DNA of 64,000 nt from a bacterium (GTDB taxonomy: Bacteria; UBA8248). Of this stretch, positions 1-64,000 are shown one piece after another (positions within the stretch are counted from its first letter, which is position 1; every line of letters starts with the position of its first letter). Below the pieces are notes generated by a model. That model was not told the DNA's origin, made no database searches, and was given only the letters and a program-made list of their open reading frames with translations. The stretch is from assembly GCA_965221165.1 (NCBI GenBank), contig CBDCRP010000003.1, forward strand, positions 1,600,001 through 1,664,000, written 5' to 3'. A program made the translations under genes and the position numbers.

Positions 1-1
1 C

Positions 2-535
2 GTGGCGGGCGAACCTTCGCGGAAAATCGACAAGGTGCCGCTCGAGTGGTGCTACGGCGACGGCGTGGTGCTCGACCTGAGGCACAAGAAAACGGGCGAC
101 TGGATTAGCGAGGAGGACATCAGGGAGTGCCTCGCCAAGATCGGCTACGAGGTAAAGGCGGGCGACATCGTACTCCTGTGGACGGGCACCGATGCGCACC
201 GCGACAGCCCGGATTATCCTGAACTCCACCCGGGCATGAGCATTCCGGCGACGGAGTATCTTCTGGATCGCGGCGTGCGCGTCATCGGCATCGACGCCTT
301 CGGCTTCGACAGGCCCTTCAGCTTCCAGGTGCCGGAATTCAAGGCGGGCAAGCGCGAATCGCTCATGCCGTGTCACCACATCCTCGGCAGGCGGCGCGAG
401 TATTTCCAGATCGAGCAGATCACCAACATCGGCGCGATCCCGAAGCCGCACGGCTTCAAGATCTGCTGTTTCCCGATCAACGTGAAGGACGCGAGCGGCG
501 CGTGGGTGCGCCCGGTCGCGATAGTGGAGGACTAG
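2..535 (+). CDS. Cyclase / kynurenine formamidase-like metal-dependent hydrolase (5' truncated by window edge)
   Basis: GDIVLLWTG, HPG, IGIDAFGFD, IEQITN and DASGAWVRPVA motifs. Confidence 0.85.
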   Translation: MAGEPSRKIDKVPLEWCYGDGVVLDLRHKKTGDWISEEDIRECLAKIGYEVKAGDIVLLWTGTDAHRDSPDYPELHPGMSIPATEYLLDRGVRVIGIDAFGFDRPFSFQVPEFKAGKRESLMPCHHILGRRREYFQIEQITNIGAIPKPHGFKICCFPINVKDASGAWVRPVAIVED

Positions 536-582
536 AAAGAGGATATTTTCCTGACTCATATTTCCCAAGGAGGAGAACTCGC

Positions 583-702
583 ATGAAAAAGTTTCGACTC
601 GTAATCGCCGTCGCGGCCCTGTCCACCATGGGCGATGAAATGTTCGTCGAACTCACGCAGAGAATCAGAAACCTCCTCTACGTGGAAGGTTCCCTGGATT
701 AG
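583..702 (+). other. 39-aa small ORF or deleted-gene remnant with signal-peptide-like start (MKKFRLVIAVAAL)
   Basis: Strong RBS aaggaggag upstream of ATG; ends at TAG. Confidence 0.35.
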
Positions 703-739
703 GGAAGAGGCCGCAGGCGCATCCTGGGGAGTGCAAGGA

Positions 740-1534
740 ATGGAAAAGCTGATGATCGTAAACTGCGCGGCGGACACCTCGATGCACGAGGGCGTGCCGC
801 AGCGTTTCGCGGATTCAGAAGTCCTCGCCGATTCGGTCGAAAAGGCTTATGAGGCGGGCGCGTCCATCGCCCACATCCATGCGCCGCCCACGAACTACGA
901 GGCCTGGGCCTCACATTCCAAGGCTATCCGGGATAGGTGCGGCGTCATGCTCCAGTACGGCATCTCGACCCAGACGGTCGCGCAGCGAAAAGAGGTGGTG
1001 AAGAACCATCCCGAGATGATGTCCGTCGCCGTGGGCGCGCACAACATGGCCTTCATCGCGCGCGACGTGATGATGCTCCACCCCCGCGAGGAACTCGCCG
1101 AGATGATGCGGCTGTGTAAGGATTACAACGTCAAACCCGAATTCGAGGTCTTCGCACTTGGCGAGACCTGGATGATCGACGATTTGCTCCAGAAGGGGCT
1201 GCTGGAGCCGCCCGTTCTGATGACGTGCTTCTTCGGGCGTCCGGGCGGGGCGTGGTCGCCGCCTTCTCTGAGCGAGTTCTTACACCGCGTGGCGAACCTG
1301 CCTGCGGATTCGATCTACATCGCAAGCGCCACCGGCCCCACGCACATCCACATGCAGACGATGGCGGTGATGGCGGGCGGCCACGCCCGCGTGGGTACGG
1401 AGGATGAGCCCTATCTCCACCCCGGCGAACTCGGGGATAACGCCGATCACGTCGCGCGCATCGCGAGAATCGCGGGCGAGATGGGCCGCGAAATCGCAAG
1501 CGTGGACGAGGCGAAAGAAATGATAGGAATTTGA
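740..1534 (+). CDS. 3-keto-5-aminohexanoate cleavage enzyme family (BKACE, DUF849)
   Basis: AGASIAHIH, KPEFEVF and GGHARVGTED motifs. Confidence 0.85.
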   Translation: MEKLMIVNCAADTSMHEGVPQRFADSEVLADSVEKAYEAGASIAHIHAPPTNYEAWASHSKAIRDRCGVMLQYGISTQTVAQRKEVVKNHPEMMSVAVGAHNMAFIARDVMMLHPREELAEMMRLCKDYNVKPEFEVFALGETWMIDDLLQKGLLEPPVLMTCFFGRPGGAWSPPSLSEFLHRVANLPADSIYIASATGPTHIHMQTMAVMAGGHARVGTEDEPYLHPGELGDNADHVARIARIAGEMGREIASVDEAKEMIGI

Positions 1535-1571
1535 CGGTTTCTATACCCAATATTTCGAGGATTATTAAAAC

Positions 1572-3257
1572 ATGCCCAAGATGAGCGGGGCGCAGTTCAT
1601 GGCTGACGCCCTCCACGCCTACGGCGTCACCCACATTTTCTTCGTGCCGACGATATTGAGCCACTCCTTAGCCCAGATGGATGAGCGCGGGACGGGCATC
1701 GCCCGCGTCCTCACGCACGGGGAGAAGGCCGCGGCCTACATGGCGGACGGCTACGCGCGCGCCTCGGGCCGCCCCGGCGTCTGCATGGCGCAAATCGTCG
1801 GCGGCGTGAACCTGGCGGCCGGCCTTCGCGACGCCCACCTCGCCTGCGCGCCCATCATCGCCTTCACGGGCGGCACCACGCCGCAAATCCGCTACCGGAA
1901 CGCCTACCAGGAAACAGAGGACATCAGCGCGTTCGATCCGGTGACGAAGTTCAACGCCACGGTGGATGACGTCGAGCGGTTTCCCGATCTGCTCAGACAA
2001 GCCTTCCGCGTCGCCACCTCGGGCACGCCCGGGCCCGTGCACCTGCGCTTCAGCGGGAATTTGGGGCAGGTGGAACAGGAAGTCGCCGATCTGGAACTCA
2101 TCGTCGAGGAGAATTTCAGGCAAGTCCCCGCCTTCAGGCCCGAGCCGGAGCCGGCGAGCATCACCCATGCGCTGGAAGTAATCGGGGGGGCGAAGCGGCC
2201 CGTCATCGTCGCGGGGGGCGGCGTGCGGACCTCCGGCGCAAACGCGGAGTTGGTGGCGCTTGCCGAAAAACTGCAAATTCCCGTCGCCACCTCGATGAAC
2301 GGCAAGGAGTCGATTCCGGGCGATCATCCCCTCTCGGTCGGCGTGGTGGGTTCTTATTCGAGGCGAAGCGCAAACGAACTCGTATCGGAAGCCGACCTCG
2401 TCTTTTTCATCGGCACCCAGACGGGCGGCATGACCACCCACTTCTGGCGCGTGCCGAAGATAGGAACGCCCGCCGTGCAGCTCGACATCGACCCCGAGGA
2501 ACTCGGGCGTAACTACCCGCTTAAAGCGTCCATCATGGGCGATGCGAAAATCGCGCTCGGAAAACTCACCCTGGCGGCGGAAGAAGTCCCCTCACGCCAG
2601 GAGTGGCTTTCGCGCGTGGAGCAGGTGGGCGCCGCGTGGCGCGCCGAGTTCGCGCCGTTCTTAAATTCAGACGCCTCGCCCATGCGGCCCGAACGCGTCT
2701 GCAAGACGCTGAGCGAACACCTGCCGTCCGACGCCATCGTCCTCGCCGACACCGGGCATTCGGGCATGTGGACGGGCGGTTATCTCGACCTCAAAAGCCC
2801 CGGCATCAGCTTCATGCGCGCAGCGGGCCATCTGGGCTGGGGATTCCCGGCGGCATTGGGGGCCAAGTGCGGCGCGCCCGATCGGCCCGTCATCCTCTTC
2901 ACCGGCGACGCGGGTTTCTGGTATCACATCGGGGAAATCGAGACCGCCGTGCGCTGGGGGGTCAACGCCGTCATCCTCGTGAACAACAACGGCTCCCAGA
3001 ACCAGGAGACCAAGATTTTCGACGACGCCTACGGCGGGGAGCAGCGCGGAAAGGCGTTTGAGCTCTGGCATTTCAACCGCACGAACTTTTACGAGATCGC
3101 AAGGTCGATGGGCGCCGAGAGCATTCGCGTGGAAAAACCGGGCGAACTGGGGAGCGCGCTCGATCAGGCCTTCGGCATGAAGGAAGGCCCCGTGATTTTG
3201 GACGTCGTCACGGACATCGAGGCCCTGGCGCCGGGCGCTTACGGGCCGCCTGATTAG
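1572..3257 (+). CDS. Thiamine pyrophosphate-dependent enzyme (acetolactate synthase large subunit-like)
   Basis: HGEKAAAYMADGYAR and GDAG...NN ThDP-binding motif. Confidence 0.9.
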   Translation: MPKMSGAQFMADALHAYGVTHIFFVPTILSHSLAQMDERGTGIARVLTHGEKAAAYMADGYARASGRPGVCMAQIVGGVNLAAGLRDAHLACAPIIAFTGGTTPQIRYRNAYQETEDISAFDPVTKFNATVDDVERFPDLLRQAFRVATSGTPGPVHLRFSGNLGQVEQEVADLELIVEENFRQVPAFRPEPEPASITHALEVIGGAKRPVIVAGGGVRTSGANAELVALAEKLQIPVATSMNGKESIPGDHPLSVGVVGSYSRRSANELVSEADLVFFIGTQTGGMTTHFWRVPKIGTPAVQLDIDPEELGRNYPLKASIMGDAKIALGKLTLAAEEVPSRQEWLSRVEQVGAAWRAEFAPFLNSDASPMRPERVCKTLSEHLPSDAIVLADTGHSGMWTGGYLDLKSPGISFMRAAGHLGWGFPAALGAKCGAPDRPVILFTGDAGFWYHIGEIETAVRWGVNAVILVNNNGSQNQETKIFDDAYGGEQRGKAFELWHFNRTNFYEIARSMGAESIRVEKPGELGSALDQAFGMKEGPVILDVVTDIEALAPGAYGPPD

Positions 3258-3317
3258 GGGGGTGGAAAGCTGAGTACGGGCTGAGCGGGAGAATTCTGAG
3301 TTGAAGCGAAAGAGAGT

Positions 3318-3734
3318 TCATTGGCAATCCGTTGCAGTGAGAAAAGCGATCAAACACTGAGCCAAGGCATCCTCATCGGCAAGCTCGCATTCCCATAGGG
3401 TAAGCCCTGTCCAGCCAGCCGCAGCTAGCTTGGCGAGTTGGTTAGAATGACGTTCGACGTTGCGCATTATCTTCGATTTCCAGTATTCCGCGTTGGTTTT
3501 CGGTAAACGATTCCCACGCTTGCACGAATGCCCATGCCAAAAACACCCATTCACGAAGATGACCTTTCGACGTGAAGCAAACACTATATCCGGCTTGCCC
3601 GGCAAGTCCTTCCTGTGCAATCGGTAACGATAGCCCATTCGATGCAAGAGCCGCCGCACCATCATCTCGGGTTTGGTATCGCGGTCCTTGACCGCCCGCA
3701 TAGTCCGGCTGCGTTGCTCAGAAGGCATTGTCAT
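3318..3734 (-). CDS. vsr: Very short patch repair endonuclease Vsr
   Basis: DTKPE, LPGKPDIV, FVNGCFWHGH and WEC motifs; ATGA overlap with upstream gene. Confidence 0.92.
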   Translation of the reverse strand: MTMPSEQRSRTMRAVKDRDTKPEMMVRRLLHRMGYRYRLHRKDLPGKPDIVFASRRKVIFVNGCFWHGHSCKRGNRLPKTNAEYWKSKIMRNVERHSNQLAKLAAAGWTGLTLWECELADEDALAQCLIAFLTATDCQ

Positions 3735-4588
3735 GACCGACGAATAGCCGTCGGATTGGATGCTTGTTGTACTTCGCCGTTGCGGTCGATGCATGTCGTT
3801 CGAACGGTATCAGCGCCTCGATGGGCCACGCTGAAACTAACATAGTTGATTTCTTCGGGCTTGCAATGGAAGCAGTCGTTAAAGGCCTGAAGTATCTCAA
3901 CATCAGAAAGCGCTTGTGGCCGGGGCGTGGGGTTGTTGCGAGGACTTGGAATCGTTGCTGGCAAGACGTAAAGGCAAGGTGGAGGCAAAGAAAACGGTCC
4001 TACAACTGTTTTACGAGAAGAGTCGGCCAACAACTTGGGACACGGCCTCCCCATGGAGCCGCATATCATGTCCCATATAACAATCCCGTCGACACGTTGT
4101 TCGCGCGATATAATCTCGGCACTCAGGCGCGTATGAATGCCGGACCATGCGTTACGGCGCGGATCAGCACCCACATTCGTGCAAATGCTCCAGATCATAA
4201 ACTCATCTGCATGCGCAGGCCGTTCGAAAATATTAGTATTGTTTCCGTCGAGGCAACCTTTCAACTCGATGACGGCTGTTCGTCCTGACTTGAGGTTTAC
4301 GGTGTAGTCATGACGGTTACCTTGGCCCACATACTTCGATTCACCAATGAAACCCCCATTCTTCATATGGTTGAGAACATGCTTAACGAACTTCTTCTTG
4401 TCATTCATTGTAGCGGAGAACTGACCACGAATACGCTCAATCGCACCTCGGAAAAGGCCACTGCTGTAAAATTCCGTTTTGTTAAAACCGTGAGCGCCAA
4501 GCGTATGAGCCTCGGTTTTCAGAACTTCCGCAAATGCCTCAATTTTTTCTTGAAGATCTTTGTTCCGTTCACATGGAATGACAGTCAT
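3731..4588 (-). CDS. Putative type II restriction endonuclease (PD-(D/E)xK-like)
   Basis: Lies between C5 MTase and vsr with 4-bp overlaps; HDYTV...IELKG resembles the catalytic motif. Confidence 0.6.
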   Translation of the reverse strand: MTVIPCERNKDLQEKIEAFAEVLKTEAHTLGAHGFNKTEFYSSGLFRGAIERIRGQFSATMNDKKKFVKHVLNHMKNGGFIGESKYVGQGNRHDYTVNLKSGRTAVIELKGCLDGNNTNIFERPAHADEFMIWSICTNVGADPRRNAWSGIHTRLSAEIISREQRVDGIVIWDMICGSMGRPCPKLLADSSRKTVVGPFSLPPPCLYVLPATIPSPRNNPTPRPQALSDVEILQAFNDCFHCKPEEINYVSFSVAHRGADTVRTTCIDRNGEVQQASNPTAIRRS

Positions 4589-5739
4589 GCGGCTTCTTGC
4601 GCCTTCGCCATATGCAGCAGCATCGGCTCTATAACCTCGTTCGCCAAGAAGCGGACAACAGGCACGACAACTCCATCACCCGTCAGGTGGTAGGCCTCAT
4701 TGTAGTTGTCGGGTAGGATGTAATCATCTGAAAGCCCCATGAGCCTTGCGGTTTCGCGGCTGGATATAAGGCGTGATCGCACTCTATCGCCTTTAACGAC
4801 TATAACTAGTTGCCTACTGGAACCACCCGCCGGAGTTCGCAGGCAACCGGCAATATCGTCGAAGCGTACTTCAGCACGCTGCACCTTACGGCCAGTTTCG
4901 TCTCGTCTCGTACGCTTGTAGATTGTGCCGACTATTCGCCGTCCTTCCCGTTTCGCCAAGTTGACCTTCTTGAGATTTACGTCGCTCATCATGTCAAGGA
5001 GCCTTTGCGTTTCATCAGGCGTGTGCCATGAAACGTCTTCGGGATTCTCTTCGACAAGGTCGGAAAATCCGATGTTGCGAGTCGGCGGAGTGGTGAGCCT
5101 CCACCATATCCAGCTTTCTTTCAAGTTCATCGGCAATTTGCCAAAAGCAGTCCTAAGCGTACGCGGATGAAATGTGTCATTCGGATACTCTTGAGCAAGC
5201 GTGTCGGGAACAACAATATCGTCTCTAACCGCAATGATCAGAAGTCGGGGTCGTGAATGAGGGAGGAACAACGCGGCATCAATGATCAAAGCACCAAATC
5301 TATAGTTGCCATCGCTAAGCGCATTGCAGATTGCCTGAAAATCTTTACCACTGTGGGAGGTTAGAGTTCCGCGAACATTTTCCAAAACGATCATGCCAGG
5401 CGCTCGTGACTCGTGTACAAGTTCCATCATCAGACGCCAGAAGGGCCAAAAAGTGCCCGAACGCTCGCCTTTCAAACCAGCACCAACTCCGGCAAGAGAC
5501 AAATCCTGACAGGGGAAAGATGCCCAAACGAGATCAGTAGAGTCAACGAGATCGTTTGTAGTTACGTTCCGTATATCGTCGCACAGGAGATGGTCTGCGC
5601 CCCAGTTGAGGCTATAAGTCGCGGCTTTCTTCTGGTCAAAGTCGTTCGCAAACAAACATTGCCACCGGTCACCTAACCCGGCGCGCGCCATACCGGCACC
5701 CGAGAAAAACTCATAGAAACTGCCGAGCATGCAGTCCAC
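4585..5739 (-). CDS. DNA (cytosine-5)-methyltransferase
   Basis: FFSGAG (motif I), FPCQ (IV), ENV (VI), RPR (VIII), RETARLMG (IX), GDGV (X). Confidence 0.93.
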   Translation of the reverse strand: MDCMLGSFYEFFSGAGMARAGLGDRWQCLFANDFDQKKAATYSLNWGADHLLCDDIRNVTTNDLVDSTDLVWASFPCQDLSLAGVGAGLKGERSGTFWPFWRLMMELVHESRAPGMIVLENVRGTLTSHSGKDFQAICNALSDGNYRFGALIIDAALFLPHSRPRLLIIAVRDDIVVPDTLAQEYPNDTFHPRTLRTAFGKLPMNLKESWIWWRLTTPPTRNIGFSDLVEENPEDVSWHTPDETQRLLDMMSDVNLKKVNLAKREGRRIVGTIYKRTRRDETGRKVQRAEVRFDDIAGCLRTPAGGSSRQLVIVVKGDRVRSRLISSRETARLMGLSDDYILPDNYNEAYHLTGDGVVVPVVRFLANEVIEPMLLHMAKAQEAA

Positions 5740-6012
5740 CTAAGTTTACGGGCGATGGTCAATGCTTAGGAAAAACTGAAGATCGCGCTTTTAATTCCCT
5801 TCCAAGAGTAACATGATTCACCCTTATAATGGGAAACAAACGCGATAGCCAAGTCCGCTAGTCATGCAAAGCTACGAGACGCCCTTACCCGTCTGCTCCG
5901 AAGCCTCGTGAACCATCGGACATATGCATAAGGTTTAGCGCAACCCTTAACATCATTTAATTTTAGTTCTATCTTAAAAGATACACAAAGACAAGCACCT
6001 GAAATCCCCCCC

Positions 6013-6801
6013 CTAATGCGAGAGTATCTGGCTCAGGAAGAGTTTCGTGCGGTCCGACTGGGGGTGGTAGAAGAATTTCTCGGGTTCGTTCTGCTCGACG
6101 ATCTGTCCCTCGTCCATGAAGATGACCCGGTGGGCGACCTGGCGCGCAAAACCCATCTCGTGGGTCACGACCAGCATCGTCATCTCGGTTTCGGCGAGTT
6201 CGACCATCACGTCGAGCACTTCCTTTATCATCTCGGGGTCGAGTGCTGAGGTCGGCTCGTCGAACAGCATAATCTTGGGCCGCATGCACAGTGAGCGCGC
6301 AATGGCCACGCGCTGCTGCTGGCCGCCCGATAGCTGGCCGGGGTATTTCAGGGCCTGCTCGGGAATCTTGACGCGGGTGAGGTATTCCATCGCGATTTCT
6401 TCGGCCTCCGCCCGGGGCGTCTTGCGCACCCAGATGGGGGCGAGTGCGCAGTTCTCGAGCACGGTGAGATGCGGGAAGAGGTTGAACTGCTGGAACAGCA
6501 TGCCGACTTCACGGCGCACGTTGTCGATTTGCTTCAGGTCGCCGGTCAACTCGATGCCCTCCACCACGATGGAGCCTTTCTGGTGTTCTTCCAGGCGGTT
6601 GATGCAGCGGATGAGCGTGGATTTGCCCGAACCCGAAGGCCCGCAGATGACGATGCGCTCCCCCCGGTAGACGGTGAGGTCGATGTCGCGCAGAACGTGG
6701 AACTGGCCGAACCACTTGTTCATGCCCTCGATGCGGATAATCGGCTCGTTCGAGAGGGTTTCCGTATCTACGGCCCCGGCTTCGCCCGCGTTTTCACTCA
6801 T
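6013..6801 (-). CDS. aapP: General L-amino acid ABC transporter ATP-binding protein
   Basis: GPSGSGKS Walker [18 protein letters not shown]; operon context. Confidence 0.9.
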
Positions 6802-6818
6802 GGATCGGTTCCTCCCGC

Positions 6819-7949
6819 TTAATTTTGGTGGCCCGTGTCGAGCTTGCGCTCGAGCCACAGGCTGTAGCGCGACATGCTGAAGCAGAATATGAAATAGATG
6901 AGAGCCGCGAAGATGTAGGATTCATGCTCCAGGCCCAGCCATTTGGGGTCCGTCACCGAGGAGCGGGCCACCAGCAGCAAGTCGAACAGCCCGATGATCG
7001 AGACCAGGGCGGTATCCTTGAACAGGGCGATGAAGGTGTTGACGATGCCCGGAATCACTATCTTGAGCGCCTGGGGCAGGATGATGAGCTGCATCGACTT
7101 CCTGTAGTTCAGCCCCAGCGCCTGGGCCGCTTCGGTCTGCCCCTTCGGCAGGGCCTGCAAGCCGCCGCGCACGACCTCGGCCATATAGGCGGATGCGAAC
7201 ATGATGAACCCGATCAGGGCGCGCAGCAGTTCGTTGGCGTTCACCCCCTCGGGCGTGAACAGCGGCAGCATGAAAGAGGCCATGAAGAGCACCGTGATGA
7301 GCGGCACCGAGCGCCAGAGCTCGATGAAGGCGATGCAGATCGTGCGGATGACGGGCATCTCCGAGCGCCGCCCGAGCGCGAGCATAATCCCGATCGGCAG
7401 GGAGAAGAGGATGGCGACCGAGGCGAACACGAGGGTGAGCGTCAGGCCGCCCCACTTGTGCGTCGGTACGGCGGCGAGGCCGAAAGCGCCGTGGAGCAGA
7501 ATATAGGCGACGATGGGAAAACCGCATACCAGGAAAAGCGCTGCGAAGGTGCGGCCCGGCACCCTGTCCGATAGCACCGGCAAGAGATTGATACAGAACA
7601 GGATGAAGGTGAGGTTCACCCGCCAGCGCTCGGGCTCGGGATAGAAGCCGTAGATGAACTGCCCGAATCGTTTCGGTATCAGAACCCAGCAGGCGCCCTC
7701 GATGCCCCGGCAATCCTTATTCGACTCCCCTTCCCAGAGCGAATTGACGAAGGCCCACTCGAACAGCGGCGGCACGACCAGATAGAGGAAATAAATCGTC
7801 AGCAGCGTGAGCGCCGTATTGAGCGGCGAGGAGAACAGGTTCGCCCGCATCCAGCCGACTATTCCTACGGTCGAGACGGGAGGCGCCGCCTGCGGGATAT
7901 TTTCCGTGCGGAAGAAGCTCCTGTCCGGATTGTTCGCGATATCGCTCAT
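6819..7949 (-). CDS. aapM: General L-amino acid ABC transporter permease
   Basis: [17 protein letters not shown] and EAA loop. Confidence 0.88.
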
Positions 7950-7953
7950 GGCC

Positions 7954-9153
7954 TCATCTCTCCACCAGCGATATGCGCCGGTTGTACCAGTTCATGTAGA
8001 GCGAGATCAGCAAACTGAAGGTGAGATACACCACCACGCACATGGCGATGATCTCGATGGCTTGGCCGGTCTGGTTCAGCGAGATGCCGCCGAAGACGTT
8101 GAACAGATCGGGATAGCCGATGGCGATGCCGAGCGAGGAGTTTTTCATCAGGTTCAGGTACTGGCTCACCAGCGGCGGCACGATGACCCGGAGCGCCTGG
8201 GGAATGATGACGAGCCTGAGCGTCGGCCCCGGCCGGACCCCCAGCGAATAGGCGGCTTCCTGCTGGCCGCGCGAGACGGCGAGAATGCCGGCGCGGACGA
8301 TTTCGGCGATGAACGAAGACGTGTAGACCGTGAGCGCGGCCAGCGAAGCGAACAGCTCTATCTGGAGTTCGAGGCCGCCCGTGAAGTCGAACCGGCCCAG
8401 TTCTGCGTATTCCCAGGTCAGCGGAAAACCCGCTGCGGCCGAGGCGAGCAGCGGCGCGCCGGTGAGGACGCCGAGCGACGCCCAGAACACGGGGAACTGC
8501 TCCCCGGTCGCGTCCTGGCGCCTGCGCGCCCATTTTTTGAGATAGACGACCGCCGCGATAGCGAGGAAAACCGATATCACGACCACCGAGAAGCCCGGCT
8601 GAGGGATCGGCTTCGGGATCGTGAGGCCTCGGTTGTGGATATAAATCGTATCGAACAGCGGTATCGCCCGGCGCACCAGGGGGAGCGTCTGAAAGACGGC
8701 GAAGTGCCAGAACAGAAATTGCAGCAGCAGCGGCACGTTACGCACGCTCTCGATATAGACCCCCACCAGACGCGAGACCAGCCAGTTTTTCGAGAGCCTG
8801 AGCACGCCGAGGATGAAACCCAGAATCGTCGCCAGCACGATCCCCAAGACCGAGATGAGGAGCGTGTTGAGCAGGCCGACGATGAATACCGCGCCGTGGG
8901 TCGAGCCCGCCTCGACGGAGTAGGGGATGAGCGTGAGCGGAATCTCGAAGCCTGCCGGGTTATTGAGGAAATCGAACCCCGCCTTGATGTTTCGTTTCTC
9001 GAGATTGATGATCGTGTTGTGGATCAGGTAGACGCCAAGGCCGATGAGGGCCAGCACGAAGGCGACCTGGAACGCGATCGCCCGGAATTTGGGGTCATAC
9101 CACCAGCGGGCGGCGCTTGGCCTGCCGCCGCCGTCTTGAGAGTCTACCGCCAT
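7954..9153 (-). CDS. aapQ: General L-amino acid ABC transporter permease
   Basis: GFDFL, VGLLNTL, RNVPLLLQ, KNSSL and EAA loop. Confidence 0.88.
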   Translation of the reverse strand: MAVDSQDGGGRPSAARWWYDPKFRAIAFQVAFVLALIGLGVYLIHNTIINLEKRNIKAGFDFLNNPAGFEIPLTLIPYSVEAGSTHGAVFIVGLLNTLLISVLGIVLATILGFILGVLRLSKNWLVSRLVGVYIESVRNVPLLLQFLFWHFAVFQTLPLVRRAIPLFDTIYIHNRGLTIPKPIPQPGFSVVVISVFLAIAAVVYLKKWARRRQDATGEQFPVFWASLGVLTGAPLLASAAAGFPLTWEYAELGRFDFTGGLELQIELFASLAALTVYTSSFIAEIVRAGILAVSRGQQEAAYSLGVRPGPTLRLVIIPQALRVIVPPLVSQYLNLMKNSSLGIAIGYPDLFNVFGGISLNQTGQAIEIIAMCVVVYLTFSLLISLYMNWYNRRISLVER

Positions 9154-9272
9154 TTCGAGCCCCCGGAGTGCGAAGTCGCCGGCGCGGTATCTTTGCTTCG
9201 AGAACGCGCCGCCCGGCCCCGGGGAAATCCCCGAGGCCGAAGCGGGTTCATGTTACCGGTTCAAAAAGCAGA

Positions 9273-10298
9273 CTAGCGGAACGGAGGCGAGTAGAGAATG
9301 CCGCCGTTCGTCCACAGGTTGTTGTAGCCGCGCGCGAGGCCGATGGCCGTCTTGGGGCCGATGTGGCGCTCGTAGATCTCGGAGTAGTTGCCCACGCCCT
9401 TGATGACGTTGTAGGCCCAGTCCTTCGAGAGGCCGAGCATGCTGCCCAAGTCGCCTTCCTGACCGAGAAAGCGCTTGACCTCGGGGTTGTTCGATTTCTT
9501 CATGGCGTCGACGTTCTTGGAAGTGATGCCGAGTTCCTCGGCGACGATGAGCGCGTTGCGCACCCAGCGGGCGATGTCGCCCCATACGTTGTCGCCGTGG
9601 CGCACGACGGGGCCGAGAGGCTCCTTCGAGATGATTTCGGGCAGGACCACGTGCGCGTCCGGGTTCTTGAGCACGGAGCGCTGGGCCGCGAGGCCGGAGC
9701 GGTCCGTCGTGTAGGCGTCGCAGCGGTTGGCGGCGTAGTTCTGGCGCGCCTCGGCCGCGTCCTCGACGACGACCGATTTGAACTTCATCTTGTTGCTGCG
9801 GAAATAGTCGGCCAGATTGAGTTCGGTCGTGGTGCCCGTCTGGATGCAGACCGAAGCGCCGGCGAGTTCCCTGGCGCTCTTGACGCCGAGGGACTTGCGG
9901 GTGATGAAGCCCTGGCCGTCGTAATACATCACGCCCACGAACTCGAAGCCCAGGTTCACGTCGCGCTTGAAGGTCCACGTCGTGTTGCGCGAGAGGACGT
10001 CGATCTCACCGGATTGAAGCGCCGGGAAGCGCGTCTTGCCGGTCAGCGGCTTGTAGGTCACCTTGTCGGGATTGCCGAAAACAGCGGCGCTGATACCGCG
10101 GCAGTAATCGACGTCGAAACCCCTCCAGACGCCCTTGTCGTCGGGTGCGGAGAAACCAGTGAGGCCGGTGTTGACGCCGCAAATGAGCTGGCCGCGCTTT
10201 TTCACCGTCTCCAGCGTCGGGCTGGCGGCGAACGCGGCGCTTGCGATTACCGCCACGACGGCGAACGCGCAAAGTGCGGAAAGTAAATGCTTTTTCAT
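9273..10298 (-). CDS. aapJ: General L-amino acid ABC transporter substrate-binding protein
   Basis: Signal peptide; GFDVDYCR, RNTTWT, YYDGQG, ISKEPLGP. Confidence 0.92.
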   Translation of the reverse strand: MKKHLLSALCAFAVVAVIASAAFAASPTLETVKKRGQLICGVNTGLTGFSAPDDKGVWRGFDVDYCRGISAAVFGNPDKVTYKPLTGKTRFPALQSGEIDVLSRNTTWTFKRDVNLGFEFVGVMYYDGQGFITRKSLGVKSARELAGASVCIQTGTTTELNLADYFRSNKMKFKSVVVEDAAEARQNYAANRCDAYTTDRSGLAAQRSVLKNPDAHVVLPEIISKEPLGPVVRHGDNVWGDIARWVRNALIVAEELGITSKNVDAMKKSNNPEVKRFLGQEGDLGSMLGLSKDWAYNVIKGVGNYSEIYERHIGPKTAIGLARGYNNLWTNGGILYSPPFR

Positions 10299-10533
10299 TC
10301 TGATTTCCCCCCTCGTGGGCCCTCACGGGCATCAAGAAAATGAAGAAACTTGCCCCCTGACATGTCGCAAATAGGGAGAGGAAAAAATAACATGATGGAG
10401 ATGCTCTGCACAACTATTTTTTTGGAGCTTGTGGCAGAAGGGGTGGTAGGGTTTCTGAAAACAGCGGGGAAGGATGACGGGGAAGCGCACTGGCGGTACT
10501 TGCCTGAGCCCATCAGAAATCTTTACAGGGCGC

Positions 10534-10812
10534 TCAAGCGGGCGCGCGAAGCCGAATACCCAAGGCGCGCATGACCTTGAGAACGGTGGCGAACTCCGGG
10601 TTTCCTTCGGGAGAGAGCGCCTTGTAGAGGCTCTCCCTGCCCAGACCGGCCTCGTCCGCAACCTTCGTCATCCCCTTGGCCCTCGCGGCGTCGCCCAACG
10701 CAGCCGCGATAAGCGCCGGGTCGCCGTCCTCGAAAGCCGCTTCGAGATAGAGAGCGATATCCTCCTTGGTTTCGAGATAATCCGCCGCATCCCACGGCTT
10801 GGTTTGACACAT
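10534..10812 (-). CDS. Putative addiction module antidote protein (HI1420-like HTH), no adjacent toxin
   Basis: WDAADYL, GMTKVA..AGLGRESLYKALS..GNPEF signature. Confidence 0.85.
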   Translation of the reverse strand: MCQTKPWDAADYLETKEDIALYLEAAFEDGDPALIAAALGDAARAKGMTKVADEAGLGRESLYKALSPEGNPEFATVLKVMRALGIRLRAPA

Positions 10813-10871
10813 TCACTTTCTCCTATCGTTTCCGCGCATCAGGACTGCGGGATATTACCACAACTCCTCCC

Positions 10872-11945
10872 CTACTCCCGGATTTTCTCGATGACGCTCA
10901 GCGTCTGCGCGCCGGGGGTGGGAATCCACATGGATTTTTGCCCTTCGCCTCCCCCGACGATGAGGATGAGGGCGTCCGCGTGGGTGAGGATGGGAACGGA
11001 GGCGTCGGGGTCCGTTCTGTCCACCCAGACGGGGAAGGCGGGGCCTTTCGATTTTCCGCGAACGCCCACGTGCTTCCAGGGCTTTCTCGCCTTCTCGAAG
11101 AGGTATCGCTTCACGTCCGCCTTGCTCCAGCCCGCCCGTGCGATGTAGGCGGCGTGCTCGGGGGCCATGACGAGGACGGGTTCTCCCTGGGAGGAGAGAT
11201 TGTTCCCGCCCAGCGTCGCCATCGAATCCGCGTAGCCGAAGAGAAGGGCGTGCGGGTCGGTGTTGTAGTTATCCGTGATGCAGTGGGGCGACTCGCCGCA
11301 CATGAGAGTGACGGTGCTCTCCCCGGGCGCGAAGCCGCGCTCCACGTGATAAGGCTCCCAGGGATTCGCGTCTTCATTCTCGGCGATGCAGTAGGTGTAT
11401 TTCCCCGGATGGGCGTGTTGGGCGCGGTCCACCTCGCCGGGGACGGCGCCCCCTAAATTGATGAGGCAAAGCCTGAGCGCGCGGCCAATCGTCGCGTTCG
11501 CCCGCCAGCCGGGGCCGAAAAGGCCCGAGCCGGAGTTTATCTTGAGTCGTCTGGCGATGGGGCCGTTCACGATGATGAGCGCAGTGGCGGGGTGCGTCGT
11601 CGTCTGGCGGTGGCTGAGTCCATAGCGCGGCTTGGTGATAGCGGAAAGAGCAGCGACGACGACGGGCAGATACTTAGGTAAGCAGCCCGCCATCACGGCG
11701 TTCACCGCTATGGCGTGGACCGTCGCCACTCCCATCAGGGGAGGAACCTCGGCGATTTCCTCATCAGGCTCCCCCCGCCAGCCGGCCAGCAGGTTCTCCA
11801 CGCGCTCGCTCGTGGGAGGGACGATGGGCAGTCCGTCCGTCCAGCCGCGCTCGTAGAAATAGGCGTTCACCTCATCGAGGGATCCTGCGATCGGCAAAAT
11901 CCGCCTGCCCGCCTCCGGAAAGGGGTTTTCGACGTTCCCGGCCAA
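10872..11945 (-). CDS. Conserved protein commonly partnered with UGSC (seleno)proteins
   Basis: GWTDGLPIVPPT, AVNAVMAGC, RANATIGRALRL and AENE motifs; directly downstream of the UGSC gene. Confidence 0.75.
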   Translation of the reverse strand: MAGNVENPFPEAGRRILPIAGSLDEVNAYFYERGWTDGLPIVPPTSERVENLLAGWRGEPDEEIAEVPPLMGVATVHAIAVNAVMAGCLPKYLPVVVAALSAITKPRYGLSHRQTTTHPATALIIVNGPIARRLKINSGSGLFGPGWRANATIGRALRLCLINLGGAVPGEVDRAQHAHPGKYTYCIAENEDANPWEPYHVERGFAPGESTVTLMCGESPHCITDNYNTDPHALLFGYADSMATLGGNNLSSQGEPVLVMAPEHAAYIARAGWSKADVKRYLFEKARKPWKHVGVRGKSKGPAFPVWVDRTDPDASVPILTHADALILIVGGGEGQKSMWIPTPGAQTLSVIEKIRE

Positions 11946-11957
11946 GTTCCACCTCCC

Positions 11958-12563
11958 CTACTTCGGGCAAAGATTCTCAGGACCTCTGAATTTCTTCTCC
12001 CTGTATTCGGCCCGGAGCGCTCCTGCATCGCCCGAGAGCGCGTGGACGACTTCTTCCACTATGGCGTCCGCCTTGGGGTGAAGCGCCTCTCTCTCAGGTG
12101 CTGCGAGGGGATGGTCCATCTCGACGATGGGCAGGCCGTAGTATCCCTGTCTTCTCGCTATCGCCCGGGCGCTATGGCTGAAGCCCCGGCTCACGATGAC
12201 GCAGGCGGGGCTTCCCAGCCTCTCAAGCTCCACCGCGTCACGGACACTCCACGACGTGGAGGAGCCTCAGTGGCCCACGCCGAGGAGAACGACGGCGCAG
12301 CGCGCGTTCAATTCCTCCAGGATTTCAGGGGATGCCGCCTGGGCGAGATGGTGCTTGCGGCGCTGGACGACCTCCTTGATTCCAGCCGACGCCCGCAATT
12401 GCTCGCGCACCCTGTCCAGCACCCAGTCGGAGAATTCCTTGTTGTTCTCCAAGACTCCGAGAACCATTCCTTTCAGCGTCCCGGGTCTGGGTTTCAGAGC
12501 CTCATCCGGTATTCTGGGAATGCCTGCGGGGGAGATGACGTCCGTATATATCTCCTCGTTCAT
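11958..12563 (-). CDS. UGSC-family selenoprotein (thioredoxin-like), in-frame TGA at 12267-12269, motif GVGH-U-GSSTSW
   Basis: ORFs 12267..12665 and 11958..12233 share a frame separated only by TGA; readthrough gives GH-U-GSSTSWSVRDAVELERLG; downstream hairpin. Confidence 0.85.
12225..12266 (-). promoter_or_regulatory. Putative SECIS element of the UGSC gene
   Basis: GGCUCC...GUCGUGGA-GUG-UCCGUGAC...GGAGCU hairpin immediately 3' of UGA. Confidence 0.6.
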
Positions 12564-12586
12564 CGGATTCTCCAGGCCCCGGTGCT

Positions 12587-13381
12587 CTATCTGCCCGTGA
12601 AGACGGGCTTTCTCTTCTCCATGAACGCCGTGCGGCCCTCTTTGTAATCGGCGCTGTCGAAGCATTCTTTCGAGATTCTGGCGATCATCTCGAAATCGCG
12701 TTCCGCGCCGTCTTTCAACACCTCGCCGATGGTGAGCTTGGACGCCTTGACCGAAAGCGGCGCGTTATTCGCGATGGTGGAGGCCATATCCACCACGACG
12801 TCTTCTAGTTCATCCACGGGCACGACGTCGTTCAACAGCCCGATTTCGAGCGCTTTCGCCGCCGGGATGCGCCGGGCCGTGAAGAGGATCTCCTTCGCCT
12901 TCGCCGGCCCCACCAAATCGACGAGCTGCTTCAGGTTGTCGAAGCCATAGGCGATGCCCAGACGCCCGGCGGGGATGCCGAACTGCGAATCATCCGACGC
13001 CACCCGTATGTCGGCGTTAAGCGCGATGCCCAGCCCACCACCCAGGCAGTAGCCCTGAATCATGGCGATCAGAGGCTTTTTCATCCCCACCATGATCTCT
13101 TTGGCTTCTTCCGATATCCGCGTGTACTCGGCGGCCTGCTCGGCGTTGCTCCTGTTCTTCTCGAATTGGGAGATGTCCGCGCCCGATACGAACGCCTTAT
13201 CGCCCGCGCCCTTCATCACCACGACGCGGACGGCGTCGTCGGCCTCGAAATTTTCGAGTATCTCGGCGATGGCCCCCCACATCTCGAGCGAGAGCGCGTT
13301 TCTCCGCTCGGGGTTGTTGAAGATCATCCAGCCGATTCCCGCATCCACCTCGAAAGCCATTTTCTCCGTCGATAACTGCAT
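12587..13381 (-). CDS. Enoyl-CoA hydratase/isomerase family protein
   Basis: AFVSGADISQF, GYCLGGGL and DYKEGRTAFMEKRKPVFTGR. Confidence 0.92.
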   Translation of the reverse strand: MQLSTEKMAFEVDAGIGWMIFNNPERRNALSLEMWGAIAEILENFEADDAVRVVVMKGAGDKAFVSGADISQFEKNRSNAEQAAEYTRISEEAKEIMVGMKKPLIAMIQGYCLGGGLGIALNADIRVASDDSQFGIPAGRLGIAYGFDNLKQLVDLVGPAKAKEILFTARRIPAAKALEIGLLNDVVPVDELEDVVVDMASTIANNAPLSVKASKLTIGEVLKDGAERDFEMIARISKECFDSADYKEGRTAFMEKRKPVFTGR

Positions 13382-13424
13382 TCCATGCTCCATACGTTGC
13401 GCCCCCGAGGGGGCAAGATTGTTT

Positions 13425-14612
13425 TCAGACGATGCCCTCATCGCGCAATCGATTTATCGCTTCCGTATCGTAGCCCATTTCCTTCAAAATCTCTTCCGTA
13501 TGCGCCCCCAACTCGGGCGTCGCACCACGCATCTTCTGCGGGGTGCGCCTGAGCTTCACCGCCTGGCCCACGATCTTGATGTGCCCCATCTCGGGATGCT
13601 CGACCTCGGGCGACATGTTCAGCCCCTTGACCTGCGGGTCGGCGAACGTCTGATCGACCGTGTAGATGGGCCCGCAGGGGATTCCCGCCTCGTTCAGGAT
13701 CTCAATCCACTCGGCGCCCGGCTTCATCCGCGTCCGGTGCGTGATGGCCTCGTGCAGCGCCTCGCGGTTTTCGTAGCGCTTCTCGAGGCTCGCATAGTCG
13801 GGATGTTCGATGAGTTCGGGCATTTCCAGGGCGCGCGCGAGGCGCTCCCAAAGATGCTGGGGGCCGGACTGGATGTTGATCCGCCCGTCTGCGGTCTCGA
13901 AAACGCCCGCAGGCAAAAAGGTGGGGTGGTTGTTTCCCTGCTGGGTGGGCACCTCCTCGAACAGCAGATATCGGGCGGCCTGAAAGTCCATCATCTGAAT
14001 CTGGGCTTCGAGCAGCGAAGTGTGCACCCATTGTCCCTCGCCCGATACCTCCCGCTCCAGCAGGGCGATGAGAAGCCCCTGCGCGAGCATGAAGCCCGCG
14101 GAGAGATCGGCAATCGGAATGCCCACCCGCATGGGGCCCTCCCCCGGCTTTCCGGTAACGGACATGAGGCCGCTCAGCCCCTGGGCGATCTGGTCCAGCC
14201 CCGGGCGTCTGCGATACGGGCCCTCCTGGCCGAAACCGGAGATGCTCCCATAGACGATGCGCGGGTTGACCGCGCGGCACGACTCGTAATCCACCCCCAG
14301 GCGGTGCTTCACGTCGGGCCGGTAGTTTTCGATCACGAGGTCGGCGTTTTGCACCATGCGGAAGAATATCTCGCGGCCTTTTTCCTCGCGCAGGTTGAGC
14401 GCCATGCTTCTCTTGTTGCGGTGCAGGTTTTGCGCCTCATAGCCGTTCCGGGGATTCATCATGTTGTCCGCATAGCCGCTCGAGAGAGGCGCTTCTATCT
14501 TGATGACGTCCGCCCCCCAGTCCGCGAACTGGCGAACCGCCGTGGGGCCGGCCCGCGCGCGGGTGAGATCGAGCACCTTGAAACGGGAAAGGGGTAGAGA
14601 ATTATCTTGCAC
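13425..14612 (-). CDS. CoA-transferase family III (CaiB/BaiF)
   Basis: VLDLTRARAGP, GADVIKIE, RNKRS, ENYRP and ISGFGQEGPY. Confidence 0.92.
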   Translation of the reverse strand: MQDNSLPLSRFKVLDLTRARAGPTAVRQFADWGADVIKIEAPLSSGYADNMMNPRNGYEAQNLHRNKRSMALNLREEKGREIFFRMVQNADLVIENYRPDVKHRLGVDYESCRAVNPRIVYGSISGFGQEGPYRRRPGLDQIAQGLSGLMSVTGKPGEGPMRVGIPIADLSAGFMLAQGLLIALLEREVSGEGQWVHTSLLEAQIQMMDFQAARYLLFEEVPTQQGNNHPTFLPAGVFETADGRINIQSGPQHLWERLARALEMPELIEHPDYASLEKRYENREALHEAITHRTRMKPGAEWIEILNEAGIPCGPIYTVDQTFADPQVKGLNMSPEVEHPEMGHIKIVGQAVKLRRTPQKMRGATPELGAHTEEILKEMGYDTEAINRLRDEGIV

Positions 14613-14778
14613 GAGCACACTCCCAGGAAAAATGAAATCGATTTGGAATACGGGATTTCTCCGCCCGTAAGGTATCAGAATCTTAAGCGTTTGCGCAGTC
14701 CGGGAGGGGTGAGTTTCACGATTTGGGAGCGCTACTGCCCCTCGGCGCGAAAGGGGCTTCAAGGAGAGTATTTTTCTC

Positions 14779-14855
<77 letters not shown>

Positions 14856-14947
14856 ATGAGGCGGCCTAGCGTACCACAACCCAATCTCGCACTGGAATCA
14901 AAGGGGAGAAAAGCCAAAATGAACGGGAGCCGACAGGCCCGCGCGCG

Positions 14948-17197
14948 TCAGGCGGGCGCCGGCTGCGCCGTTTGCCCGTTTCGCCTGCTGTGCTGATACC
15001 AGTACAAGGCGGCGAAAATCGCCACCGCCAGAAGCTGCACTACGGGGCGCGGACCGCCCGTGAAATCCGTGATGAGCGAGGGTCTGAACGCTGCGACGCA
15101 CACCACCATCAACACCGCCCGCTCGCCCCAGTTGCAATTATCGGCGAAATAGCCCTGAAGCGCAGACGCGAAGGCGAATATCGCCACAAGGGAGACAAAG
15201 CACACCCAGGCGATTTTCATCACGTCGTTGATCCAGATGATCTCGCCCTTGGGGCCGACGCCCTGCATCATCAACAACTCGAGGTTGTAGATGAACACGA
15301 AGGGCAGCACGGCGGTCCGCAAGTCATAGACGAAGCCCTGCACGCCCGTCTGGATGGGGTCTGACTTGGCTATCGCCGAGGCGGCGAACGCGGCGAGACC
15401 CACGGGCGGCGTGTCGTCGGCCAGGATGCCGAAATAAAAGACGAACAGATGGGCCGCGAGCAGCGGCACCACGAGGCCCGACTTGGCGCCCAGGCTCACG
15501 ATGACGGGCGCGGTGAGCGTCGCCATGACGATGTAGTTCGCCGTCGTGGGCAGGCCCATCCCCAGGACGAGGGAGCACAGCGCCGTGAGCAGGAGCATGA
15601 GCACCACGTTGCCCAGGGAGACGATTTCGATCAATTCGATGAAGCGGCCGCTCAGGCCCGTGAGGGTGACGGTGCCGACGATGATGCCCGCCGCCGCCGT
15701 CGCCACGCCGATGCCCATCATGTTCTTGGCCCCCGCCAGCATGCCCTGCCACACGTCGCCGAAACTCTCGCCGAAACCCGCTAGCACCCCGTGCCAGAGG
15801 CGATCTTCGAGTTCCTGGAAATGAGCCTCGCCGAACAACTCCCGCAGGTGGGCGACGTTCTTCTCCCGCTTCATGTCGCGCAGGACGGCGATGGTGTTTT
15901 GCATGGGACGCTGGACGACGATGATCGCCATGGTCAGCAGGATCGCGTTGAAAGCGGACGCCACGGCCGACATGCGCAGGATGACGAGCGTGTAGATCAG
16001 CGCCAGGATGGGAACGACGTAATGGATGCCGCTGATGAGCGTGTTCCAGAACAAGGGCAGCTCATCCGCTTCGAGCGGCCTCAAGTCGAGCTTGAGCGCT
16101 TCCAGGTGAACCACATAGAAAAGGGCGATGTAAGACAGCAGGGCCGGCAGTATCGCGGCGCGCACCACGTCGAGGTAGGCCAGACCCAGAAACTCCGCCA
16201 TGATGAACGCGGCGGCGCCCATCACCGGCGGCATGAGCTGTCCGTTCGTGCTCGCGCCCACCTCCACCGCGCCCGCCTTGTAGGCGGGCAGGCCCACTTT
16301 TTTCATCAAGGGAATCGTGAAGGTGCCCGTCGTCGCCACGTTCGCGATGGACGAGCCCGAGACCAGCCCCGTCATGCCCGAGGCGACGACGGCCGCCTTG
16401 GCGGGTCCGCCCCGGAAACGGCCCAGCGCCGCGAAGGCCACCTGCACGAAGTAGTTCGCCGCCCCCGCCTTGTCGAGCAGGGAGCCGAACAGCACGAAGA
16501 GGAACACGAAGCTCGTCGACACCCCGATGGGCACGCCCCAGATGCCGCTGTCGCTCAGATACATGTGGTCCACGACGAATTCGAGCGGAACGCCCGGGTG
16601 CGCGATAAACGAGGGCATGTAGGGACCCACGAAGCAATAGAGCAGGAACAGGATGGCGAGAATCGGTAGCGCGGGCCCGAGCGCGCGGCGCGCGGCCTCC
16701 AGCAATAGAACGACGAGAATCGCCCCTATGATGACGTCGCGCTGGATGGGAAGTCCCGAACGCTGGATGATGTTCACGTAGTCCCAGGCCATGTAAAACG
16801 CGCCCATGCCCGCAATGATCGCCAGCGCGTAGTCGTACCAAGGGATGACCTCTCGCGTGGGGCGATGGGGACGCATGAAGCCGGGGAAAACCTGGATCGA
16901 CACCTGCTGAATCCAGCCCTCGCCCGGTTTTTTCGTCCCCGGGAAGGCCAGATAGACCATCGTGATGGCGAAGGTGAGATGGATGCTTCTGGCGATGATG
17001 GAGTTCAGGGGGGTGTAGGCGATGTAGAGTTGAAAACAGGACCAGGAGATTGCCAGAACCGAGACGAGCCAGGCCGTGAGGTTTTTGGGCTGCCGCCCGC
17101 CGGATTCCGCCTCGGCGGCGATTTCCTCCGCCGCCCGCTTGGATTCTTCGTCGATCCCTGCCCCCAAAACGTCAGCGGAATCACCCGGCTCGCTCAT
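14948..17197 (-). CDS. TRAP transporter fused 4TM/12TM permease (TAXI type)
   Basis: GGPAKAAV, GQLMPPVMGAAAF, LGMGLPTTANY and DDTPPVGLA. Confidence 0.92.
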   Translation of the reverse strand: MSEPGDSADVLGAGIDEESKRAAEEIAAEAESGGRQPKNLTAWLVSVLAISWSCFQLYIAYTPLNSIIARSIHLTFAITMVYLAFPGTKKPGEGWIQQVSIQVFPGFMRPHRPTREVIPWYDYALAIIAGMGAFYMAWDYVNIIQRSGLPIQRDVIIGAILVVLLLEAARRALGPALPILAILFLLYCFVGPYMPSFIAHPGVPLEFVVDHMYLSDSGIWGVPIGVSTSFVFLFVLFGSLLDKAGAANYFVQVAFAALGRFRGGPAKAAVVASGMTGLVSGSSIANVATTGTFTIPLMKKVGLPAYKAGAVEVGASTNGQLMPPVMGAAAFIMAEFLGLAYLDVVRAAILPALLSYIALFYVVHLEALKLDLRPLEADELPLFWNTLISGIHYVVPILALIYTLVILRMSAVASAFNAILLTMAIIVVQRPMQNTIAVLRDMKREKNVAHLRELFGEAHFQELEDRLWHGVLAGFGESFGDVWQGMLAGAKNMMGIGVATAAAGIIVGTVTLTGLSGRFIELIEIVSLGNVVLMLLLTALCSLVLGMGLPTTANYIVMATLTAPVIVSLGAKSGLVVPLLAAHLFVFYFGILADDTPPVGLAAFAASAIAKSDPIQTGVQGFVYDLRTAVLPFVFIYNLELLMMQGVGPKGEIIWINDVMKIAWVCFVSLVAIFAFASALQGYFADNCNWGERAVLMVVCVAAFRPSLITDFTGGPRPVVQLLAVAIFAALYWYQHSRRNGQTAQPAPA

Positions 17198-17316
17198 TCA
17201 TTCACCCCTCAAACGATTACCTCACTTCGTTGAAAGATCGAAATTCGAATCACCACACGAAACCGGGGGGCGCTCGGCCCCCCGGCCCATGCGGCGGACG
17301 TTCGTCCGAAATTACG

Positions 17317-18285
17317 CTACTTCATCAAGCCTTTTTCCTTGTAATAACGCGTGGCGCCCGGATGGAAGGGAGCCGAGAGGCCCCCGAGCATGTCTTTCTT
17401 CGTCAGGTACTTGAACGCCGCGTGCGTGGCGCGGAGCTGGTCGAGATTATCGAAGATGGTCTTCACGACGTTGTAGACCACGTCGTTGGGCTGCTTGGAG
17501 CCGGTCACGAAGGTGGCCTTCACCGCGTAGGTGGGCACGTCCTTGTTGACGCCCTTGTAGATGCCGCCCGGGATGTTCGTCATCACGTAGTAGGGCTTGC
17601 CGGCCACGAGCTTCTGGATGCCCATGGAGTTCACGGGAATCATGCGAATAGCCGTGCTGTTGGAGATCTCGAGACCACCGCCCCAGGGGTTGCCGACGGT
17701 GTAGAAGAACGCGTCGATCTTCTTGTCCACCAGCGCGCGGTTCGCCCCGCCCTGCTGCAAGCCCTCGGCTTTGATGTCCTTGTTCTGGTCGATGCCGTAG
17801 ATGCGCAGAATGTCTGTAGCGTTTCCGCGCTGGCCGGAGCCGGGGTTGCCGATGTTGATGCGGCGTCCCTTGATGTCCGATACCTTCATGATGCCCGAAT
17901 CCGCGCGTGCGACGAGCATGATGGTTTCCGGGTGAACGCTGAAGACGCTCCTGAGACCCTTGTAGGCTTTGCCCTTCCAGTCGGCCGTGCCGTTATACGC
18001 CTGAAAGTTCCTGTCGGATTGGGCGACGCCGAAGTTCAGGAGACCGCGTTTGATGGCGTTGATGTTGAACACCGAACCCAGCGCGGGACGGCCGATGCAG
18101 TTATAACCCTTGCTCTTCAAGGTCTTGTTCACCAGCTTGCAGACGTTCAGCGCCACCTGGTAGTACACGCCCGTGGTGGATCCGCCGCCGACCACCAGGA
18201 ACTTCGCGGCGCTCGCCGGAACCGCGACGCCCGCGATCGAAACCGCCACGACGGAAGCGAGTATGAACTTCATTACTTTTTTCAT
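17317..18285 (-). CDS. TAXI family TRAP solute-binding protein
   Basis: Signal peptide; GVYY, GSVFN, AQSD, GNPGSG and PFHPGA. Confidence 0.92.
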   Translation of the reverse strand: MKKVMKFILASVVAVSIAGVAVPASAAKFLVVGGGSTTGVYYQVALNVCKLVNKTLKSKGYNCIGRPALGSVFNINAIKRGLLNFGVAQSDRNFQAYNGTADWKGKAYKGLRSVFSVHPETIMLVARADSGIMKVSDIKGRRINIGNPGSGQRGNATDILRIYGIDQNKDIKAEGLQQGGANRALVDKKIDAFFYTVGNPWGGGLEISNSTAIRMIPVNSMGIQKLVAGKPYYVMTNIPGGIYKGVNKDVPTYAVKATFVTGSKQPNDVVYNVVKTIFDNLDQLRATHAAFKYLTKKDMLGGLSAPFHPGATRYYKEKGLMK

Positions 18286-18619
18286 TGGATATTCTCCTTC
18301 AGTGGGGTGAGGTGGATAATGGACTGACCAAGTATGGCTGATGAGTTTTTCCTTTGTGTAAACGTCATCCACAGGTGCTCCTCGTGGATGGCGAATCTCA
18401 GGGAAAACCTCAACTATCGGCCTTTGCCGATTCTTTGTTCTCGGTATGATTGCCCAATCCAAGGATAATGAGCGAAAAACCTGATGTCAACAAGAAACTA
18501 AATGCCGGCAAGCCATTTTCACCTCTTTGGGGTATCCTCATCGCCTGAAGGAACTCTGTTTCCGGCATGTCCGCCGATAAGGACGGGTGTGGCCTCATCT
18601 ATCCATTCGGGGTTGCGGG

Positions 18620-19828
18620 ATGAGTCGAACAGCGTGGGACGCCATCGTGGTCGGGGGCGGCATACTCGGTCTTTCCACCGCCATGGAGATCACCCGCCGC
18701 CACCCCGAAAAGCGCGTCCTCGTCCTCGAGAAAGAAGCCGGCGTCGGCCGCCACCAGTCGCTCCACAACAGCGGCGTGATCCATGCGGGACTCTACTACC
18801 GCCCAGGCTCGCTCAAGGCGAAAACCTGCGTGGAGGGCGCGGCCGCCATGGTGCGCTTCGCGCAGGAGCACGGAATCGACCACGAAATCTGCGGCAAGGT
18901 GGTCGTCGCCACGAACGAGGCGGAAATCCCACGGCTCGAGGAACTACGCCGCCGGGGCGAGGCCAACGGCATCGAGAACATCGAGGTTCTGGGGCCCGAG
19001 GCGCTCGGGGAAATCGAACCCCACGCCTGGGGCGTCAAGGCCCTTCGGGTGCCCTCCACGGGCATCATCGACTATGGCGCCGTCGTGCGCGCCTATGCCC
19101 GCATCATCGAGGCGGGGGGACAGAAGATACAGACCTCAGCGCAAGTCACCGGAATCAGCATCGCAAGGGGAGAAAAACGGGTCGAAACCACGGCGGGGGA
19201 TTTCGGCGGAAAACTCATCGTCAACTGCGCGGGGCTTTACGCCGATAGAATCGCCAGGCTCGCGGGCGGTGCGCCGCCGATGAAGATCGTGCCCTTTCGC
19301 GGCGAGTATTACGAACTCACGCCCGGGCGCCGCGCGCTCGTCAAGAGCCTGATCTACCCGGTGCCCGACCCGGCGTTTCCCTTCCTGGGCGTACACTTCA
19401 CCCGCCGCGTGAACGGGAGCGTGGAAGCCGGGCCGAACGCCGTTTTGGCCTACATGCGAGAGGGTTATACGAAAACCAGAATCAACCCCTACGACCTGCT
19501 CGAAACCCTCACCTACCCCGGCTTCCTGAAGCTGGCCCGGAAATACTGGAAGGTGGGTCTGGGCGAGATGGTCCGCTCCATGAGCAAAGCCGCCTTCACG
19601 CGGGCGCTGCAAAAGCTAATCCCTGAGATTCGGGAATCGGACCTCGTGCCCGCAGGCGCGGGCGTTCGCGCGCAGGCGGTGAACAGGGACGGCGGCCTGC
19701 TCGATGATTTCTCCATCATCAGGACGGAGGGCGCGGTCCACGTGTGCAACGCCCCTTCGCCGGGGGCGACGGCATCCTTGATGATAGGCCGCGCCATCGC
19801 GGACATGGCGGAGGAGATGGCGGGCTGA
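18620..19828 (+). CDS. lhgO: L-2-hydroxyglutarate oxidase
   Basis: GGGILG, HNSGVIHAGLYY, PFRGEY, FPFLGVH, GVRAQA and NAPSP. Confidence 0.9.
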   Translation: MSRTAWDAIVVGGGILGLSTAMEITRRHPEKRVLVLEKEAGVGRHQSLHNSGVIHAGLYYRPGSLKAKTCVEGAAAMVRFAQEHGIDHEICGKVVVATNEAEIPRLEELRRRGEANGIENIEVLGPEALGEIEPHAWGVKALRVPSTGIIDYGAVVRAYARIIEAGGQKIQTSAQVTGISIARGEKRVETTAGDFGGKLIVNCAGLYADRIARLAGGAPPMKIVPFRGEYYELTPGRRALVKSLIYPVPDPAFPFLGVHFTRRVNGSVEAGPNAVLAYMREGYTKTRINPYDLLETLTYPGFLKLARKYWKVGLGEMVRSMSKAAFTRALQKLIPEIRESDLVPAGAGVRAQAVNRDGGLLDDFSIIRTEGAVHVCNAPSPGATASLMIGRAIADMAEEMAG

Positions 19829-19973
19829 CCCCCTATATGCCCCAAGAGGGGGAATTATCATATAAAGACATATATATCAACAGGTTAAATTTTCCGATAT
19901 TTTCACTTATTTTTCACTTATTTTTCGAATTTTTCACCCATTCCGCGCGATCATCATGACGGTAAATGGAGGG

Positions 19974-20033
19974 TCAAACCCGACCGATGAGGGAGGGTTT
20001 GCGCCTTTCGTAGGTCGGACATATATGTCTGCC
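19974..20033. repeat. 29-bp spacer unit (25/29 identical to 21497-21525) plus GTAG-type REP (20010-20033)
   Basis: TCAAACCCGACCGATGAGGGAGGGTTTGC vs TCAAACCCGACTGATAAAGGAGGATTTGC; GTAGGTCGGACATATATGTCTGCC palindrome. Confidence 0.65.
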
Positions 20034-20171
20034 ACCTGCGTGTCCGCCCACACATATATGCGTCCCGCGCCCCTTCGCCCCCAAAACATGGGCCGATGGG
20101 GTGGACGCCCCCTTCCGGCAGCATCAGAATGTGGCGAGATGACGTCACACACCGCCCGGAAGGAGGCATCC

Positions 20172-21197
20172 ATGGAAGGAGTCTACATCATCGGTATCGA
20201 TCTGGCGAAACACAGCTTTCAACTCCACGGCGCGCGGGCGGGCGGTTCGGTCGCGTTCCGCAAGAAGCTCGGCAGGACGAGGATACTGGGCTTTCTGGCG
20301 TCGCAGCCGCGTTGCGTGGTGGCGATGGAGGCGTGCGCGGGCGCGCACCATTGGGGCCGGGCGATCGGGCGGCTCGGTCACGAGGTGAGGCTGGTGCCGC
20401 CGCTCTACGTGAAGCCCTTCGTGAAGCGCCACAAGAACGACGCGGCGGACGCGGAGGCGATCTGCGAGGCGGCCACTCGGGCGACGATGCGCTTCGTGGC
20501 GGTGAAGAGCGAAGCGCAGCAGGCCCAGGGGATGCTGTTCCGCACGCGCGATTTGCTGGTTCGCCAGAAGACGCAGACGATCAACGCGTTGCGGGGTCAC
20601 CTGGCGGAGTTCGGGGTCGTCGCGCCGCAGGGGCCTGTGGGCCTCACGCGGTTGGCGGCGGCGGTTCGTGGAGCGGAATCGGGGCTGCCCGTGGCGGTTC
20701 GGGAGTTGGGCGAGATTTTTCTGGAGCAAATCGCCGGTCTGAGCCGGAAGCTCGGGGAGTTGGACAGTCAGCTTCGCGCGAGCGCCTGCGCGGACGAAGA
20801 GGCGCGGCGTCTGATGCGGGTTCCGGGAATCGGTCCGGTAACGGCGTCGGCGCTGCGGGCCTTCGCGCCTCCGATGGAGAGCTTCCGGCGGGGACGGGAC
20901 TTCTCCGCCTGGCTGGGTCTGGTCCCCCGGCAGCACTCCACGGGGGGCAAGGCGCGCCTGGGGAGGGTATCGAAGATGGGGCAGCGTGACGTGAGGCGGC
21001 TGTTGATCACGGGCGCGATGTCGGTGATTCGCCAGGCGGTCCGGCGCGGCGCGCCGCCGGGTTCGTGGTTGGCCCGGATGCTCGCGCGCAAACCGAGGAT
21101 GCTCGTCGCGGTGGCGCTGGCCAACAAAATCGCACGCGTCGCCTGGGCGCTGATGAAGAACAAGGACGACTACAGGGAACCGGCGCCCCTCGTCTGA
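20172..21197 (+). CDS. IS110 family transposase/recombinase
   Basis: IGIDLAK, MEAC, KNDAADA (DEDD RuvC-like) and GLVPRQHSTGGK (Tnp Ser). Confidence 0.95.
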   Translation: MEGVYIIGIDLAKHSFQLHGARAGGSVAFRKKLGRTRILGFLASQPRCVVAMEACAGAHHWGRAIGRLGHEVRLVPPLYVKPFVKRHKNDAADAEAICEAATRATMRFVAVKSEAQQAQGMLFRTRDLLVRQKTQTINALRGHLAEFGVVAPQGPVGLTRLAAAVRGAESGLPVAVRELGEIFLEQIAGLSRKLGELDSQLRASACADEEARRLMRVPGIGPVTASALRAFAPPMESFRRGRDFSAWLGLVPRQHSTGGKARLGRVSKMGQRDVRRLLITGAMSVIRQAVRRGAPPGSWLARMLARKPRMLVAVALANKIARVAWALMKNKDDYREPAPLV

Positions 21198-21458
21198 GCG
21201 GCGGGCGCGCGGATAGAACCGGGAGGAATGTGGGCAGGCCACAGGAGGAGTAAGGGCAAACGGTCTTCGAGACGGGGTCGGGGAAACCAGTTACATGCGA
21301 CGAGTGAAGCACCAAGCTCGCCGGGTCGATTCGGACCCGACCCACTCATCTCCATACGGGCCCGCGGCCAGGATGAAGCGCCGCAACCAAGAGGCCGAAT
21401 GTACGACTGAGCCGGACCGCTTTGCGCCGAACCCTCCGAAGAAACCGCTTGCATTCTG
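21198..21458 (+). ncRNA. Putative bridge/seekRNA in the IS1111 3' non-coding region
   Basis: Guide-like segments flanking hairpins match the target (TACATGCG, GGGTCG) and the donor junction (CCATACG, ATGTACGA); boundaries approximate. Confidence 0.7.
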
Positions 21459-21476
21459 AGGGGGCGTCCATGTACG

Positions 21477-21525
21477 CATGTATGCCGCCCCTACGATCAA
21501 ACCCGACTGATAAAGGAGGATTTGC
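21477..21525. repeat. Right half of the interrupted REP (CATGTATGCCGCCCCTAC) and second copy of the 29-bp spacer
   Basis: Direct comparison with 19974-20002 and with REPs at 61013 and 63660. Confidence 0.65.
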
Positions 21526-21551
21526 AGCCCGGTGGAGGCGTCGCGCTCCTT

Positions 21552-22868
21552 TTAATACTCGAACACCGTGGGGCCGTCCACTTTTTCGGTCAGCGCAGAG
21601 GCGGCGGCGCGGGCGGCTCCGAGGCGCCATTCGCGCTCGGCCTCGGGCGTCCGGGAGGGGTCGCCGAATGGATGGTGAAAATGCCCGGCGCGGTTGTTGA
21701 CGATGCGGTTGACCCCGATGTCGCGCGCCACGTCGGGCAAACAGGTGACGATGACGGTGGGGATGCTCTCCCGCTCCAAGGCTCTCGCCAGCGCAGCCCC
21801 GCTGCGCGTGCCGGTTCCTCACGTGGCGGGGAGCACGACGCCCTCTACCCCGGCCTTTTTGAGTTCGGCGGCCCAGGCGCGGCCGATGCCGTCCATCTCG
21901 GCGAAGGCGCCGCCGTTCCCGCAGGTGCTCAGGAAATCATCGTGGAGTTCAGCGATTTCACCCTCGCCCTCGAGCCGCCGGAAGGCGTCCACGGCGAGCA
22001 TGCGGTCGGGCTCCTCGTTCACGAACACGGTGTTGAAGCCGCCGTGGATCGAGATGAAGGCGCCGCCCGAAAGGGCGTCTTTCCCCTCGAATGAGTAGGT
22101 GGCCCAGTTCTCGTTTCTCGAGCCAGCGAAGCGATCCGGGTTGCCGGGGGGGACCATGCCGCCTTCGGATACGATGGCAATGCGGGCTTTCTTGAGATCG
22201 GGGATCGGCTTAGGCGGAGCTATCTCTTCCAGAACGGGAACTTCGAGTTCGGTCTGGTAGGGCTCGCCCCTGATTTTTTTGAGGACCATATCGACGGCGC
22301 GCCGCGAAGTCGGAAGCTCGGCGATTTCGTTGTAGCGGATGCCGCGCGGGAGGTAGCCTTCCTCGGCGGCGTTTCCGACCCTCTCGCCCCGGGCGAGCTT
22401 GAGCCCCAGGCGGGCGGCGGCTTCCAGGGCCGCTTCCATCCCGGCGGCGGACTCTGCGGCGGAGACGGTGTGAACGCTGGTTCCGGCGGCGGGGAAGCCC
22501 GGATTCTCAGGGTGCATGGCGGTGACGACGGGAACGCCCGCCTCCTGCCCGGCGCGGCAGACGGCGGCGCAGGCGAGCCCGTAGCGCCCCGCGTTGAAAG
22601 CGGGCCCGGCGAGTAAGAGATCGGGAGAAAATTCCAGAATCCGCGCGATGGCCTCGGCGGCGCAGGTTTTTTCGTTTTCGGCGAAAAGACCATCGCCCGC
22701 GAAGACGGTAGCGATAACTTCGGCGTCCTCATTCAGTATCTTATCGAGCAATACGCCGGGGCCGACCGGGCCGGGCCGGGAGGATACGGGATGATCGCTC
22801 ATCTCCTCGCCCCCGACGCCTGCGAAGAACTGGTTCAAGTAGTGAACGACCCGAAGTTTACCGCTCAT
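21552..22868 (-). CDS. grdB: Glycine/betaine/sarcosine reductase selenoprotein B (GrdB-like), Sec at codon 350 (TGA 21819-21821), variant motif T-U-GTGTRSG
   Basis: VVHYLNQFFAGVGGEE, GPAFNAGRYG, MHPENPG and HGGF; in-frame TGA joins 21819..22904 with 21552..21779; SECIS hairpin. Confidence 0.88.
21791..21818 (-). promoter_or_regulatory. Putative SECIS element of grdB-like gene
   Basis: GCGCAGC-GGG-GCUGCGC stem starting 11 nt after UGA. Confidence 0.7.
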
Positions 22869-22928
22869 GGCCTGGCCTCCTGATATGAACTCATTCAAAT
22901 ACATATTCGGAATAAGTAGTTATGGGCT

Positions 22929-23204
22929 TTAATCGATATACCTGAAAATGTGCGCCTGTTCGATCGTAATTTTGCCTTCGAGCCAAATGTAGGATTTGCT
23001 AAAGATTTTATCAAACGCTTCACGTGCTCGCTTTGACGTTGCTGGAGATTGTAGCTTTCTGTTTCCCCAGCAGAATAACCAGCATATTCGTTGAGGTATC
23101 CCTTTTTTATTCCATCTAGTACCAATGCCTTTTTGGAACGTTTTGTGGGTAATTCCTGAGAAGATTTTGATTGCTTCTCGTTCTGAAACTTTCATTCTAA
23201 TCAT
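22929..23204 (-). CDS. AT-rich basic hypothetical protein inserted between grdE-like and grdB-like genes
   Basis: Open frame with AAGGGG RBS; markedly lower GC than neighbours. Confidence 0.5.
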   Translation of the reverse strand: MIRMKVSEREAIKIFSGITHKTFQKGIGTRWNKKGIPQRICWLFCWGNRKLQSPATSKRAREAFDKIFSKSYIWLEGKITIEQAHIFRYID

Positions 23205-23360
23205 TCTCAACCCCCTTATCCGTTGCTCCTAATACCAGGTAATAAAGGCTGCACAAGGCCCTTGTGAGACCATCCGTCTATCCGCGAGAGACGCCGCCTA
23301 ACTATGAACCGCCCCGCATTTTCCGCCGTTTCTCGGTAATTCACGAGGACGCCCCCGACC

Positions 23361-24647
23361 TCAATACGCCTTGCCCACCATGTTGTTGATGTCCTTCGCC
23401 CATTCGCTGGCGTAGTAGTCGCTGTCGGCCAGGGTGAAGGCCTCGCGGACGTTGCATCTCTTGCCGTTGTAGAATTCGACGACCTCGGAGCCGATGACCC
23501 GCTCCACCGCGGGGGCGGCGATGCGCTCACCCTGCATGCCTTTGGAAATGACGGCGTCGGCCTCGGGCACATGAAAGACGAGCGGGAACTCGCCCGACCC
23601 CGGCCGGCCCACCTCGTAGATGATCGGAACGGCGCTCACGCCCATCTGCTCGAGCGCCTGGACGGTGAGCCAGTAGTCCACCGTGGAGTTGCCGCCGCCC
23701 TCGAAGGCGAGAACCGTGCCGTCGGCATTGAGGAGCGCGGCGAGCTTGGCCACGTATTGCGCCGAGCGCTCCTTGAGCGCCTGGTTGTCGTGGTGGCCGC
23801 GCGTGATGACCATGCCCGCGAAATTGAGGTCCACACCGTGGCGGCGGTAGAGTTCGTATATGAGCGGCATGTTGCAGTGCAGGTAGGTCGGCGCCTTTTG
23901 CTGCGTCTTGTAATTCGCCCCCACCACCGCGCCGTCGAGCATCTCGTTCGGGTGGATGAGCGTGGGAAGCGAATCCCCCAGATTCTTGCCGTACATGAAG
24001 GTCTGGACCATGGACGCCTGGTGCATGACCTGATCGACGAAAACAACCCGGGGCAGATCGGGCGCGGCGTCCCCGAGTTCGAACGTCTCAAAGCTCTCTG
24101 GTTCGAGTTCCGCCGTGTGCTCGGCCAGCCGGGATGCGATCTTCAGCGTCGCCAGGCGCACGGCATCGTCATGCGCTTCGTTCGAGGCGCCTTCCAGCGG
24201 CTCGTAGCAGGCGACGAGATTCGCGGTCTCCGAATTCGTGCAGTGCACGGCGCCGGGACCGGACATATCGATAATCCCTTCGCGAAAGCTCATGATGCCC
24301 GTCATGGGACCTAAGAAATGGGTGGAGCTGATGACGCACATACCGGCAAGCTTGTGGGTGCGGCCGGCGCCTGCGGTCTTCGCCGGACCGAGGAATCCGG
24401 GGAAAGCGCATGAGCGCCCGCTTACCTTGTAGAGAGGCTCCACAGCGTCTAAGACGTTGGTGATCCGCACCGAATCGCCCGGCATGGCGGCGTGAAAGCC
24501 GACGTCCTTGAGAGCGCCGTCTTCGAGCGCCAGTCTGCGGAGCTCATCGGCATCCACGGTGAGCGTATTGTCTTTGTATTCGAAGCGCTTTCCGAGGATG
24601 ATTTTTGATACGGGAAATATACCCATCTCCAGTCGCATGGACATCAT
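23361..24647 (-). CDS. Glycine/sarcosine/betaine reductase component B alpha/beta subunit (GrdE/GrdG/GrdI-like)
   Basis: PGDSVRI..VLDAVEP, GRTH.L.G, EGIIDMSGPGA, PTLIHPNEMLDGA, LNFAG and EGGGN. Confidence 0.88.
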   Translation of the reverse strand: MMSMRLEMGIFPVSKIILGKRFEYKDNTLTVDADELRRLALEDGALKDVGFHAAMPGDSVRITNVLDAVEPLYKVSGRSCAFPGFLGPAKTAGAGRTHKLAGMCVISSTHFLGPMTGIMSFREGIIDMSGPGAVHCTNSETANLVACYEPLEGASNEAHDDAVRLATLKIASRLAEHTAELEPESFETFELGDAAPDLPRVVFVDQVMHQASMVQTFMYGKNLGDSLPTLIHPNEMLDGAVVGANYKTQQKAPTYLHCNMPLIYELYRRHGVDLNFAGMVITRGHHDNQALKERSAQYVAKLAALLNADGTVLAFEGGGNSTVDYWLTVQALEQMGVSAVPIIYEVGRPGSGEFPLVFHVPEADAVISKGMQGERIAAPAVERVIGSEVVEFYNGKRCNVREAFTLADSDYYASEWAKDINNMVGKAY

Positions 24648-24656
24648 CGCCCCCCA

Positions 24657-25109
24657 CTACCCCGCCGTGCGCATATCGGCGAGGTCACTCTCGATCTGCG
24701 GTAGATCGAGCACCATTTCCATCATGAGAAGTTTATCGGCGTAAAGGTCCTCTGGAACCTGGGACCGCACCTTCTCTTCTAAGATGTGAAAAACGGGGAG
24801 TCCCAACGAGACTCCCGCCAGGGGCCCGGCCCAACTGGGGTCCCCGGTGGTCAGCGTTTCGGCCGCGAGCCGAAGGCCTTCACCGGGCATTCCCAATACC
24901 ACCATCAAATTCTCCGGCCCGACCTCATCCGCAATCGATTTGATGGCGGCCTGGTTTTCCAGGTCCATGGCGCCTGCGGAGGTTCAGACGAAACACTCCG
25001 TCTTCTGGAACACGACCTCCGCTCCCGCCGCCTCGAGGCATTCGGCAATCAGCGGACCGGGAACGCCGTCCCGCTCGCCCAGCGCAATCACCTTCTTGCC
25101 TTTGAACAT
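24657..25109 (-). CDS. grdA: Glycine reductase complex selenoprotein A, C-x-x-U (TGA 24984-24986)
   Basis: Readthrough gives [19 protein letters not shown]...[17 protein letters not shown], then [24 protein letters not shown]. Confidence 0.93.
24943..24983 (-). promoter_or_regulatory. Putative SECIS element of grdA
   Basis: AUGG-A-CCUGG-AAAA-CCAGG-CCG-CCAU hairpin downstream of UGA. Confidence 0.6.
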
Positions 25110-25146
25110 GAACATCCTCCCGCTTGCACACAAAAAAACGAACGAA

Positions 25147-26565
25147 TCACCCTTCTATCAATACCGAAGCCCCGTCGGCCTGCTGGGACATCCGGCCCAG
25201 AAACAGACTTCCTTTCGCCACAACCATTGTACTCCGAAGGAGGCCGGCCCGCATCCTCTTAAGAGCGTGGCCGAGAAAGGGAACCCCTGCGGGGATGTGC
25301 CCCTGCGTAGGCGCGAATCCGGGCATCCCGTGCGCCTCGATAAAATCCGGAATCTCCTCGCGGGCTATTTCCCCGTCCATGACCGCCATGGCGGCCAGCA
25401 TTCTGTAATTCGCAGCCGCGACGTCTCCCGCCCCCGCAGGCAGCATGACCTCGGGGTTATGCAGTTCGACGGCGTACTTATCGACGCTGGTCAACTTGCG
25501 CCCGGCCCGGGCCAGTGGGTCCCGCACCAGAGCCTCCGCCAACCCTTGCGGCGTGGAGGGCTTCCCCGCCGCGTGGCGTCCCGCGATTTCAAGATTCACA
25601 CGGGGGCTATCCTTTGAATCACGGGAGAGAAAGAAAGCCACCCCGCCCAATACATCTTCTAAAACGGGCATCTCTTTTTCCAGATGGTAGTACGCCTTCA
25701 TCCCGAGCTTCGCCATCGAGCCGCCTCCTACGACGACGGCGTTTCCGAGGACGCCCGCCTGAATCAGGGCCGCCGCGTGTATGAGCGCGTACACCGGAGC
25801 CGCGCAGAAAGACTTCACGTCGACGCCGGCGGCATTCACGCAACCCGCCATCTCGGCGATGGCCTTGGCGAGATTGCCTCCACCGCGATTGTAGCGATCC
25901 CCGACCGCCTCCTCGGAGCAACTAATGACGTACTCTATCGCGTCCGGTGCGATGTTTTCGCGCACGAGAAGGCGGCTGAGAGCGTATGCGCCGCTGGCCT
26001 TGGCCGCCAGGTTTTCCAGAAGAATACGGGCATCAAGCGATTCGTCGGAATCATGATCGCGGCGAATGCACCCCATGAGGCCTTTATTCTGAAAAAGAGG
26101 CAGGGCCTCCCCTCGCTCGATGCGCCGGAAAATGTCTTCTTGACGATGTTCCTTTAGGGGTTTTTCTCTTTTGAGAAGTGCGGAGGCGGATTCCGAACAT
26201 GCGATACCCGGAACATGACGCTCCGCATCGAGCATGATCAATCCGAATTGATCGGCCGCTTCTAGAAGGGAGTAGAAAGAATCCTGCGGGAGGATTTCCC
26301 CGAAAGCGCCCTCAGGCGAAGCGCCTGCGAGGGAATTCTCGTACCAGGGCGAAGAAATTTCGCTTAAATTCTCGGGAGGAAGATTGCCGATGAAAGCCTG
26401 ATTCGGCGCATAGCCGACTGCTTCGTCAAAAGACCTGAGATCGGCGAATACGTCGCCTGGCGCCTGATCCCTCCTTGAAGTTTCGCGCCAGGGTTTCGAG
26501 CCGTAGCGAACCAGATCGGGAACATGAACGAGAACGTTCGCCGCCGCACGTAGATACGCAGTCAT
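25147..26565 (-). CDS. grdC: Glycine reductase complex component C beta subunit (FabH-like)
   Basis: [65 protein letters not shown] and KGSLFLGRM. Confidence 0.9.
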
Positions 26566-26755
26566 ATCACCCGCCACAAAAGGAGGAAGGAAAGACAAAA
26601 GGGGCATTCGTACCGGAAATTACATGCAGCATCATCTCACTTGGGAAAAACCATTCACCACACGTTTTTTTCAGCGTCCGCCCTGTTTTCCCACAAACGC
26701 ATCCAGGCCGGGGTTTCATCATAAAGGTCGGCCCGAGGGTTGCCGGAAAACCCCA

Positions 26756-27433
26756 TCAGCCCCCGGGCCGGTAGGCGCTCTCGGAGGGGTCGGACTTTCG
26801 CCACCGGCGGAGGAGCTTTCCACCCCGGTAGGCCGCCTCGTAGGGGCCACCGGGCGTCAATACCACGAGGGGCTTTTTCCGTCTGCTCATCTTCTGGCGA
26901 TAGAGCCTGCTTTGCTCGATATACAGTTTGCGCTCTGCGGGCAGCAGTTCGAAAAACCGGTTAAAAAACCCCAAGAATTCACCGACGAATTTTTTCGTCG
27001 CCACGCGGTGGCGATCCACGAGGTAGCACTTCCCCTCCAGCACCCGGTTGTAGACCAGGCCCAGAAGATTCTCCTCAGTATCGAAATAGGGTTCATAGGG
27101 AAACGTGCGGCACGAGACGGAGCGGTTTTCCCGCTCGCAATGCGCTACGCCCCGGCATTCGATGAAAACGCTCTGCTCCGCGTCGACTTCTTCTACCAGC
27201 GCGAGTTCGGATGGCGAGCGCGGCCTGAACTCATGCCAAAGCCGCGTGCGGGGTTTGAGAAACTTCCACTCCTCGCGGTAGGCGACGGGAACCACCCAGC
27301 CCGAATCACAGCAAAAAGGAACCCCCTCGTTGAAGGGCGCGCACTTTTTCCCGCAGTCGAACCGCGCGGGCGGACTCGCAAAGCCCGAGTAGAGGGCCTC
27401 GAAGTCCTTTGGCCGCAAGCGCGTCTTGTTCAT
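26756..27433 (-). CDS. Cys-rich hypothetical protein (possible Zn/Fe-chelating, YkgJ-like)
   Basis: DCGKKC, FCC, ECRGVAHC and CRTFP motifs. Confidence 0.6.
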   Translation of the reverse strand: MNKTRLRPKDFEALYSGFASPPARFDCGKKCAPFNEGVPFCCDSGWVVPVAYREEWKFLKPRTRLWHEFRPRSPSELALVEEVDAEQSVFIECRGVAHCERENRSVSCRTFPYEPYFDTEENLLGLVYNRVLEGKCYLVDRHRVATKKFVGEFLGFFNRFFELLPAERKLYIEQSRLYRQKMSRRKKPLVVLTPGGPYEAAYRGGKLLRRWRKSDPSESAYRPGG

Positions 27434-27442
27434 CTTTTCTCT

Positions 27443-29023
27443 CTACTCCTCATCTTCGCTTGCGTCTTCAGGCGAATCCGCCGGGCGCGCCCCGGGAGCG
27501 CCGGCCTCCGCGGCGAGGGACCAGGCCCGCGATATCGCCACTGCGGCTTGCTGAAAGAGGATGGCGCAATAGTCGACCTCATCATCGGGTATCTCTCGCG
27601 GCGTATCGAAGTAAAAAGAGGCCACCCCCACCGCTCTTCCCAGGGCGACCATCGGAAAGACCACGGCTCCGCGCACCTTTTCGATCTTGAGCGCCTCGGG
27701 CGCGTCGTACCACGCATCGATAGAGGGCACCTCGACGATTTCTTTTTCCCGGAGCGCGATTCTCTCCGGCAGACCCGAGGCGGGCGAGGCCAGGCCGCGC
27801 CGGTAGGCCTCGCCCAGGCGCGAGGAGCATAACTCCAAAAACCTGTCCACCCCATCGTCATACAGAGCGACGTAATACCTGTCGGTCGAGACGAAACGGG
27901 AGACTTCCCCCGCGACGGCGATGATGACGTCGCGAAAGTGCGCTCCGCCCGCCACCGATTCACTCACCCTGGAGATGAGCGCGAGTTGCTCCGAACCAAG
28001 CTGCCGTCCGGAGACCGCCTCCCCCGTCTGCGCTTCGTCCGTCCGGCGGACTGCGGGTTCGCTTCCGCTGCGGACCCCGAGAAAATAGAACAAGGCGAGG
28101 GATACGAGCCAGCCCGCCGCCAGCACGACGTCCAGTATCTTCAGCCCACCCCCTAAGTCCGCCATCCCCGAGCGGTCCGCCACGTGGACGAGGCGCAATT
28201 CCCTCACGCCCATCGCGAATATGGACTGCGCCATCGCGCGCTCATTCCGGTTCGCGGCGTTGAACGCGGCGGGGTCGCAGCAAGCCGGAATATCGAGGGC
28301 CGGGGCGAGTCGCCTCCTGAAAGCCCCGGCGACGCTGTCCGCCAGGAATTTCTCTCCTTGCCTGGCGAAGAGAATTTTCTGCTCGGGCTCGAGCAAGACA
28401 AAGACGCTCTCGCCGGGAACCAACGCACTCTTTCGCAGGGGCAACAAGGATTCCGCTGAAATGATGACGCCCCAAAAACCTTCGGTGGACGGCGAGGAAG
28501 CCAACAGAAAAACAACCGGCACGCCGCCCAGCGTGCTCGATTGAATATCGAACTTCCCCCTCGCGGGTTTCGCCCCCCTCTCTCGCCTCGACAACGAGAG
28601 GAACGAACGCCTCGCCCCCGCCCAGAGACCTCTTTCCTCGGGCCCCACCGCCGGCATCTCCCCCACCCTGCGCGAGCCGACAATCCCGCCTTGCTCATCG
28701 AGCAGCACCGAGGCGGCGAAGGAGTCGCGAGACTCCCCGCCCAGGAGGAACGAAAGCGCTTTCCCCACCCTCCTCGGGCCATCCGGAGCCGCGGCCATAA
28801 GCAACTCGGCCCCCCGGATCTTTCCGAGCAGGGCGTCGACGCGGCCTTGCATTCCGGCGCCGAAATCCTGCAGACGCCTCGCGTCGCGCTGCGCATACCG
28901 GCTTAGGACCGCACCCCGGTCGGCCCGGTGGGCGAAAAACATCGCAACCGCCGCGAAGAGGGCCGTGACAAGCGCAAAGAGCAAGAGCGGGGAAATTGAT
29001 TTTTTGGAATTTTCATCCATCAC
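27443..29023 (-). CDS. Membrane protein with periplasmic region and C-terminal GAF domain
   Basis: Two TM helices around a large loop; C-terminal VVFPMVALGRAVGV is GAF-like. Confidence 0.6.
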   Translation of the reverse strand: MMDENSKKSISPLLLFALVTALFAAVAMFFAHRADRGAVLSRYAQRDARRLQDFGAGMQGRVDALLGKIRGAELLMAAAPDGPRRVGKALSFLLGGESRDSFAASVLLDEQGGIVGSRRVGEMPAVGPEERGLWAGARRSFLSLSRRERGAKPARGKFDIQSSTLGGVPVVFLLASSPSTEGFWGVIISAESLLPLRKSALVPGESVFVLLEPEQKILFARQGEKFLADSVAGAFRRRLAPALDIPACCDPAAFNAANRNERAMAQSIFAMGVRELRLVHVADRSGMADLGGGLKILDVVLAAGWLVSLALFYFLGVRSGSEPAVRRTDEAQTGEAVSGRQLGSEQLALISRVSESVAGGAHFRDVIIAVAGEVSRFVSTDRYYVALYDDGVDRFLELCSSRLGEAYRRGLASPASGLPERIALREKEIVEVPSIDAWYDAPEALKIEKVRGAVVFPMVALGRAVGVASFYFDTPREIPDDEVDYCAILFQQAAVAISRAWSLAAEAGAPGARPADSPEDASEDEE

Positions 29024-29112
29024 ACGTCGGCCGATGCCCCCGCCGGGCGCAGCGCCCGTAGCCTGGGGAAAAGCGATGCGCCCGCATACCGTCGGGCGAC
29101 GGATAGAACCGC

Positions 29113-30126
29113 CTAGCCCGCGGGCGCCCCGTTCGTTTTCGACGCGCCGCCATAGAGTTTTTCAGAGAAGTGACACGCCGCGAAATGGCCCGTCGCGATC
29201 TCCCGCATCGGCGGCTCCTCGTTGACGCACCTGTCTTCCTTGTAGGGGCATCTCGTATGGAACCTGCACCCCGAGGGAGGGTTCACGGGACTGGGCACGT
29301 CTCCGGTCAGGATCATGCGTTTTTTCTTGAGCGTCGGGTCGGGAATCGGCACGGCGGAGAGCAGAGCCTCAGTATAGGGATGCTTCGGCTCCATCACCAC
29401 CCTGTCGGCCGTGGACATCTCCACGATCTTGCCCAGATACATGACGGCGATGCGGTCGCTCACGTGCTGGACGACGGCCAGATCGTGCGCGATGAGCACG
29501 AACGCGATTCCGAACTCTTTTTGCAGGTCCTCGAGCAAGTTGATCACCTGCGCCTGAATCGACACGTCGAGCGCGCTGACGGGCTCGTCCGCGATGATGA
29601 GCTTCGGGTTGAGCGCCAGGGCGCGGGCGATCCCGATGCGCTGCCGCTGACCGCCCGAGAACTCATGGGGGTAGCGCCGTATATGCTCCGGCCTCAAGCC
29701 CACCCGGTGGAGAAGCGAGGCGACCTGCTCTTCTTTTTCCTTTCCTTTGGCGATGCCGTGGATGGTCAACGGCTCGCCGACGATGCTGCCTACCGTCATG
29801 CGCGGGTTCAGGGAAGCGTAGGGGTCCTGAAAGATGATTTGCATCTCCCGCCTCAGCCTGCGCATCGACTCCCTGTTCAGGGAGCAGACGTCGGTGCCCT
29901 GGAAGTTCACCTCGCCCGACGTCGGCTCGATGAGGCGCAGGATGGCCCGGCCGGTGGTCGATTTCCCGCACCCGCTCTCCCCGACCAGTCCGAGCGTCTC
30001 GCCCGGCTCCAAATCGAAGCTCACGCCGTCCACGGCGCGCACATAGTTGCGAACCCGGGAGAATACGCCCCCCCGAACGGGAAAGTGCTTCACCATATCT
30101 TTTACTTCGAGCAGTTTCTGGGCCAC
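29113..30126 (-). CDS. Oligopeptide/dipeptide ABC transporter ATP-binding subunit (OppF/DppF-like)
   Basis: [24 protein letters not shown] and [10 protein letters not shown]; start uncertain. Confidence 0.92.
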
Positions 30127-30483
30127 GGCCACGCCCCTCTTGTTCAATGAAAATTCGCATTATTCAATATATCTATATTCAATTTCTATCATTGAGGCCA
30201 CTGCCGGGCAAGTCGAAAAGAACTATCGACGCATCCGGAGAATAAATTCCCCGCCCGGGAAACGATTCCGCCTCGCACGGACGCGATGCGATTCAGCCCT
30301 CTCTCAAATATCCTTTCTGCTCCCGGCGCACCCGGTTCCCCCGACGCCATTGATCATGGAACCCCGTTTTGCTAGGTTTGGCGGTCAGCCCGCTTGGGCG
30401 GAAACCATTCGGCGAGATCATCCTCCATCGATCCGGGCGGACGCGCATCGAGGAGGCGATTCGTTTTATCACTGGAGAGGAAA

Positions 30484-30891
30484 ATGGCGAAAGAAGAAAA
30501 AAACGAAGCGGAAGCCACCGAACAGGAAACAGAGGCTCCCCAAGAGGAAGCGGCGGCTCCCCAACGGGAAGGTCCCGTTTTAACGGCGAAAGAGATCGAC
30601 AAGATGAACGTGCCCAAGCTCAAGGAAGCCGCCCTGGCGTACGGCGGAAAAATCTCGGGCGTGCACGGGATGGACAAAACCCAGTTGATACGGGTGCTCA
30701 AGGAGACAAACGACATTCCATTGATCGAGGCGAGGCGCACTTCCAAAATCGACAGAAGCTCCGTCAAGCAACGGATCAAATCTCTCAAAAGCATTCGGGA
30801 CGAACACATCGAGGCGAAGGACGACGTTCAGCTCAAGCGCGTGAGAAGGCGCATCAAATCGCTTCGCAGAAAACTGGTGCGAACCGCCTAG
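30484..30891 (+). CDS. Small charged protein with Rho-termination-factor N-terminal-like domain
   Basis: DKMNVPKLKEAA...GVHGMDKTQLI pattern; coiled C-terminus. Confidence 0.6.
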   Translation: MAKEEKNEAEATEQETEAPQEEAAAPQREGPVLTAKEIDKMNVPKLKEAALAYGGKISGVHGMDKTQLIRVLKETNDIPLIEARRTSKIDRSSVKQRIKSLKSIRDEHIEAKDDVQLKRVRRRIKSLRRKLVRTA

Positions 30892-30904
30892 AGCGAATGC
30901 GGAA

Positions 30905-31924
30905 ATGAACGACGCTGCCTCGTCGGGAGAAAAAATGCCCGCAACGACATCATTGCCTCTTTCCTCAAACGGCGCTCCGAAATTCATAGACCGCATCCGG
31001 CGGGATGCGGCGCATCTGGAGCGCACGGAACTCTCCACGCTACAGGTCAACGTGGGCAAGTACTGCAACCAAAAGTGCGCGCATTGCCATGTGGGCGCGG
31101 GCCCGCACCGCAAGGAGATCATGACCGGGGAAACGGCGAGCCGCATCATCGAATGGCTCGAGGATACCCGAATCCCCAACGTCGACATCACGGGAGGCGC
31201 GCCTGAACTGAACCCCCACTTCAGGCGCATCGTCACCCGCGCCCGCCGCAAGGGCCGGAACGTGATGGTTCGCTGCAACCTCACGGTCGTGTATGAGCCG
31301 GGCGAAGAGGATTTAATCGATTTCTACCGCGAGAACCGGGTGGAACTCATCTGCTCGCTGCCTTGCTATCTCGAGGAAAACGTGAACGCCCAGCGCGGAG
31401 ACGGGGTGTTTGAAAAATCCATCCGCGCGCTCCGGGATCTGAACGAAGCGGGGTTCGGCCCTCCGGGAGATTTGCCCCTGAATCTCGTCTACAACCCCGT
31501 GGACGATCATCTCCCTCCCCCCCAGGAGGCGCTCGAGGCGGACTACAAACGAGAACTCCTCCGCCGCTACGGCATCCGCTTTCACCATCTCTACACCATC
31601 ACCAACATGCCCATCACCCGTTTCGCCAGTTATCTGAAGGTGAGCGGCAAACTGGATTCCTACATGGCCACGCTGCGCGAAGCCTACAATCCCGGGACGC
31701 TCCCCGGCCTGATGTGCCGAAGCCTCATCAGCGTGGGGTGGGACGGCGTCCTGTACGATTGTGATTTCAACCAGATGCTCGACATGTCCCTGGGCAACGG
31801 AACACCCCTGAAACTGTGGGACGTAGCACCCGCCGACCTGCTGGGCCGGGAAATTCTGCTGGGCGATCATTGCTTCGGCTGCACGGCCGGCGCGGGGTCG
31901 TCTTGCGGAGGCGCTCTGGCTTAG
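30905..31924 (+). CDS. arsS: ArsS-like radical SAM protein (DUF3641), Cys form
   Basis: CNQKCAHC, DITGGAPE, YDCDFNQML and HCFGCTAGAGSSCGG. Confidence 0.8.
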   Translation: MNDAASSGEKMPATTSLPLSSNGAPKFIDRIRRDAAHLERTELSTLQVNVGKYCNQKCAHCHVGAGPHRKEIMTGETASRIIEWLEDTRIPNVDITGGAPELNPHFRRIVTRARRKGRNVMVRCNLTVVYEPGEEDLIDFYRENRVELICSLPCYLEENVNAQRGDGVFEKSIRALRDLNEAGFGPPGDLPLNLVYNPVDDHLPPPQEALEADYKRELLRRYGIRFHHLYTITNMPITRFASYLKVSGKLDSYMATLREAYNPGTLPGLMCRSLISVGWDGVLYDCDFNQMLDMSLGNGTPLKLWDVAPADLLGREILLGDHCFGCTAGAGSSCGGALA

Positions 31925-31946
31925 GAGGCGGAATTCCGAAAAATAT

Positions 31947-32849
31947 TTGCCGGTTTGCCTCAAACCATCAAACTATGATGTTATCCGGTTTTGTTGTTCA
32001 CGAGTCTTGAATACGCTTTTCGAGACGAAAACGGAGCAAACTCCATTGTCGCGCTCACGAGGAACCAGACAGCAATATGTATGGTTGCGCGGACTGCTTG
32101 CCCTGACTTTAAGCCTTGCGCTCCTGAGCACCCCCGCATCCTGCGCATGGGCGACGGACCACGACATCGACGAAGAAGAGCAGACGGTTGAATCCATAGA
32201 CCCGCTCGAAGAGTTCAACCGCGCAGTCTTCGGTTTCAACGAAGTCCTGGACGCCGTCATCTTCCTGCCGCTCGCAAAAATATACCGGTTCATATTCCCC
32301 AAACCCATCCGCGATTCGTTCCGCAACTTCATGCGGAACCTGAACGCCCCCTTCATACTGGCGAACGACATCCTCCAGGGAGAGGGCGCGCGCGCCGAGA
32401 TTACCCTGAACCGGTTTTTGGTCAACACCACCCTGGGGGTGGGGGGACTCTTCGACGTGGCGAAAAACATGGGGCTTCCGCATCACGATGAGGATTTCGG
32501 CCAGACCCTCGGCGTCTGGGGAATGGGCGAGGGGATATACCTCGTGCTCCCCTTTCTGGGGCCATCGACGGTTCGCGACGGTTTCGGCAAGGTGGGGGAC
32601 GCCTTCATAAACCCGCTCAATTATGTGGGCGCCAGCGGTGACGATACGGAAAAAATCATTTTCGGAGAAAGATTCGACCTGGCGAATCTTCTTTTCGGGC
32701 TGAGGCTCATGGAGGTCATCGACACCCGCGAGCGGCTCATCGAGCCCCTCGAACTGCTCAGAAAAGACCCCCTGAACCTGGACTACTACGCCCTCATCCG
32801 CAGCGTCTTCCTCCAGAACCGCAAGCTCGAAATCTCGAACAAGAAATAA
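31947..32849 (+). CDS. mlaA: MlaA/VacJ family protein (true start probably downstream)
   Basis: DPLEEFNR, RFLVNTTLGVGGLFDVA, EDFGQTLG and LPFLGPSTVRD. Confidence 0.88.
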   Translation: MPVCLKPSNYDVIRFCCSRVLNTLFETKTEQTPLSRSRGTRQQYVWLRGLLALTLSLALLSTPASCAWATDHDIDEEEQTVESIDPLEEFNRAVFGFNEVLDAVIFLPLAKIYRFIFPKPIRDSFRNFMRNLNAPFILANDILQGEGARAEITLNRFLVNTTLGVGGLFDVAKNMGLPHHDEDFGQTLGVWGMGEGIYLVLPFLGPSTVRDGFGKVGDAFINPLNYVGASGDDTEKIIFGERFDLANLLFGLRLMEVIDTRERLIEPLELLRKDPLNLDYYALIRSVFLQNRKLEISNKK

Positions 32850-33042
32850 ACTTCGCCGGGCGCGCGCCGTGCCTTTCGTCGGCCATACGCGGACTTGCGG
32901 GAAAACGGGATTCCTACTCCCTGTCCTTGCCCTCATACACCTCGATGACGCGGGCGGCGTCGTCCTTGCCCCAGCCGCTCCTGCGCGCACCGCTTTTCAG
33001 GAGAAAGAGAATACCGCAAGATAGGGCGGAAATTTCATTCAC

Positions 33043-33639
33043 ATGGAGGTCTTCTTGGAAATTCTCGTGCCCGTCGTCATCGTGGGGTGCATCGCCTACG
33101 ACATCGGTTCGATCTCTCCCGCCTGGTTCGCCGCCAGGGCGAGGAGAATCGACTTGCGCGCGCATGGAGACGGCAACCTCGATTTCGCGAACGCCCGGGC
33201 CGTCCTGGGAGATCGCGTGGGAGCGCTCGTCTTCCTCGCCGATTTCCTGAAGGCGCAATTGGCGCTGGGCCTCGCCTGGTACATGAGCGGCTCCCCGTGG
33301 ATCGCCGCTCTGGCCTGCGTCGCCGTGGTGGCCGGTGAGATATGGCCGGTCTTTCACGGGTTTCGAGGCGGGCGCGGAACGGCGAGCGCGGCGGGCGCCC
33401 TGCTCGGCATATCGCCGTTCACCCTCGCGATCTGCGCGACCATCGCGCTGCTCGTCTCATCTTTAACCGGCAGGCGCGATCACGCGGAACTCATCGCCAT
33501 CCTGCTGCTGCCCGCCGTCGCCATTTTCGTCGGCAAGGGAGACATCCCCCTCATGAGCCTCACCATCATCCTGACCGGGTTGCTCCTCTGGACGCGCAGG
33601 GAACTCATAGGGGAACTGATAGGCGCCGAAAAAGAATAA
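33043..33639 (+). CDS. plsY: Glycerol-3-phosphate acyltransferase PlsY family (divergent)
   Basis: YDIGSI, DLRAHGDGN...N, DFLK and PVFHGFRGGRG motifs; multi-TM. Confidence 0.7.
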   Translation: MEVFLEILVPVVIVGCIAYDIGSISPAWFAARARRIDLRAHGDGNLDFANARAVLGDRVGALVFLADFLKAQLALGLAWYMSGSPWIAALACVAVVAGEIWPVFHGFRGGRGTASAAGALLGISPFTLAICATIALLVSSLTGRRDHAELIAILLLPAVAIFVGKGDIPLMSLTIILTGLLLWTRRELIGELIGAEKE

Positions 33640-33964
33640 AACCTAAAAAAAAAAGACCTTTACTACAACGCGGGACGATTACCACGGACGTGATCCTCGG
33701 AGCCACCGGTATTCTCGGTGGGCGAGCCGTTGTGAGAGCATCGCGGCGTGTTTTCATGGATGCGCAGGTTCCTGCGGCGGTGCGTGGCTGTTGTCGTTTT
33801 CCGCGCCTGGCGTACATCAGCCGGTCGGTTGCCGCTCCTCGTGACGGACACCTTCGCCTCGACTTGCCGGGATGCAGAGGGAATAACCGCACGCAAGAGG
33901 TGGCAACGCATTATGGACCTTGTGACCCTGCGTGAGGCATATGACTTCGCGCGGTCGTACACCC

Positions 33965-34957
33965 TCAGGGCTTCAGCACCACCTTGATGGCGGCGCCCGG
34001 CTGGTCCTGAATGGCGAACCCCTCGGGAGCATCATCCAGGTCGAGGGCATGGGAAATCAAGGGCCGGCGCCGGACCTTGCCGCTTTCAACGAGCTCGATG
34101 GCGCGGCGGTAGTCGTCCCCGGTCCAGGTCCAGGACCCATGGATGGCTACGTGTTTGCGCACCACCTGGTTGAAATCCAGAGCCGCGGGACGCTCGAACA
34201 GGGCGACAAAAACCAAACGGCCGTATTGCTGCTTCAGCATGAGCAGGCCCTGGTTTGGCGAAGACGGTGCGCCGGCGCAGTCAATCACCAGATCGGCGTT
34301 GCCGCCGCGAACGCCGAAACGCTCCACCGGCTTGGCGCCGCCCGTGAGTTCAATCACGGCTTCCACCGGGTCGGTTTCGGTCAGGTCGACGACGGCGTCG
34401 GCGCCGAGACGCTTGGCCATGTTCAAGCGGCGTTCGGAAACGTCGACGGCGATGACGCGGCAGTCGACGGTCGCCCGGATGGCCTGGACACAGCCGAGGC
34501 CGATAATGCCTGCGCCCAGCACAACCACCGTCTCACCGGCCGCGGGCCGTCCCAGGGACACGCCATGCAGAGAGGTGGCCAGCGGTTCAAGCGTCGCGCC
34601 GTCCTCGAAGCTGATGGGTTCCGGCAGGATGTGCGGGCTGCGTTCGGTAACGCGAACCGCCACGTACTCCGCGAAGCCGCCGTGCCCTAGCCCGGTGATG
34701 CGATCCCCGACCCGAAAGCCGCTGACCTTCTTCCCCACCTCGACGATTTCACCGCTCAGTTCATGACCCATGATGCGCCGGTTGTCGTCAATCGGGCGCC
34801 CCAGCACCTCGAACATGCCGAGGCGGTACATGTGCAGATCGGAACCGCAGATGCCGCACGCCCTCACCCGCACCAATACGTCATAATCACCGGTTTCCGG
34901 CCGCTCCACCTGCTCCACCCGGATGTCCCGCGGTCCGTGATATACGGCTGCCTTCAT
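33965..34957 (-). CDS. Zinc-binding medium-chain dehydrogenase
   Basis: CGICGSDLH, GHE and GAGIIG; lacks the structural Zn Cys cluster. Confidence 0.88.
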   Translation of the reverse strand: MKAAVYHGPRDIRVEQVERPETGDYDVLVRVRACGICGSDLHMYRLGMFEVLGRPIDDNRRIMGHELSGEIVEVGKKVSGFRVGDRITGLGHGGFAEYVAVRVTERSPHILPEPISFEDGATLEPLATSLHGVSLGRPAAGETVVVLGAGIIGLGCVQAIRATVDCRVIAVDVSERRLNMAKRLGADAVVDLTETDPVEAVIELTGGAKPVERFGVRGGNADLVIDCAGAPSSPNQGLLMLKQQYGRLVFVALFERPAALDFNQVVRKHVAIHGSWTWTGDDYRRAIELVESGKVRRRPLISHALDLDDAPEGFAIQDQPGAAIKVVLKP

Positions 34958-35061
34958 TCGCATGCATCGTCCCCTTCGCATCAACAGTGTCGGGTCGCCC
35001 GTATGAGCGAATCATACGGGCGGCCCGGTGCGGGAAAAGACAAAAACCAAGCAACCGACCC

Positions 35062-36489
35062 TTACAGCGCGGGACGCCGGTTCCGCAACTCGGGCGTCGC
35101 CGCCTCGTAGGCGTGTACCGCGCCGAGCACTTCCGCCTCCTCCCAGGGCCGGCCAATCACCTGGAGGGAGAGGGGCATCCCTTCTTCTTCCGAAAACCCC
35201 GTGGGAACCACCGCCGCCGGAAATCCCGTCAGGTTCTGGTGGGTGAGGAACGGCATGGTGAGGGCCAAGGAGTAATCCACCTCCTCGCCGTTGATCCGGG
35301 CCTTGATGTCGTCGATTCGCGGGGCGATGCACGGCAAAGAGGGCGTGAGGATGACGTCCGCCCGATCGAAAAGGCCCAGGACCTCGCGCCGCAGCGCCTC
35401 CCGCTCGCGCCCGGCCCGGATGTACTCGTCCAGGTCGGCCCCCGCGAGGCTCGCCTCCACCCGCTCGCGCGTGGAGCCGCCGTAGCCGCCCGGGTTCTTC
35501 TCATAAAGCGGCCTGTGGAACTCGGCGAACTCGCACTGGATGATGACGCGGCTCACCTGCATGAGACGCTCCGCCTCGGCGAAGGGCAGCGTCTCGACCT
35601 GCGCCCCCAATTCGCGGAACACGCCGACGGCTTGTTCGAAGGCTTGCATCACCTCGGCGTCCGCCTCGAAGCCGCCCGAAAGACCGGGGCACAGGCCCAC
35701 CCGCAGACCCTCCGCACCCGCATCGAGCAGGGCGGAAAAATCGGGGAGCGGCGCATCGCGGCTGTAGGGGTCTTCGGGGTCGTAGCCCGCCATCCCTTGT
35801 AAGAAGAGAGCGGCGTCTTGTGCTGTGCGGGCGATAGGCCCCACGTGGTCGTAGCTCAGGCAGTTGGGACACACGCCGCGCAGACTCACCCGCCCGTGGG
35901 TGGGTTTGAGCCCCACCAGCCCGCACAGCGACGAGGGCCCCCGGATAGAGCTCCCCGTGTCCGTCCCGATGGCGGCCGGGCAAAGGCCCGCCGCGACCGA
36001 GACGGCCGAGCCGGTGCTGGAGCCTCCCGTCATGCGTGTCAAGTCCCACGGATTGCGCGCGGTGCCGAAGTGCGCGTTTTGGCTCAGCGGCCCGGAGGCG
36101 AACTCCTGGGTATGGCATTTTCCCAGCAGAATGGCGCCTGCGCGCTTGAGACGGGCGACGCATTCCGCGTCCTCCTCGGGTATGCGGTCGCGAAAGAAAC
36201 TCGACCCGCGCGTCGTCCGCACGCCCGCCGTGTCGATGATGTCCTTGACGCCGAAGGGAACCCCGTGCAGCGGGCCCCGCCTGCGCCCGGCGGCTATCTC
36301 CTCCTGCGCGCGCCTGGCTTCTTCCAGCGCGGCGTCGGCCGTCACCTCGAGAAAACCCAGGATACGGGGATTGAGCGAATCGATGCGCCCCAAATGCGCC
36401 TCGACCACGTCGACGGGAGAGAGTTCTCCCTCCCCGATTCGCTCGGAAAGCTCATGAATCTCCAGCCAGAAAATATCTTCTCCGCTCAT
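35062..36489 (-). CDS. Amidase (amidase-signature family)
   Basis: GPLHGVPFGVKD, GGSSTGS and GTDTGSSIR. Confidence 0.92.
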   Translation of the reverse strand: MSGEDIFWLEIHELSERIGEGELSPVDVVEAHLGRIDSLNPRILGFLEVTADAALEEARRAQEEIAAGRRRGPLHGVPFGVKDIIDTAGVRTTRGSSFFRDRIPEEDAECVARLKRAGAILLGKCHTQEFASGPLSQNAHFGTARNPWDLTRMTGGSSTGSAVSVAAGLCPAAIGTDTGSSIRGPSSLCGLVGLKPTHGRVSLRGVCPNCLSYDHVGPIARTAQDAALFLQGMAGYDPEDPYSRDAPLPDFSALLDAGAEGLRVGLCPGLSGGFEADAEVMQAFEQAVGVFRELGAQVETLPFAEAERLMQVSRVIIQCEFAEFHRPLYEKNPGGYGGSTRERVEASLAGADLDEYIRAGREREALRREVLGLFDRADVILTPSLPCIAPRIDDIKARINGEEVDYSLALTMPFLTHQNLTGFPAAVVPTGFSEEEGMPLSLQVIGRPWEEAEVLGAVHAYEAATPELRNRRPAL

Positions 36490-36790
36490 GGTACGCCCTC
36501 CTCGGGAACGCGCTCCCTCCCCCTGAATACCCGGATGCGAACCCCCTCGCGGATAAGCCGTTTTCATCCGTCGGGCCGCATCCCGGATGCGCCGGGGATG
36601 GGTGTGCAGTTTTCGGTTTTCAGCACGATGTAGAGTATGCTTTTGTATCTTAGCACGATCATGCTATAGTGCGGAGCATACTTCTCGTCGCATTCCATAC
36701 CCCTCTCCTGAAGGAGTGTTGCGGCATGGATGGTTACTGCTCCAGGCCTTCCCTGCATCGCGCCGAGTCATACACGCAGGAGGCGTGAGA

Positions 36791-37648
36791 ATGGCTTTCT
36801 GGCTCACCCAGTTGTTCAACGGCGTTTCCTACGGCGCCATCGTTTTCCTGCTCGCGATGGGTTTATCTCTCATATTCGGCGTCATGAAGGTCATCAACGT
36901 CACGCACGGAACCTATTTCCTCGTGGGCGCATACTTCGGACTCACGACCCTCAAGCAGACGGGGAATTTTTTCCTCGCCATCCTGATCGGCGGAGTCGCG
37001 ATCGCGATCCTGGGCGTAGTGATCGAGCGCATCTTTTTGCGCCGCCTTCAGGGGAACGACCTGGGCCAGGTCCTCATCACCATGGGCTTCGTTCTCGTTC
37101 TTCAGGACGCGATTCTCGTCATCTGGGGGCCCGACCCGGTCAGCATGGATGCGCCGAAGTTCCTGGCCAGCACGGGACGGATCGGGGGATTCTCCTTTCC
37201 GATGTACAGGTTGTTCCTCATCCTATTCGCCGCGGTAACGGCGGCGGCGCTGTGGTTCTTCGAGAGCAGGACCAAAATCGGCTCCTCGGTGAGAGCGGCT
37301 GTGGATGACGTGGAGATGGCGGGGGGGATGGGGGTAAACGTGCCCGTCGTGTTCAGCCTGGTTTTCGGACTCGGCTCGTTCCTGGCCGGCATGGGTGGCG
37401 TTCTGGCGGCGCCCTGGCTCGGCATCCATTCGGGGCTGGACTTTGAAATTCTACCGTTCGCTTTCGTCGCCGTTATCGTGGGTGGAATGGGCAGCCTCAA
37501 AGGCGCAATCATCGCCAGTTTGCTTGTAGGCATTATCGACAACATCGGGAAAACATTCTTCCCGGAATTCGCCTATTTCACCATATTCTTGCCCATGGCC
37601 GTCATCCTGGCGATTCGGCCCGCCGGGCTGTTCGGGAGAGCGATGTGA
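36791..37648 (+). CDS. livH: Branched-chain amino acid-type ABC permease
   Basis: GLSLIFGVMKVIN.THG and VGGMGSL. Confidence 0.85.
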   Translation: MAFWLTQLFNGVSYGAIVFLLAMGLSLIFGVMKVINVTHGTYFLVGAYFGLTTLKQTGNFFLAILIGGVAIAILGVVIERIFLRRLQGNDLGQVLITMGFVLVLQDAILVIWGPDPVSMDAPKFLASTGRIGGFSFPMYRLFLILFAAVTAAALWFFESRTKIGSSVRAAVDDVEMAGGMGVNVPVVFSLVFGLGSFLAGMGGVLAAPWLGIHSGLDFEILPFAFVAVIVGGMGSLKGAIIASLLVGIIDNIGKTFFPEFAYFTIFLPMAVILAIRPAGLFGRAM

Positions 37649-38598
37649 CGGGTGATCTTTTCACCAACCGAGGAAGAGTCGTTGCGATCGCCGCGGGGTT
37701 GGCTTTTTTTGGCATATCTCCGCTGTTCCTGGATGAATTCTCCGTGATCGTCCTGAACCAGTGTGTGATCTGGGGGATTCTCGCCCTAAGCCTCGACCTC
37801 ATGCTGGGCTACACGGGCATGGCCTCGCTGGGCCACGCGGCCTATTTCGGCACGGGGGCCTATGCGACGGCAATCATGTCGGTGAACTACGGGGCTTCGT
37901 TCATCGAAGCGCTCGCCGTCGCGTTGATCGTCGCCGCGGTAATAACGGCCATCTGCGCGATTGTCGCGCTGCGGGCCTCGGGCGTGTATTTCCTGATGAT
38001 CACGTTTGCTCTGGCCATGCTCGTTTGGGGGCTCGCCTACCGCTGGGACTCGATGACCGGCGGCGAAAACGGCATCGCGGGCATCGAGCGCCCGCTATTC
38101 CTGGAAGATACGGTCGTCTATTACTACTTCACCTTCCTCGTGGCCGCCGGCGTCTTCTTGTTCTTCTGCGTTCTCGTTCATTCCTGTTTTGGAAAGACGT
38201 TGGTGGGAATCCGCGAGAGTGAGTCCCGGATGCGGGCCCTGGGGTACAACGTATGGCTCCACAAGTTCATCATCTACATGATCTCGGGCATGTTCAGCGG
38301 CCTGGCCGGTTTTCTGTGGGCGTACTACAACAGCTACGTCGCTCCGACCGACGTCGAACTGGTGACCTCGTTCAACGCCCTGCTGATGGTTTCGCTGGGA
38401 GGAGCGGGAACGCTGGCCGGAGCCATTCTGGGCTCGACCATATTCATCATTCTCGACAACACCGTGAACATGTTTACCGAACGCTCGCTGACCGTCGTGG
38501 GTTGCATCTACATCGTGGTGGTTCTTTTCGCGCCCCAGGGCATCATGGGCTTCATCAAGCAGCTAAGGATGCGGGCTCACGAAGCGGACAACGAATGA
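37645..38598 (+). CDS. livM: Branched-chain amino acid-type ABC permease
   Basis: GYTGMASLGHAAYFG, TGGENG and IRESE. Confidence 0.85.
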   Translation: MTGDLFTNRGRVVAIAAGLAFFGISPLFLDEFSVIVLNQCVIWGILALSLDLMLGYTGMASLGHAAYFGTGAYATAIMSVNYGASFIEALAVALIVAAVITAICAIVALRASGVYFLMITFALAMLVWGLAYRWDSMTGGENGIAGIERPLFLEDTVVYYYFTFLVAAGVFLFFCVLVHSCFGKTLVGIRESESRMRALGYNVWLHKFIIYMISGMFSGLAGFLWAYYNSYVAPTDVELVTSFNALLMVSLGGAGTLAGAILGSTIFIILDNTVNMFTERSLTVVGCIYIVVVLFAPQGIMGFIKQLRMRAHEADNE

Positions 38599-38647
38599 TC
38601 GGTCCACTCGGGGGCCGTCATCGTCCATAAGAAGAGGAGGAATTTCC

Positions 38648-39907
38648 ATGATTCGAAAACGCATCGTTTTTCTCGTCGTTCCCCTCGCTTTTGCACTCGC
38701 TGCTCTAATCGCCGCCGGGCCTGCGCTTGCGGCGAAGGGGCCCATCAAAATCGGATTGCTCACCTCCAAGAAGGGGGTTCTCGCCAAGCACGGCTCCGAC
38801 CAGATGAACGCCCTCAAGGTGTTTCGTGAGAAGTTCGGGGACAAGGTCGCCGGCCGCGAGGTGAAATTCTTCGTGGAAGACAACGAGAGCAAAGTGGCCC
38901 TGGCCGTGACCCGGGTGCGGAAGCTCCTCACGCGGGACAAGGTCCATATCGCGATGGGCGGTCTTTTCGGCTCGACCGGCTACGCGATTGCGCCGTTGGC
39001 CGACCGGTACAAGACCCCAATCCTCATCTGGTCCTGTCCCGATGATATTTCCAAGCGAAAGCGCAAGAAATACGCAATCACGTATTTCTCTTGCAGCCAG
39101 CCCATGCACGCATTCGCCCATTGGGTGCGGACGTCGATGCCGAACATCAAGAGGGTGATTACCCTCGGCCCCGATTACGCGTTCGGCTATGAGTCGACGG
39201 GCGGCTTCCAGCAGGTGTTCGAAGACATGGGCGGCAAGGTGGTCCAAAAGATGTATATGCCCATCAGCACGGTGGATTACGGACCCTACATCGGCAAGCT
39301 TCGAAAGGACGCCGACGCCCTCTTCATCACCCTGGCGGGAGCGGTGCAGGCCCTGCGGCTGCCCAAACAACTGAAGGAGGCGGGTCTGGCGAACAAGTAC
39401 CTGATTCTGGGCAACGGAACGAATACGGACGAATTTGTCCTCTATGCCCAAGGTGATGAAGTGCTCGGCTGGATTTCGGGCCTGATCTACAGCGCCGACA
39501 TCCAGACCAAGGACAACCAGGATTTCGTCAAGGCGTTCAGGAAACACGCCAAGAAAGACCCCGGCTACTACGCCGAGGGGTATTACGGCGGACTGCGGCT
39601 CATCTACAAGGCGATCGAAGTCGTAGGCGGCAACGTGGAGGACAAGGACAAATTCTTCAGCACGTTGAGGAGCCTGAAGGTGGCCACCGGCTTGCCGGCG
39701 GGGCCGAGGGAGTCCGACGGCCACGGGACGTTCAAGATGAACGTGTACGTCCGCATGGTCATGAAGGATGAAACCGGCGTGAAGAAAAACAAGGTTTTGG
39801 CGGTCATCCCGAACGTGGGCCAGTTCTGGACGTACAAACCGGATGAATTCATGAAGCGGCCGCCCTACAGCAGGGATTACCCCCCATGCAAGAACTGCGG
39901 GAAGTAA
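38648..39907 (+). CDS. ABC substrate-binding protein (LivK/aromatic acid family)
   Basis: Signal peptide; IKIG, DYAFGYE and QFWTY.P...PPYSRDYP tail. Confidence 0.85.
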   Translation: MIRKRIVFLVVPLAFALAALIAAGPALAAKGPIKIGLLTSKKGVLAKHGSDQMNALKVFREKFGDKVAGREVKFFVEDNESKVALAVTRVRKLLTRDKVHIAMGGLFGSTGYAIAPLADRYKTPILIWSCPDDISKRKRKKYAITYFSCSQPMHAFAHWVRTSMPNIKRVITLGPDYAFGYESTGGFQQVFEDMGGKVVQKMYMPISTVDYGPYIGKLRKDADALFITLAGAVQALRLPKQLKEAGLANKYLILGNGTNTDEFVLYAQGDEVLGWISGLIYSADIQTKDNQDFVKAFRKHAKKDPGYYAEGYYGGLRLIYKAIEVVGGNVEDKDKFFSTLRSLKVATGLPAGPRESDGHGTFKMNVYVRMVMKDETGVKKNKVLAVIPNVGQFWTYKPDEFMKRPPYSRDYPPCKNCGK

Positions 39908-40028
39908 GGGCCGGTTAAATACCTGAACAAGGGCCGCCGCGCGCGGAACCAGGGTTTTTCCTTATCCGCGCGCGGTGATCCCCGCATCCCCGCCGGCGTC
40001 GGCTGAACGAGTGTAAGGAGGTTGCGCT

Positions 40029-40808
40029 TTGGAGCAGGAAACCCGCGAGGTTTCGAAACCTGAGTCCGCCGCATGCCTGAAAGTAGAGGGGCTCTCCAAA
40101 CACTTCGGCGGACTGGTAGCGGTCAAGAACGTCGACCTCGCCGTGGAGAACGGCGAACGCCGGGGCATCATCGGCCCGAACGGAGCGGGGAAGACGACGT
40201 TTTTCAACATGATCGCAGGCGAACTCGACCCGACGCACGGAAGGGTGCATCTCTACGGAGAGGATATCACGCGGCTGTCGACCCATCAGCGCACTCACCT
40301 CGGCATGGCCAGGACCTTCCAGATCACCAACCTGTTCCCCAACCTCTCCGTGTTGGACAACGTCCTGCTGGCGGCGCAGGCTCTGGACAGGTCGAAGTTC
40401 TCGATGATCCGCACCATCAAGAGCCATCGGCATATCTACCAGAAAGCCGAGGAGATGATGGGGAGGCTCAAGCTCTGGGATATTCAGAGCCATCTCGTGA
40501 AGAACCTCTCGCACGGTTACCAGAGGCAAATCGAGATTGCCCTCGCCCTGGTCGAAAACCCTAAACTACTGCTTCTCGATGAACCCACGGCCGGGCTCTC
40601 GCCCGCCGAATCCGCCGAGGTGGTTTCCCTCCTCAAGGATCTCGATTCGGATATGACGATGCTCATCATCGAGCACGACATGGACGTCGCTTTCGAACTG
40701 GTGGACAAGCTCATGGTCATGCACGAGGGAGAAGTCATCGCCGACGGTCCCAAAGAAGAAGTCCGCGCGAACCAGACCGTTCAGGAGATATACTTAGGCT
40801 ATGACTGA
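40029..40808 (+). CDS. livG: ABC ATP-binding protein
   Basis: GPNGAGKT, ARTFQ, LDEPTAG and EHDM. Confidence 0.88.
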   Translation: MEQETREVSKPESAACLKVEGLSKHFGGLVAVKNVDLAVENGERRGIIGPNGAGKTTFFNMIAGELDPTHGRVHLYGEDITRLSTHQRTHLGMARTFQITNLFPNLSVLDNVLLAAQALDRSKFSMIRTIKSHRHIYQKAEEMMGRLKLWDIQSHLVKNLSHGYQRQIEIALALVENPKLLLLDEPTAGLSPAESAEVVSLLKDLDSDMTMLIIEHDMDVAFELVDKLMVMHEGEVIADGPKEEVRANQTVQEIYLGYD

Positions 40809-41526
40809 TAACGGCCCGATGCTGAAAGTAGATGAGATTCATACCTATTACGGGGACAGCTACGTCCTGCAGGGACTCTCCCTCGAGATAGCCGAGGGCC
40901 AGGTCATGGCCGTCCTGGGCAGAAACGGCATGGGCAAGACCACGCTCATTCGCTCCATCATCGGATTCACGAAGCCGCGCACGGGAAAAGTCACCTTCGA
41001 GGGCGCCGACATCACGGGCTTACAACCGCACGAGATAGTAAACCTCGGCGTGGCCCTCGTGCCGCAGGGACGGCGCATCTTCCCCTCGCTCACCGTGATG
41101 GAGAATCTCCTGCTCGGAGAAAAACAAGGCTCCGCCGATGACGGCGAAGAACCCTGGGATATGGAGCGGGTGCTGACTCTCTTTCCGCGCCTCAAGGAAC
41201 GCCTGGGCAACATGGGGAATCAGTTGAGCGGCGGGGAGCAGCAGATGCTGGCTTTCGCCCGCTCCCTGATGACGAACCCGAAGATGCTCCTGCTGGACGA
41301 GCCCACCGAGGGACTTGCGCCTCTTCTGGTGCGCGCGATGGGAGAAATTCTTTCAAAACTAAAAGAGAGCAAGCTCGCCATCCTGCTCGTCGAGCAGAAC
41401 ATGAAGTTTGCGCTCGCCTCGTGCGATTACGTGCACGTGCTGAACCGGGGCCGCGTGGTGCACTCCTCCACGCCCGAGGAGCTTTCCGAAAACGAGGAAA
41501 TCAAATCCCGCTTCCTGGGCGTCTGA
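40801..41526 (+). CDS. livF: ABC ATP-binding protein
   Basis: GRNGMGKT, LSGGEQQM, LDEPTEGLAP and VEQN. Confidence 0.88.
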   Translation: MTDNGPMLKVDEIHTYYGDSYVLQGLSLEIAEGQVMAVLGRNGMGKTTLIRSIIGFTKPRTGKVTFEGADITGLQPHEIVNLGVALVPQGRRIFPSLTVMENLLLGEKQGSADDGEEPWDMERVLTLFPRLKERLGNMGNQLSGGEQQMLAFARSLMTNPKMLLLDEPTEGLAPLLVRAMGEILSKLKESKLAILLVEQNMKFALASCDYVHVLNRGRVVHSSTPEELSENEEIKSRFLGV

Positions 41527-41568
41527 TTCGCAAGCGAACCCGCCCTGGACTTATCGTAAACCCGGAAT

Positions 41569-42255
41569 TCAACCCCCCGACTCGGCTGATGCCGGGAGCG
41601 CTTCTTCCTCCTCGCCGGATGCGCCCTCTTTCGCCCACCAGCAGTTGTTCATGAACTCGACGAAATCTTTTTTCTCGAGCACGGCGGATTTGGTGAAAAG
41701 GGTCATCTGGTCCGTACCTTCTATGTCGCTCTCGAGCGCGTCGGTGAAGCGGTTCCACATGTTGAAATACCCCGAAACCAGCGTCGCCTCGACGAGTTGG
41801 GCGTGATCGTAGTGTTTCTTCATGTTCGCAAGCGCTTCTGGGTTCTGGGCGAACGTGTATTTCGTGAGGTGATACGTCCAGGCGATCGCCGCCTTCTCGG
41901 CGTCGGTGAACAGATCCGAATCCTGATACGCATCGTCCCTTACCGCGTCAATCTGCTCATCCGACAGCCCGCACGCTCGACCGAACGTGACGTTGTGGGC
42001 CGTTCAGTACTTACACCCGTTTTCCATCGAGGTCTTGAGGATCAGCAGCGCCTTGGTCTTCGCGTCGAGCACGTCGGTAATCTCGGCCCGGCACAGCGAG
42101 AGCAAAAAGCCGAACAGCGGCTGAAGCATCTTGGGGCTGGCCGAACTCACCCGTATCGCGTTCGCCACGCGGCCGAACATCTTGCGGCTCGCGTCAAACA
42201 CCACGGCGGCCTCGGGACCCGCCTCCTCATCACTCAGAATCGGTAGTTGCGCCAT
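41569..42255 (-). CDS. AhpD/carboxymuconolactone decarboxylase-like selenoprotein, C-K-Y-U (TGA 42004-42006)
   Basis: Readthrough gives NGCKY-U-TAHN..GRACGLSDEQI...FTDAEKAAIAW...YFNMWNRF, 228 aa without other stops; SECIS present. Confidence 0.9.
41964..42003 (-). promoter_or_regulatory. Putative SECIS element of the CMD/AhpD gene
   Basis: Lower stem ACGGCCC/GGGCUGU, upper stem CACGUUC/GAGCGUG, loop GGUC. Confidence 0.75.
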
Positions 42256-42288
42256 TTGAATTTCCTCTCCCCTTTCGGTTGTCCGATC

Positions 42289-43029
42289 TCAATTCACCGG
42301 AGGCCACAGGCGGCGGCCCACGCTCGGGCTGCCGGGCGCGTGGATGAGCGTTCTCACCACCCGGCCAGACCAGCCGCTCTCATCGAGCGAGAGGCTCTCG
42401 TGCTTCTGGAACCCCTCCTCCCTCGCCTCGAGCGAGGTGAACTCATACATTATCGAATGCTTGGCCCAGCCTGCGGCGGAAAGAAGCTTTCTCGCGCCGA
42501 TGCAGCCGGGCATCTGCTCCATGAATTTCAGGCGATACTGCGCGTACCACGCGCCCAGGTCGTGCTCCGCATCGGCGTCTTCGGCCAGAAACTGCCCCAT
42601 CTGAATCGCGGGTCCCGGCGTGATGCCGGGGCCCCTCTCGGCGACGGCGGGGCCGTCGACGCGCGCCTCCTCGCTGAATATGCACGCGCGGAGCTCCGTG
42701 CGGAGGCCCAGCACGGCGTTCGTCTCGTCATCGTGTTCTTTTTCGACGTCGGCGAGCGTGGGATGAAAAAACACGTGCGGAGACGCAGCCCCGAAAAGGA
42801 GCGCATACTGCGTGCCGCCGGGAAGCTCATCGGGCCCCACATAGGTGAGCGCCGCGCTCTTCACCTGCTCCATCTGCGCTCCGCCGCCGATGACCTCATA
42901 ATGCGCCGCCCACAGAAAGCCCGCCCGCCGCAGCATGGCCGGCAGATGGCTCTCGTGCAGCCACGCGCAATAGTCTTCTCTTTTCTCTTCGGGCAAATCG
43001 TACCAGGACGCCCAGATTCCTCGGTCCAT
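42289..43029 (-). CDS. Hypothetical protein, tandem EthD/DUF4286-like alpha+beta barrel
   Basis: Duplicated W..E.H/R...PG motif (WLHESHLP; WYAQYRL..MPG). Confidence 0.55.
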   Translation of the reverse strand: MDRGIWASWYDLPEEKREDYCAWLHESHLPAMLRRAGFLWAAHYEVIGGGAQMEQVKSAALTYVGPDELPGGTQYALLFGAASPHVFFHPTLADVEKEHDDETNAVLGLRTELRACIFSEEARVDGPAVAERGPGITPGPAIQMGQFLAEDADAEHDLGAWYAQYRLKFMEQMPGCIGARKLLSAAGWAKHSIMYEFTSLEAREEGFQKHESLSLDESGWSGRVVRTLIHAPGSPSVGRRLWPPVN

Positions 43030-43060
43030 CGCATGACTCCATTTATGGATTGGTGAGACT

Positions 43061-43444
43061 TTATTCCACGAAGGTCGTGCCCGCCTTGTCGTGGTGGGAG
43101 CAGTTCCCGTAGGTGGCGATGAGTTCGGCGGGCTCGGTCTTACTCGGGTTCTCCTGCCCGTGGGGCTCGCCGGCGGGCGCGTAGCAGAAATGCCCCGCCT
43201 CGACGAGGATCTTCTCGGGATTTTTCGGGTCCCCGCTATAGACGTAAATCGGCCCCTTGTTCACGTAAAACACGGCGTCGCACGCATGGGTGTGCATCTT
43301 GTTCCGCCCGCCGGGGGGGATGATGGTGCGCTGCATGGTCATGACCTTCGTGTCCGTCGTCTCGTCGTTCACCCCCCACATGATGGAATAGGGAGGCTCG
43401 TAGGCGTTGTCCTTGTCGACGCTCATGGAATTGATGATTTTCAT
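43061..43444 (-). CDS. Cupin domain protein
   Basis: HTH and PAGEPH metal-binding motifs. Confidence 0.8.
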   Translation of the reverse strand: MKIINSMSVDKDNAYEPPYSIMWGVNDETTDTKVMTMQRTIIPPGGRNKMHTHACDAVFYVNKGPIYVYSGDPKNPEKILVEAGHFCYAPAGEPHGQENPSKTEPAELIATYGNCSHHDKAGTTFVE

Positions 43445-43630
43445 GAAACCTTGTCTCCTCGAATCTCCGCGCCGCGCGCGCCGTTCATCCGAACGAATGG
43501 AATGAAAGTTTGCTACCGCCAAGCGATTGGTGAATAATACGCAAATCCTTGGAACGACACCACTTCATCGAGCGATGAGGCACGCTTCCGGGTCGGCGAG
43601 AAAAAAAGACCCCTTGCGACAGGACGGCCC

Positions 43631-44209
43631 ATGTCTTCGGACGAAGAATCAACCAGCGCGCCGAGTCCCATGCTGATGCGCCTGGAAATCTATCTCGCCG
43701 CCGGGATGGCGCTCGCCTCGGCGGGGCTTTCCATCTTCATGCCCTACCTCATCGCGTCGGGCGGCATTTCCTCCGCGCAGGATTTCCTCACGCTCTCTCC
43801 CATCTTCTTCCCGAGGCTCGCGTTCGCGGTGCTCGCCGCCCTGTGCCTGTTCTACCTGCTGGACGCCTGGCGAGGAGCGCGCCACATCCGCTACGCCACC
43901 GATCCGGGCGAGACGACGCGAATCCTCCGAGGCGCGAAGATGTTCCTCATCGTCGCCGCATATTCCATATTCGTGGCAATCCTGGGCTACGGCCTATCGA
44001 CGCTTCTGATGGCGGCGGCGGTCATCTGGTATCTGGGCATCCGGCAGATATGGGTCCTCGCGCCCATGGCGGTCTTGATGCCCATCGTCGTACGCTTCGT
44101 CTTCGAGAGATTGTTGCTCATCTCGCTGCCGAGGAGCGATTTCGAGGCCATCGCCGCCGTCGAGGACGCTATCATGAAGTTTCTCTCCGCCGTCTTTCTC
44201 GGGAAATAG
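43631..44209 (+). CDS. tctB: Tripartite tricarboxylate transporter small subunit
   Basis: 4-5 TM helices, PIFFP, F..LL.I.LP; upstream of tctA. Confidence 0.8.
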   Translation: MSSDEESTSAPSPMLMRLEIYLAAGMALASAGLSIFMPYLIASGGISSAQDFLTLSPIFFPRLAFAVLAALCLFYLLDAWRGARHIRYATDPGETTRILRGAKMFLIVAAYSIFVAILGYGLSTLLMAAAVIWYLGIRQIWVLAPMAVLMPIVVRFVFERLLLISLPRSDFEAIAAVEDAIMKFLSAVFLGK

Positions 44210-44221
44210 GGAGGCCAGGCT

Positions 44222-45727
44222 TTGCTCGATTCCTTTTTTCAGGCCTTCGCCCTCCTGCTGCGGATAGACACCTATCTCTACATCAGCGCAGGTCTTACCA
44301 TCGGCATGTTCGTGGGGGCCATGCCGGGCCTCACCACCATCCTCGCCATGTCGGTTCTTCTGCCCATCTCATTCAAGCTCGAACCCATGCTCGGCATTCC
44401 GTTTCTGATCGGCATCTACAAGGGCGGGATTTACGGAGGCAGCATCCCCGCGATTCTCGTCGGCATTCCCGGAACGGGCGCATCCATCGCCACGACGTTC
44501 GACGGCCCCGCCCTCACCCGCAAGGGCGAGGGGCGAAAGGCGCTCGAGATGGCGCTGTTCTCCTCCACCATCGCCGACACGCTGTCGGACATCTTCACCC
44601 TGGCGCTCATCGGCCCCATCGCCATCGTCACGCTCTTGATCGGGCCGCCGGAGGTGTTCGCCGTCATCATCTTCTCGCTGGTGCTCATCGCGAGCGTATC
44701 GAGCGATTCGGGCCTCAAGGGAGCCATCGCCGCCTGCATCGGCATGGGGCTGGGCTTCATCGGCACCGACGCGACCACCGGGGCCACCCGCATGACGTTC
44801 GACCTGGAAGCCCTGAGCGCGGGCATCCCCCTCATCCCGCTGGCGATCGGCATTTTCGCCATGCCCGAGGTGCTCGAGGCGGTCGAATCGCGCACCGTGC
44901 GCTTCATCAGCGAGCACGTGGACCTCGCCAAGGCGGGAGAGCGCCTGCGCTGGCATGAGTTCAAGGCGTCTATTCGCACCATCGCGCGCTCCACCGCCAT
45001 CGGAACGGGCATCGGCATGGTGCCGGGCGTGGGACAGGTGGTGGCCGCATTCATCGGCTACAGCGCGGCGAAGCGCGCGTCCAAGAATCCCGAGAACTTC
45101 GGCAAGGGCGAACTCGACGGCATCGCGGCGCCCGAGGCCGCGAACAACGCCGTCAACGGCCCCACGCTGGTTCCCCTGCTGACGCTGGGCATTCCGGGAG
45201 ACAACGTCACCGCCATTCTGCTGGGCGCGTTCGTGGCGCACGGGATGCGGCCGGGGCCCCAGATATTTCAGGAACAAGGGGCGCTCATGTACGCCCTCAT
45301 CCTCACCATGGTGCTGGCCAACGTGCTCTTCTTCTTCCTGGGCTACGTTCTGCTCAAGCCCTTCGCCCGCGCCATTCAACTGAAAAAGGCGTATCTCATC
45401 CCCGTCATCGTGGCGCTGGCCTTCGTGGGCACGCTCTCCACGGGAGCGAACTCGGACGTGATACTGATGGTCATCATCGGCGTGTGCGCCTATATCCTGA
45501 GAAAATTCAGGTTCGACCTGGCGCCCCTCATCATCGCCTTTGTGCTGGCCGAACCGATAGAGTACCGTTTGAGCCAGTCGATGCTGTATGCGAAGGGCGC
45601 TCCGTTTTCGTATCTTTTCGTGCAAAGACCAATCGCCTCCGCCTTTCTGGTGGCGGCGCTGATTTGGGTCGGCTATCTCATTCTTCGCCCGATGTGGCGG
45701 CGCGCCAGGGGGCCCGCCGCTTCATGA
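44222..45727 (+). CDS. tctA: Tripartite tricarboxylate transporter large subunit
   Basis: GAMPGL, YGGSIPAIL..IPG, APEAANNA and LTLGIPG. Confidence 0.92.
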   Translation: MLDSFFQAFALLLRIDTYLYISAGLTIGMFVGAMPGLTTILAMSVLLPISFKLEPMLGIPFLIGIYKGGIYGGSIPAILVGIPGTGASIATTFDGPALTRKGEGRKALEMALFSSTIADTLSDIFTLALIGPIAIVTLLIGPPEVFAVIIFSLVLIASVSSDSGLKGAIAACIGMGLGFIGTDATTGATRMTFDLEALSAGIPLIPLAIGIFAMPEVLEAVESRTVRFISEHVDLAKAGERLRWHEFKASIRTIARSTAIGTGIGMVPGVGQVVAAFIGYSAAKRASKNPENFGKGELDGIAAPEAANNAVNGPTLVPLLTLGIPGDNVTAILLGAFVAHGMRPGPQIFQEQGALMYALILTMVLANVLFFFLGYVLLKPFARAIQLKKAYLIPVIVALAFVGTLSTGANSDVILMVIIGVCAYILRKFRFDLAPLIIAFVLAEPIEYRLSQSMLYAKGAPFSYLFVQRPIASAFLVAALIWVGYLILRPMWRRARGPAAS

Positions 45728-45753
45728 GGGCATATTCATCAAAGGAGATCATC

Positions 45754-46734
45754 ATGAAAAAACGCTTCTTCGCCGTCTTGGCCGCGCTGGTTCTGCTCGT
45801 CGGGCTGGGACTGCCCTCCGCGAGCACGGCGGCCTATCCCGATCGCCCCATCACGCTCGTTCTGCCGGTGAGCGCGGGCGGCAGCCACGACCTCCACGCG
45901 CGCGGCATCACCAGCATCATCGCCGACATTCTCGGCCAGCCCATGGTGGTGAAGCTCGTGCCGGGCGGCGCGGGCATGAAGGGCACGGGCTTCGTCGCCA
46001 AGGCCAAGGCGGACGGCTACACCCTGCTCTTCAGCCACAACGGCTTCGACCAGCTCGTGCCGCAAACGCGCAAGGTGCCCTTCAACACGCTGCGCGACTT
46101 CAAGGCCGTCGCCAAGATCAACCACGGGCAGCCGGTGTTCTTCTCGCTCGCGAACAGGCCTTGGAAGAACATGAAGGACTTCGTCGCCTACGCCAAGAAA
46201 AACCCCGGCAAGGTCAACTGGGGCCACAGCGGCGTCTGGGGCGCGGGCCACGTGCCGGCCATGCAGTTCGTGCGCGCGGCGGGCATCAAGGTGAACTTCA
46301 TCCCGCATAAGGGCGGCGGCCCCGCTCTGCGCGCCGTCCTCGCCGGACAGGACGACGTGGGCATCGCCTTCCCGACCCAGCTTCGCCCCCACAAGAAGGC
46401 CGGAAAGGTCACCGTGCTCGCACTCACGGGGAATGCGCGCCTCTCGAAGGACAAGGACTTCAAGGAAGTCCCGACCACGACGGAACTCGGCTACAAGGGC
46501 GTGGGTTTCACGATGGACCGCATCTTCATGGCGCCTGCCAAGACGCCCGCCGACAGGCTGAAGACACTGCGCGAGGCCTTCGTGAAGCTCACGAAGAACA
46601 AATCCTTCAAGCGCTTCATGCGCAGCATCGGCGAAAACGTGGTTTTCGTGAGCGGCGCGGACTATGAAAAGGTCAGAAAGCCGAACTACGACGGCTATAC
46701 GCAACTCATCAAGGCCATGACGATGAAGAAATAG
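45754..46734 (+). CDS. tctC: Tripartite tricarboxylate transporter substrate-binding protein (Bug/TctC)
   Basis: Signal peptide; YPDRPITL, PGGAG, ADGYTL and IPHKGGG. Confidence 0.9.
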   Translation: MKKRFFAVLAALVLLVGLGLPSASTAAYPDRPITLVLPVSAGGSHDLHARGITSIIADILGQPMVVKLVPGGAGMKGTGFVAKAKADGYTLLFSHNGFDQLVPQTRKVPFNTLRDFKAVAKINHGQPVFFSLANRPWKNMKDFVAYAKKNPGKVNWGHSGVWGAGHVPAMQFVRAAGIKVNFIPHKGGGPALRAVLAGQDDVGIAFPTQLRPHKKAGKVTVLALTGNARLSKDKDFKEVPTTTELGYKGVGFTMDRIFMAPAKTPADRLKTLREAFVKLTKNKSFKRFMRSIGENVVFVSGADYEKVRKPNYDGYTQLIKAMTMKK

Positions 46735-46753
46735 GTTTTCAATCTGCGCATCA

Positions 46754-46806
46754 CAGGGGGATGAGCGGCGTCACGGAAAATCCAAGCCGCTCATCCCCTG
46801 TTTTTT
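46754..46806 (+). terminator. Rho-independent terminator after tctC
   Basis: GGGGATGAGCGGC...GCCGCTCATCCCC followed by a T-tract. Confidence 0.7.
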
Positions 46807-46975
46807 GAAATCGTAGACAGGGCATCCCGCAAGAAACACTCCCAACCACCCCCGAAGCTCCCGATACCCTACGCCGCTTGGCGAAACGAAAACTCCAAGC
46901 TATATTGCCCGCCGAACAAGGGAAGAGCAGTTTCTCCCACTCTTGAAAAATCCCACGCGCAGGGAGGCTCCTGTT

Positions 46976-47395
46976 TTGGCCGATATCATTACAGGCATGA
47001 TCAAACGCTACGCCACGGACGACCGCTTCACGCCCGAGCCCGACCCTTCGGGCCGCTCCATCCGGCTGGTGATGAACGAAGTCTGCTGGTTCGAGATCGC
47101 GAAAAACGAGGACGACGGCAAACTCCGCATCAGTTTCGCCACCGCCGACCGCTACATGAACGAGGACATCGAACTCGCCATCCTGGACAGCAAGGACCCG
47201 ATTGACGATTTCGTGTACGACGGCATGGAAGAAGCGGGCGAGGAGGAAGAACACAAAGTCGAGCACTACCACGACGGCGTGTTCCGCTACGCCATCGACC
47301 TGCCTCTGGATAAGCCGGGTCTCGACGAGCAGGCGGCGCGCGTGCTCGATGGCCTGTTCTACACCTTTGAGGAATTCACCGAAGGCGACGATTGA
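46976..47395 (+). CDS. Acidic hypothetical protein
   Basis: Host-like codon usage; GGGAGG RBS before TTG. Confidence 0.6.
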   Translation: MADIITGMIKRYATDDRFTPEPDPSGRSIRLVMNEVCWFEIAKNEDDGKLRISFATADRYMNEDIELAILDSKDPIDDFVYDGMEEAGEEEEHKVEHYHDGVFRYAIDLPLDKPGLDEQAARVLDGLFYTFEEFTEGDD

Positions 47396-47476
47396 TCTTT
47401 AATACTTCGCTCCAAGAGTTCGGGTATCTTTATTTCCGGTCGACACGCCAACAAGTGCGCGTCCGGCGCGGATTGA

Positions 47477-47899
47477 TTAGGACGCATCCCCGATAATCTG
47501 GACTTCCACCCGCCTGCTCCTCGGGCGGTTGTCGAAATCGACCAGGACAATCTGCTGCCAGACGCCGGTAACGAGCGCGCCCCCTCTGAGCGGCAGGGCG
47601 AGGCTCGGCCCCAGCAAGGCGGCGCGGACGTGGGAGAAGCCGTTCCCGTCCCCCCAGCGCGCATCGTGCGCGTAAGCCATCCCCTCGGGCGCGATGCGGT
47701 CGATCGCCTCTTTCAAGTCCGAAATTGCGCCCGGTTCATACTCCATCGTCGTCAGGCCCGCCGTCGAGCCCGGCGTGAAGGCCACGACGATTCCGCTCAG
47801 AACCCCGCTTCTGGCGACGGCGCGCTCCACCTGCGGCGTGATGTCCAGAATATCCGTCCGCCCCTTCGTTTCGACCACGAAGCCGTCTTCGAACGCCAC
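47477..47899 (-). CDS. yjbQ: YjbQ/UPF0047 family protein
   Basis: GSTAGLTTMEYE, GNGFSH and GVWQQIVLVDFD. Confidence 0.9.
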   Translation of the reverse strand: MAFEDGFVVETKGRTDILDITPQVERAVARSGVLSGIVVAFTPGSTAGLTTMEYEPGAISDLKEAIDRIAPEGMAYAHDARWGDGNGFSHVRAALLGPSLALPLRGGALVTGVWQQIVLVDFDNRPRSRRVEVQIIGDAS

Positions 47900-48021
47900 C
47901 GGGAAACCTCCTCGATTTCAGGTTGAACCAAGAAACTCCTCGTAAAAATCCGAATCATGAAAAACCACGCGAAAAAAAGCGGCCCCCGCTCGAGAGCCGC
48001 TTTTCGGTTCGCGCCTTTTGT

Positions 48022-49191
48022 CTACCCGCGTTCTCCAATCGGCGTGTACTGCGATTCCAGGTCGCCGATGTAGACCGCGCGGGGCCTGAAGAGCCGGTTC
48101 TCGGGCAGATATTCGAGGATGCGCGCCGACCAGCCTGCGATGCGCGGCACGGCGAAGATGGGCGTGAACATATCCGTGTCGATGCCCATGGCGTCGTAGA
48201 TGACGCCCGAGAAAAAATCGACGTTGGGGAAAATGCCCTTGCCCCCCAGGTCCGCCACCACGAGGGCTTCGAGCTTTTTCGCTATCTCGTAGAGATGGCC
48301 CGTGCCGGCGCGCCCGGAGAATTCCTTGGCGATGGGGTCGAACAGCCGCGCCCTCGGGTCGTAGGCCTTGTACACGCGGTGGCCGAAGCCCATCACCTTC
48401 ACCCTTTTCTCCTTCGCCGCCGCGAACCACTCTCCCGTAGTGGCGGGGTCTCCTATCTCCTGGAACGTGCGCAGCGTGGCCTCGTTCGCGCCGCCGTGCA
48501 GAGGCCCCTTGAGCGAGCCTATCCCTGCGACGATGGAACTGTAGAAATCAGTCAAGGAGCTGTTCGTCACCATCGAGGAGAAGGTGGAGGCGTTCATGCC
48601 GTGTTCGGCGTGGATGATGAGCGCCATGTCCATCACTTCCGCCGTGCGCTGGTCGGGCGTCTCGCCCGTCATCATGCGGAGGAAATCCTCGGAGAGGCCC
48701 CTCGTGGGGTCGGGCTCCAGGAGGAACTCGCCCCTTCTCGCCCGCTGGATGGCCGCCACGAGGGTGGGGAACTGCGCCGTCAGCGTGAGGGCGATGTCGA
48801 AATCGTTCTCCACCGTCACCTCGAATTCCCTGGGGTTCAGGCAGCCGAGCATGGAGACGGCGGTGCGCAGCGTGCTCATGGGGTGGCACCTGGAGGCGAT
48901 CTGCACGATCAGGTCTTTCACTTCCTGGGGAATGCTGCGGCGCAAGGCCAGATCCGCGTTGAAGACGTCGAGTTCGCTCCGGGTGGGCAGCTTCCCGTTG
49001 AGCAGCAGGTAGACCGTTTCCTCATAGCCCCCGCCTCCGGCGCAGAGGTCGTCGATGCTGTATCCGCGATAGATGAGCTTGCCGTTCGCCCCATCCACGT
49101 AGCTGATGGCGCTTTCGTTCGTGATGGCTCCCTCGAGGCCTTTCTTGAATTCCACGCTGCCAACGAATTGGCGGGGTTTTTCTTCAGCCAT
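48022..49191 (-). CDS. gltA: Citrate synthase (or 2-methylcitrate synthase)
   Basis: KGLEG, HAEHGMNASTF, GPLHGGANE, GFGHRVY and PNVDF. Confidence 0.9.
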   Translation of the reverse strand: MAEEKPRQFVGSVEFKKGLEGAITNESAISYVDGANGKLIYRGYSIDDLCAGGGGYEETVYLLLNGKLPTRSELDVFNADLALRRSIPQEVKDLIVQIASRCHPMSTLRTAVSMLGCLNPREFEVTVENDFDIALTLTAQFPTLVAAIQRARRGEFLLEPDPTRGLSEDFLRMMTGETPDQRTAEVMDMALIIHAEHGMNASTFSSMVTNSSLTDFYSSIVAGIGSLKGPLHGGANEATLRTFQEIGDPATTGEWFAAAKEKRVKVMGFGHRVYKAYDPRARLFDPIAKEFSGRAGTGHLYEIAKKLEALVVADLGGKGIFPNVDFFSGVIYDAMGIDTDMFTPIFAVPRIAGWSARILEYLPENRLFRPRAVYIGDLESQYTPIGERG

Positions 49192-49586
49192 GGGCGTCTC
49201 CAAGCGCATAGTGATGAGTGAGCTTCAACAATACGTTTATTATCAACGGGTTTCGGAGCCCAAAACCCCGGGCCGCGAAACCACTATTGATAACGTATAC
49301 TGTATACAATTTAACGAAATATAATAATAATTTTACTATACAAGTATTCCCGTTCTTTATGCAATACGAATTATCGAATGGAAAAAGACCGGGTGAGCGA
49401 ATGAAACGAAACGTTTTGAAAAGCGACGCTCCAAAGCGTTCTCATCCCTCTCCCACCGCGCGCGTACTTCGCGCCTCCGGGGCTTTGCTTGACACCCCGC
49501 GCGCGCGACCGTAGAAACCTTGAGCGAACAGACTCAGGCTTGGCCGAGGAGAGGACACCCAATCCCCCGCACCGGAAACCCGAACC

Positions 49587-50321
49587 ATGGCCCGACTGAC
49601 CGACTACCGTGCACTGACGTTCGACTGCTACGGCACCCTCATCGACTGGGAGGCCGGAATCTGGGATGCCTTACAACCCCTGATCATGGGGGGCGGCGAA
49701 CAGGCGGTGACGCGCGAGGCCGCACTCCTCGCCTTCGCGAAGTGGGAAGCCCACCACGAGCACGCCTCCCCCGAACTTCGCTATCCCGACCTCTTAACTT
49801 GCGTCCACCGGAGCATGGCGGAGAGCTTAGGTCTTAAGACGAACGACGCGCTCGATGAGGCGTTCGGCGCATCGGTGCCGCTGTGGCCTGCGTTCTCTGA
49901 TACCGCGGACGCGCTGCGCATCTTGAAGAGGCATTATAAGCTCGTCATTCTCTCCAACGTGCACCGCGAGGGCTTCGCCGCCTCGAACCGCAAGCTGGGC
50001 GTCGAGTTCGACGCGGTCTACACCGCCGAGGAGGTCGGGTCCTACAAGCCCGCCGACGCCAACTTCGAGTATCTCCTCTCGCACCTCAAGTCGGACTTCG
50101 ATCTCGACCGCTCCGACGTCCTGCACACCGCGCAGAGCCTGCGCCACGACCATGCGCCGGCGAACCGTTTCGGCCTCGCCAACGCCTGGATCGACCGGCA
50201 GAGGCTCTCCGAGGGAGGAAGCTGGGGGGCGACGGAAAAAGTCGAAACGACCCCGACGACCGATTTCATCTTCTTCTCGATGGACGAGATGGCCGAAGCC
50301 GTAGAGGCCGAGGGGGGTTGA
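49587..50321 (+). CDS. HAD-family haloacid dehalogenase type II-like
   Basis: FDCYGTLIDWE, LSN, YKP and HTAQSL.HD. Confidence 0.88.
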   Translation: MARLTDYRALTFDCYGTLIDWEAGIWDALQPLIMGGGEQAVTREAALLAFAKWEAHHEHASPELRYPDLLTCVHRSMAESLGLKTNDALDEAFGASVPLWPAFSDTADALRILKRHYKLVILSNVHREGFAASNRKLGVEFDAVYTAEEVGSYKPADANFEYLLSHLKSDFDLDRSDVLHTAQSLRHDHAPANRFGLANAWIDRQRLSEGGSWGATEKVETTPTTDFIFFSMDEMAEAVEAEGG

Positions 50322-50618
50322 GTGGAGCGCGGCGGGGGCGAGTGCTTCAACTCGTGTTAATCGAGATTGAACCCATCGACGTAGACATTTGTCCGTATGA
50401 TTACCTTAAAAAAAGCAGGGGCCTCGTGAGAGGCCCCGCACCCGGCGGTCGAAACCCTCCGGGGGAGTGAAGAAAAAATGCCGCTATTCCGGCTCAACGT
50501 CAACAGAAAAAATAGCGACTCCACCCGCATCCGCCGGGGATTGTCGGGAAGTGTGGCGCGTCAACACGTTTCCCGAAAAGGCTTTGAACGCCTGCCGGGA
50601 GATGCGCCCGTCGTGCGT

Positions 50619-51479
50619 TCAGTTTCCCCGTCGCTGGAGCACGACGCGGGAGTAGACCCCTTCGATGTTGAGTTCGCGCCAATTGGCGTAGGAACCCCAA
50701 TCCTTGTACTTATCGAGGGTGATCGACGCCTTCATCTGTTGCAGGCTCCGACCCGCGCGCGCGGCGGCGACGACGGCGTTGTACAGGTCCTCGTGGTAGC
50801 GGCGATGATCGGCGACGTCCTTCTTGGCGCCCATGGCCCCGTGACCGGGCGCCAGGATGTCGAAGTCCAGCCGCTCGACACGCCGCAACGAGTCGATCCA
50901 GTCAGGGTAGTAGGAATCGGAGAGGTTGCGGTAGGGCAGGCGCTTGACCGACACGAAGTCGACGGCGAACAGGGTCCGCTCCTCGGGGAACAGCATCACG
51001 ATTGAGTTGTCCGAGTGGTTGCGGCCCGTATAGATGAGCTCGACCCGCTTGCCCCCCAGCGCCACCGTCATGCGGTCGGTGAACGTGATGTCGGGCACCG
51101 CGGTCGGACGGCCTTCGCCGATGATCGCGGCCTTGGTCCTCTCGTGGGCGATCACCGTCGCGGTGTCGGCGAAGACCTCGCCGCCGGCGCTGTGGTCGCG
51201 GTGATCGTGGCTGAGAATCAGGTACTTGACCGGCCGGTTGAATCGCTTGGCGATCTCGGCTTTGAGCCAGGTGGCCGCCTCTTTGTTGATGGGATCGGTG
51301 ACGATCACGCCATCCGGCGTCACCAGGAAGACGGAATAGTGAAATTTGTTCTGGAAGCGGTAGAGATCGCCCGCGATGCGGGTGATGGCGCGTTTGGCCT
51401 GTGCGTGAAGCGCGCCGGGCGCCAGGAGGGCGGCGGCGAGGAACACGGCGGCGATAAGCCGCGATAGGGCTGGTTTCAT
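50619..51479 (-). CDS. Secreted MBL-fold metallo-hydrolase
   Basis: Signal peptide; SHDHRDH, NHS and PGHG. Confidence 0.88.
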   Translation of the reverse strand: MKPALSRLIAAVFLAAALLAPGALHAQAKRAITRIAGDLYRFQNKFHYSVFLVTPDGVIVTDPINKEAATWLKAEIAKRFNRPVKYLILSHDHRDHSAGGEVFADTATVIAHERTKAAIIGEGRPTAVPDITFTDRMTVALGGKRVELIYTGRNHSDNSIVMLFPEERTLFAVDFVSVKRLPYRNLSDSYYPDWIDSLRRVERLDFDILAPGHGAMGAKKDVADHRRYHEDLYNAVVAAARAGRSLQQMKASITLDKYKDWGSYANWRELNIEGVYSRVVLQRRGN

Positions 51480-51651
51480 GAGGACCTCCTTGCGCTTTGG
51501 CGGCGTGGTGGGAACCGGTCCCGCCCGGGAGCAGGACGCAGCAACCAAGCGTACTATCCCGTGCTCGGCGGGGTCAAACACACGTTCGTGACCTGCGGGG
51601 GAGCATGAACTCGCGACCCTGCTCACGCCGCGATGCCTCCTTTCTCCGGCC

Positions 51652-52023
51652 TCAACTCCGCCGCGCAAGCCACCACGACGACACCCAGACCGGCAGACTT
51701 AAGGTCACCGCGTAGACGGCGATGGCGATAGGACCGAGCAATCCCGCCACCAGCGACGCCGCCACCGTGAGGACGCCGAGCCCGACCCCCGCCGTCCAGG
51801 CGGCGCGTCGGTAACCCAGCCGCCACAATCGTCGACACCCCAGCGCCAGCGGCAGGCCGCAAGGCGCGACCGGGATCAGCGACCCCATCGACATCGGCAT
51901 CGACATCCACATCGCGGGCTCACTCCCGAAGCGCACGACCGCGGTCGCGACCACCCCTGCCGGCAGCCACAAGAGCGCCAGCGCCCAGAAACCGCGCCGC
52001 CCGATGAATTCTTGTCTATTCAT
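51652..52023 (-). CDS. Hypothetical membrane protein
   Basis: About 4 hydrophobic helices; GAGG RBS. Confidence 0.55.
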   Translation of the reverse strand: MNRQEFIGRRGFWALALLWLPAGVVATAVVRFGSEPAMWMSMPMSMGSLIPVAPCGLPLALGCRRLWRLGYRRAAWTAGVGLGVLTVAASLVAGLLGPIAIAVYAVTLSLPVWVSSWWLARRS

Positions 52024-52184
52024 GCCTCATCTGACCCGAATCCCGAACCGCCCGCAAGCCGGGATGGACCTCCAGACATCTACATCTTCGAGGATAAAAG
52101 CGAAGGCTAAACGACGATGTGGTCGGGGCGGATAATTCTGCCACCATTGCAGCGGTGATGGCAGGGAAGATAAACTTTCCTTGA

Positions 52185-52628
52185 TTGGAGAACCAAAACG
52201 TACAGAGGAGAATGAAAGTGACCGGGGCTAGGCGTTGTAAACGAAGTTCGGGGAGCATGGCGGCGGTGTTCGTGACAGCCGCGTTTGTGTTGGCGCTCGC
52301 CACGGACGCGGCGGGAGGCGAAACAACCATTGGGAGGTGGTGTGATCGGATGATTCCCAACATGTCCAAATACAATCGAACCATGGCCATCGTTAATACC
52401 AATGATGGCAAGATCGTGCTCAAGTCGAAATTCAAAGATGGCTCCTCAAGGATGAACGAGTTACGGGAAGCAGCGGGTAGCATCTACGAGAAGATTGGAA
52501 GTAGCTCTGGGGACAAGTACAGGATCGTTCCAAACACGGGGGACCTCCAATTGCTAGATAACGATGGTTTGGTCAGGGTTGCTACTCGTTTGGAGAACAC
52601 TCCCAAAAGTAACGAATGCTCACACTAG
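52185..52628 (+). CDS. Hypothetical secreted protein (lower GC; start uncertain)
   Basis: Hydrophobic signal-like segment followed by a beta-rich domain with a Cys pair. Confidence 0.5.
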   Translation: MENQNVQRRMKVTGARRCKRSSGSMAAVFVTAAFVLALATDAAGGETTIGRWCDRMIPNMSKYNRTMAIVNTNDGKIVLKSKFKDGSSRMNELREAAGSIYEKIGSSSGDKYRIVPNTGDLQLLDNDGLVRVATRLENTPKSNECSH

Positions 52629-52704
52629 CCACGCATCGTTGATACTTTAAGTGGCTCGCATCCAATCCTCTCTCCTAAGTCCTATGGAAAATAAAATATA
52701 GACC

Positions 52705-53562
52705 TCACGCCCCCATCACCAGCGCAAGCTCACGCACCAGCTTGGCGGCGGTTATGGCGCTCGCGCCTGAGGGGTCCCATTCGGGGGCGAGTTCCACCAC
52801 GTCGGCGCCGATGATGCGCGCGCCCGAAGCGTTCAGGACAGAAATGCAATCCATGAGGGCATCGAAGCCGGGGCCACCCGGCTCGGGACTGCCGGTTCCG
52901 GGCATCTCGCCTGGGTTCACGACGTCCACGTCGAGGGTGAGGTATATGGCCCTATCGCCCACCTCATCCAAAGCCGTTTCGACGGCCTCGGGACACAGGG
53001 GACTCAAGTTATCGTTCGCCCGCATCCATTCGAACTCCTCCCTGGCGCCGGAGCGGATGCCGAACTGATGCAGCGGCCCGATTCCCTTGAGTTCCAGAAT
53101 GCGCCGCATCACGCAGGCGTGCGAGAGTTTTTCTCCCAGGTAGTCATCGCGCAAATCCGCGTGCGCGTCCCACTGGAACACGGCCAGACCGGGGAAAGAC
53201 TCTAGCGCCGCCTCCACAAGGGGCAGGCTTACCAGATGCTCACCGCCCAGGAATATGGGGCGCTTGCCGGCACGGAATATCTCAGCCGCTTGGGTCGTGA
53301 TGGAATCGAGAACGGCTCCGGTTTCATCGGAGGCGAAATCGACATCGCCCAAGTCGCACAGGGCGGCGTCTTCCAGATCCTTATCGAGATGAGGGCTGAA
53401 AGTTTCCAGGCAATCAGACGCTTCGCGTATTGCCTGAGGCCCTGAGCGCGCGCCTCGCCTGAAGCTCGCCGTCTTATCGAAGGGGCAACCCAGGAGAACG
53501 GTGCGTGCAGGTTCAAACACGCTTTCGGCGCACAAAAAGCGCGGCCGGGCCGCCCGGCGCAT
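52705..53562 (-). CDS. speB: Agmatinase / aminopropylagmatine ureohydrolase
   Basis: GGEH, DAHADL, LDVDV.NP and GTGSPEPGG. Confidence 0.92.
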   Translation of the reverse strand: MRRAARPRFLCAESVFEPARTVLLGCPFDKTASFRRGARSGPQAIREASDCLETFSPHLDKDLEDAALCDLGDVDFASDETGAVLDSITTQAAEIFRAGKRPIFLGGEHLVSLPLVEAALESFPGLAVFQWDAHADLRDDYLGEKLSHACVMRRILELKGIGPLHQFGIRSGAREEFEWMRANDNLSPLCPEAVETALDEVGDRAIYLTLDVDVVNPGEMPGTGSPEPGGPGFDALMDCISVLNASGARIIGADVVELAPEWDPSGASAITAAKLVRELALVMGA

Positions 53563-54443
53563 CAGCCTAGAATCTCCGCCACGTAGGGCGGGTGTACGAA
53601 TGCGGCCGCATGGACCGCAGGGGAGTAATAGTGGGTCTTTACGCCTGCGGGCAGTGCTCTGGGCTTCGCGTGAGAAAGAGCTTTTCTGGATTTCGGCGCG
53701 AGCGCGAACGACCAGATACCCCCCGGATACGTCGGCACGTTCGCCAGATAAGTCGACGCGCCCGGGAATACCCGCCGGATGCGCCTCGTGATCCTTCGCA
53801 TCCTGCCGCCCTCGAACACGGGGCCCTGCGTCTGCGCGGCGTACAGGCCGCCCGGCGCGAGAGCGCGCTTCGCCGCCCGGAAAAAGGAGGTTTTAGTCAG
53901 CGGACTCGCCATGGCGACCGGGTCCGTGGAATCTACAAGGATGACGTCGAACGCATATTCGCGGCCCTCGATGAACTTCACCCCGTCCTCGATTCTTATC
54001 TCCACCCGGGGGTCGTCCAACTTTCCGGCGATTCCCGGCAGGAACTCGCGGCAGCAATCCACCACCATCCCGTCGATCTCGACGAGCGTGACGCGCTCGA
54101 CCGTCTCGTGCCTCAGCGCTTCTTGCACGCAGCCGCCGTCCCCGCCGCCGACCACGAGCACGGTCCTGGGTTCTGCGTGCGCGCACAAGGGCACGTGCGC
54201 GAGCATCTCGTGGTAGATGAACTCATCGCGCTCGGTGGTCTGGATGACGCCGTCGAGCAGGAGGACGCGCCCGAAATCTTCCGTCTCCACCACGGTGATT
54301 TCCTGAAACGCGCTTTGGGCGGAATAGAGCGTCCGCAGCACCTTCATCGTGAGGCCGGTGCCCGGGCCGTGGTATTCGGTGAACCAGGTGGCCGGCTTAC
54401 CGGGCGGGATCTCGGGCATGAAGGGGGCGCGCGTCAGTTCCAA
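53562..54443 (-). CDS. speE: Spermidine synthase / polyamine aminopropyltransferase
   Basis: LDGVIQ, YHEM, GGGDGG, EID and DSTDP. Confidence 0.93.
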
Positions 54444-54901
54444 AGGATGACTCCCGCGAAGGCGGCGCCCGTTTTCTTAACGACGTGCTCGGCGGCTACG
54501 CTCCTGATCTCCCGGATGGGCTTTCCGCGATGCGCCATGCCGGCCTCCGCCATGCGCCGGGCTTGTTCTTCCACCTGCGCGCGGGGGGCGTGGTCTTGAT
54601 GCTCCATGATGAGGCCGCAGTGCGTCTCGTCCTCGGGGATGGCGATCGCCACCGCCGCGGTGATCACCTCGCCCGGTATGGTGGATGTCACGGACGCATA
54701 GGCCGCCGGCGCCAGCGCGCCCTGGGGCAGCGGGGGAGGCTCAATCTCCTCGCATCCGGGCGGCAGGATGCTGCTCATGCGCACGAGGTTCGTGTCGCCC
54801 ACGCCTGAACTCAGAAGGGCCGCGTCGAAGGCGTTGAGCTCGCTCACGCCCTCGGCGCATCCGTGGGCCATGAAATACTTCGTCGGAGTGGGGACGATCA
54901 T
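54434..54901 (-). CDS. pdaD: Pyruvoyl-dependent arginine decarboxylase
   Basis: [21 protein letters not shown] cleavage motif. Confidence 0.88.
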
Positions 54902-55344
54902 CGCTCGCGCCCCTCCCCGTTATTGATCGAGAGAGATGCCTCCCCTCCCCCGTTCGAGACGAACGGCGCGCTCAGGTGAGCCTCGCGCCCCTCGATGACG
55001 CCGCGCGGCACCTCTTTCGTCTCCACCCGCGTGGGCAGGAGATGCTCCGCGAGGTGGCGCACCGCCGCGTCGCAATCCACCTCGCCGCAGGAGAAATAAT
55101 CCACCGCCGCGTAGCCGTATTCTGGCCAGGTATGAACCGCGAGGTGGCTTTCCTCCACCACGACCACCCCGCTCACCCCGTGAGGGCTGAACATGTGGAA
55201 CACGCTCTGCACGACGGTGGCCCCGCTCAGTCGCGCGGCCTCGTTCATGAGCCGCTCGATCTGTTCCGGATCTTTCAGCGCACCGGATTCGCAATCATAG
55301 AATTCCGCCAGCAGGTGGTGACCCAGAGAATTCAACTTGCGCAT
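54898..55344 (-). CDS. speD: S-adenosylmethionine decarboxylase proenzyme
   Basis: [15 protein letters not shown] and [15 protein letters not shown]. Confidence 0.92.
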
Positions 55345-55387
55345 CCTCCAAATATGAATCGACGAAGCATTCCATCAACTCCCGACG

Positions 55388-55987
55388 TCAGAAACTAGGC
55401 GGCGTGGACACCCACAGGAGCTTCGCGCGTTTCTTGTAGGGATTCGCCACCCGGTGGTTTCTGTCCGAGGCGAAATAAAACCACTCGCCCCTTTTCGCCG
55501 TGGCGCGTTTTTCCCCGTACGTCACCTGCACCTTGCCCTTCAACACGTAGCCGAACTCCTCGCCCGCGTGCGCGTCTTCATAAATCGACTCGCCCGGTTC
55601 CATCGTCACGAGGGCGGACTCCATATTGCGGTTCGCCGCCCCGGGCACCATGAGCTCGAAGGCCCGCACTTCGGGATAGGTCGCCGCGTTGCGCGAATCC
55701 CCCTCACCGAACACGATGCGCCCCTCCTGGCGGCCCTGGAAGAAGCGGACGATGTCGGTGTCGAGCGCTTCCAGGATTTCCAGCAGGCTCTCGAGCGAGG
55801 GTGAGGTCAAGTCGCGCTCGAGTTGGGAGATGAATCCCTTGGTCAGGTTCGAGCGATGGGCGAGTTCTTCCTGTGTCAAGCCGTGGGAGCGGCGCAGACC
55901 CCGGATGCGCGCGCCCACGCGCAAGAGGTTCTCGACGGAGCGGCTCATGCCGGTCCTGTTCGATTTCTCTTTCAGTTCCTGCGCCAT
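55388..55987 (-). CDS. XRE-HTH plus cupin transcriptional regulator (PuuR-like)
   Basis: LTQEELA..S.LTKGFISQLERD and HAGEEFGYVL; heads the polyamine operon. Confidence 0.85.
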   Translation of the reverse strand: MAQELKEKSNRTGMSRSVENLLRVGARIRGLRRSHGLTQEELAHRSNLTKGFISQLERDLTSPSLESLLEILEALDTDIVRFFQGRQEGRIVFGEGDSRNAATYPEVRAFELMVPGAANRNMESALVTMEPGESIYEDAHAGEEFGYVLKGKVQVTYGEKRATAKRGEWFYFASDRNHRVANPYKKRAKLLWVSTPPSF

Positions 55988-56376
55988 ATCACCGCCCGTC
56001 CAGCGTCCGGCCTCATAAAGGCCGGGACGAACCCATGACTCACCACACCCGGTGGATTCGGCCGCACGATTCCGTATTGTGTAGGGGGAGCCGGGCGGTC
56101 GAACCGGTTGTTTAGCAAAAGATGATTATAAAAATATGTTTCCTAAACAACAAGGAGAAAATATATATAGTTTTTGGACGCCTGTGTCAATAATTTCCCG
56201 CTGCACGAAACACAGGCACGCTCCCTCTTCACGCGGGTGAATCGGCGTCGCCCGCCCGGCCCTGAAACCTTCCTTTCGGATGACGATTTCCCGGAAATTT
56301 GTTATTTTAATGTCGGGCGTCTTGCGAGAGACTTACAACCCACCAACCCATCAATGCCGTCTTCATGGAGAGAAAA

Positions 56377-56634
56377 ATGGCAGCAAGCATCGAAGTCTAC
56401 ACCACCCAGCCCTGCACCTTCTGTCTGGCCGCGAAAAACCTCTTGAAAAAGCGGGGTCTCGAATGGACCGAGCACCTGGTGTTCGGCGGCACGCCCGAGT
56501 GGGACGCCATGATATCGCGCACCGGCGGCAAGTCGGTGCCCCAGATCGTCATCGACGACGAGGTCATCGGCGGCTTCCCGCAGCTCCAGGCCTACGACAA
56601 GGATGGAAGACTGAGCGAACTCGCAGAAGCGTAG
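56377..56634 (+). CDS. grxC: Glutaredoxin 3
   Basis: CTFC, SVPQI and IGG. Confidence 0.85.
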   Translation: MAASIEVYTTQPCTFCLAAKNLLKKRGLEWTEHLVFGGTPEWDAMISRTGGKSVPQIVIDDEVIGGFPQLQAYDKDGRLSELAEA

Positions 56635-56802
56635 AGCCTCCGGGGCCGTCCGCGTGAGAAAAGCGTGGGCGGCCCCCCTTTTTTCGCTTGCGCCGGGTGG
56701 AGCGGCGTTTCACCGAAATGCGAAAGAAGATACCCTGTCCACTCTCTGACATCACACACGACCGCCCCAAGGGCTGTGTCCACGAACCGGGAGGAAAACG
56801 CC

Positions 56803-58236
56803 ATGCCGCTCATGAGTCCCAGTGAATACAAACAAAGCCTGCGCGATGGCCGCGTGGTCTACTACCGGGGCGAGCGGGTGGAGGACGTCACCACGCATCC
56901 CGTCATCGGGGTCGCGGTCGATCACGCCGCCATCGACTACGAGATGGCCGAAGACGAGGCCGACAAGGAACTGGCCCTGGTCGATGGCCCGAACGGCCCC
57001 TACTCGCGCTACTACCACATCCCCGAATGCGCGGACGACCTCCTGAAAAGAAGCGCGCTCATCGAACGCGCCACGGCCCTGGGCGGCACCCTCGTCGTCC
57101 TGATCAAGGAAATAGGCACCGACGCGCTCTTCGCCCTGCGTCTCCTGGCCTCCTACATGGACAAGAACTCAGGCACGAGCTACCTCCCCCGCGTCCGGAA
57201 ATTCCACGAGCACTGCCGGGAGGGCGATCTCGCCGTCGCCGTCGCCCAGACGGACGTAAAAGGAGACAGGGGAAAAGGCCCCGGCGATCAGGCGCACCCT
57301 GATTATTACGTCCGCGTGGTGGCCCAGGACGATGAAGGCGTCACCCTGCGCGGAGCGAAGGTGCACACTTCCGTTTCCACCAACGCGCACGAGATAATCG
57401 TGCTGCCCACAAGGAACATGAGAGAGGGCGATGAGGCCTACGCGGTGGCCTGCGCCGTGCCGGCCAACGCGGCCGGCCTCACCATGCTGGCCAGCGGCTA
57501 CGGCGGCAGAAAAGGCACCGCCTTCGAAAACCCGATTTCCACCAAACACAAGATGATGGAGACCCTCACCATATTCGATAACGTGAAGGTCCCCTGGGAG
57601 CGCGTTTTCCTGAACGGCGAGGTGGATATGGCCGGGCCACTGGCGAAGACCTTTGTGGAGTTCCACCGCTTCACCGCCGTGAGCTACAAGCTGCCGCTCG
57701 TGGATTTGTTCGTGGGCGCGTCGCACCTGATGGCGGAGTACAACGGCATCCTGCGCGCGGGCCACGTGCGCGACAAGCTCGCCAAGCTCATCTCCTACGC
57801 GCAGATTTGCAGGGGCATGACGCGCGAGGCCGCCCGGGAATGCAAGGTGATGGACGGCGTCGCCGTGCCGAATGCAGAGATAATCAACATCGCGAAACTC
57901 CACTTCGCCACCGGCTACCACCAGGCCCTCGCGTGGGTGCAGGACATCGCGGGCGGACTGCTCGTAACGGGCCCGAGCGAGGAGGACCTGGACGACCCCA
58001 GACTCGCCGAACTCATCGACAAATACCTGGGCGCCGCCCCCGCAGCCTCTACCGAAGAGCGGCTCAGGCTCATGAACCTGATCGCGGAGATCACGGCGTC
58101 CGACTTCGCGGGCTATCAGGCCGTGCTGGCGATTCACGCGGAAGGCAGCATCGAGGCGGAGAAGATGACCATCTGGCGCGAGCATAACATCGGCCCCGCC
58201 ATCGATTACGCGAAACGCCTCGCCGGCATCGAATAA
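56803..58236 (+). CDS. 4-hydroxyphenylacetate 3-hydroxylase / 4-hydroxybutyryl-CoA dehydratase family flavoprotein
   Basis: SLRDGR.VYY.GE, QTDVKGDR, GAKVH, FDNV.VPWERVF and DIAGG. Confidence 0.82.
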   Translation: MPLMSPSEYKQSLRDGRVVYYRGERVEDVTTHPVIGVAVDHAAIDYEMAEDEADKELALVDGPNGPYSRYYHIPECADDLLKRSALIERATALGGTLVVLIKEIGTDALFALRLLASYMDKNSGTSYLPRVRKFHEHCREGDLAVAVAQTDVKGDRGKGPGDQAHPDYYVRVVAQDDEGVTLRGAKVHTSVSTNAHEIIVLPTRNMREGDEAYAVACAVPANAAGLTMLASGYGGRKGTAFENPISTKHKMMETLTIFDNVKVPWERVFLNGEVDMAGPLAKTFVEFHRFTAVSYKLPLVDLFVGASHLMAEYNGILRAGHVRDKLAKLISYAQICRGMTREAARECKVMDGVAVPNAEIINIAKLHFATGYHQALAWVQDIAGGLLVTGPSEEDLDDPRLAELIDKYLGAAPAASTEERLRLMNLIAEITASDFAGYQAVLAIHAEGSIEAEKMTIWREHNIGPAIDYAKRLAGIE

Positions 58237-58249
58237 GGAGATTATTGGG

Positions 58250-58957
58250 ATGAACCCGACCCAGGCGCTCGTCGCCATCTGGCTGAACGTAGCCCAAGAA
58301 AACCGCGAGGAATTCAGAAAGTGGCACAACTGCGAGCATTCCACGGACAGGATGGACGGCCCCGGCTTTCGCATCGGCTATCGCTACAACGCGATAGACG
58401 CCAGCGCGCACCACAACATTCTGTGCACCTTCGAGGGGGATACCCTCGCGGCGTTCGAGAGCGATTACTACCGCGAATCGAGGGACAACCCCTCCCCCTG
58501 GACCAAACAGTGCATGGCCTCCATCCGAAACGCCGAGCGCGCCGTCTACAGCCTGCAAGCCTCCATCGGCGAGCCGCACCGCTACGACGCTCCTTATCTC
58601 TACATGGTGAGCCCCAATCCCGACACCGAGGAGATGAAAGAGGAGATGCTCGCCTGGTACCGCGAAGAGCACCTGGATCGCCTCTATGAAGTCGAGGGCA
58701 TGACGCGCGGCCGCGTGTATCAACTCGAAACCGCCGCCACGGGCGGCGCCACGGCGGAGGCGGAAATCCAGGAGACACGGACGAGCGCGCGGCGCATCGT
58801 CGCGCTCTACGACATGGAAGACCCGACAATCCCGACAACGGACGCCTGGGAAGAAGCCGCCTACGGCACGCCCCGCAGCGCCGCGATAAGGCCCAATCTA
58901 GGGAACGCGGTGAGAGAGACGTGGTGGCTCGATTTTGTGAAGTGGAAGCGGGGGTGA
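58250..58957 (+). CDS. Hypothetical protein, tandem EthD/DUF4286-like
   Basis: WHNCEH..R...PGF and WYREEHL duplicated motif. Confidence 0.55.
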   Translation: MNPTQALVAIWLNVAQENREEFRKWHNCEHSTDRMDGPGFRIGYRYNAIDASAHHNILCTFEGDTLAAFESDYYRESRDNPSPWTKQCMASIRNAERAVYSLQASIGEPHRYDAPYLYMVSPNPDTEEMKEEMLAWYREEHLDRLYEVEGMTRGRVYQLETAATGGATAEAEIQETRTSARRIVALYDMEDPTIPTTDAWEEAAYGTPRSAAIRPNLGNAVRETWWLDFVKWKRG

Positions 58958-58965
58958 ACTTACGG

Positions 58966-60756
58966 ATGAGACTTTTCTTCGCGATGCTTTGTGTGTGGGT
59001 CGTGGTGTGGGTGGGCGCAACGTCCGTCATGGCGGCGAGAATTTCGTGTGATGACTGGAACACGGGAAAGTTCTTCCATCAAGCCAGCGCAACTGATGTT
59101 TCCCGATGCCTGAAAGCGGGAGCCAAGCCGAATGCACAAGATCAAGACGGGATGACACCCTTGCACAAAGCGGCGAAGGAGAAAACCCCGATCCTAGTGC
59201 CAGTGTTATTGAAGGCCGGGGCCGGTCCCAACGCGCGGAATAGATACGGATGGACACCCCTGCACTTGGCAACGGCCTGGAACAAAACCCCGGCGGTCGT
59301 GAGAGCCTTGCTGGACGCCGGGTCCGATCCGAACGCGCGGGATGCAGATGGGGAAACACCCCTGCACTGGGCGGCTGACTCCAGCAAAACCCCAGTGATT
59401 GTAAACATGCTGATCAGGGCCGGGGCCAAGGTGAACGCAAGGAACAAATACGGAAAGACGCCCCTGCAACTGGCGGTGGAAAACAAAGAACCAGCCGTCG
59501 TAAAGGTATTGCGCGATGCCGGGACTATCCCGGCGGCGAGAAACAAAGCGGGAAAAAAGCCGTGGAACCCAGCAAAAGAAAGCGTCGACTTGAGGGGAAG
59601 AAGCATCTTACCGAAATTCGGCCCTGTTTCCTGTAAAGACTGGAATGCGGAGAAGTTCTTCAAAAACGCCCGACCGGTAGATATTTCCCGCTGCTTGAAG
59701 GCTGGAGCGGACCCCAACGCGCGAAACAAATATGACATGTACGGATGGACTCCCCTGCACCGGGCAATGTGGGGGAGAGGAAACCCGACGGTCATAACAG
59801 ACCTCGTGAATGCCGGGGCCAAGGTGAACGCACGGGACAGATACGGAAGGACACCCCTGCACGCGATGGCGGGGCGGATCAGAAACCCGGCGATCGTGAC
59901 AACTCTGGTGAAGACTGGAGCCGACCCCAACGCAAGGGATGAAAAAGGGCTGACTCCTCTACACTATGCAACGGCGAAAAATACCCCGGCGGTCGTGGCC
60001 TCCTTGCTGAACGCCGGGGCCAACCCCAACGCAAGGGATGAAAATGAACGGACGCCTCTGCATGGACAGCTAATGGGTCACATCAGAAACTCGGCGGTCG
60101 TGGCAACCCTGGTAAAGGCGGGAGCCAAAGTGAATGCGCGGGATAAATATGGATTGACACCCTTGCACCTGGCGGTGAGGCGGACAGGAAACCTGGCAGT
60201 CATAACAGCTCTCGTGAATGCCGGAGCTAAGGTGAACGCACGGAACAAACACGGGCAGACGCCCCTACACGTGATGACGATGGGACCGCTCAGAAACCCC
60301 ACGATCGTGAAAACATTGGTAAAGGCTGGGGCCAATCCGAATACTCAGGATCAGTTCGGGAGCACTCCTCTGCACTGGGCGGCGGCGAGAAGCAATGCCT
60401 TGGCCATCGTAATGGCTCTGCTGAATGCTGGGGCCAAAGTGAACGCTCGCAGTCAATCTGATGGACAGACACCTCTGCACTGGGCGGCGGCGCATAGTGA
60501 AACTCCAGAGGTCATGGCCATCTTGATGAGGGCCGGGGCCAATCCAAACGCGCGGGATGTGAACGGAGCAACACCCCTGCACACGGCGACCGCCTATAGC
60601 AAAAACCCGGCGGTAGTGACGGTATTGCTGGATGCCGGGGCGGATCCGACAGCAAGAGACAAATCAGATAAAACGCCAGGGGATTATGCAGAAGAGAACC
60701 CCGCGCTCATGGGAACGGAGGTCTACCGGCGATTGAACGATGCGCGGTTCAAGTAG
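58966..60756 (+). CDS. Secreted ankyrin-repeat protein (about 13 repeats in two capped modules)
   Basis: Signal peptide; repeated G.TPLH.A...L..AGA.PNAR. Confidence 0.92.
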   Translation: MRLFFAMLCVWVVVWVGATSVMAARISCDDWNTGKFFHQASATDVSRCLKAGAKPNAQDQDGMTPLHKAAKEKTPILVPVLLKAGAGPNARNRYGWTPLHLATAWNKTPAVVRALLDAGSDPNARDADGETPLHWAADSSKTPVIVNMLIRAGAKVNARNKYGKTPLQLAVENKEPAVVKVLRDAGTIPAARNKAGKKPWNPAKESVDLRGRSILPKFGPVSCKDWNAEKFFKNARPVDISRCLKAGADPNARNKYDMYGWTPLHRAMWGRGNPTVITDLVNAGAKVNARDRYGRTPLHAMAGRIRNPAIVTTLVKTGADPNARDEKGLTPLHYATAKNTPAVVASLLNAGANPNARDENERTPLHGQLMGHIRNSAVVATLVKAGAKVNARDKYGLTPLHLAVRRTGNLAVITALVNAGAKVNARNKHGQTPLHVMTMGPLRNPTIVKTLVKAGANPNTQDQFGSTPLHWAAARSNALAIVMALLNAGAKVNARSQSDGQTPLHWAAAHSETPEVMAILMRAGANPNARDVNGATPLHTATAYSKNPAVVTVLLDAGADPTARDKSDKTPGDYAEENPALMGTEVYRRLNDARFK

Positions 60757-60772
60757 GGAGACGTAGGCTCTC

Positions 60773-60948
60773 GTTACTCCACCCTTGAGGGGGAGTCGCA
60801 GAAGCCGAGTCCCTGACGAAGGCTGATGCGGTGGGGGGCCTGATTCTAAAGTAAAAGCTCCCCCCCACCTGTGCGACTTCGGGCTCACCCTCGTCTTGCC
60901 GACATTCCCTCCCTTCTCGGTCGGAAATGACCTCAAGGGGGGAGTGAT
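60773..60948. repeat. Palindromic repeat element (TACTCCACCCTTGAGG...CCTCAAGGGGGGAGTGA)
   Basis: Imperfect terminal inverted repeats with internal GTGGGGGG/CCCCCCAC pair. Confidence 0.5.
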
Positions 60949-61012
60949 TATTCGCTACTCTTCAACAGGGACAGGTCGCGCTACGGTTTTCTCCATACTC
61001 TCCGAGAAAGGC

Positions 61013-61038
61013 GGGCGGACACATAGGTCCGCCCCTAC
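61013..61038 (-). repeat. GTAG-family REP palindrome
   Basis: GGGCGGACACATAGGTCCGCCCCTAC. Confidence 0.75.
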
Positions 61039-61052
61039 TTGGTCTCTCGCCC

Positions 61053-61124
61053 GTCATTCCGGCAATCCCTCCCTCCTCGGTCGGGAATGACACCGGAATG
61101 ACGGCGGTATAGTCTGTTGACACT
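61053..61124. repeat. GTCATTCC...GGAATGAC palindromic repeat, copy A
   Basis: Shares ATTCCGGCAAT...TCGG..TGACACCGG.ATGACGGCGGT..TGTTGACACT with copies at 62600 and 63517. Confidence 0.65.
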
Positions 61125-61271
61125 ACGAGATTGACAGTGCGTTCCTCATCCGCCTGGATTCCGGCATACTCAGGAATGACGAACAAGGCCTAATCTCAAA
61201 AACGCGGTAAGATAGACGTGGTGGCTGGAATTCATGAAACGGAAGCGAATCTGAAAAAAGCGGAAGCGGAG

Positions 61272-61877
61272 ATGATTCCATCGACCAAACTTTTCAGAGC
61301 GTTCCTTACAGGATTCTGCCTGTCACTCATGGCGTGGATGGGCGCGACTAACGCAATGGCGGCGGGGGTTTCGTGTGATGACTGGAATACAAAGGAGTTC
61401 TTCATGGGCGCTGATGAAACGGATATCTCCCGTTGCCTGAAGGCGGGAGCCGACCCTATTTCGCGGAGCATATTCAACGGAGACGCTCCCCTTCACGCCG
61501 CGGCGGCTTTCAGCAAGAATCCGGCGGTCGTGGCGGCGTTGATAAAAGCGGGGGCCGACCCGAACGCGCGGAATTTGTATAAAAGAACGACTCCCCTGCA
61601 CGCGGCCGCAGCGCTCGGCAAAACGCCGGCGATAGTGAAGGCGCTGGTGAAAGCCGGAGCCAATCCGAACGCGCGGGACAAATACAAACAAACGCCCCTG
61701 CACACGGCGGCGCTGGAGGGCAAGACTCCGGCGGTCGTGGAGGCCCTGCTGGATGCAGGAGCAAATCCATCGGCAAGAAACAAATCCGGTAAAACGCCTT
61801 GGGATTATGCGAACGAGAACGACGTGCTCAAGGGCACGGAGGTCTATCTGCGGCTGAATGAGGCGCGGTTCAAGTAG
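61272..61877 (+). CDS. Secreted ankyrin-repeat protein (3 repeats), paralog of 58966..60756
   Basis: Same N-cap CDDWNT..FF...SRCLKAGA and C-cap GTEVY.RLN.ARFK. Confidence 0.9.
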   Translation: MIPSTKLFRAFLTGFCLSLMAWMGATNAMAAGVSCDDWNTKEFFMGADETDISRCLKAGADPISRSIFNGDAPLHAAAAFSKNPAVVAALIKAGADPNARNLYKRTTPLHAAAALGKTPAIVKALVKAGANPNARDKYKQTPLHTAALEGKTPAVVEALLDAGANPSARNKSGKTPWDYANENDVLKGTEVYLRLNEARFK

Positions 61878-61973
61878 GGAATCGAACAATGGAAACCCTT
61901 ACCACCATCTCTATAAAAACGCTCTCTGCCCTATCCTAATAGCTAGCTTGAAAACTAGCCTTGAGCCGAGGCC

Positions 61974-62075
61974 TTACCTCTTCTTCGGTGGAGGGGCCGG
62001 GGGAGGCGGTGGCTTGGTGGCGACCGGGGGTTCCTTTCCGGCTCTGCTCGGGGGTGGGTTTTGCTCTTTCGCCAT
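61974..62075 (-). CDS. 33-aa proline-rich micro-protein MAKEQNPPPSRAGKEPPVATKPPPPPAPPPKKR
   Basis: GGAG RBS 6 nt upstream of ATG; TAA stop; below ORF-track cutoff. Confidence 0.4.
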   Translation of the reverse strand: MAKEQNPPPSRAGKEPPVATKPPPPPAPPPKKR

Positions 62076-62218
62076 GAGTAGCTCCATAGGTTAGGCAACT
62101 CAAAAAAGAGCGGAACGCATTGCGCGTATCCGGCGTCTTTCTAATCGTGTATTCTACCATCCACCATTGCAACCGCAATCATCGCGACGATGCATCGCCG
62201 ACACCGAGAGAACCAACC

Positions 62219-62420
62219 ATGCCACTCACGCGGGATTTCAGGGAAACGATTCAGGCAAGGGTCGAGCGCCTGCTTTCGGGCGAGGTGGAAGTCGGCAAGG
62301 CGGTGCTGCGCGATTTCATCAACGCGACGGTCGGCTTTCATCAATCGTAGCAATCGCTCCTTCATCAGTCGCGATTGACCTCACCGGAAAATCGCCAAAA
62401 AGCCTCATGCGCATGTTCGG
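62219..62420 (+). pseudogene. Degraded HTH antitoxin/transcriptional regulator
   Basis: MPLTRDFRETIQARV...GKAVLRDFINATVGF, then stop/frameshift, then TGKSPKSLMRMFG in another frame. Confidence 0.6.
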
Positions 62421-62599
62421 GCGGGCACGACCTTCACCTCCTCGGGGAAGCTCGACTCCTTCCTCAGTCGGGGCTGACCCCAGGCGCGCAATATCTTCGA
62501 GGTCATCGCTTGTCTCCAGGAGCGCGAGGGGCTTCGGCTCACAGTCCGCGCGGTTCGGTAGAGAGAGGTTCAATCCTCATTCCACTTTTACCTTTGCCT

Positions 62600-62703
62600 G
62601 TCATCCCGGAATGCCCTGATCCTGGATCCAGCGACTTTCCCATAGGCATTTCCGGATTCCGGCAATCCCGCCTTTCTCAATCGGAATTGACACCGGAATG
62701 ACG
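62600..62703. repeat. GTCATCCC...GGAATGAC palindromic repeat, copy B
   Basis: Close direct repeat of 63517-63622. Confidence 0.75.
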
Positions 62704-62708
62704 ATTAA

Positions 62709-62825
62709 CTCACGAAGGAGGAATTCGACGATTTGAGATCACAAATTGTGATCTCAAAGATTGTGACCTCAAGTCGGGGCGGCAGGCGTTATCCGCCTTA
62801 TGCGTGCACCGAACAGGACGTCGCT
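62709..62825 (+). pseudogene. ORF6N-domain gene fragment
   Basis: Translates LTKEEFDDLRSQIVISKIVTSSRGGRRYPPYACTEQDVA, resembling the ORF6N C-terminal signature; no start. Confidence 0.65.
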
Positions 62826-62887
62826 CTTATCGCCTCGCAGCAAGACCTGTTTTACGGACCGCGTAATATCCGGTATGATCGACAAGC

Positions 62888-63166
62888 ATGATCCGAAGCT
62901 TCAGGAATCGGGACACACGGCGTTTTTTTGAGGGGAATCGCGTTGTGGCGTTTCACGGATTCGCCGATCAGGCGGCGCGGCGTATGACCCTGCTGGACAG
63001 CGCGGAGACACTTCAAGACCTGGCGGCTCTGCGGAGTAACCGGCTGGAAGCACTGCGGGGAGATCGCGCAGACCGGTACAGCATCCGGATCAACGCGCAG
63101 TGGCGCATCTGCTTCCGCTGGGAAGACGACGGACCGTGCGATGTGGAGATTGTGGACTATCACTAA
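62888..63166 (+). CDS. higB: HigB toxin (RelE/ParE superfamily)
   Basis: MIRSF, NRLEALRGDR...YSIRINAQWRICFRW and VEIVDYH. Confidence 0.93.
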   Translation: MIRSFRNRDTRRFFEGNRVVAFHGFADQAARRMTLLDSAETLQDLAALRSNRLEALRGDRADRYSIRINAQWRICFRWEDDGPCDVEIVDYH

Positions 63167-63172
63167 AGGGGT

Positions 63173-63484
63173 GTGGAGATGAACGCAAAAAACGCCATGA
63201 GGCCGGTGCATCCGGGTGAGATACTGCGCGAGGAACTGGGCGCGCTGGACATGTCGGCCAACGCGCTGGCGAAGGCGCTGGGCGTGCCGGTAAACCGGAT
63301 CACGACGATCATGAACGGCCAGCGGGGCGTGAGCGCGGACACGGCGTTGCGTCTGGCGCGCTACTTCGGGACGACACCCGAACTCTGGCTGAATCTGCAA
63401 AAGACCTGGGAGCTTCGCCGGGCCGAAATCACGCAGGGTCGCCAGATCGCCAAACGGGTGAAGCCCCGGCAAACGGCGGCGTAG
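63173..63484 (+). CDS. higA: HigA antitoxin
   Basis: PVHPGEILREE and ADTALRLARYFGTTPELWLNLQ. Confidence 0.93.
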   Translation: MEMNAKNAMRPVHPGEILREELGALDMSANALAKALGVPVNRITTIMNGQRGVSADTALRLARYFGTTPELWLNLQKTWELRRAEITQGRQIAKRVKPRQTAA

Positions 63485-63516
63485 GGTCCGAACACACTTT
63501 CACTTCGCTTTTCTTC

Positions 63517-63685
63517 GTCATCCCGGAATGCCTTGATCCCCGATATCCAGCGACTTTCCCAAAGGCGTTTCCGGATTCCGGCAATTCCTCCCCCACCGGT
63601 CGGAATTGACACCGGGATGACGGCGGTGGAGCCTGTTGACACTGTGGGGATGTAAAGGCGGGCGGGCACAGGGGGCCACCCCTAC
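63517..63685. repeat. Palindromic repeat copy C (63517-63643) plus degenerate GTAG REP (63660-63685)
   Basis: Similarity to copies A and B; GGGCGGGCACAGGGGGCCACCCCTAC. Confidence 0.7.
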
Positions 63686-64000
63686 GGAGGCGCAACCGCA
63701 TGCCCGATCGGCCAAACCCTCCCCCACCGGTCGCAATTTCTCTCCTTTCAATTTATCGCCCGTCACGAGGAACACCGCATTTGCCCGCATTTGCGGCTTT
63801 CGAATGGGAAGAATGTCCGTGTATGCCGGCGAAGCGGGTCGTCGCGTCCGGGGTTCAATGAATTTCTGAAAATAAGTGAAAAAAGGTGAAAAACAGGGAA
63901 AATACCTGAAAATAAGTGAAAATTAAACTGCTTGAAAATAAAGCCCTTGGGGGTTTTTCCGGGGGCGCGATGGTGTATAGTGGGGAATCGTCATCGTCCC

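What the first reader, a model, noticed from the sequence alone, without database searches (positions are those of the whole stretch)
20094..21494. IS1111 bridge/seekRNA whose guides match the REP target and the donor junction in situ
Seen: removing the IS at the CG core restores REP GGGC-CG-CATGTATGCCGCCCCTAC; the circle junction would be CCATGTA-CG-ATGGGG. In the 3' non-coding end, TACATGCG (21292-21299) is the exact reverse complement of target CGCATGTA, and GGGTCG (21323-21328) matches target GGGCCG with one wobble; they flank a CGAG...CTCG hairpin. CCATACG (21352-21358, donor reverse complement CCATCG plus one base) and ATGTACGA (21399-21406, exact donor match) flank a GGCC...GGCC hairpin. 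Established: IS110/IS1111 recombinases use such bipartite RNAs. Inference: an intact REP-targeting RNA-guided recombinase with a CG core and a readable programme, a candidate new orthologue.
Basis: partly seen in the sequence, partly recalled or inferred. Interest (0 to 1): 0.78.

Follow-up and report, generated by a model that had tools for sequence, protein, structure and literature searches.

The report
REP-targeting IS1111 element with guide RNA
This is an intact jumping gene of the IS1111 type whose own small RNA carries short stretches matching both the repeat it inserted into and its own ends; it is a well-supported new member of a mechanism described in 2024.

Summary
Window 20096-21474 is a 1379-bp IS with CG on both sides, perfect 12-bp subterminal inverted repeats, a 341-aa DEDD transposase (ATG 20172) and a 277-bp 3' non-coding region. 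It sits in a REP whose uninterrupted 12-mer recurs 19 times in the genome.

GGGTCG on its own is chance-level. In 26 related elements with different guides, the segments at these same RNA positions match each element's own flanks and ends (0 of 10000 shuffles for each of three guides).

A covariance model built on this RNA shows 98% of cells paired and 17 of 29 pairs with compensatory changes. It also finds the 3' region of 9 of 10 plasmid IS1111-type elements, including the IS4321 and IS5708 families.

One correction: the fourth guide is better read as CUCCAU against the left end ATGGGG. The following ACG belongs to a helix, not to the core.

This is a new member of a known kind (IS1111 seekRNA/bridge RNA; REP targeting is known for ISPa11). 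Activity and RNA expression of this copy are not shown.

The parts
20088..20093 (+). Left half of the interrupted REP target (ATGGGC; left target).
   Evidence: REP census.
20094..20095 (+). Core dinucleotide CG, left copy.
   Evidence: The core is CG or TG at the same place in relatives.
20096..21474 (+). The insertion sequence, 1379 bp.
   Evidence: Ends fixed by alignment of 80 related loci. Contigs of runs X1/X2 bridge both junctions without a difference.
20096..20101 (+). Left-end extension ATGGGG outside the inverted repeat (right donor half-site).
20102..20113 (+). Left subterminal inverted repeat TGGACGCCCCCT.
   Evidence: 12 nt, 100% complementary to 21459-21470.
20172..21197 (+). Transposase gene, 341 aa. 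D10, E53, D90 and D93 sit in the IGID, MEA and NDAADAE motifs; T257 sits in the HSTGG motif.
   Evidence: Motifs aligned to ISCro4/IS621. Positions come minus 3, because that call used a start 3 codons upstream.
21198..21474 (+). 3' non-coding region, 277 bp.
21248..21420 (+). RNA core matched by covariance model R1. Helices: P7 21250-55/21352-57; P1 21263-65/21271-73; P2 21275-82/21336-43; P3 21301-05/21316-20; P5 21359-62/21393-96; P6 21364-68/21380-84.
   Evidence: (150.1 bits).
21292..21301 (+). Right-target guide UACAUGCGAC. It is antisense to the top strand G(T)CG-CATGTA; 8 nt are exact to the actual site.
21322..21328 (+). Left-target guide CGGGUCG, in the sense of left target + core. 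Its U faces bottom-strand G at the actual GGGCCG site.
21350..21355 (+). Right-donor guide candidate CUCCAU, antisense to the left end ATGGGG (5 Watson-Crick pairs + 1 G-U). It overlaps helix P7.
   Evidence: read by eye.
21399..21405 (+). Left-donor guide AUGUACG, in the sense of the last 5 nt of the right end + core.
   Evidence: 26 of 26; 12 of 12; 7 of 7, by eye.
21449..21454 (+). TTGCAT, a -35-like hexamer. In the circle it would lie 18 nt upstream of a -10-like TACGAT made of right end TA + core CG + left end AT.
   Evidence: Inference; not shown to act as a promoter.
21459..21470 (+). Right subterminal inverted repeat AGGGGGCGTCCA.
21475..21476 (+). Core dinucleotide CG, right copy.
21477..21494 (+). 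Right half of the REP (CATGTATGCCGCCCCTAC).

Best explanation
Window 20096-21474 is a sequence-intact insertion sequence of the IS1111 group of the IS110 family, inserted at a CG dinucleotide inside a repetitive extragenic palindrome.

**Components.**
- It encodes a 341-aa DEDD recombinase.
- In its 3' non-coding region it encodes a structured RNA of about 170 nt, a long seekRNA or bridge RNA.

**Target loop.** This loop is closed by an 8-bp stem (P2) and carries a distal hairpin (P3).
- Its 5' strand is complementary to the top strand of core + right target.
- Its 3' strand has the sense of left target + core, so it would pair with the bottom strand.

**Donor part.** A second hairpin (P5/P6) is flanked by two segments.
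- CUCCAU is antisense to the element's left end.
- AUGUACG has the sense of the right end + core.

**Shown here:** the anatomy, the conserved RNA structure with compensatory changes, and the co-variation of all four guide segments with flanks and ends among relatives.

**Inferred from the family (PMC11187229, PMC11208160):**
- The element excises as a circle.
- The joined ends create a promoter (TTGCAT-N18-TACGAT) that transcribes the transposase and the RNA.
- The RNA-protein complex pairs with target and donor and exchanges strands at CG.

The programme reads GGG(U)CG|CAUGUA. It fits one REP subtype exactly and the occupied site with one wobble/mismatch.
For: **Family features.**
- Pfam PF01548 + PF02371.
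- NF033542 'IS110 family RNA-guided transposase' at 314.7 bits, cut-off 140.
- 39.5-39.8% identity over residues 4-337 to IS4321/IS5075-family transposases.
- IGID, MEA, NDAADAE and (S/T)G motifs aligned to ISCro4 and IS621.
- 12/12 subterminal inverted repeat.

**Guide-to-flank matches in 26 guide types from 58 parsed loci.**
- Left-target guide: 4.58 of 5 against 1.40.
- Right-target guide: 6.54 against 3.26.
- Left-donor guide: 5.00 of 5 against 3.60.
- Each reached in 0 of 10000 shuffles.

**Same-genome test.** Two decayed relatives differ by one guide base (ACAAGATT against ACCAGATT), and their right flanks differ by the matching base.

**Same-genus copies.** Twelve further copies keep left-donor guide = right end + core in 12 of 12. 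They show retargeting to other REP types.

**RNA structure.** On 52 model matches 98.0% of cells pair, and 17 of 29 pairs change on both sides. This was reached in 0 of 500 shuffles; slid controls give 16-44%.

**Reach of the model.**
- It finds the 3' region of 9 of 10 plasmid IS1111-type elements.
- There the right-donor guide position tracks left-end position 4 in three states: C/G, A/T and U/A (by eye).

**Raw data.** Contigs of runs X1/X2 bridge both junctions exactly.
Against: - No direct evidence that this copy is transcribed or mobile.
  - It is the only intact copy in its genome, although 29 matching empty 12-mers exist.
  - No empty-site or circle joint was seen in the contigs laid.
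- No Rfam family matched.
- The occupied site differs from both target guides at one position (C where the guides specify T).
- The right-donor guide overlaps helix P7 by 4 nt, so both pairings cannot hold at once.
- In ISEc11 an 82-nt RNA holding only the target matches sufficed for movement (PMC11187229 section 10). A donor-guide role in IS1111 elements therefore rests on comparison, not on experiment.
- Two of 8 copies in genome G010 have right flanks that fit the sister guide variant better than their own.
- A candidate closing stem for the donor loop was paired in only 52.3% of cells.
- The A3 alignment was fitted to the model, which favours the structure.
Confidence: 0.9

Rival explanations
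1. Only the target-binding half is an RNA guide (a short seekRNA). The 'donor guides' are not read as RNA: the ends are recognised by the protein through the subterminal repeats. On this reading the internal copy of the right end and the CCAU segment are conserved for another reason, such as RNA folding (helix P7) or a DNA-level site.
For: - In ISEc11 the 82-nt RNA alone gave 42% transposition, and the role of the long RNA is called open (PMC11187229, sections 10 and 14).
- CCAUAC pairs with upstream GUAAGG in helix P7: 98.1% of cells paired, 2 of 5 pairs with compensatory changes.
- A 70-bp tandem duplication in L114 is bounded by the guide-coding DNA and the right end, so this repeat also acts at the DNA level.
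Against: - The 7-mer equals right end + core in 26 of 26 guide types.
- It does so in 12 of 12 further copies and in 7 of 7 distant plasmid elements (by eye), through at least seven different sequences.
- The CCAU position tracks the left end in three states, including L095, where the changed base lies outside P7.
- Durrant et al. report donor complementarity for IS1111 members within a multi-loop (PMC11208160, section 12).
Confidence: 0.12
2. The element is a correctly built but currently immobile copy, silent or lacking a host factor. On this reading the readable programme has no present function.
For: - One intact copy against 29 matching empty sites.
- The other two RNA-bearing copies are decayed or truncated.
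- No sigma-70-like promoter lies inside the linear element.
- No empty-site or circle joint was seen in runs X1/X2 (contigs drop rare forms, so this is weak).
Against: - Open reading frame, catalytic motifs, repeats, RNA helices and guides are all intact.
- Same-genus genomes carry 3 to 8 copies of close relatives.
- A promoter formed only in the circle is the family's expected mode.
Confidence: 0.25
3. The guide-like strings are chance matches, or a REP fragment carried inside the element.
For: - The REP is palindromic and GC-rich.
- GGGTCG within one mismatch arises in 19861 of 20000 shuffles.
- TACATGCGAC equals part of the reverse strand of a REP variant.
Against: - All three testable matches together arise in 0 of 20000 shuffles.
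- Relatives with unrelated targets carry the matching strings at the same RNA positions.
Confidence: 0.02

Closest known systems
ISPa11 (IS1111 group, Pseudomonas aeruginosa), seekRNA shown experimentally
   Same: - 3' non-coding region gives an RNA that co-purifies with the transposase.
- The top-strand match lies 5' of the bottom-strand match.
- It targets a REP and inserts next to a CG (GG*CG).

Sources: PMC11187229 section 9; Table 1 of PMC13604230, as seen in the passages.
   Different: - Different host and different REP sequence.
- Its sequence was not on hand, so identity and RNA-model score were not measured.
- This element's RNA and activity are untested.
IS4321 / IS5075 (archetypal IS1111-group elements with subterminal repeats)
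   Same: - Transposase related over nearly its full length: 39.5-39.8% identity, residues 4-337.
- 12-bp subterminal repeats.
- Model R1 matches the 3' region of an IS4321-family copy over positions 1-167 (26.7 bits, E 1e-06).
   Different: - They target transposon terminal repeats, not REPs.
- Left end ATGAG with guide CUCAU, core TT (by eye).
- The RNA match is weak.
IS621 / ISCro4 bridge RNA systems (IS110 group)
   Same: - DEDD recombinase with a Ser/Thr-Gly motif.
- A bispecific RNA with paired guides for both strands of target and donor.
- A dinucleotide core.
   Different: - Here the RNA is in the right end, not the left end.
- Guide order is reversed.
- The inverted repeats are long.
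- Donor nucleotides sit at a multi-branch junction rather than a simple internal loop, as PMC11208160 section 12 notes for IS1111 members.
- Only the C-terminal part of the protein aligns significantly (E 3.7e-11 and 1.7e-09).
ISPpu9 / ISPpu10 of Pseudomonas putida (REP-inserting IS110-family elements)
   Same: - Inserted in REPs.
- A small-RNA gene lies downstream of the transposase gene.

Sources: abstract of PMC12288879 in the listing; ISPpu10 is named in the legend seen.
   Different: Only the abstract and a legend were seen. No sequence comparison was made.

Membership tests
IS1111 group of the IS110 family | DEDD (RuvC-like) N-terminal domain plus the PF02371 C-terminal domain | tested here: met
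   PF01548 E 1.9e-15 and PF02371 E 1.2e-22. NF033542 at 314.7 bits against a cut-off of 140.
IS1111 group of the IS110 family | Transposase related across its full length to IS1111-group transposases; length 330-350 aa | tested here: met
   341 aa. 39.5-39.8% identity over residues 4-337 to IS4321/IS5075-family proteins. IS1111 itself was not compared.
IS1111 group of the IS110 family | Subterminal inverted repeats of 7-17 bp with short terminal extensions | tested here: met
   12 nt, 100% complementary, 20102-13 / 21459-70. Extensions are 6 nt on the left and 4 nt on the right.
IS1111 group of the IS110 family | Longer non-coding region downstream of the transposase gene | tested here: met
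   277 bp downstream against 76 bp upstream.
IS1111 group of the IS110 family | GL-P----S(t)G motif in the C-terminal domain | tested here: met
   GLVPRQHSTG. The TG aligns with the SG of ISCro4/IS621.
IS1111-type seekRNA | [quoted passage not shown] | tested here: met
   21292-21301 precedes 21322-28. The same order and positions hold in 26 guide types.
IS1111-type seekRNA | RNA is made, binds the transposase and is needed for movement | not testable with these tools
   The only hint is that RNA-library contigs of a 90-95% relative cover 21207-21479 in 2 runs of 2 studies. The tool warns that DNA can be present in such libraries.
Bridge RNA (IS621 type) | Donor-binding loop with guides for both donor half-sites | tested here: inconclusive
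   The left-donor guide is met in 26 of 26. The right-donor guide co-varies in 3 states over 8 elements (by eye) but overlaps helix P7. A simple closing stem was paired in only 52.3% of cells.
Bridge RNA (IS621 type) | RNA encoded in the left end, upstream of the recombinase gene | tested here: not met
   The RNA lies in the right end. It works like a bridge RNA but belongs to the IS1111 arrangement.
Rfam RNA families | Match at gathering score to a curated family | tested here: not met
   3 matches, all with E above 3 and far below gathering score.
REP (repetitive extragenic palindrome) as target | Short palindromic repeat in many copies, lying between genes | tested here: inconclusive
   157 matches to GGGNCGCAT[AG][TC]ATG counting both strands, with palindromic flanks visible. 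This copy lies between ORFs ending at 19828 and 21819. Extragenic location of the other copies was not tested.

The most novel reading that the evidence does not exclude
In this IS1111 clade the donor half of the RNA may be a switch rather than a plain loop. The right-donor guide (CUCCAU) is partly locked in helix P7 by an upstream strand, and that strand changes together with both the guide and the left end in distant relatives. Donor binding would then have to open P7, which might gate when the RNA can engage the circle.

Separately, the DNA that encodes the left-donor guide is an internal copy of the right end + core and can itself recombine. L114 shows this as a 70-bp tandem duplication, and L011 shows a sister element inserted at that spot.
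Probability: 0.2. Interest if true: 0.55.

Novelty: new member of a known kind. Interest (0 to 1): 0.35.

Why it matters
It adds a compact natural system: a 341-aa protein plus an RNA of about 170 nt, with a CG core and a programme that can be read directly.

More usefully, it comes with a set of at least 26 naturally reprogrammed relatives. These fix the position and length of each guide in IS1111-type RNAs, where the donor half has not been tested experimentally.

It also shows one clade being retargeted among different REP families within a genus. That bears on how REPs serve as landing sites that spare genes. None of this changes the known mechanism.

Tried and rejected
- **Single-sequence folding** of 21198-21478 gave no signal (z 0.54).
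- **Rfam** gave nothing.
- **A 4-bp closing stem for the donor loop** (A2 columns 102-105 with 172-175) was paired in only 52.3% of cells and was dropped.
- **A long-range pairing of the TGTGGG region with GCTTGCA** was proposed by RNAalifold. It was not pursued: only 1 compensatory cell.
- **Orthologous empty site.** In same-genus genome G005 the two flanking genes are adjacent with a spacer of about 503 bp and no IS. The spacer is not alignable, so it does not give the exact empty site.
- **Reads.**
  - No joint at 20095/21477 and no circle junction appeared in the contigs of X1/X2. The two 'skip' joints near 20002 carry 22-39 other letters between their sides and come from other REP loci.
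- **Internal promoter scan:** none inside the element.
- **L093** (the best plasmid relative, 67.4%) gave no RNA-model match. Another transposase gene starts about 150 bp after its CDS.
- **L099 and L100** gave weak model matches, but my script found no inverted repeat, so they were left out of the end/guide reading.
- **Rows dropped before counts.**
  - 26 of 86 loci were not parsed by my regular expressions.
  - L012 and L041 were dropped as length outliers.
  - L058 was left out of A2 because of a duplicated hairpin.
  - Ten loci with other or truncated right ends were left out of A1.
- Searches used window:20163-21197. This carries three in-frame codons (EAS) upstream of the true ATG at 20172. 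Searches used the right start.
- **Other script flaws.** The first census script used coordinates off by one and is void. The second half (most common 17-mers) mis-sliced minus-strand hits and is not used.
- **Supplements.** Supplementary files of the papers were not opened. Supplementary Figs 6-9 of PMC11187229 and Supplementary Table 5 of PMC11208160 may hold RNA folds or element lists that bear on the donor half and on whether this element is already catalogued.
- **ISfinder** could not be queried.
Full report
**What is there.**

Reading the window confirms every string and coordinate in the finding. The element runs from 20096 to 21474 (1379 bp) and has CG on each side (20094-95, 21475-76).

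It carries perfect 12-nt subterminal inverted repeats, 20102-13 and 21459-70. Outside these lie a 6-nt left extension (ATGGGG) and a 4-nt right extension (TGTA).

The transposase gene starts at ATG 20172, six bases after AGGAGG, and ends at 21197, giving 341 aa. I first used 20163 as the start, three codons too far upstream. This does not affect those results.

That leaves 76 bp of non-coding sequence on the left and 277 bp on the right.

**The protein.**
- Pfam finds PF01548 and PF02371.
- NCBIfam finds NF033542, 'IS110 family RNA-guided transposase', at 314.7 bits against a cut-off of 140.
- Against solved structures, the C-terminal part aligns to ISCro4 (E 3.7e-11) and IS621 (E 1.7e-09).
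- The printed ISCro4 alignment places IGID, MEA and NDAADAE opposite the corresponding motifs. HSTGG lies opposite the Ser-Gly of both proteins.
- The motif GLVPRQHSTG fits the GL-P----S(t)G pattern given for IS1111 transposases (PMC11187229, section 6).
- In the plasmid collection the best relative is 67.4% identical (a Gemmobacter fulvus plasmid). IS4321/IS5075-family proteins are 39.5-39.8% identical over residues 4-337.

**The target.**

Joining the flanks at one CG gives ATGGGCCGCATGTATG. This has 3 exact copies and 15 copies within one mismatch elsewhere in the 3.69-Mb genome.

GGGCCGCATGTA occurs 19 times and GGGTCGCATGTA 10 times, against about 0.5 expected. The looser pattern GGGNCGCAT[AG][TC]ATG occurs 157 times counting both strands. 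The hits sit in palindromes of the type GTAGGGGCCGCATATATGCGGCCCCTAC.

So the element interrupts a member of a REP-like family, between ORFs ending at 19828 and 21819.

Contigs from two runs of one sample bridge both junctions without a difference, so the insertion is not an assembly artefact. No empty-site or circle joint was seen.

A same-genus genome (G005) has the two flanking genes adjacent without an IS, but its spacer cannot be aligned.

**Are the matches more than chance?**

Taken alone, only partly. In 20000 dinucleotide shuffles of the non-coding region:
- the exact antisense 8-mer of core + right target arose 24 times;
- the exact 7-mer of right end + core arose 77 times;
- a 6-mer within one mismatch of GGGCCG arose 19861 times;
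- all three together never arose.

Minimum-energy folding of the single sequence is no better than shuffles, and Rfam has nothing. The case therefore rests on comparison.

**Comparison with relatives.**

A scan of species-representative genomes returned 80 loci with 70-88% protein identity. Their left ends align sharply at (C/T)G|ATGG(G/A)(G/A)TGGACG, with unrelated sequence before it. Their 3' regions are conserved except for a few short blocks.

I anchored on the conserved RNA sequence and extracted four blocks plus both flanks from the 60 loci my patterns could parse, out of 86. Two length outliers were dropped, and one locus was kept per distinct guide pair, giving 26 types.

| Guide block | Compared with | Own element | Other elements |
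|---|---|---|---|
| Block before GAU-UYGGACCC | last 5 non-core bases of the left flank | 4.58 of 5 identical | 1.40 of 5 |
| Block after AACCAG (reverse-complemented) | core + right flank, longest exact run | 6.54 | 3.26 |
| Block after AGGCCGR | last 5 bases of the right end | 26 of 26 identical | 3.60 of 5 |

None of 10000 re-pairings reached the observed mean for any of the three. Relatedness among types inflates such tests. However, sister elements in one genome (L015 and L017) carry different guides and correspondingly different flanks.

**Tests inside the same genome and genus.**

The genome holds two more RNA copies.
- One belongs to a 79%-identical element whose transposase gene has a stop at codon 3 and a frameshift.
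- The other belongs to a 5'-truncated copy.
- Their right-target guides read ACAAGATT and ACCAGATT. Their right flanks read AATCTTGT and AATCTGGT: one base changed in each, in step.

Twelve further copies from same-genus genomes keep left-donor guide = right end + core in 12 of 12.
- The four closest carry left-target guides GGGCCG, GGGACG, GGGACG and GGGTCG, each at an identical flank.
- The eight copies in G010 are retargeted to two other REP types: GTAGGTCG|GACATATATG and ...|GACACGCAGG.
- Exceptions: two of these eight have right flanks that fit the sister guide variant better than their own. Several left flanks also differ from the guide by one base.

**The programme of this copy.**

Both target guides specify GGGTCG|CATGTA. 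The 5' guide UACAUGCGAC is antisense to GTCGCATGTA, and the 3' guide is CGGGUCG.

The occupied site has C at that position. This gives U opposite bottom-strand G for one guide and A opposite top-strand C for the other. Ten sites that match the guides exactly are unoccupied.

**RNA structure.**

RNAalifold on 34 non-redundant 3' regions predicted three things:
- an 8-bp stem enclosing the two target guides;
- a two-part hairpin between the two donor segments;
- a pairing of GUAAGG with CCAUAC.

With a hand-set structure on a MAFFT alignment of 33 sequences, 91.9% of cells paired and 10 pairs changed on both sides, reached in 0 of 500 shuffles.

A covariance model of 167 positions and 29 pairs matched 52 places in 48 sources. 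On that model-fitted alignment 98.0% of cells pair and 17 of 29 pairs change on both sides, reached in 0 of 500 shuffles. Slid controls give 16-44%.

**Link to described IS1111 elements.**

The model matches the 3' region, over its full length, of 9 of 10 plasmid elements with 41-57% protein identity. These include IS4321- and IS5708-family copies, at 17.3-96.7 bits.

Seven of them had identifiable repeats. By eye:
- the left-donor guide equals right end + core in 7 of 7;
- the segment before CAU follows the left end: CCAU with ATGG, ACAU with ATGT, UCAU with ATGA.

So the fourth guide is real, but it is best read here as CUCCAU (21350-55) against ATGGGG. The ACG that follows pairs with upstream GUA in helix P7 and is not a copy of the core.

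P7 overlaps the guide by four bases. This fits the remark that IS1111 donor-binding nucleotides lie in a multi-loop (PMC11208160, section 12).

**How it likely works.**

Shown:
- the anatomy;
- the structure;
- the co-variation of four guide blocks with DNA.

Inferred from the family:
- Excision to a circle.
- A promoter formed at the joined ends. TTGCAT at 21449-54 would lie 18 nt from TACGAT, built from right end, core and left end. In 24 of 26 types a TTG-starting hexamer lies 16-18 nt from the equivalent hexamer.
- Co-transcription of the transposase and the long RNA, and processing to a shorter target-binding RNA (PMC11187229, section 14).
- Strand exchange at CG by the DEDD site and Thr257.

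No sigma-70-like promoter lies inside the linear element.

A weak hint of transcription in relatives comes from RNA-library contigs that are 90-95% alike. They cover 21207-21433 and 21212-21479 in two runs of two studies.

**Literature seen.**
- PMC11187229: abstract and sections 6, 9, 10, 13 and 14.
- PMC11208160: passages around 'IS1111'.
- PMC13604230: passages, including Table 1.
- PMC12288879 and the others: search listings only.

**Verdict.**

The kind is known. IS1111 seekRNAs and bridge RNAs were described in 2024, and REP targeting is documented for ISPa11. This is therefore a new member, of moderate interest, mainly as a candidate orthologue that comes with a rich set of natural reprogrammings.

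Noticed in passing
L114 (G010:C1:4138300-4140170), about 1592-1740: A 70-bp segment running from just after the left-donor-guide DNA (ATATACG) to the right end + core (ATATACG) is present twice in tandem. The true right flank (GACACGCAGG) follows and fits this copy's guide. The internal copy of the right end thus seems able to recombine or slip with the real end.
   Followed up: partly
L011:1292-1500 and right flank: This related IS sits inside the RNA gene of a sister IS. Model R1 matches just upstream (130.6 bits), and the insertion point is in the sister's left-donor-guide region. The inserted element's own guides (GAGGUCG, and antisense CGGACAUAC) match that spot.
   Followed up: partly
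G000:C3:1254515-1255887 (L002) and G000:C2:745784-746658 (L003): These two decayed relatives in the same genome read CA at the right junction, where their left-donor guide specifies CG and L002's left junction reads CG. In four plasmid elements (L091, L092, L097, L098) the left junction reads TA where the guides read TT or TG. The second core base often differs between junction and guide.
   Followed up: no
window 20102-20118 with 20156-20172: A 17-nt inverted repeat (88% complementary) pairs the left subterminal repeat with the ribosome-binding site and start codon. The same complementarity is visible in the aligned left ends of relatives. It may hold down translation of read-in transcripts.
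   Followed up: no
window 20011-20075: Two other REP-like palindromes lie just left of the insertion. One is GTAGGTCGGACATATATGTCTGCC, the type targeted by the eight retargeted copies in same-genus genome G010.
   Followed up: partly
window 21470-21482: In this clade the right end and the right target are nearly the same string (CATGTA-CG-CATGTA), so the right junction is a direct repeat. This is not so in most relatives. Meaning unknown.
   Followed up: no
L057:1219-1382, L069:1117-1281, L019:2787-2955, L028:2581-2934: Second matches of the RNA model lie next to the main one. They suggest nested or tandem elements, or solo RNA genes, in those genomes.
   Followed up: no
window 18587-19828 (+) and 21819-22904 (-): Neighbouring ORFs look like an FAD-dependent oxidoreductase and a glycine/betaine-reductase-type subunit. 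This is judged from the translations only; they were not searched.
   Followed up: no

Follow-up and report, generated by a model that had tools for sequence, protein, structure and literature searches.

A GrdD-less glycine-reductase-type selenoenzyme locus with a divergent B component in a genome judged to be from Nitrospinota

Grd enzymes, a family known from strict anaerobes, serve in Stickland fermentation and in the reductive glycine pathway. Their defining traits are a pyruvoyl group, a pair of selenoproteins and the formation of acetyl phosphate, the last being the task of GrdD, the alpha subunit of component C. In the alpha subunit of canonical B components (GrdE), the pyruvoyl-forming site is presumably the Cys that follows Asn. 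Quaternary amines do not form Schiff bases, and in betaine reductase (GrdH/GrdI) the alpha subunit stays unprocessed and has no pyruvoyl group; GrdHI of Peptoclostridium cleaves its betaine-type substrate to an amine and an acetyl unit, and feeds the same GrdA and GrdC. In Desulfovibrio desulfuricans G11, both C subunits and thioredoxin/thioredoxin reductase are reported to lie in one cluster (PMC7547702). For FarB/FarE of Cloacibacillus porcorum (farACEB operon), a GrdB/GrdE-like pair, cleavage of the non-amine C-X bond of a substituted acetate has been proposed (PMC10838667).

The locus and its host

The window, that is, the whole stretch of 64,000 nucleotides analyzed, carries on its minus strand, at 21552-26607, four co-oriented Grd-family genes in the order grdC-grdA-GrdE-like-GrdB-like. 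The original prediction of four such genes, two of them with an in-frame TGA, is confirmed by the family models, and the features are as follows:

25147-26607, minus strand: grdC, component C beta subunit, 486 aa (NF040746, 580 bits against a cut-off of 450)
24657-25133, minus strand: grdA, selenoprotein A, with an in-frame UGA at 24986-24984 (NF040748, 202 bits against 130; PF04723)
24950-24963, minus strand: candidate SECIS hairpin 3' of the grdA UGA
23361-24647, minus strand: GrdE-like gene, B-component alpha subunit, 428 aa (PF09338, 357 bits)
22905-23360, minus strand: spacer between grdE and grdB, 456 bp, 45% GC, with the orphan ORF 'orfX' (22929-23210)
21552-22904, minus strand: GrdB-like gene, B-component selenoprotein, with an in-frame UGA at 21821-21819 (TIGR01918, 412 bits against 65)
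21789-21810, minus strand: candidate SECIS hairpin 3' of the grdB UGA

The likely true starts, chosen from database homologues and model alignments, are M13 of grdB (22868), M7 of grdA (25115) and M15 of grdC (26565). The order grdC-grdA-grdE-grdB is maintained in the family-level relatives fetched, and the operon flanks are not conserved among relatives. An IS110-family transposase gene lies just downstream of the operon, and the MlaA and LhgO expected in the host are both encoded in the window, the latter as an LhgO-like FAD oxidase. The spacer has no second copy in the genome and none at the relatives' loci searched; the grdE-grdB spacers of relatives vary from about 50 bp to 2.5 kb. A promoter scan placed one promoter-like site within it (23014..22986), and an RNA-library contig links 22900 to 23354 via 60 other letters in between. 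Probably, the spacer is an insertion remnant outside the system. 'orfX', which had been counted as part of the cluster, was not confirmed as a gene and has been set aside, being without a Pfam match and lying inside this unique AT-rich spacer that has no counterpart in the relatives searched; it is probably not a gene.

Judged by the names on the records of close relatives, the host is a Nitrospinota bacterium, and its genome is 96% complete with 8.5% contamination. Nitrospinota are known for aerobic nitrite oxidizers, and the heme-copper oxidase encoded in the host genome sits oddly with an enzyme family of strict anaerobes. GrdC occurs above its cut-off in 34 of the 51 genomes of the phylum. 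The host also carries a second, paralogous grd cluster, which adjoins genes for a carboxylate transporter (TctABC) and a regulator (IclR). Neither grdD nor a thioredoxin gene is present at the locus, as had been claimed; the local absence of thioredoxin genes is unremarkable, with trxA and trxB encoded elsewhere in the genome.

Selenocysteine codons and the divergent B component

The Sec of GrdA is U50, in the motif C47-F-V-U50 (C-x-x-U), and that of the GrdB-like protein is U362, in PAT-U-GTGTRSG. At the position homologous to the grdB-like TGA, a TGA is likewise found in 114 of the 114 adjacent B-E pairs examined. The reading frames of all four genes are intact, with dN/dS of 0.075-0.151 relative to the locus L038; in the same comparison, dN/dS is 0.036 over the 88 codons after the grdB UGA and 0.090 over the 108 codons after the grdA UGA, values by which the stretches 3' of both UGA codons are under purifying selection. 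The grdB hairpin, with the core GCGCAGC-GGG-GCUGCGC, lies 14 nt past the UGA, is predicted in 17 of 18 Nitrospinota-type loci, and shows a compensatory change from C:G to U:A in L049 and L050. That of grdA (CCUGG-AAAA-CCAGG, from the folding of 20 Nitrospinota-type loci) lies 23 nt past the UGA and overlaps the conserved MDLENQ codons, so that hairpin and coding sequence are not conserved independently of each other. A genome-wide search for sel genes found tRNA-Sec, selA, selB and selD in the host. Because of the homologous TGA, the selection past the UGA codons, the hairpins and this Sec machinery, both in-frame TGA look like genuine Sec codons. RNA-library contigs of relatives (four runs from two studies, 90-98% alike) map on grdB, grdE and grdA, and one of them crosses the grdE-grdA-grdC junctions; such libraries may contain DNA, and the contigs give a weak hint of expression.

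Both B subunits deviate at the catalytic motifs originally named, as is seen in alignments and motif tables. The Sec motif of the GrdB-like protein reads UGTGTRSG versus the canonical UGTCTRCG (found in L105, L111, L055 and others), the U-x-x-C-x-x-C of the canonical selenoprotein being absent from the U-G-T-G-T-R-S of the window. In the GrdE-like protein, Asn245-Tyr246 aligns with the canonical Asn-Cys, and TRGHHDN stands where canonical sequences have T-NENV. Among 49 adjacent B-E pairs of the UGxGTRSG type, the position of Tyr246 is occupied by Tyr in 48, by Phe in one and by Cys in none, against Cys in 23 of the 29 canonical-type partners. A conserved Cys258, 12 residues past Tyr246 and present in Nitrospinota and in the second cluster, could in principle be an alternative cleavage site or an active thiol.

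The comparison with GrdH/I, GrdF/G, FarB/E and PrdA/B was made solely through NCBIfam models, and the B component falls below every specific cut-off among them, whether for glycine, sarcosine, betaine, fluoroacetate or proline, while exceeding that of the subfamily TIGR01918. For the GrdB-like protein, the scores are 390 bits against 602 with the GrdB equivalog (TIGR01917), 415 against 800 with the GrdF model (NF040794), 353 against 775 with the GrdH exception model (NF040795) and 76 against 300 with the PrdB equivalog (TIGR04483); for the GrdE-like protein, they are 262 against 780 with the GrdG model (NF040793), 131 against 675 with the FarE equivalog (NF053623) and 25.5 against 700 with the PrdA equivalog (TIGR04480), and no GrdI model matched. 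Motifs have been published for GrdB (Nobu et al. 2022) and for GrdF. Two of the six GrdB sub-motifs are retained in the window, the changes being AGD for CGD, IHGGFN for AHGGxD, RMLAVD for RV[IL]PxD and TCGNGGAF for TxGNxTxV, and the GrdF motif (IHGGYDR, TTGTGT) is absent from the GrdB-like protein. In a tree of 72 rows, the 22 rows of the UGxGTRSG type are set apart from the others by a branch supported at 98%. The cut-offs, the published motifs and the tree agree with the uncharacterized Grd subtype that had been proposed.

Component C, proposed mechanism and alternatives

With the GrdD model (NF040747), the best match in the host genome scored 20.8 bits against a cut-off of 350, and tblastn with two verified GrdD sequences gave no match there, while the positive controls scored 564.6 and 558.1 bits, reached 558 bits in a whole-genome search and were found at 12 of 12 loci of a Bacillota class. 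The weak match is probably plsX, since fabH lies next to it; the verified GrdD sequences themselves match the PlsX model weakly. Weak matches of this kind occur in 48 of the 51 genomes of the phylum, and GrdD above the cut-off in none of the 51. Acetate kinase (AckA) and phosphotransacetylase (Pta) were not found in the host genome, each being present in one of the 51 genomes, the same one for both, and GrdD is not replaced by any other conserved gene. The absence of GrdD, claimed for the locus, thus extends to the whole genome, but it is not special to this subtype: among 80 GrdC loci from many phyla, GrdD is present in 2, was not seen in 74, and 4 end too early to tell. The GrdD-less loci include some with a bona fide GrdB, and grdA directly follows grdC in 61 of the 80. 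The absence of GrdD throughout the genome and the phylum, along with that of AckA and Pta, favors a different acyl acceptor.

According to its AF2 model (pLDDT 87.6), GrdC is a thiolase-fold protein; its Pfam domains are DUF5940, ACP_syn_III and Thiolase_N, the best PDB folds are SpoVAD, OleA, FabH and thiolases, and several of the best PDB matches were solved with acyl-CoA (FabH, OleA, thiolases, BioZ). Its nucleophile, Cys268 in SFCAAP, lines up with the FabH Cys motif in a weak alignment. The suggestion that this FCAAP Cys is a sign of rewiring did not hold, because each of the 99 aligned GrdC sequences, GrdD-linked ones among them, has Cys268. Other columns do discriminate: Cys235, Asn239 and Gln383 are each found in all 14 GrdD-linked sequences, whereas among the 85 GrdD-less ones none has Cys at position 235, all 85 have Tyr at 239 and 69 have His at 383; Lys304 occurs in 84 and Lys38 in 83 of the same 85. 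Since the 14 GrdD-linked sequences represent a narrow range of Bacillota, these columns may stem from descent and not from function. GrdC alone might form acetyl phosphate, or might pass the acetyl group to PlsX or another enzyme.

The explanation that we prefer, and to which we give about an even chance, is a functional Grd-type reductase that would cleave X-CH2-COO- without a Schiff base and would pass acetyl from Cys268 of GrdC to CoA or water, not to acetyl phosphate; its chemical steps, including the nature of the substrate, whether the alpha subunit is cleaved and which product is formed, are drawn by analogy with the known Grd mechanism. The GrdE-like and GrdB-like B component would bind the substituted acetate. 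As Tyr246 replaces the pyruvoyl-forming Cys, the alpha subunit would not activate an amine via a Schiff base, and C-X cleavage would probably be a direct selenolate attack by U362 of the GrdB-like protein and/or U50 of GrdA, with X already a good leaving group. The carboxymethyl group would end on the Sec of GrdA, Cys47 would resolve it, and the two carbons would pass to Cys268 of GrdC, bound there as an acetyl thioester. Because the genome lacks GrdD, acetate kinase and phosphotransacetylase, the acetyl group would be released to CoA (or water) and not as acetyl phosphate, and would therefore have no role in substrate-level ATP synthesis. Oxidized GrdA would be re-reduced by the TrxA/TrxB encoded elsewhere.

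A betaine-type reductase, which would convert glycine betaine or an onium analogue (dimethylsulfonioacetate) to a trialkylamine or sulfide and an acetyl unit, is a special case of this explanation and one that we hold to be unlikely. The alpha subunit without a pyruvoyl-forming Cys, which is also the state of GrdI, fits such an enzyme, as do the retained GrdA and GrdC, from which a carboxymethyl/acetyl product would follow; yet the GrdH score (353 against 775) is lower than those with the GrdF and GrdB models, both Cys after the Sec, kept in GrdH, are lost in the window, no betaine transporter recurs beside the operon in Nitrospinota or at 52 metagenome loci of the same B type, and the paralogous cluster has TctABC and IclR genes for neighbors. 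The gene context around the operon gave no pointer to quaternary-amine or sulfonium substrates. Quite unlikely, in our estimate, is a diverged true glycine or sarcosine reductase, acting in glycine catabolism or in a reductive glycine route to acetyl-CoA, in which another residue or cofactor would replace the pyruvoyl group. In its favor, every one of the four subunits matches a Grd family, with GrdA and GrdC above the cut-offs of their equivalog models, Cys258 near Tyr246 is a possible alternative, and a GrdD-less glycine reductase as such probably exists, because a GrdD-less Desulfobacterota cluster has a bona fide GrdB by its model score (L055, 653 bits against 602). However, the GrdB-like protein of the window scores 390 against the same 602, two of the six GrdB sub-motifs are left, Tyr or Phe and never Cys occupies the critical position in 49 of 49 pairs (canonical-type partners having Cys in 23 of 29), and the clade is set off by the branch with 98% support.

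The chemistry could also be as in the preferred explanation while GrdC alone or a housekeeping enzyme such as PlsX yields acetyl phosphate, used otherwise than for ATP synthesis via acetate kinase, which we regard as very unlikely. Nearly every genome of the phylum has PlsX, going by the weak GrdD-model matches in 48 of 51, the one in the host adjoining fabH, and verified GrdD resembles it weakly; but the operon and PlsX are unlinked, the loop Cys235 seen in 14 of 14 GrdD-linked sequences is missing from the GrdD-less GrdC, and acetyl phosphate would be without a known sink, since 50 of the 51 genomes lack AckA and 50 lack Pta. Decay or silence of a clostridial-type operon that had been acquired horizontally is an extremely unlikely reading of the locus, even though an IS110-family transposase gene lies just downstream, the AT-rich spacer splits grdE from grdB, and the flanks differ among relatives. 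Against such decay stand the intact frames and low dN/dS (0.075-0.151), the conserved UGA codons with their hairpins, the passing GrdC in 34 of 51 genomes, the gene order kept in the family-level relatives fetched, the second paralogous cluster retained in the same genome, and the RNA-library contigs of relatives that map on the genes; frameshifts or a loss of the Sec machinery in most carriers were not seen.

Beyond the preferred Schiff-base-free cleavage at this locus, we tentatively suggest, as a possibility, a large overlooked class of GrdD-less Grd selenoenzymes outside Bacillota, in which GrdC would deliver to CoA and thus serve carbon metabolism and not ATP, together with a radiation of pyruvoyl-free B components, including the clade with UGxGTRSG and Asn-Tyr, that would cleave non-amine or onium acetates with a lone Sec and a conserved Tyr. 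The conserved system described here keeps the selenoproteins without the pyruvoyl-forming Cys or the acetyl-phosphate subunit. If the reading is right, "glycine reductase" annotations and the inferences on ATP yield and the reductive glycine pathway derived from them would be wrong in many non-Bacillota lineages, there is a new selenium-dependent C-X cleaving activity to be found, for which osmolytes, haloacetates and sulfo- or onium acetates are candidates, and GrdC would lend itself to study as an acetyl-transferring enzyme in its own right. The UGxGTRSG and Asn-Tyr clade is common in metagenomes, and is present in Nitrospinota with a heme-copper oxidase.

Comparison with known systems

Glycine reductase GrdABCDE with TrxA/TrxB, as in Peptoclostridium acidaminophilum, Acetoanaerobium sticklandii, Clostridioides difficile and also D. 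desulfuricans G11, shares with the window GrdA and GrdC that pass the equivalog cut-offs, a B component of a GrdE-family and a Sec-containing GrdB-family protein, and likely the dependence on thioredoxin, the genes of which lie elsewhere in this genome. It differs in that the window genome lacks GrdD, AckA and Pta, and in the Asn-Tyr and UGTGTRSG of the window versus the canonical Asn-Cys and UGTCTRCG. Betaine reductase resembles the system in the window in its pyruvoyl-free alpha subunit, a state ascribed to the GrdE-like protein by analogy, but the GrdH score stays far below its cut-off and no betaine transporter is found in the neighborhood. FarB/FarE differ by the low FarE score (131 against 675), and the genes in the window have neither a FarA antiporter nor a FarC radical-SAM partner linked to them. 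A radical-SAM gene 4 kb away was considered as FarC and rejected, as it lies on the opposite strand, carries DUF3641, which suggests another role, and has no match at the relatives' loci. The uncharacterized GrdD-less grd clusters found in this analysis in Desulfobacterota, Binatia, Acidimicrobiia, Burkholderiales and other groups share with the window the grdC-grdA arrangement without GrdD and the GrdC signature, whereas most of them have other B types, including the canonical one with UGTCTRCG and Asn-Cys, and L055 even passes the GrdB equivalog. Among these clusters, the combination of UGxGTRSG and Asn-Tyr is confined to two from Desulfobaccales (L089 and L091) and to the second cluster of the window genome.

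The operon and its selenocysteine codons

Four co-oriented Grd-family genes, two of them with in-frame TGA, had been predicted originally, and the coordinates together with the NCBIfam and Pfam models confirm them.

Genes of the operon
25147-26607, minus strand: grdC; GrdC family model, 580 bits (cut-off 450)
24657-25133, minus strand: grdA, in-frame TGA at 24986-24984; GrdA family model, 202 bits (cut-off 130)
23361-24647, minus strand: GrdE-family gene; Pfam PF09338, 357 bits, the only model passed
21552-22904, minus strand: GrdB-family gene, in-frame TGA at 21821-21819; subfamily model TIGR01918, 412 bits (cut-off 65), the only model passed

A TGA occurs at the homologous position in the GrdB-like gene of all 114 adjacent B-E pairs. 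Against the homologous locus L038, dN/dS 3' of the UGA is 0.036 in grdB (88 codons) and 0.090 in grdA (108 codons), with whole-gene values of 0.075-0.151 for the operon genes; judged by these ratios, the codons downstream of UGA are under purifying selection. Each UGA, in grdA as in grdB, is followed by a hairpin. Of 18 Nitrospinota-type loci, 17 are predicted to form that of grdB (GCGCAGC-GGG-GCUGCGC, 14 nt past the UGA), two of them with a compensatory replacement of C:G by U:A. The genome encodes tRNA-Sec, selB (384 bits), selA (564 bits) and selD; selA and selB are found some 16-20 kb ahead of the window, and selD (C2:975065-976027) itself contains an in-frame TGA. On this genomic evidence, the UGA codons of the operon are read as selenocysteine. 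A thioredoxin system is encoded elsewhere in the genome (trxB, 361 bits; trxA, 126 bits). A further thioredoxin-like match (C3:2058032-2058313, minus strand), which at 39.9 bits stays below the cut-off, contains a single in-frame TGA and may represent a Sec-containing thioredoxin-fold protein.

The GrdE-family and GrdB-family genes are set apart by a 456-bp spacer of 45% GC, in which the original prediction had placed a fifth gene of the cluster, 'orfX' (22929-23210). That assignment is not supported: the ORF has no family match in a Pfam search, no second copy of the spacer turned up in the genome or in those loci of relatives that were searched, and the grdE-grdB spacers of relatives vary from about 50 bp to 2.5 kb; we read 'orfX' as a probable insertion remnant and not as a gene. 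An Rfam scan of the window yielded one tRNA only, with no riboswitch near the operon.

Eight runs recorded as RNA, from two studies, match small shares of the stretch (0.05-0.08), which are no evidence of habitat. Contigs from four of these runs are 90-98% alike on grdB, grdE and grdA; a 754-nt contig covers 24419-25174, across grdE, grdA and grdC, and in one contig grdE and grdB are linked by 60 letters that replace the spacer of the window. Most of grdC (about 25226-26600) is almost bare of such contigs, which says nothing on its expression. These contigs give a weak hint that the operon is expressed, as the sequences are those of relatives and the libraries may contain DNA. The operon is conserved and apparently functional.

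A separate type of B component

The B component, comprising the GrdE-like alpha subunit and the GrdB-like selenoprotein, scores below the cut-off of every specific family model.

Scores of the B component against specific family models
GrdB model: 390 bits (cut-off 602)
GrdF model: 415 bits (cut-off 800)
GrdH model: 353 bits (cut-off 775)
GrdG model: 262 bits (cut-off 780)
FarE model: 131 bits (cut-off 675)
PrdB model: 76 bits (cut-off 300)
PrdA model: 25.5 bits (cut-off 700)

Canonical pairs, which combine ST-U-GTCTRCGATM in GrdB with SGN-C-VSACDKNTTY in GrdE, occur in both GrdD-carrying loci and in many GrdD-less loci; the GrdB proteins of loci L105 (724 bits) and L055 (653 bits) exceed the GrdB equivalog cut-off of 602. 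The motifs of the window are PAT-U-GTGTRSG in the GrdB-like protein, hereafter the UGxGTRSG type, and GAN-Y246-KTQQK in the alpha subunit, where Tyr246 stands at the canonical Cys position. The GrdB-like protein keeps two of the six sub-motifs of the GrdB motif given in PMC9751293. Among 66 B-like sequences the full motif matches 10, each of which belongs to the C..C type; it matches none of the 20 of the UGxGTRSG type. In a tree of 72 uncharacterised B-like sequences, a branch with 98% support sets apart the UGxGTRSG type, which comprises the Nitrospinota family, the second cluster of the same genome and two Desulfobaccales loci. The failure of all specific models and this clade of its own bear out the original proposal of an uncharacterised Grd subtype. 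B components of further types occur in other lineages of Nitrospinota (UGTCNRCG with NGDY; UGTCTRCGS with WAGFC). A metagenome scan for motif-coding DNA returned at least 119 stretches, and among the matches listed, 51 GrdB-like genes in 80 metagenome loci are of the UGxGTRSG type. When GrdH was sought in the class of a Bacillota genome, only GrdB-type proteins were found, below the GrdH cut-off.

The residues at U+3 and U+6 were tabulated against the partner residue at the canonical Cys position over all locus sets; the counts are descriptive and carry no test: similarity to GrdC, or presence of the motif itself, was the criterion by which loci were picked, and many of the loci are kin.

Residues at U+3 and U+6 in 114 adjacent B-E pairs, and the partner residue in GrdE
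G,S (type of the window): 49 pairs; Tyr 48, Phe 1, Cys 0
C,C (canonical): 29 pairs; Cys 23, Tyr 3, Phe 2, Val 1
G,C: 23 pairs; Tyr 16, Phe 6, Cys 1
S,C: 11 pairs; gap, His, Pro, Gln or Tyr
Other: 2 pairs; Ile, Thr

Three metagenome contigs (L189, L197, L198) each hold two GrdE-like/GrdB-like pairs, which suggests that pyruvoyl-free B components may be duplicated within one organism.

GrdC and the absence of GrdD

The GrdD model (NF040747, cut-off 350 bits) reached at best 20.8 bits over the whole genome, a match that is probably plsX because it lies beside fabH, and a tblastn search of the genome with two verified GrdD sequences (564.6 and 558.1 bits) gave no match. Of the genes to be sought across the genome after the original prediction, grdD is thus the one not found, trxA, trxB, selA, selB, selD and tRNA-Sec all being present. 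Neither acetate kinase nor Pta was found in the genome. Among 51 genomes of the phylum, GrdC is above the cut-off in 34 and GrdD in none, and AckA and Pta each occur in one, the same genome. As positive controls, the six-frame search detected GrdD at 558 bits in a Bacillota genome, and GrdD adjoins grdC in 12 of 12 loci of the class of that genome. A scan with the GrdC alignment, one genome per species, found at least 535 relatives; the best 80 loci belong to Nitrospinota, "Tectomicrobia", Desulfobacterota, Binatia, Burkholderiales, Actinomycetota, Chloroflexota and others.

Gene following grdC in the best 80 loci
grdA: 61
Another gene, in a locus without any GrdD: 13
Contig ends too early to judge: 4
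GrdD: 2, both Bacillota

Whole-genome searches in four Desulfobacterota-named genomes found no GrdD, and no other conserved gene stands in its stead at the GrdD-less loci. By these gene orders, the loss of GrdD is not special to the Nitrospinota lineage, and the earlier view that its absence is peculiar to this locus is refuted, only 2 of the best 80 GrdC loci carrying it. Many MAGs named Desulfobacterota, Deferrimicrobiota or Nitrospira (L055, L084, L097, L100 and others) have canonical GrdB/GrdE in a locus without GrdD. GrdD-less glycine reductase seems to be widespread and undiscussed.

A tree of 99 GrdC rows places the 14 GrdD-linked sequences in a single clade (100% support) amid diverse GrdD-less ones, and the Nitrospinota family in a separate clade (100% support). 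Several columns discriminate the sets: position 235 is Cys in 14/14 GrdD-linked and 0/85 GrdD-less sequences, position 239 is Asn in 14/14 and Tyr in 85/85, respectively, and position 383 is Gln in 14/14 and His in 69/85. These columns may mark descent rather than function, because the GrdD-linked set is phylogenetically narrow. The nucleophile Cys268 (SFCAAP), which had been singled out as a peculiarity of this locus, is present in all 99 aligned GrdC and is therefore no mark of rewiring. The predicted GrdC structure (pLDDT 87.6, pTM 0.91) has as its top PDB folds SpoVAD, OleA, FabH, PqsBC and thiolases (target TM-scores of about 0.5-0.57); this superfamily consists of Cys-thioester enzymes and includes several entries solved with acyl-CoA. 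The sole low-confidence loop of the model, 234-242, is the site of Cys235 in GrdD-linked GrdC, and we infer that it would serve hand-over to GrdD in canonical enzymes. An hhalign comparison of GrdC with the host FabH aligned the Cys elbow alone (probability 15.9%), and a sequence search of the PDB with GrdB-like, GrdE-like and GrdC gave no match.

Host, surroundings and proposed chemistry

The closest GrdB-like homologues (81-94% identity) are named Nitrospinae, Nitrospinaceae or Nitrospinota bacterium at NCBI, and nearly all of these database entries end at the Sec codon (349 aa). The genome (3.69 Mb, 3 contigs, 58.7% GC, completeness 96%, contamination 8.5%) encodes heme-copper oxidase subunit I (504 bits), and MlaA and an LhgO-like FAD oxidase are encoded within the window; the host is thus no clostridial fermenter, as had been proposed.

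Features around the operon, and the second cluster
18587-19828, plus strand: LhgO-like FAD oxidase, beyond the transposase; a TAXI-TRAP transporter lies farther on
19956-21197, plus strand: IS110-family transposase (PF01548 and PF02371), about 350 bp downstream of the grdB-like stop codon
26756-27433, minus strand: cysteine-rich ORF of 225 aa, no Pfam match, directly upstream of grdC
27443-29023, minus strand: 526-aa protein with C-terminal GAF domain, upstream of grdC beyond the 225-aa ORF
30905-31924, plus strand: radical-SAM protein with DUF3641 domain, preceded by a 165-aa ORF without Pfam match (region 30394-31924) and followed by MlaA (31947-32849)
G000:C3:1442200-1446746 (L002, 2890-11529): second paralogous GrdD-less cluster, 180 kb from the operon on the same contig

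The second cluster, in the order IclR-grdA-grdC-grdE-like-grdB-like-tctCBA (tctC, tctB, tctA), is 41-50% identical to the grd genes of the window and carries SGNYKSAMK in its GrdE-like and PATUGSGTRSG in its GrdB-like protein; the arrangement recurs in two same-genus genomes (L024, L033; 97-100% identity). Gene context was rejected as a substrate clue. The 225-aa ORF, the GAF protein, OppF, the TAXI-TRAP transporter, a CoA-transferase and LhgO have no counterpart in the relatives' loci, neither of the first two adjoining grdC in the relatives searched, and the survey of motif-sharing homologues suggested originally revealed no recurrent neighbour among 52 metagenome loci of the UGxGTRSG type. 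The radical-SAM/DUF3641 region is likewise unmatched in the relatives' grd loci. In 61 non-Nitrospinota loci, the only common neighbours are ABC-transporter, IclR and TRAP genes, none of which occurs in more than a minority of the loci. Some same-genus relatives (L038, L040, L041, L042, L044) have an SDR gene directly upstream of grdC and a recurrent 447-aa ORF, which lies directly downstream of grdB in L038, L040 and L042; the two are possibly pathway context absent from the window.

In the established enzymes, Protein B binds the amine through a Schiff base with a pyruvoyl group derived from a GrdE cysteine, the carboxymethyl group is handed to the Sec of GrdA, and Protein C receives it as an acetyl thioester, from which GrdD, a PlsX-like subunit, makes acetyl phosphate, GrdA being re-reduced by thioredoxin; in betaine reductase, X leaves without imine activation. 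With intact GrdA and GrdC, the system should still handle a carboxymethyl or acetyl unit, and since Tyr is unable to form a pyruvoyl group, the substrate is probably X-CH2-COO-, which would bind the B component and lose X without an imine, as in betaine reductase. With both cysteines after Sec gone, U362 of the GrdB-like protein would act as lone nucleophile. The acetyl group would then leave GrdC to CoA or by hydrolysis, the simplest fates given that GrdD, AckA and Pta are lacking. In this subtype, the substrate and the acyl acceptor are both likely to differ from the established ones.

A literature search returned no work joining Nitrospin* with glycine reductase or betaine reductase, none treating GrdI, GrdH and pyruvoyl together and, judged by title and abstract start, nothing on GrdD-less systems. 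D. desulfuricans G11 is reported to possess both C subunits together with Trx/TrxR (PMC7547702). Nobu et al. chose GrdBE by the GrdB motif, so that clades such as the UGxGTRSG type were filtered out, and GrdC and GrdD are absent from their main text (PMC9751293); the supplementary full GrdBE tree of that study and the supplement of PMC10838667 may show some such clades. The nearest precedent is farACEB (PMC10838667), in which a GrdB/E-like pair is proposed to act on a non-amine acetate.
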